A stretch of DNA of 15,621 bases, from NCBI GenBank assembly GCA_040289515.1, contig PSLI01000043.1, positions 1 to 15,621 on the forward strand. The letters are read 5' to 3'. The translations under genes were made by a program, and so were the position numbers. The notes beneath the pieces are model-generated. The model was not told where the DNA came from, ran no database searches, and saw only the letters and a list, made by a program, of their open reading frames with translations. Positions 1-15,621 of the stretch are shown in pieces; the first letter of the stretch is position 1, and every line of letters starts with the position of its first letter. Origin of the DNA: Candidatus Sysuimicrobiota bacterium. GTDB lineage: Bacteria > Sysuimicrobiota > Sysuimicrobiia > Sysuimicrobiales > Sysuimicrobiaceae.

Positions 1-141
1 TACCGGAACAGGGCCTTCGATCTCGCCGTGGTGGTAGACGTGCCCGAACCGCCTTCTGGAAACCCCGAAGATTGGCTCGGCATTGACCTCGGGATCGTCA
101 ACATCGCCACCGATTCGGAGGGGATAATCCGTGATATCTGA
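1..141 (+). pseudogene. tnpB: Truncated IS200/IS605-family TnpB (5' part outside window); ends just after the RuvC-I motif
   Basis: Frame +1 reads YRNRAFDLAVVVDVPEPPSGNPEDWLGIDLGIVNIATDSEGIIRDI* with TGA at 139-141. LGIDLGIVNIATDSEG is a typical TnpB/Cas12f RuvC-I segment. Not in the ORF track because it has no start codon in the window. Confidence 0.85.
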
Positions 142-535
142 AACCGAAAAGGCATATGCTGCTGGACTTTTCCATGGAGAGGGATCCATTAGTATAACCC
201 CACCCAGAAAGAGACGCGGATATGGGCTTATGGTATCGTTGACCCAGACTTCTCCCGAAGCCGTTCGTCGACTGCACAGGATATGGGGAGGAAGTTTATG
301 CAATGAGACACGACATTTAAAAAATCGTCCCTCACTCACCGTATGGCGCTGGATACTGCACACTCGTGCGGCAGCCAAGTTCTTACAGGACATTCTGCCG
401 TACCTCACCCTTAAAAGGTCCCAAGCCGAGGTTGCCATTGAATTCCAAAGCCGCAAATGTAACGGACGCCGGTTGACAAAGGATCGTTTGATAGAAGACG
501 AGTCATATCGTCGACGACTGCACGCTTTACGGTAG
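131..535 (+). CDS. Single-motif LAGLIDADG homing endonuclease (I-CreI-like), 134 aa
   Basis: YAAGLFHGEGSI matches the LAGLIDADG helix (I-CreI YLAGFVDGDGSI). VSLTQT and FLQDILPYLTLKRSQA resemble I-CreI FQVTQK and FLTQLQPFLKLKQKQA. GTG start with GGAGG at 117-121. Hand-counted GC is about 50%. Confidence 0.88.
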   Translation: MISETEKAYAAGLFHGEGSISITPPRKRRGYGLMVSLTQTSPEAVRRLHRIWGGSLCNETRHLKNRPSLTVWRWILHTRAAAKFLQDILPYLTLKRSQAEVAIEFQSRKCNGRRLTKDRLIEDESYRRRLHALR

Positions 536-585
536 CGAGCAGGGCCGTCGTCATGCGGCCGTACGCGGCGGGCCAACCAGCCTAG
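532..585 (+). pseudogene. tnpB: Residual 3' tail of tnpB (segment following RuvC-III)
   Basis: Frame +1, the same frame as the 5' tnpB piece, reads VASRAVVMRPYAAGQPA* (TAG 583-585). This resembles the N-I-A-x-R-A-x-V-x-x-P C-terminus of TnpBs. GC returns to about 67%. Confidence 0.65.
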
Positions 586-641
586 CTGCAAGCCCCTGGC
601 TTTAGCCATGGGGTTCATGACAGTTCCACCTCCCGGCCCGT
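536..641 (+). ncRNA. Putative TnpB omegaRNA (reRNA): scaffold to ~621 plus flank-derived guide ~622-641; 5' boundary uncertain
   Basis: Overlaps the tnpB 3' tail and the right-end hairpin, as established for TnpB omegaRNAs. Expression and boundaries are inferred only. Confidence 0.5.
589..621 (+). mobile_element. IS200/IS605-type right end with subterminal hairpin
   Basis: CAAG-CCCCTGGC-TTTA-GCCA-T-GGGG-TTCATGAC. CCCC 593-596 pairs with GGGG 610-613, and TGGC pairs with GCCA around a TTTA loop. This follows the familiar caagcccc...tttag...ggggt..tgac/tcac pattern of tnpB element ends. The exact terminal base is inferred. Confidence 0.75.
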
Positions 642-1499
642 GATGCGGCGGAACACCTCCAGGTACCGGGCCCGTAACTCGGCCACCAGGTCCGAGGGCA
701 GCTGCGGCCCGGGTGGGGTCTTGTCCCAGCCCACGCGCTCCAGGTAATCCCGCAGCAGCTGCTTGTCGAAGGGCTCCAGCTGGCCTCGGGCGTACGCCTC
801 CCGGTCCCAGTAGCGGGACGAGTCCGGGGTGCCCACCTCGTCGATGAGCACCAGCTCCCCAGCTACCAGGCCGAACTCAAACTTGGTGTCCGCCAGCACC
901 AGGCCCCTTGATGCCACGTACTCCGCCAGGTGGCAGTACAGGCGCAGGCTGGTCTCGCGCAGGCGCTCCGCCAGTTCGGGGCCCACCGTGGCGCACAGGG
1001 CCTGGAAGGTTACGTTCTCGTCGTGGCCCGCCTGCTGCTTGGTGGCGGGGGTGAACAGGGGCTCCGGCAGCCGCGCCCCGGGCTGCAGCCCCGGGGGCAG
1101 CTGCACCCCGCACACGCTCCCGGTCCGCTGGTACTCCTTCCACGCGGATCCAGTCAAGTAGCCCCGCACCACACACTCGAAATCTACCCGGCGGGCCCGG
1201 CGCACCAGCATGCTGCGGCCCCGCAGGACCACCAGGTGCGCCTCCTCTAGGCCCGCGGCCTGCGCCACGTCCCGTAGGTCGGTGCTCACCAGGTGGTTGG
1301 GCACCTGTCGGGTGCGCGCAAACCAGAAGGCCGACAGCTGCGTGAGGACCTTCCCGCGGTCCGGAACGGGGGTGGGTAGCACCACGTCGAAGGCGCTGAC
1401 GCGGTCCGTGGCCACCATCAGCAGGTGGTCGCCTAGGTCGTACACGTCCCGCACCTTGCCCCGACAGAACAGGGGCAGCGCCAGCGCGGTCTCCCTCAC
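615..1499 (-). CDS. purC: SAICAR synthetase
   Basis: GKVRDVY, DRVSAFD, ECVVRGYLTGS, DTKFEFG, DEVGTPDSSRYW and DKQ motifs. GTG start at 1499 overlaps the purB stop, with SD AGGAGG. Confidence 0.96.
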   Translation of the reverse strand: MRETALALPLFCRGKVRDVYDLGDHLLMVATDRVSAFDVVLPTPVPDRGKVLTQLSAFWFARTRQVPNHLVSTDLRDVAQAAGLEEAHLVVLRGRSMLVRRARRVDFECVVRGYLTGSAWKEYQRTGSVCGVQLPPGLQPGARLPEPLFTPATKQQAGHDENVTFQALCATVGPELAERLRETSLRLYCHLAEYVASRGLVLADTKFEFGLVAGELVLIDEVGTPDSSRYWDREAYARGQLEPFDKQLLRDYLERVGWDKTPPGPQLPSDLVAELRARYLEVFRRITGREVELS

Positions 1500-2830
1500 C
1501 GCACCACCTCCTGACGGCGGGGCACTCCCACGCGCTCCAGGATCTCGTCCGCGTAACGCAGGTAGGGGGTCGGGTCCAGGCACTCCCGCAGGCGGGCCTC
1601 GTCCGAGGCCTGCCGCACCTCGGGGTCCAGCAGCAGCTTCTGCACCAAGGCGTCCGGGGCCGGCGCGGGGTCTTGCCACACCGCCGCCGCGGCGCGCTGC
1701 ACTGCCTTGTATGCCGCCTCCCGGGACATCCCTCGCTCCACCAAATGCAGCAGCACCCGATGGGAGTACACCAGGCCCCCCGTGCTCTCCAGGTTCCGCC
1801 GCATACGGTCCGGATCCACCCGCAGCCCGGCCACCACCTGACGGGTCTTGCGCAGCATGTAGTGCAGCAGCGCGGTGGCCCCCGACAGCACGATGCGCTC
1901 GTTGGAAGAGTGGGTGATGTCCCGCTCGCCCCACAGGGCCTGGTTCTCCAGCGCCACCACCGCGCAGCCGCGCAGCATGCGGCTCAGGCCCACCACCCGC
2001 TCGCTCAGGATGGGGTTGCGCTTGTGCGGCATCGCGGAAGACCCCATCTGCCCCTCCGCGAAGGGCTCCTCCAGCTCCCGGATTTCCGAGCGCTGCAGGG
2101 ACCGCACCTCGGTGGCGATGCGCTCCAGGCTGCCCGCCACCACCGCCAGGGCCGTGAGGTACTGGGCGTGTCGGTCCCGCTGGATCACCTGGGACGAGGC
2201 GACCTCCGGCGCCAGCCCCAGCCGCTCGCACACGTACGCCTCCACCTGCGGGGGCAGGTGCGCGTAGTTGCCCACCTCCCCGGACAACTTGCCTACCCGC
2301 ACGGCCTCCCGCGCCTGCTGCAACCGCACCCGCGACCGCTCCAGCTCCGCGATCCACGTGGCCACCTTGCAGCCGAAGGTGATGGGTTCCGCCTGGACCC
2401 CGTGGGTGCGGCCGGCCATGAGGGTGTGGCGGTGGCGATCCGCCAGCTTCCGCACGGCCCGGAGCAACCCGTCCAGCTCTTCCAAAAGCAGGTCTGCGGC
2501 CCGCACCAGGAGCACGCAGGTCGCGGTGTCCACTACGTCCGAGGAGCCCAGACCCCGGTGGAGGTAGCGGGCGTCGTCGCCCAGGTCCTCGGAGACCACC
2601 CGCAGGAAGGCCACCACGTCGTGGTGGGTCTGCTGCTCCTCCACCTCCCGCACCCGCTCGGGGTCCGGCACCCGGGCCCGGTCCCGCAGCCTCCGCGCCA
2701 CCTCCGCGGGCACCCATCCCAGCTGCGCCTGCGCCTCCACCGCCAACAGCTCCACCTCCAGCCAGGTGGCCAGCTTGGCGCGCTCGCTCCACAGCTGCGC
2801 CATCTCCGGCGTGGTGTACCGGGGGATCAC
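1496..2830 (-). CDS. purB: Adenylosuccinate lyase
   Basis: MIPRYTTPEM N-terminus, HDVVAF, GRTHG and GSSAMPHKRNP. GTG start overlaps the purA stop, with SD GGAGG. Confidence 0.95.
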   Translation of the reverse strand: MIPRYTTPEMAQLWSERAKLATWLEVELLAVEAQAQLGWVPAEVARRLRDRARVPDPERVREVEEQQTHHDVVAFLRVVSEDLGDDARYLHRGLGSSDVVDTATCVLLVRAADLLLEELDGLLRAVRKLADRHRHTLMAGRTHGVQAEPITFGCKVATWIAELERSRVRLQQAREAVRVGKLSGEVGNYAHLPPQVEAYVCERLGLAPEVASSQVIQRDRHAQYLTALAVVAGSLERIATEVRSLQRSEIRELEEPFAEGQMGSSAMPHKRNPILSERVVGLSRMLRGCAVVALENQALWGERDITHSSNERIVLSGATALLHYMLRKTRQVVAGLRVDPDRMRRNLESTGGLVYSHRVLLHLVERGMSREAAYKAVQRAAAAVWQDPAPAPDALVQKLLLDPEVRQASDEARLRECLDPTPYLRYADEILERVGVPRRQEVVR

Positions 2831-4110
2831 AGCACGCCTCCGGGGGTGTACACGGTGTCCTGCCGGCGCGGGCCGGTGCCGATCATGGTGACCGGCACCC
2901 CGCACAGCTCCTGGACTCGCTCCACGAACCGCCGGGCCTGCACCGGCAGGTCCGCGTACCGGGTCACCCCGTGGGTCGATGTCCTCCAGCCGGGCAGTTC
3001 CTCGTACACGGGCCGCACCCGCTCCAGCACCGGGGTGGGTGGGATCGTGGCAAGGCGCTGGCCCCGGTATTCGTAGGCGACGCACACCCGCACGGGGTCG
3101 AAGGGGTCCAAAACGTCCAGCTTCATCAAAGCGATCTCCGTGCAGCCGTTCAGGCGCGAGGCAAAGCGTGCGGCCACCCCGTCGAACCACCCGCACCGCC
3201 GCGGCCGACCGGTGGTGGCGCCGTACTCCTGCCCCAGCTCCCGCAACCTTGTCCCCTCGGGTCCGGCATCCTCCGTGGGCATGGGGCCGGAACCCACCGC
3301 GGTGGTGTAGGACTTGACAACGCCTACCACCCGCGTGATGCGGTGGGGCGGGATGCCCGCGCCGGAGCATGCACCCCCCGCCAGGGTGGTGGAGGAGGTC
3401 ACGTAGGGGTAGATGCCCCAGTCCACGTCCCGCATGGTCCCCAGGTGGCCCTCCAGCAGGACAGGGTCGTCCACCTCCAAGGCCTGCTGCACCACCTCGA
3501 ACCCGTCCGCCACATAGGGCCGCAGCCGCTCCGCCCACGCCTGGCACGCCCTCCGGACCGCGGCAGGGTCCAGCACCGGCTGGCCGTGCACCCGCTCCAG
3601 GTACGCGTTGTGCCGGCGCAGGGAGGCCGCCAGCTGGGCTTCCAGCATTTCCGGGTGGTACAGGTCCGCTACCCGCAGACCCACCCGGGCCACCTTGTCC
3701 GTGTACGAGGGCCAGATCCCCTGGCGGGTGGTCCCGTGGGCACCCGCACCCCGCGCTTCCTCCTCCAGCACGTCCAGCTGCACGTGGTGCGGCAGGGTGA
3801 GGTGGGCCCGGTCGGACAGCAGCAGCTGCCCGCGCGCCAGGCCACGGCGCGCCAGGTCGTCCAGCTCCCGCAGCAGCAGGTCGGGGTTCACCACACAGCC
3901 CGGCCCGATGAGGTTGCGGCAGCCCGGATGGAAGATCCCCGAGGGCACCAGGTGCAGCCGGAAGGTGCCCCACTCGTTCACGATGGTGTGGCCGGCGTTG
4001 GCGCCGCCGTTGAAACGCACCACCAGCCGCGCGTGCTGGCTGAGGGCGTCGATCACCTTGCCCTTGCCCTCGTCGCCCCAGTGCAGGCCTACCACCGCGG
4101 TAACGGGCAT
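2827..4110 (-). CDS. purA: Adenylosuccinate synthetase (atypical at several motifs)
   Basis: WGDEGKGK, GGANAGHT, YPYVTSS, EYGATTGRPRRCGWFD and KLDVL motifs; 427 aa. Confidence 0.95.
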   Translation of the reverse strand: MPVTAVVGLHWGDEGKGKVIDALSQHARLVVRFNGGANAGHTIVNEWGTFRLHLVPSGIFHPGCRNLIGPGCVVNPDLLLRELDDLARRGLARGQLLLSDRAHLTLPHHVQLDVLEEEARGAGAHGTTRQGIWPSYTDKVARVGLRVADLYHPEMLEAQLAASLRRHNAYLERVHGQPVLDPAAVRRACQAWAERLRPYVADGFEVVQQALEVDDPVLLEGHLGTMRDVDWGIYPYVTSSTTLAGGACSGAGIPPHRITRVVGVVKSYTTAVGSGPMPTEDAGPEGTRLRELGQEYGATTGRPRRCGWFDGVAARFASRLNGCTEIALMKLDVLDPFDPVRVCVAYEYRGQRLATIPPTPVLERVRPVYEELPGWRTSTHGVTRYADLPVQARRFVERVQELCGVPVTMIGTGPRRQDTVYTPGGVL

Positions 4111-5390
4111 CAGATCTCCACTCCCGCCGCCTGCAACGCCCGCAGCCCGATGTCGGTGCGGTAGTGCATGCCCTCGAAGCGCACCCGCTCGAGGGCGCGG
4201 TAGGCGGCCTGCCGGGCGGCCCGCACATCCGGACCCAAGCCCACCGCGTTCAGCACGCGCCCGCCTGCGGTGACCAGCCTCCCACCCTCCTCCGCCACAC
4301 CCGCGCAGAACACCAGGGCGTCCGGGGGCAGCGCTTCTCCAAGGCCCAGGACGTGCTTACCCCGCTGGGGAGAGTCTGGGTAACCCTGAGCCGCCGCCAC
4401 CACGCACACCGCGGCCCCGGGCCTCCACCGCAGCCGCACCTCGTGCAGGCGCCCCGTGCACGCGGCCACCAGCACCTCCGCCAGGTCGGTGTCCAGCAGG
4501 GGCAGCAACACCTGCGCTTCGGGGTCGCCAAACCGCGCGTTGAACTCCAGCACCTTCGGGCCATCCCGCGTCAGCATCAGGCCCGCGTACAGCACACCCC
4601 GGAAGGGAGCCCCGTCCGCGCACAGGGCCCGCGCCGTGGGCTCTAGAACCTCCCGGGCGATCCGCTCCACCACGGAGGGGCCGAGGTGCGGCAGCGGGGC
4701 CACCGCGCCCATCCCACCGGTGTTGGGGCCGCGGTCGCCGTCCAGCAGCCGCTTGTGGTCCTGCGCCAGCAGCATGGGCACCACGCGCTCCCCGTCTACG
4801 AAGGCCAGCGCGGAGGCCTCCTCCCCCTCCAGGTACTCCTCCACCACCACCCGGCGGCCCGCCTCTGCAAACCTCCCGTCCACCATCAGCGCCCACACCG
4901 CGTCCTGCGCCTCCTGCACGTCCCTGCACACAAGGGCTCCCTTGCCCCCCGCAAGTCCGTCGGCCTTTACCACGCACCGGCCGCCCAGGAAACGCACCCA
5001 CCTCGTTGCCTGCTCGGGCAAGTCGAAGGTGCGGTGATCGGGTTGCGGGACCCCTGCGCGGGCCAGCAGCTGCTTGGCGTACACCTTTGACCACTCGATG
5101 CGCGCGGCAGCTTGGGTGGGTCCGAACACACGGAAGCCCTCCGCCTGCAGGGCGTCTACCAGCCCCCTGGCGAGGGGCTCTTCCGGCCCCACCACCACCA
5201 GGTCCGGCCGCAGCTCCCGTGCCGTGGCCACCACCGCCAGCACATCGGAAGCCGCTACGGGCACCCGAACCGCTTCCCTCATGGCAGGGTTGCCGGGGGC
5301 ACAGAACACTTCGCGCACCGACGGGCTGCGGGAAAGCGCCCACACGAGGGCGTGCTCGCGGCCGCCCGAGCCGACCACCAGGACCCGCAT
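4110..5390 (-). CDS. purD: Phosphoribosylamine--glycine ligase
   Basis: MRVLVVGSGGREHAL, KADGLAGGKG, QDHKR..DGDRGPNTGGMG, EFNARFGDPE and YRTDIG. The true ATG is at 5390; the longer track ORF is an upstream extension. Confidence 0.97.
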   Translation of the reverse strand: MRVLVVGSGGREHALVWALSRSPSVREVFCAPGNPAMREAVRVPVAASDVLAVVATARELRPDLVVVGPEEPLARGLVDALQAEGFRVFGPTQAAARIEWSKVYAKQLLARAGVPQPDHRTFDLPEQATRWVRFLGGRCVVKADGLAGGKGALVCRDVQEAQDAVWALMVDGRFAEAGRRVVVEEYLEGEEASALAFVDGERVVPMLLAQDHKRLLDGDRGPNTGGMGAVAPLPHLGPSVVERIAREVLEPTARALCADGAPFRGVLYAGLMLTRDGPKVLEFNARFGDPEAQVLLPLLDTDLAEVLVAACTGRLHEVRLRWRPGAAVCVVAAAQGYPDSPQRGKHVLGLGEALPPDALVFCAGVAEEGGRLVTAGGRVLNAVGLGPDVRAARQAAYRALERVRFEGMHYRTDIGLRALQAAGVEI

Positions 5391-5500
5391 GCCACCTTCG
5401 GGTTCGTAAATTCCAAACAAATAGGTCTCCCGCGCACACGATAGCCCGAAGTGGCTGTACCCGCAACCTGGCCGACGAGGTTTCGTTCGAAACTGCCGTA
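5391..5500 (-). promoter_or_regulatory. Candidate structured leader/operator region of the pur operon (divergent intergenic region)
   Basis: Inverted repeat 5391-5402 / 5445-5455 covers the purD ribosome-binding site. Palindrome GTTTCG-TT-CGAAAC at 5480-5493. Locally AT-richer. Confidence 0.4.
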
Positions 5501-5543
5501 CGTGACGTGGCCGATACGCAGCCCGGGTACTCTGACTGAACGG

Positions 5544-6242
5544 GTGGGGTCCACGCAGTTCGCGCAGGAGCTCTTCTCGGGTGCCGCCCACCGGTACGAC
5601 CAGGTGGCGTGGTGGCTGAGCTACGGCCAGTATCCCCGCTGGCACCGGGCGCTGGTGTCGTGCGTGCCCGCACACGCACGACGGGTCCTGGACGTGGCCA
5701 CGGGCACGGGGGCCGTGGCGGCTCTGCTGGCCGCCCGGGGCTGCGAGGTGGTAGCCCTGGACCTCACCGAACCCATGCTGCGCCAGGCTGTGCACCGCCT
5801 GCGGGTCGCGCCCCTTGCGCACCGCGTCCACCTGGTCCGCGCGGACGCAGCGCGGCTGCCCTTCCGGGACGAGACCTTCTGCGCGGTGACGTTTACGTTT
5901 CTGCTGCGTTACGTGGACCACCCGCCCGCGGTGCTGCGGGAGCTGGGCCGGGTGGTGCACAGGGGTGGTTGGATGGCCTCCCTGGAGTTCGGCCTTCCGG
6001 ACGTTCCATGGCGGTGGGGGTGGTGGCTGCACACGCGGCTGGTGCTGCCCCTCGGGGGTCGGCTGGTGTCCGACGGGTGGGCGCGGGTGGGCCGTTTTTT
6101 GGGGCCCAGCATCGAGCGCTTCTGGCACGCCTATCCGTTCCAGGAGGTGCGCCGGTGGTGGGGGGAAGCCGGGTTCAGACACATCCAGCGCCTGCGCCTG
6201 AGCCTGGGGGCGGCGGAGGTGGTGTGGGGGCAGAAGACCTGA
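5544..6242 (+). CDS. Class I SAM-dependent methyltransferase, UbiE/MenG-like
   Basis: F...AHRYD..WWLSYGQYPRWHR, VLDVATGTG, ADAARLPFRDETF, FLLRYV and LEFG follow the UbiE/MenG pattern. Probable GTG start at 5544, with a TACTCT -10-like hexamer at 5528-5533. Start uncertain. Confidence 0.8.
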   Translation: MGSTQFAQELFSGAAHRYDQVAWWLSYGQYPRWHRALVSCVPAHARRVLDVATGTGAVAALLAARGCEVVALDLTEPMLRQAVHRLRVAPLAHRVHLVRADAARLPFRDETFCAVTFTFLLRYVDHPPAVLRELGRVVHRGGWMASLEFGLPDVPWRWGWWLHTRLVLPLGGRLVSDGWARVGRFLGPSIERFWHAYPFQEVRRWWGEAGFRHIQRLRLSLGAAEVVWGQKT

Positions 6243-6964
6243 CCAGGCGGCCAGCCTTTTACGCCCTGGCCGCGGGTGGGTGGCGCGACTACGTGACGCT
6301 GCTGCACCTGCCGTACACCACCTGGCACCTCAGCTACGCGGCCCTCGGGGCGTGCGTGGCGTCGGAGTTCCACACTGACCGGCTGGTGCAGGTTCTCGCA
6401 GCGTTTGCCCTGGGCCTGGGGGTGGCCGCCCACGCCCTGGACGAGCTGCACGGCCGGCCCCTGGGCACCCGCATCCCCGACCGCGTACTACTAGGACTCG
6501 CCGCAGTCTCCCTGGCGGCTGCAGCTGCCATCGGGGTCCGTGCCGCGGTCGCTGTGTCTGCGTGGACCCTGCCGTTCGTGGCTGCGGGCGTTTTGCTGGT
6601 GCTGGCGTACAACCTGGAGTGGTGGGGCGGCCGGTTGCACACGGACCGCTGGTTCGCTCTGGCATGGGGTGCCTTCCCCGCCCTGGTGGGGCAGTGGGCG
6701 CAGAGCCTGACGCTGGAACCTGCGGGGGTCCTTTTGGCCTGCGCCGCTTACTTCGCCAGCCGAGCCCAGCGCCACCTGAGCCGCGCCGCACGCACGTGGC
6801 GCCGCCAGGTGGTGGAGCTCTCCGGATGGGCGCGCTACCGGGACGGCCGGGTGGAACCCCTCACCATCCCCGAGCTGTTGAAGCCTCCCGAGTCCGCCCT
6901 GCGGGCGCTGGCGTGGGCGCTCCCGCTGCTGGCCCTCACCTGTCTGGTCGCCCGCCTGCGCTAA
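6224..6964 (+). CDS. Multi-pass membrane protein, possibly UbiA prenyltransferase-like
   Basis: Multiple hydrophobic helices, AHALDE (NDxxD-like position) and LAYNLE. Overlaps the methyltransferase stop. Start uncertain: GTG 6224 after GGAGG, or near 6239. Confidence 0.65.
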   Translation: MGAEDLTRRPAFYALAAGGWRDYVTLLHLPYTTWHLSYAALGACVASEFHTDRLVQVLAAFALGLGVAAHALDELHGRPLGTRIPDRVLLGLAAVSLAAAAAIGVRAAVAVSAWTLPFVAAGVLLVLAYNLEWWGGRLHTDRWFALAWGAFPALVGQWAQSLTLEPAGVLLACAAYFASRAQRHLSRAARTWRRQVVELSGWARYRDGRVEPLTIPELLKPPESALRALAWALPLLALTCLVARLR

Positions 6965-6996
6965 ATTTTCCGGCGCGCGGCAGCCCGACACGAGCC

Positions 6997-7028
6997 GTGA
7001 CAGACCTGTGACCGAGCAGGCCTACGGT
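6997..7028 (+). promoter_or_regulatory. Possible response-regulator direct repeat plus -10 element
   Basis: GTGAC at 6997 and 7008 (11-bp period), followed by TACGGT at 7023-7028, upstream of the 7060 gene. Confidence 0.3.
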
Positions 7029-7059
7029 GAAGGTCGAAGTCGCACAGGGAGGTGGTGCC

Positions 7060-7500
7060 ATGCGAGCTGTGGGTGTCGCTGTTCTGGTGGTGAGCCTGGC
7101 GGTGGCGGCGTACGCCGACTACGATTACGGCCAGCAGCCCGCGGGCGGAACGGAACCCGCCTGGAAGGTGCAGGCAAGGACCGCGGCCCAGCACGCCAAT
7201 TTCGCCGCAGGCGCGGACTCCATGAGCTCCGCGGAGCAGCACTTGGGACACGCCCTGAACTGCATTGAGGGGCCACGCGGTCCCAACTTCAACCGCGCCT
7301 GGGGGAACCCCTGCGAGGGGCAGGGCAACGGTCTGCTGCCGGACCTGCGCGCGAGCCGTACGGGTTCCAGCTGGATCCTGGTGGCCGAGGCAGCCGGGGA
7401 GCTGGCAGTGAAGGGCGTCCGCAGCCGGGACCTGGCTCAGCGCAGGAACGCCGCTCGGGGTGTGGCCCAGCTTCTGCAGCTGGTGGCGGAAGGCCGGTAG
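7060..7500 (+). CDS. Small secreted protein of unknown function (His/Cys motif)
   Basis: ATG 7060 with SD GGGAGGT. Signal peptide MRAVGVAVLVVSLAVAAYA. Motif HLGHALNCIEG...GNPCEGQGNG. Confidence 0.8.
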   Translation: MRAVGVAVLVVSLAVAAYADYDYGQQPAGGTEPAWKVQARTAAQHANFAAGADSMSSAEQHLGHALNCIEGPRGPNFNRAWGNPCEGQGNGLLPDLRASRTGSSWILVAEAAGELAVKGVRSRDLAQRRNAARGVAQLLQLVAEGR

Positions 7501-7503
7501 CGC

Positions 7504-8200
7504 CTAAGGGGCTACCGGCAGGTGTGGGGGCAGCACCGTGGACTGAACCTCACAGGGGTCCTGCGCCAGGTCTACCTCCACAGGGTCTGTGGGCGAACCC
7601 CCCGGCCCGCTCACCAGGTGAACCACGGGCAGCTGGCCGCCCCGGCGGCTGCGCACCACCACCCCGGAGTAGCCCCGCCACCGCCCGGACAGGATACGCA
7701 CGGGGATCCCCACGGGGAAGGTGGGAACCACCGACAGAAACAGCTCCACGATTCCCCGGTTCGCGTGCGGGCCCGCCATTTCCCCCAGCACCTGCACAGC
7801 GTGTTCCGGCGCCAGGGCCGGCCGCTACGGACGATCGGACCGCAGGGCGGAGTAGAGGTCCGCCACCTGCACGATCTCCGCGGCGAGGGTAATGCGGTCT
7901 CCCCGGAGGAGCTCCCCGGGGTCCCGGCGGATGCGGTTGGTGCCCCGCAGCCCCCGGGGGTAGCCCGTGCCGTCCTGCCGTTCGTGGTGCTACCAGGCGA
8001 TGTGCTTGGGCAGGACCTCCGCCAGATCCAGCTCGTGGGTAACGGGCTGGACAGCACCTCGTCCACGATGCTCTCGGCTACCCGCGACAGGCGGCGCACG
8101 GAAGCCTGCAGCACCACGGGACTGGCCCCGGATGCCGCGGCGGCGTACAAATCGCGCACCTGACAGATGGCGGTAGCCCGCAGCTGGTCACACGACGGTC
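7504..8200 (-). pseudogene. Decayed HD-GYP (c-di-GMP phosphodiesterase-type) gene
   Basis: Reads [19 protein letters not shown]...[22 protein letters not shown]...FLSVVPTFPVGIPVRI, with in-frame TAGs at 7990-7992 and 7825-7827. Frame change and apparent deletion near 8040, with no HD motif. 5' boundary approximate. Confidence 0.85.
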
Positions 8201-8209
8201 GCCGGAGGG

Positions 8210-9778
8210 TTACCGGGAGAGGGCACCCCACAGCGTATCGTTGAGGTACACCAGGTCGAACAGCATCACCCCCGCGGCACGAGATCGAGCCATCCGGAGC
8301 GCGTGCCGCAGACGCTGGGGGGTTTCCCCGACGTAGGGCAGGTACAGGGAGGCCACCACGGGCACGTGCTCCGCCACAAGGGACCGGGCCAGCAGGGCGC
8401 CGCCCTCCACGCTGTAGGTGGGGTCCACACCCGCGCGCAGGGCCTCCCACACGGTGATGGGTCGGTAGTACAGCCCCACCATGAGGAAGTCCAACAGGGG
8501 CGCGTACCCCGCGCGAGCCCACCCGGTTCCCATCCACGGGTACCGCACGTCCGCCTCGGGGTCTGCCCAGTTGGCACCCTCCTCGTAGTACACCGGGTAC
8601 CACCCACCCACGTAGGCACCCACGGCGACCTGCGGCCGAAGCGCCCGCACCAGGCGCGAGGCGGAGAGGACGAAGCTGAACAAGGTGCGGGCCCGGAAGG
8701 CCAACCACTCCCTGTACAGGGGGCCCGGCTGGCGCGCTACCCACAAGCCCTGCGGGACGTACCGGTAAACGTCCTCCGGCCAGCGCGCCACCGGCCTGCC
8801 CAGGAACTCCTCGAAGGCCCGCCGGCTGAGGTCCGAGAAGTCCTGCGTGAGGTTCTCGTACCGCGTGCGGTCCAGGACCACCCCGTCCAGCGGGTAGCGG
8901 GTCAGCAGCTCGTACAAAATCGCCAGCTGGTACTGGCGCACCTCCGGGTGCGCGGGGTTCACGAAGGCAAACGTGCTGCGCCGCCACCCCGCCTTCCTCC
9001 GCACCCGGACCGGGCCCAGCTCCACAGGATCCCCCGCGCGCAACGCCTTGCGCAGCCACCCTGCAGCCTCCCCGTGACCCGCCAGAACGTAGCCGTCCTC
9101 CGGGATGTCCGCGGGGCCCGGGTCCGGTTGCACGCTCCGGCGGTCCCGCACCTCCACCACCTGGCCCCTCCGGACCACCACCTCCACTCCGTACGGGTTG
9201 GTGGGCACCGTGTGGCCCACGGACCGGGTGTACAGGACTAGCTGGTTGGGCCCGCGCGGGGTGTTGGCTCCGTCCAGCTCCCAGCTGGACCCGTCCGGAG
9301 CTCGCACCGGCCGGGTGGCCACGTACGCCACCGCCACCCACTCCGGCCGGTCGAAAGCAGGCCCCGCCCGGTACGCCGACAGCCCCTCCGAGAAGGTGTT
9401 CACCGCCGCGTACAGCCGCAGACCCCGAGCGTGGGCTTCCGCCAGCAACGTCCCCAACAGGTCGTAGCCCCTGGGTAGCCACGTGGCCGGAGCAGGGTAG
9501 CCGGGCGCGGAGGTGCGGGGGACCGGAGACTCGTTGAGGGTCGGCGCAAATTCGCTGGGGTACGTGACGTAGCCCCACGCGTTCTTCGCTTCGAACACCA
9601 CGGTATCCACCCCCGCGGCCTTCGCCCGCTCCAGGACCCCGCGGACACCCTCTGGGCTGCTCAGCACCGGGAGGTTGGCCCCGGGTTCGATCCAGAGCGC
9701 AAGGCGCGGTGGACTCACCCTAGCGTGTGCCGGAACCGTCAGGGCCGCCACGACCCACAACACCAGCGCGGTACACAC
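8210..9778 (-). CDS. Secreted glycoside hydrolase-like family 10 (GHL10/DUF187, YddW/DigH-like) protein
   Basis: Signal-like N-terminus, AKAAGVDTVVFEAKNAWG..TYPS, YDLLGTLLAEAHARGLRLYA, FVNPAHPEVRQY and YPLDGVVLDRTRY. Probable GTG start at 9778 after GAGGT. Confidence 0.85.
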   Translation of the reverse strand: MCTALVLWVVAALTVPAHARVSPPRLALWIEPGANLPVLSSPEGVRGVLERAKAAGVDTVVFEAKNAWGYVTYPSEFAPTLNESPVPRTSAPGYPAPATWLPRGYDLLGTLLAEAHARGLRLYAAVNTFSEGLSAYRAGPAFDRPEWVAVAYVATRPVRAPDGSSWELDGANTPRGPNQLVLYTRSVGHTVPTNPYGVEVVVRRGQVVEVRDRRSVQPDPGPADIPEDGYVLAGHGEAAGWLRKALRAGDPVELGPVRVRRKAGWRRSTFAFVNPAHPEVRQYQLAILYELLTRYPLDGVVLDRTRYENLTQDFSDLSRRAFEEFLGRPVARWPEDVYRYVPQGLWVARQPGPLYREWLAFRARTLFSFVLSASRLVRALRPQVAVGAYVGGWYPVYYEEGANWADPEADVRYPWMGTGWARAGYAPLLDFLMVGLYYRPITVWEALRAGVDPTYSVEGGALLARSLVAEHVPVVASLYLPYVGETPQRLRHALRMARSRAAGVMLFDLVYLNDTLWGALSR

Positions 9779-9836
9779 CTGCGCACCTCTGGTCCCATTT
9801 AACGGCAGCACAGGGCGGTGCCGGAGCTGAGCACGG

Positions 9837-10294
9837 TCAGCTACAGGCGGCCGGCTTTCGGCATGCTTCCTCCAGCAGGGGCAGCGCCACCTCCACCACC
9901 TGGGGGTTGAACTGGCGGCCGGCCTGATCCCGGAGGTACGCCAGGGCCTGCTCGTGCTTCCACGCCCGCCGGTCCGGCCGGTCGCTGGTGAGGGCGTCGT
10001 ACACGTCCACCACCGCGAAGATGCGGGCCTCAACGGGGATCTGCTGACCCCGCAGCCCCTCCGGGTACCCGCTCCCGTCCCACCGCTCGTGGTGGTGCGC
10101 GCTCTAGGGCTTCCGCGTGCGCCCGCTCGTTCCGTCGGACACCTCCAGAACCCCCACGCGGTGCCGGACAGCGGTGCCGCGCGATCCGAGGCGAAGATCC
10201 ACAGAGCTGCCACTAGCCCATAGGCCACCGCCACGCGGCCAGCCTCGCGCGCGGCCACGGAACGGTCCCGTATGTGGGTGCCGGGGGTCAACAC
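9837..10294 (-). pseudogene. Second HD-GYP remnant: N-terminal TM segment joined out of frame to the C-terminal half of the HD-GYP domain
   Basis: 9837-10103 reads AHHHERWDGSGYPEGLRGQQIPVEARIFAVVDVYDALTSDRPDRRAW...AGRQFNPQVVE, preceded by TAG at 10104-10106. Another frame upstream gives RVAVAYGLVAALWIFASD, typical of membrane signalling-protein N-termini. Confidence 0.82.
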
Positions 10295-10338
10295 ACCACC
10301 CCCGTCGGGCCCGGGGCAAAATTTGTACCAGCCCTTGC

Positions 10339-11133
10339 CTACCCGTTCAAACGACCCTGGGCGGCAGCGGGCCCGACCAGGCGTCGCAGGGTCAGGGCGT
10401 CGCGCACCGCGCAGCCGCCCACGTCGTTGTTGAAGAACACGAACCCATCCCGGCCCGCACCCACCTGTAGCCGGATCCACCGCGCGTCCGCGCGCAGGCT
10501 GGAGGCTGGGTAGCTTCCCGCGTACGCACCGCCGGGGCCGTGTCGCCGCAGGTACCACCACCCCGCGGTCTGGGGGACCCGAACCGGGGATCGATCCAGC
10601 TTGCGGGCTCGCATGCCGGGCGGCAGGACCTGCACCGGCCAGTCCGCGCACACCACGGCCGCGTCGCAACCCGCCAGCAGCTCGTATACCGCGTCGCAGA
10701 ACCAGCTCGGGTCGCGGAACTCAAAGGCGTGCCGCACGGCCCGGGGCAGAGTGTGCAGGAACTCCCGCAGGCGCAAGGGGTCCGCCTGGAAGCGGGGCGG
10801 CAGCTGCCACAGCAGGCAGCGCAGGCGGTCGCCCAAGGGGCGGCAAGCGTCCAGCACCACCCGCACGGGCTCCCGCGGGTCCCTTAGCCGCCGCACGTGA
10901 GTCACGTAGCGGCTCCCCTTCACCACGAACGCAAACTCCCGCGGTGCCCGGCGGCCCCACGCCTCGAAGGTACGGGAGGTGGGGAGCCGGTAAAAGGTCA
11001 CGTTGAGCTCCACGGCGTCGAACACCGAGGCGTAGTGCTCGAACCACCTGCGGGGCGCCAGACCCTCCGGGTACAACACCCCCACCCAGTGCGGATACGC
11101 ATAGCCGGACGTGCCCACCCACGCCCGCGCCAC
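10339..11133 (-). CDS. DUF72 (YecE/YunF-like) protein
   Basis: VGTSGYAYPHW.G.LYP, VELNVTFYRLP, LWQLPPRF, AFEFRDPSW, YLRRHG and FVFFNND motifs. Confidence 0.92.
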   Translation of the reverse strand: MARAWVGTSGYAYPHWVGVLYPEGLAPRRWFEHYASVFDAVELNVTFYRLPTSRTFEAWGRRAPREFAFVVKGSRYVTHVRRLRDPREPVRVVLDACRPLGDRLRCLLWQLPPRFQADPLRLREFLHTLPRAVRHAFEFRDPSWFCDAVYELLAGCDAAVVCADWPVQVLPPGMRARKLDRSPVRVPQTAGWWYLRRHGPGGAYAGSYPASSLRADARWIRLQVGAGRDGFVFFNNDVGGCAVRDALTLRRLVGPAAAQGRLNG

Positions 11134-11147
11134 GGCCCACCCCGCGG

Positions 11148-12356
11148 CTAGCCCATGCGGACCCGTGCGAACCGCCGCTTGCCCACCCGCAGAAGCAAGC
11201 CTGTGTGCACCCGCACCCGCTCCTCGGGGTCCGAGATGCGGCGGCCGTCCACACTCACCCCACCCTGGGCGATGAGCCTGCGGGCCTCACTGTTGGACGG
11301 CACCAGGCCCGCCAGACGCAGCAGGCGCACGATCCCTACGCCGCCATCCGGCTCAACCTGCTCGGGTGGCACCACCACCTCGGGGACCTCCGAGGGTGCT
11401 TCCTCCCGTGCAAACACCCGGTCGAACTCCTCCTCTGCCTCCTGTGCCGCCTGCGCCCCATGCCACACGGCCACGATCTCCCGGGCTAGGCGGCGTTTGG
11501 CGTCCCGGGGGTGCCACGCGCCCAGAATCTCCCGCACCTCCTCCAGGGGCACATCCGTGCACAGCTCGAAATACGTGGCCATCAGGGGGTCCGGGATGGA
11601 CATCACCTTGCCGTACATCTCCGCGGGCGAATCGTTGATGCCGATGTGGTTGCCCAGGGACTTGCTCATCTTCTCCACGCCGTCCAGGCCCGGCAGCAGG
11701 GGAGTTAGGAGGACCACCTGGGGCTCCTGGCCGAACTCCCGCTGCAGGTCCCGCCCCATGAGGTTGTTGAACTTCTGGTCCGTGCCGCCCAGCTCCACGT
11801 CCGCCTCCAGGGCCACGGAGTCGTAGGCCTGGCACAGGGGGTACAGCAGCTCGTGCAGCCCGATGGGGTTGCCCTGACGCCACCGGGCGGCGAAGTCGTC
11901 CCGTTCCAGGATGCGGGCCACAGTGGTCTTGCTGCACAGGCGCACCACGTCCGAAAAGTTCAACGCGGCCAGCCACTGACTGTTGAACACCACCCGCGTG
12001 CGGTCGGGGTCCAGGATGCGGCCGTACTGGGCCCGGTAGGTAGCCGCGTTGCGCTCCACCTCCTCCCGGGTCAGCATGGGCCGGGTCTGCTTGCGGCCCG
12101 TGGGGTCGCCGATGAGGGCAGTGAAGTCCCCGATCACCAGGATGGCCTCGTGGCCCAGGTCCTGGAACTGGCGTAGCTTCCGGAGGACCACCGCAAACCC
12201 GATGTGGATGTCCGGAGCCGTGGGGTCCAGCCCCAGCTTCACCCGCAGCGGACGCCCCTGCTGGAGCTTAACGAGCAGCTCCTGTTCGGTGATGATCTCC
12301 GCGGCACCGCGGCGCAGTAGCTCCAGCTGTCGCCTCGGCTCGGGGAAAGTCCGCAC
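11148..12356 (-). CDS. tyrS: Tyrosine--tRNA ligase
   Basis: KLGLDPTAPDIHIGF (HIGH-like), YPLCQAYDSV, ELGGTDQKFN, KMSKS and a C-terminal S4 domain. GTG start at 12356 after AAGGAGG; alternative ATG at 12389. Confidence 0.96.
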   Translation of the reverse strand: MRTFPEPRRQLELLRRGAAEIITEQELLVKLQQGRPLRVKLGLDPTAPDIHIGFAVVLRKLRQFQDLGHEAILVIGDFTALIGDPTGRKQTRPMLTREEVERNAATYRAQYGRILDPDRTRVVFNSQWLAALNFSDVVRLCSKTTVARILERDDFAARWRQGNPIGLHELLYPLCQAYDSVALEADVELGGTDQKFNNLMGRDLQREFGQEPQVVLLTPLLPGLDGVEKMSKSLGNHIGINDSPAEMYGKVMSIPDPLMATYFELCTDVPLEEVREILGAWHPRDAKRRLAREIVAVWHGAQAAQEAEEEFDRVFAREEAPSEVPEVVVPPEQVEPDGGVGIVRLLRLAGLVPSNSEARRLIAQGGVSVDGRRISDPEERVRVHTGLLLRVGKRRFARVRMG

Positions 12357-12426
12357 CAAATCCTCCTTCTGCAGCGTCGCTCCCAGCATAGCTACGCGGC
12401 CCCGCAGCCGGCAACACATCCGGGGC

Positions 12427-13100
12427 TTACCGCTCCCACCGCGGCGGCCGAGCCGTCGGGGTCGCAGTCGGCGTGGGAGCCGGTGCCAGGGGGCCGGTGA
12501 GCAGGCGGAAGGCGTCCAGGGTGTCAGACCACGGCCGGTCAATGGCCGGCCGCAGCTGCTCCAGGTTCTGGAACAGCTGCTGGCGTTCCTGTTCGCTGCG
12601 GTAGATGACCTGGTTGGCACCCTACAGAATGTCGAAGGCGCGGTAGTTGAGGGCCGCAAAAAGCAGGAAGGCCCGGAACCTCTCCTCCCGGGAGGGTACA
12701 GAGGGGCCGCCCGCCGTTGATGTACACCGCGAACTCGCTCACCACGGTGACGGAGGCCGCCTTGACGAACCGCGCCCCGCGGCTGCGGATCCGGCCCGCG
12801 TACTGGGACTCGTCCACCCTGTGCAGCACCTGCGTGTACGGAGCGAACTCCGAGATGGTGAACTCGGGCATGGGGACGTCCAGGATGGTGTAGGAGTCGG
12901 TCGTCTCGGACGGGTAGCCCGCCTGATACATGACCGGGTCACCCACCAGGTGGTTGGGATCCAGGCTCTTGATCTGGTTCCTTGTCGCGGTCCAGCTGGT
13001 GTAGCTGCTCGAGAGCTCGTGGAACTCTCCGTGCACGTTCCACCACAGCAGGGCTGGGTCCCGAGAATACCGCACGATGCGGTCGGGGCGGGCTTTGTCC
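12427..13100 (-). pseudogene. Fragment of a clan GH-A-like glycoside hydrolase with a Pro/Thr tail
   Basis: IVRYSRDPALLWWNVHGEF resembles the acid/base strand RYxxHPxxxxWxxxNE, and VVSEFA resembles the nucleophile strand. After a frame change near 12700 it reads ERFRAFLLFAALNYRAFDIL*GANQ...PAPTPTATPTARPPRWER* (TAG 12622-12624, TAA 12427-12429). N-terminus absent. Confidence 0.55.
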
Positions 13101-13103
13101 AGG

Positions 13104-14204
13104 TCAGGGGAACCGGAACAGGAGGTGCAGCTTCGCAGGTTCCACGGGCACGCCCAGGCCGCTACCGCCCGGCAGCAGTCCGAATCCTTCCTCGCTGCGG
13201 GGATACCCCTCCGAAAGGTGCTCCAGGTTCCACTCGTTCATGAAGGAGGCCGCCAGCAGGTGCTGGGGTGGAGTGCTGGCGGCCAGGTGAGCCGTAGCCG
13301 CGGTCACCAGGTCACCACCCCAGGTGTCCTCCACCACCAGCTGCAGGCCCAGGGCCACTGCCAGATCCCGCAGCATCCGCGCTCGCGACAAACCGCCCAC
13401 CCGGCTGACCTTCAGGTTCACCGCGGCAGCACCGCCCTCCCGGAATGCCCGCACCAGGGTGTGGACGTCCACCACCACCTCGTCGAACACCAGGGGAAGC
13501 GTGGTACACCGGCGCACGGATGCGCACTCCTCCAGGGTGGGGCATGGCTGCTCCAGCAGCACCTGCGGGTGGCGCTCCAGAAGCCGCGCCGCGACCACCG
13601 CCTGGGGGACCGTATAGCCGCCGTTGGCGTCCGCCAGGACCCAACCGGTGCCGAGCCTTCCTACCACCGCACCCACACGCTCCGCGTCCGCGAAGGGGTC
13701 GGAGCCTAGCTTCAGCTGGAAGATCCGCACGCCCCGGGCCCGCTCGCGCTGTGCGAACTCCGCCATGGCGGCAGGTTCGTCCATGGGCACCGCCACGTAC
13801 AGGGGCACGCGCCGCCCGTACACCCCGCCCAGCAGCGCGCCCACGGGGAGTCCGGCCGCCTTCCCCAGCAGGTCCCAGCAGGCCACGTCCACCGGGCTCT
13901 TGGCGTATCCGTGGCCCGCCAGGGCGGAATCCATGCGGGCATGCACCTCCGCCAGGTTCGTGGGATCGGCCCCCACCAGGGCGGGAGCCAGTTCTCGTAG
14001 GGCGGCCCGGGCGCCGTCCGTGAAGGCGGGAAGGTACGTGGCACCCAGTGGGCACACCTCCCCCCACCCGTCCAACCCATCGTCCGTGAAAAGGCGCACC
14101 ACGGTGCTGCTGAGGCGTTCCACGGCCCGGCCCCGGGACATCACGTACCGACCGTGGGCATAGGTGAGCTCGTACCCGTACACCTCCACCCCGCGGACCC
14201 GCAC
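13104..14204 (-). CDS. Enolase-superfamily (MR/MLE) enzyme, cis-3-hydroxyproline dehydratase / hydroxyproline-betaine epimerase-like
   Basis: GWGEVCPLGATYLPAF, FQLKLG, metal ligands in DANGG, EQP and DE, plus NLKVSRVGG and EDTWGGD. Confidence 0.85.
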   Translation of the reverse strand: MRVRGVEVYGYELTYAHGRYVMSRGRAVERLSSTVVRLFTDDGLDGWGEVCPLGATYLPAFTDGARAALRELAPALVGADPTNLAEVHARMDSALAGHGYAKSPVDVACWDLLGKAAGLPVGALLGGVYGRRVPLYVAVPMDEPAAMAEFAQRERARGVRIFQLKLGSDPFADAERVGAVVGRLGTGWVLADANGGYTVPQAVVAARLLERHPQVLLEQPCPTLEECASVRRCTTLPLVFDEVVVDVHTLVRAFREGGAAAVNLKVSRVGGLSRARMLRDLAVALGLQLVVEDTWGGDLVTAATAHLAASTPPQHLLAASFMNEWNLEHLSEGYPRSEEGFGLLPGGSGLGVPVEPAKLHLLFRFP

Positions 14205-14218
14205 GAGCCCCTCCGCTA

Positions 14219-15088
14219 TCAGCCAGGGTGGGCCACCACGGCGTTGCGCAGCACCCCGATCCCCTGCACCTCCGCCTCCACCACGTCCCCGGGCCGTAGG
14301 GGCCCGACACCGGCGGGGGTTCCCGTGGCGATCACGTCGCCGGGTTCCAAGGACATGTAGCGGCTCACGTATTCGATGATGCGCGGCACCGACAGGATCA
14401 TCTCCGCGGTGGACGCGTCCTGCCGGACCTGGCCGTTCACCCGCAGGGTGATCCGCAGCCGGTCGGGCTCCGGCAGGGACCGAGGGGTAACTACCACGGG
14501 CCCCATGGGGCAGAAGGTGGCAAAGCTCTTGGCGCGGTCGAACGGCCGCCGCCGCTGGATGTCCTCGCGCTGAAGGTCCCGGGCGGTTACGTCGTTCAAG
14601 ATCGTGTAGCCCCCAACCAGCTCCAGGGCGTGTTCCGCGGGCACCCGCACCCCGCGGCGCGCCATCACCACCGCCAGCTCCACCTCGTGGTGCACCTCCT
14701 GGCTCTCCGGGGGAATCACGATGGCCTCCCCAGGCCCCACGATGGAGCTGGGTGGCTTGAAGAAGATAACTGGGTCCTCGCTCGCCTCGTTGCCCAGCTC
14801 CCGGGCGTGCTCCACGTAGTTGCGGCCCAGCGCTACGATCTTCTGCGGGTTGGGAAGGGGCGCCAGCAGGGTGAGCTCCGACAGGGGGCGGACCTGTGTC
14901 CCCAGATCCACGCTGTCAGGGACGTCCTGGGCCTCCAGCCGAGCTACCAGTTCCTCCATGCGCTGCGCCACCTCCCGGCGCGCCAGCAGCTGCGGGATGC
15001 TCCGCACGCCGTCCAGCAGCACCGCGTGGCGGTCGAGTACCACCGCCACCGCCTCCCGCTCCTGCACCCGTACCCTCGCCAGCCGCAT
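14219..15088 (-). CDS. Fumarylacetoacetate hydrolase family protein
   Basis: KIVALGRNYVEHAREL, FFKPPSS, HHEVEL, NDVTARDLQ, AKSFATFCPMGP and GDVIATGTPAGVG motifs. SD AGGAG. Confidence 0.93.
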   Translation of the reverse strand: MRLARVRVQEREAVAVVLDRHAVLLDGVRSIPQLLARREVAQRMEELVARLEAQDVPDSVDLGTQVRPLSELTLLAPLPNPQKIVALGRNYVEHARELGNEASEDPVIFFKPPSSIVGPGEAIVIPPESQEVHHEVELAVVMARRGVRVPAEHALELVGGYTILNDVTARDLQREDIQRRRPFDRAKSFATFCPMGPVVVTPRSLPEPDRLRITLRVNGQVRQDASTAEMILSVPRIIEYVSRYMSLEPGDVIATGTPAGVGPLRPGDVVEAEVQGIGVLRNAVVAHPG

Positions 15089-15097
15089 CCTCTCCTC

Positions 15098-15621
15098 CTA
15101 CTCGGTGAACTCCACCACCGTGGCACCGTCCCCACCCTCCTCCGGGGGAGCGAGGGAAAACCGTATACCGGGGTAGCCGCGCAACGCCTCGTGGACCGCG
15201 CGCCGCAGGGCTCCGGTCCCAATGCCGTGGATCACCACCACCCGCAGCAGCCCGGCCAGCAGGGCGTCGTCCAGGTACTTCTCGAGTCTCGCCACCGCCT
15301 CATCGGACGTGAGGCCGCGCAGGTCGAGCTTGCTTTGCACGCGCGGCGCTTCCGGCCACGGCCGGCGCACCGTGTGGCTCCGCCCACCACCTGCGGGGGC
15401 TCGCAACTCCTGTCGCGGGACCCGCACCTTCGCAGACCCCATCTGCACCTCTGCGTGGTCGGCCCACAGCCCCACCAAAACTCCGTCCGCACCCAGGGAC
15501 GCCACCCGCACGGGCTGTCCCACCTCCAGCCGGTCCAGGGGAGGGCTCGCCGCCTGCCCGCGCGCTGCCTCCAGGCACCGTGCCAGCTCCGCCAGCTTGC
15601 GCCGCGCCTCGGCCGCGGCCC
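15098..15621 (-). CDS. mutS2: MutS2 C-terminal part (coiled coil, KOW-like domain, Smr domain); 5' end outside window
   Basis: LEVGQPVRV..LG..G...AEVQMGSAKVRV, then LDLRGLTSDEA...LEKYLDDALLAG...IHGIGTGALR...GGDGATVVEF. The frame stays open to the window edge. Confidence 0.9.
   Translation of the reverse strand, partial: AAAEARRKLAELARCLEAARGQAASPPLDRLEVGQPVRVASLGADGVLVGLWADHAEVQMGSAKVRVPRQELRAPAGGGRSHTVRRPWPEAPRVQSKLDLRGLTSDEAVARLEKYLDDALLAGLLRVVVIHGIGTGALRRAVHEALRGYPGIRFSLAPPEEGGDGATVVEFTE

Follow-up and report, generated by a model that had tools for sequence, protein, structure and literature searches.

The DNA analysed here is a stretch of 15,621 nt (the window) that starts at a contig end, and its positions 1-621 form the right part of a 1,160-bp, tnpB-only IS200/IS605 element that sits between purS and purC. 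The first-pass annotation, made from the window alone, had proposed an IS200/IS605-type element and an extension upstream. This extension led us to an overlapping contig, C43, which shares 158 bases with the window at 2 differences and supplies purL-purQ-purS, the element's left end (C43:39589, directly after TCAC) and an open tnpB N-terminal half of 188 aa that starts at C43 39702; no tnpA occurs within the element as joined from C43 and the window. The host purC (SAICAR synthetase; 615-1508, minus strand) takes its last Ser codon and stop (615-620) from the element's right end. The insertion reads TCAC/element/AGTTCC without target duplication, as IS200/IS605 insertions do. The left ends of relatives likewise follow TCAC, and the empty site TCAC/AGCTCC is present in all five congeners (of seven) for which a purC match was obtained, purC and purS overlapping there. 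Subterminal hairpins lie at both ends: the left end matches those of relatives, and the right-end hairpin has 97.6% of its cells paired in an alignment of 17 alleles. With the TCAC site, both hairpins, tnpB and a right-end omegaRNA in place, the proposed class stands, and more specifically an IS1341-type (tnpB-only) element has been inserted at TCAC between purS and purC.

At its left end (L001:9304-9340, that is, C43:39589 onward) the element gives purS a GGAGG and an ATG on the minus strand, inside a 15-bp tandem duplication; purS and purC may both survive the insertion. A promoter search of the left end and the tnpB N-half turned up nothing sigma-70-like. The genome of origin, 96.7% complete, holds no other tnpB match, and a Y1 tnpA that would confer autonomy in trans was not found in it: there are two Y1 matches (L209, L210; G000:C14, C22), and L210, the one checked, is a REP-associated tyrosine transposase. 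A 74-base contig from run X1, at a depth of ~1,190, joins a left-end hairpin directly to the omegaRNA/right end (window 544-621); it is a very abundant miniature element, and its start coincides with the predicted omegaRNA start.

The right end carries a predicted omegaRNA scaffold (543-621, plus strand), which comprises a first stem (543-548/555-560), a pseudoknot between GTCATG (550-555) and CATGAC (616-621), the right-end hairpin (591-615), intact as claimed at first pass, and the terminal TGAC (618-621). It is 93% identical to the omegaRNA of an endonuclease-free allele, L041. Across 17 alleles, the same ones from which the structure was drawn, 95.7% of cells are paired and covariation reaches 0.327, against 0.111 after shuffling and at most 0.069 after sliding; together they support a compact omegaRNA in which two stems are joined by the right-end hairpin and by a pseudoknot that shows compensatory changes. 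The predicted fold is therefore the structured right-end omegaRNA with a 3' pseudoknot that goes with an active TnpB. No RNA record is listed for this stretch, a negative without bearing on its expression. Placed by analogy with ISDra2 (PMC10097598), the predicted guide is the flanking purC DNA at 622-637 (plus strand), and its predicted target is the empty site TCAC/AGTTCC...; the first 7 guide bases match no TCAC-flanked site in the genome.

A LAGLIDADG gene in a truncated tnpB

Window positions 1-120 (plus strand) encode the 3' part of the tnpB N-half, the end of WED and then RuvC-I, with the catalytic Asp codon at 85-87. Frame 1 reads ...LGIDLGIVNIATDSEGIIRDI, running on into the insert (121-141, plus strand) as GIIRDI and ending at a stop at 139-141. 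The orphaned C-terminal tail of tnpB, ASRAVVMRPYAAGQPA, follows in frame 1 at 535-585 (plus strand), with its stop at 583-585. Compared with four intact relatives (74-80% identity), ~480 bp of tnpB are gone and ~415 bp are present instead; the alignment stops at residue 183-185, leaving RuvC-I alone, and the bridge helix, RuvC-II, zinc finger and RuvC-III are absent. The protein accordingly has neither the complete RuvC D-E-D triad nor the bridge helix and zinc finger of an active TnpB. A RuvC-I motif soon followed by a stop, a tail back in the original frame and the loss of these four parts had all been read from the letters. All three hold, and alignment to full-length tnpB, which the first-pass annotation had recommended, placed both junctions.

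Window 1-138 on its own matches OrfB_IS605 (E 4.7e-4) and guided_TnpB (E 0.002) below the curated cut-offs, but over 185 aa the complete N-half shares 76% identity with an intact TnpB that itself scores 188 bits on guided_TnpB, and 14 of the 17 tail residues agree with the C-terminus of an intact TnpB. There are suggestive, though not decisive, hints that the N-half is drifting. In comparisons with six relatives, intact or partial, its dN/dS is 0.11-0.20; intact pairs give 0.08-0.12. Of the 96 columns that are conserved in 90% of 60 intact relatives, 8 are broken in the window allele, a level that 3 of the 60 reach, with changes at conserved columns that include R57P, L114P, G146R and Y149D; among the truncated alleles, 5 of 9 polymorphic sites are in columns that 58 or more of the 60 share.

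The insert holds a single-motif LAGLIDADG endonuclease gene (HEG) of the I-CreI/I-MsoI type, 134 aa, at 131-535 (plus strand), where the first pass had placed a LAGLIDADG ORF of that length; it overlaps the truncated tnpB ORF at 131-141. Window 131-532 scores 22.3 bits on LAGLIDADG_3 (E 1.6e-4; cut-off 22.5), and a profile built from LAGLIDADG homologues matches I-MsoI (1.8e-10) and I-CreI (1.5e-8), a homology over one domain. Both assignments that the first pass had staked on HMM searches thus hold by way of homologues, the 76%-identical TnpB and the I-MsoI/I-CreI profile, with the piecewise window matches below cut-offs. The hand-counted GC contents (~61, ~50 and ~67%) were also accurate: computed values are 0.608 (1-120), 0.499 (131-535) and 0.674 (536-621), with 0.709 in the rest of the window, and the ORF is an outlier because tnpB of this family has 0.56-0.63. 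The insert consists of the ORF and ~10 nt in the window, and of the ORF and ~55 nt at the other loci where a HEG occupies this site (site A). No credible Rfam match, of the kind that would indicate an intron-encoded HEG, was found in window 1-1500 or in 9 loci.

In the motif helix, D-G-[DE]-G, position 15 (173-175) is His, against Asp in 56 of 57 homologues. The retained Glu17 (179-181) aligns with the second acidic motif residue of I-CreI/I-MsoI, which we take to be catalytic. The window's endonuclease is probably damaged by D15H; a D15Y change occurs in the site-A homologue L124, and our literature search found no paper on the effect of changing the motif Asp.

At the 5' junction, GGAGG(GG) (117-123, plus strand), tnpB codons meet a putative ribosome-binding site of the HEG. 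Intact proteins read Ser-Asp-Gly here (39 of the 40 closest), and other HEG copies carry a ribosome-binding site at the equivalent of this GGAGG, which is the likely microhomology of a deletion; such a deletion would explain why the HEG retained its start. The 3' junction zone spans 517-533 (plus strand), with tnpB-derived sequence from 533, inside the Ile codon of the parental motif A-R-N-I-A-S-R that is present in P0294. A hairpin at 518-542 folds at the place of the parental palindrome (H0), the last HEG codons pairing with tnpB-derived bases, and its re-formation may reflect chance, capture microhomology or selection. The idea that HEG-bearing alleles generally rebuild the upstream hairpin from HEG codons was set aside, as the fold forms in the window and is inconsistent in ten other loci.

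An assembly chimera would suit a feature at the start of a contig, 2 mismatches in the contig overlap and a 3' junction that no contig from 4 runs spans. Against this, a Logan contig from run X1, possibly the source sample, spans the 5' junction, and 8 protein records from four sources (NCBI, ENA, JGI and Logan; the C43 protein included), 97-99% identical, end in the same junction peptide, DSEGIIRDI, with both variants of the 2-base difference represented among them. For the 3' junction, support comes from 15 other loci at which a homologous gene runs into the same tail of tnpB. Because the truncation is common to 8 records, we give an assembly chimera practically no credence. In each of these 8 records the truncated frame is open, a count that the clustering of records tilts towards intact frames.

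Homologous loci and the tnpB/omegaRNA seam

Metagenomes were scanned with 13 aligned close homologues; of the 156 stretches confirmed, the best 80 were kept. Fifteen of these 80 encode proteins 51-65% identical to the window protein, the other 65 being at most 43% identical. All 15 closest loci run into a tnpB tail and right end, with the HEG at the seam between RuvC-III and the omegaRNA, a figure biased by a query alignment drawn from homologues already tnpB-like at their tails. They represent 9 distinct flanks, six of them (L130-134, L166) being near-copies at one site. Zinc-finger/RuvC-III sequence lies upstream of the HEG in 11 of the 15, and in the five least decayed of these 11 the tnpB stop comes ~13 codons past the RuvC-III Asp and is followed by ~55 nt and then the HEG. 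One locus, L127, has an open TnpB frame with RuvC-I, RuvC-II, zinc finger and RuvC-III (191 bits on guided_TnpB); it is truncated at its 5' end and filled 23% of the tree columns. Other site-A copies have deletions or frameshifts of their own (L128, L130-134, L137, L168). The closest single-domain homologue, P0003, ends in RAAVIPPDAAALAG, the exact C-terminus of a TnpB of another lineage (L047). The tie to tnpB rests on the located loci, seven sister proteins of the same 95-support clade having no contig context. The search elsewhere for truncated tnpB with LAGLIDADG, as proposed at first pass, thus yielded HEG and right end at 9 flanks and the window's own breakpoint in none of the best 80 of 156 loci. 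The first-pass wording that the nuclease lobe was "replaced" is right in that the middle of tnpB is missing, but misleading in that zinc-finger/RuvC-III sequence still stands upstream at 11 of 15 loci.

Beyond these, 50 of the best 80 of 156 loci show no tnpB C-terminal remnant or tail beside the gene, and in 15 of the best 80 other LAGLIDADG lineages occupy a second tnpB site (site B), before the zinc finger; G186 carries two copies of such lineages there. This second site lies between the post-RuvC-II helix (..YKAE) and the zinc finger, so that TnpB is split in two, and it is used by at least two LAGLIDADG lineages (L135, L149, L150, L155, L175, L192, L196, L204, L205 and others); in L149-type alleles its flanks look pseudo-palindromic by eye.

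Genome searches with the endonuclease alignment matched only the genome of origin among 94 of the phylum, one of 169 genomes (with two site-B copies), two of 401 (with no tnpB match adjoining) and none in two further sets (0/151 and 0/5). The HEG was absent from all 67 genome loci, and no HEG-type C-terminus was seen among the 120 closest full-length proteins. Among phages, 39 records matched the endonuclease, at 30-36% identity among the 20 matches listed, and a tnpB zinc-finger/RuvC-III remnant lay beside the gene in 0 of 20 viral loci; a viral scan with P0026 gave no match, and there was no plasmid match. A word-indexed protein search with the endonuclease found nothing, and homologues came from an exhaustive search, whose top match, the 3,796-aa repeat protein P0002, was discounted as an artefact of its repeats.

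The site-A endonucleases are under purifying selection: dN/dS among six of them is 0.07-0.20 over 15 pairs. Of the two ORFs for which the first pass had suggested this measure, the HEG is thus constrained, and the N-half has the values given above beside those of intact pairs. The window N-half groups with one HEG-free tnpB set and the other HEG-bearing tnpBs with another, a single clade of HEG-bearing tnpBs being rejected at p-AU 2e-6 (4 versus 24 rows in a quick tree, the 4 including the partial L127). For the RuvC-II/III part, each of four tested HEG-bearing copies is 79-91% identical to some HEG-free allele, compared with 69-81% between one HEG-bearing copy and another, and the omegaRNAs of five other HEG-bearing copies are closest to that of the HEG-free L066 (86-93%). 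Repeated gain of the HEG at one site is the simplest reading, the alternative being repeated precise loss.

In ISDra2 (PMC10097598), TnpB without residues 376-408 still cleaves, as does the complex when the omegaRNA is deprived of its 5' region; the required parts of the two barely overlap, and the scaffold is bound by WED and RuvC jointly. Since the first omegaRNA stem begins at 543, ten bases past the 3' junction, and the dispensable regions of ISDra2 meet in this way, the insert lies at the seam between tnpB and omegaRNA. In 8 of 13 HEG-free alleles this seam scores 8/9 as an inverted repeat, a score equalled at no more than 3 of ~1,050 gene positions, and in 2 of the 13 it is weak (5/9 and 6/9). 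Homodimeric LAGLIDADG enzymes cut pseudo-palindromes of ~22 bp, so the seam palindrome of HEG-free alleles is the predicted and, from its sequence, a plausible target of a homodimer. It also covaries as an RNA hairpin, with 5 of 8 pairs altered on both sides, and an endonuclease is therefore unnecessary to explain it. The hairpin may matter for RNA processing; if it is needed for that of the omegaRNA, the insertion is not harmless.

Probable parasitism of tnpB and rival readings

Taken as a class, the arrangement is real and recurrent. Its components, an IS1341-type element with a free-standing HEG of the I-CreI type, both belong to familiar kinds, and we consider it probable that the HEG parasitises tnpB at a tolerant seam and that the window copy later suffered a deletion. 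Of the three alternatives offered by the first-pass annotation, parasitism by a free-standing HEG is thus the one favoured, on the strength of 15 loci with the gene at the same seam and of their 9 flanks. The gene sits between the RuvC-III helix and the omegaRNA, as seen at the window's 3' junction and at the 15 loci, and the lineage would most likely spread by intronless homing: a homodimer would cut the ~22-bp palindrome of a HEG-free tnpB seam, and repair from a HEG-bearing copy would transfer the gene. If ISDra2 is a guide, only the dispensable C-terminal tail of TnpB would be cut off and the omegaRNA core would stay whole, so that the host element could keep its RNA-guided homing and carry the HEG to new sites; L127 retains the full catalytic triad despite a HEG at the seam. 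In the window copy, a later deletion joined at the HEG's GGAGG would have removed tnpB from the bridge helix through RuvC-III. The missing nuclease lobe is best explained by such a later event because zinc-finger/RuvC-III sequence persists upstream at 11 of 15 loci; as no undeleted parent of the window allele was found among the 67 genome loci and the 120 closest full-length proteins, it is also possible that the HEG replaced the middle of tnpB in one step. What is left would be a fixed, decaying relic with no active TnpB, no tnpA and a probably damaged endonuclease, in a genome that offers no target allele.

To a further reading we give slightly less than even odds: these would be working dual-nuclease IS elements with two nested homing cycles, and the LAGLIDADG lineage would be a specialist of RNA-guided transposon nucleases. 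It would recognise in DNA form the palindrome that tnpB maintains as an RNA hairpin directly before the omegaRNA, and insert at the single seam where both the catalytic triad of TnpB and the guide scaffold are spared. TnpB would then cut transposon-empty sites and the LAGLIDADG dimer endonuclease-free tnpB, and the window would represent a later, deleted stage of such an element.

An unlikely though not negligible rival is that the HEG is a passive passenger, which entered tnpB by illegitimate recombination, was purged from other sites, cuts an unrelated target or none, and spread through transposition and gene conversion. The seam is structurally the tolerant point, most homologues lie elsewhere (the 50 loci noted above), and HEG-bearing alleles are rare in genomes (the genome of origin alone among 94, and 0/151), as this would predict. 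However, insertions at this seam occur in two tnpB clades, the HEG needs a function to be under purifying selection, and tolerance is no explanation for the other LAGLIDADG lineages found at 15 loci in a destructive nuclease-domain site. Still less is to be said for a two-part RNA-guided system or a TldR-like repressor, in which the 188-aa REC/WED fragment with its omegaRNA either recruits the LAGLIDADG protein or itself blocks transcription. Although the truncated frame is open in 8/8 records and overlaps the HEG at 131-141, the omegaRNA core is intact and the N-half dN/dS is still 0.11-0.20, the RuvC helices that bind stem 1, stems 2/3a and the pseudoknot in ISDra2 (PMC10097598) are absent here. 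Like TldR repressors as described in bioRxiv 2023.11.30.569447, the window allele is a TnpB derivative without an active RuvC beside an intact guide scaffold, and some TldRs lacking the zinc finger and C-terminal RuvC are reported there to bind targets. Yet the same text describes TldRs as retaining the RNA-binding interface, whereas here the bridge helix and RNA-binding RuvC helices are gone too, the transposon ends are kept, and neither a retained RNA-binding fold nor a guide match at a TAM-flanked promoter was found. With the breaks at 8/96 conserved columns, the 5/9 polymorphic sites on conserved columns, no TCAC-flanked 7-base guide match in the genome and a breakpoint found at 0 of the best 80 of 156 loci, we regard this second alternative of the first pass as highly unlikely.

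The remaining alternative, a functional takeover in which the endonuclease stands in for TnpB and secures the element by cutting the empty purS-purC site, draws on an element fixed at a conserved operon junction and on the empty site in 5/5 congeners with purC found. It fails because HEG-bearing relatives sit at 9 other flanks and a protein-guided enzyme cannot be retargeted with every jump. A 2026 review (PMC13565253, section 6.3) treats such retargeting as implausible and holds classical endonucleases incapable of a transposon's restorative homing. Many of the relatives keep the TnpB nuclease half and the window's motif Asp is changed to His, and we judge a takeover extremely improbable.

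Enzymes of the I-CreI type come from rRNA introns. The window protein resembles I-MsoI, I-CreI and I-CvuI (PDB 1m5x, 1bp7, 5a72) in having one motif, ~135 aa and a profile match over most of the domain, but it has no surrounding intron, its host is a transposon nuclease gene, and the near-invariant motif Asp is His. Like tnpB-only (IS1341-type) IS200/IS605 elements, for which ISDra2 TnpB and its omegaRNA serve as the reference (PMC10097598), the element has hairpin ends, an insertion 3' of the tetranucleotide TCAC and no tnpA, and its tnpB goes with an omegaRNA at the right end, where the pseudoknot pairs with the terminal bases. It differs in having lost ~480 bp of tnpB and the catalytic triad and in bearing a second nuclease gene at the seam. 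Free-standing phage HEGs (T4 Seg/Mob), described in PMC13565253 as intron-free and thought to spread by cutting a conserved gene, are similar in both respects; here, in contrast, the HEG is inside the coding sequence of a multicopy, mobile and dispensable RNA-guided homing nuclease gene. IStrons (PMC10690162) likewise combine an IS605 element with another selfish element in one chimera, but here the group I intron is absent and the partner inside tnpB is an endonuclease gene alone. The available text of PMC13565253 makes no mention of a HEG nested in tnpB, and a literature search of the accessible full texts returned no description of one.

If parasitism is the right reading, protein-guided homing endonucleases parasitise the RNA-guided homing nucleases ancestral to Cas12, and one cause for broken tnpB copies is at hand. 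The insertion point independently marks the boundary between needed TnpB and needed omegaRNA, in a compact family with an ~80-nt scaffold and a TCAC motif, and yields small (~135 aa) meganucleases with a predicted target. As the window copy is probably dead, this value lies in the intact relatives L125 and L127.

Several loci show further insertions. At L125:22-3000, one tnpB carries three nuclease genes: the site-A endonuclease and, at RuvC-II, a 257-aa LAGLIDADG_3 ORF and an opposite-strand HNH/Endonuclease_7-like ORF. At L166:264-2698 the site-A HEG is interrupted by ~2 kb with another tnpB on the opposite strand. Two LAGLIDADG ORFs with similar end peptides break an apparent phage capsid gene at L023:2213-3486, an arrangement that we take to suggest group I introns. 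The decayed tnpBs of L084 and L090 (~2620-2660) share the same short palindromic insertion at the same codon, which is probably REP-like.
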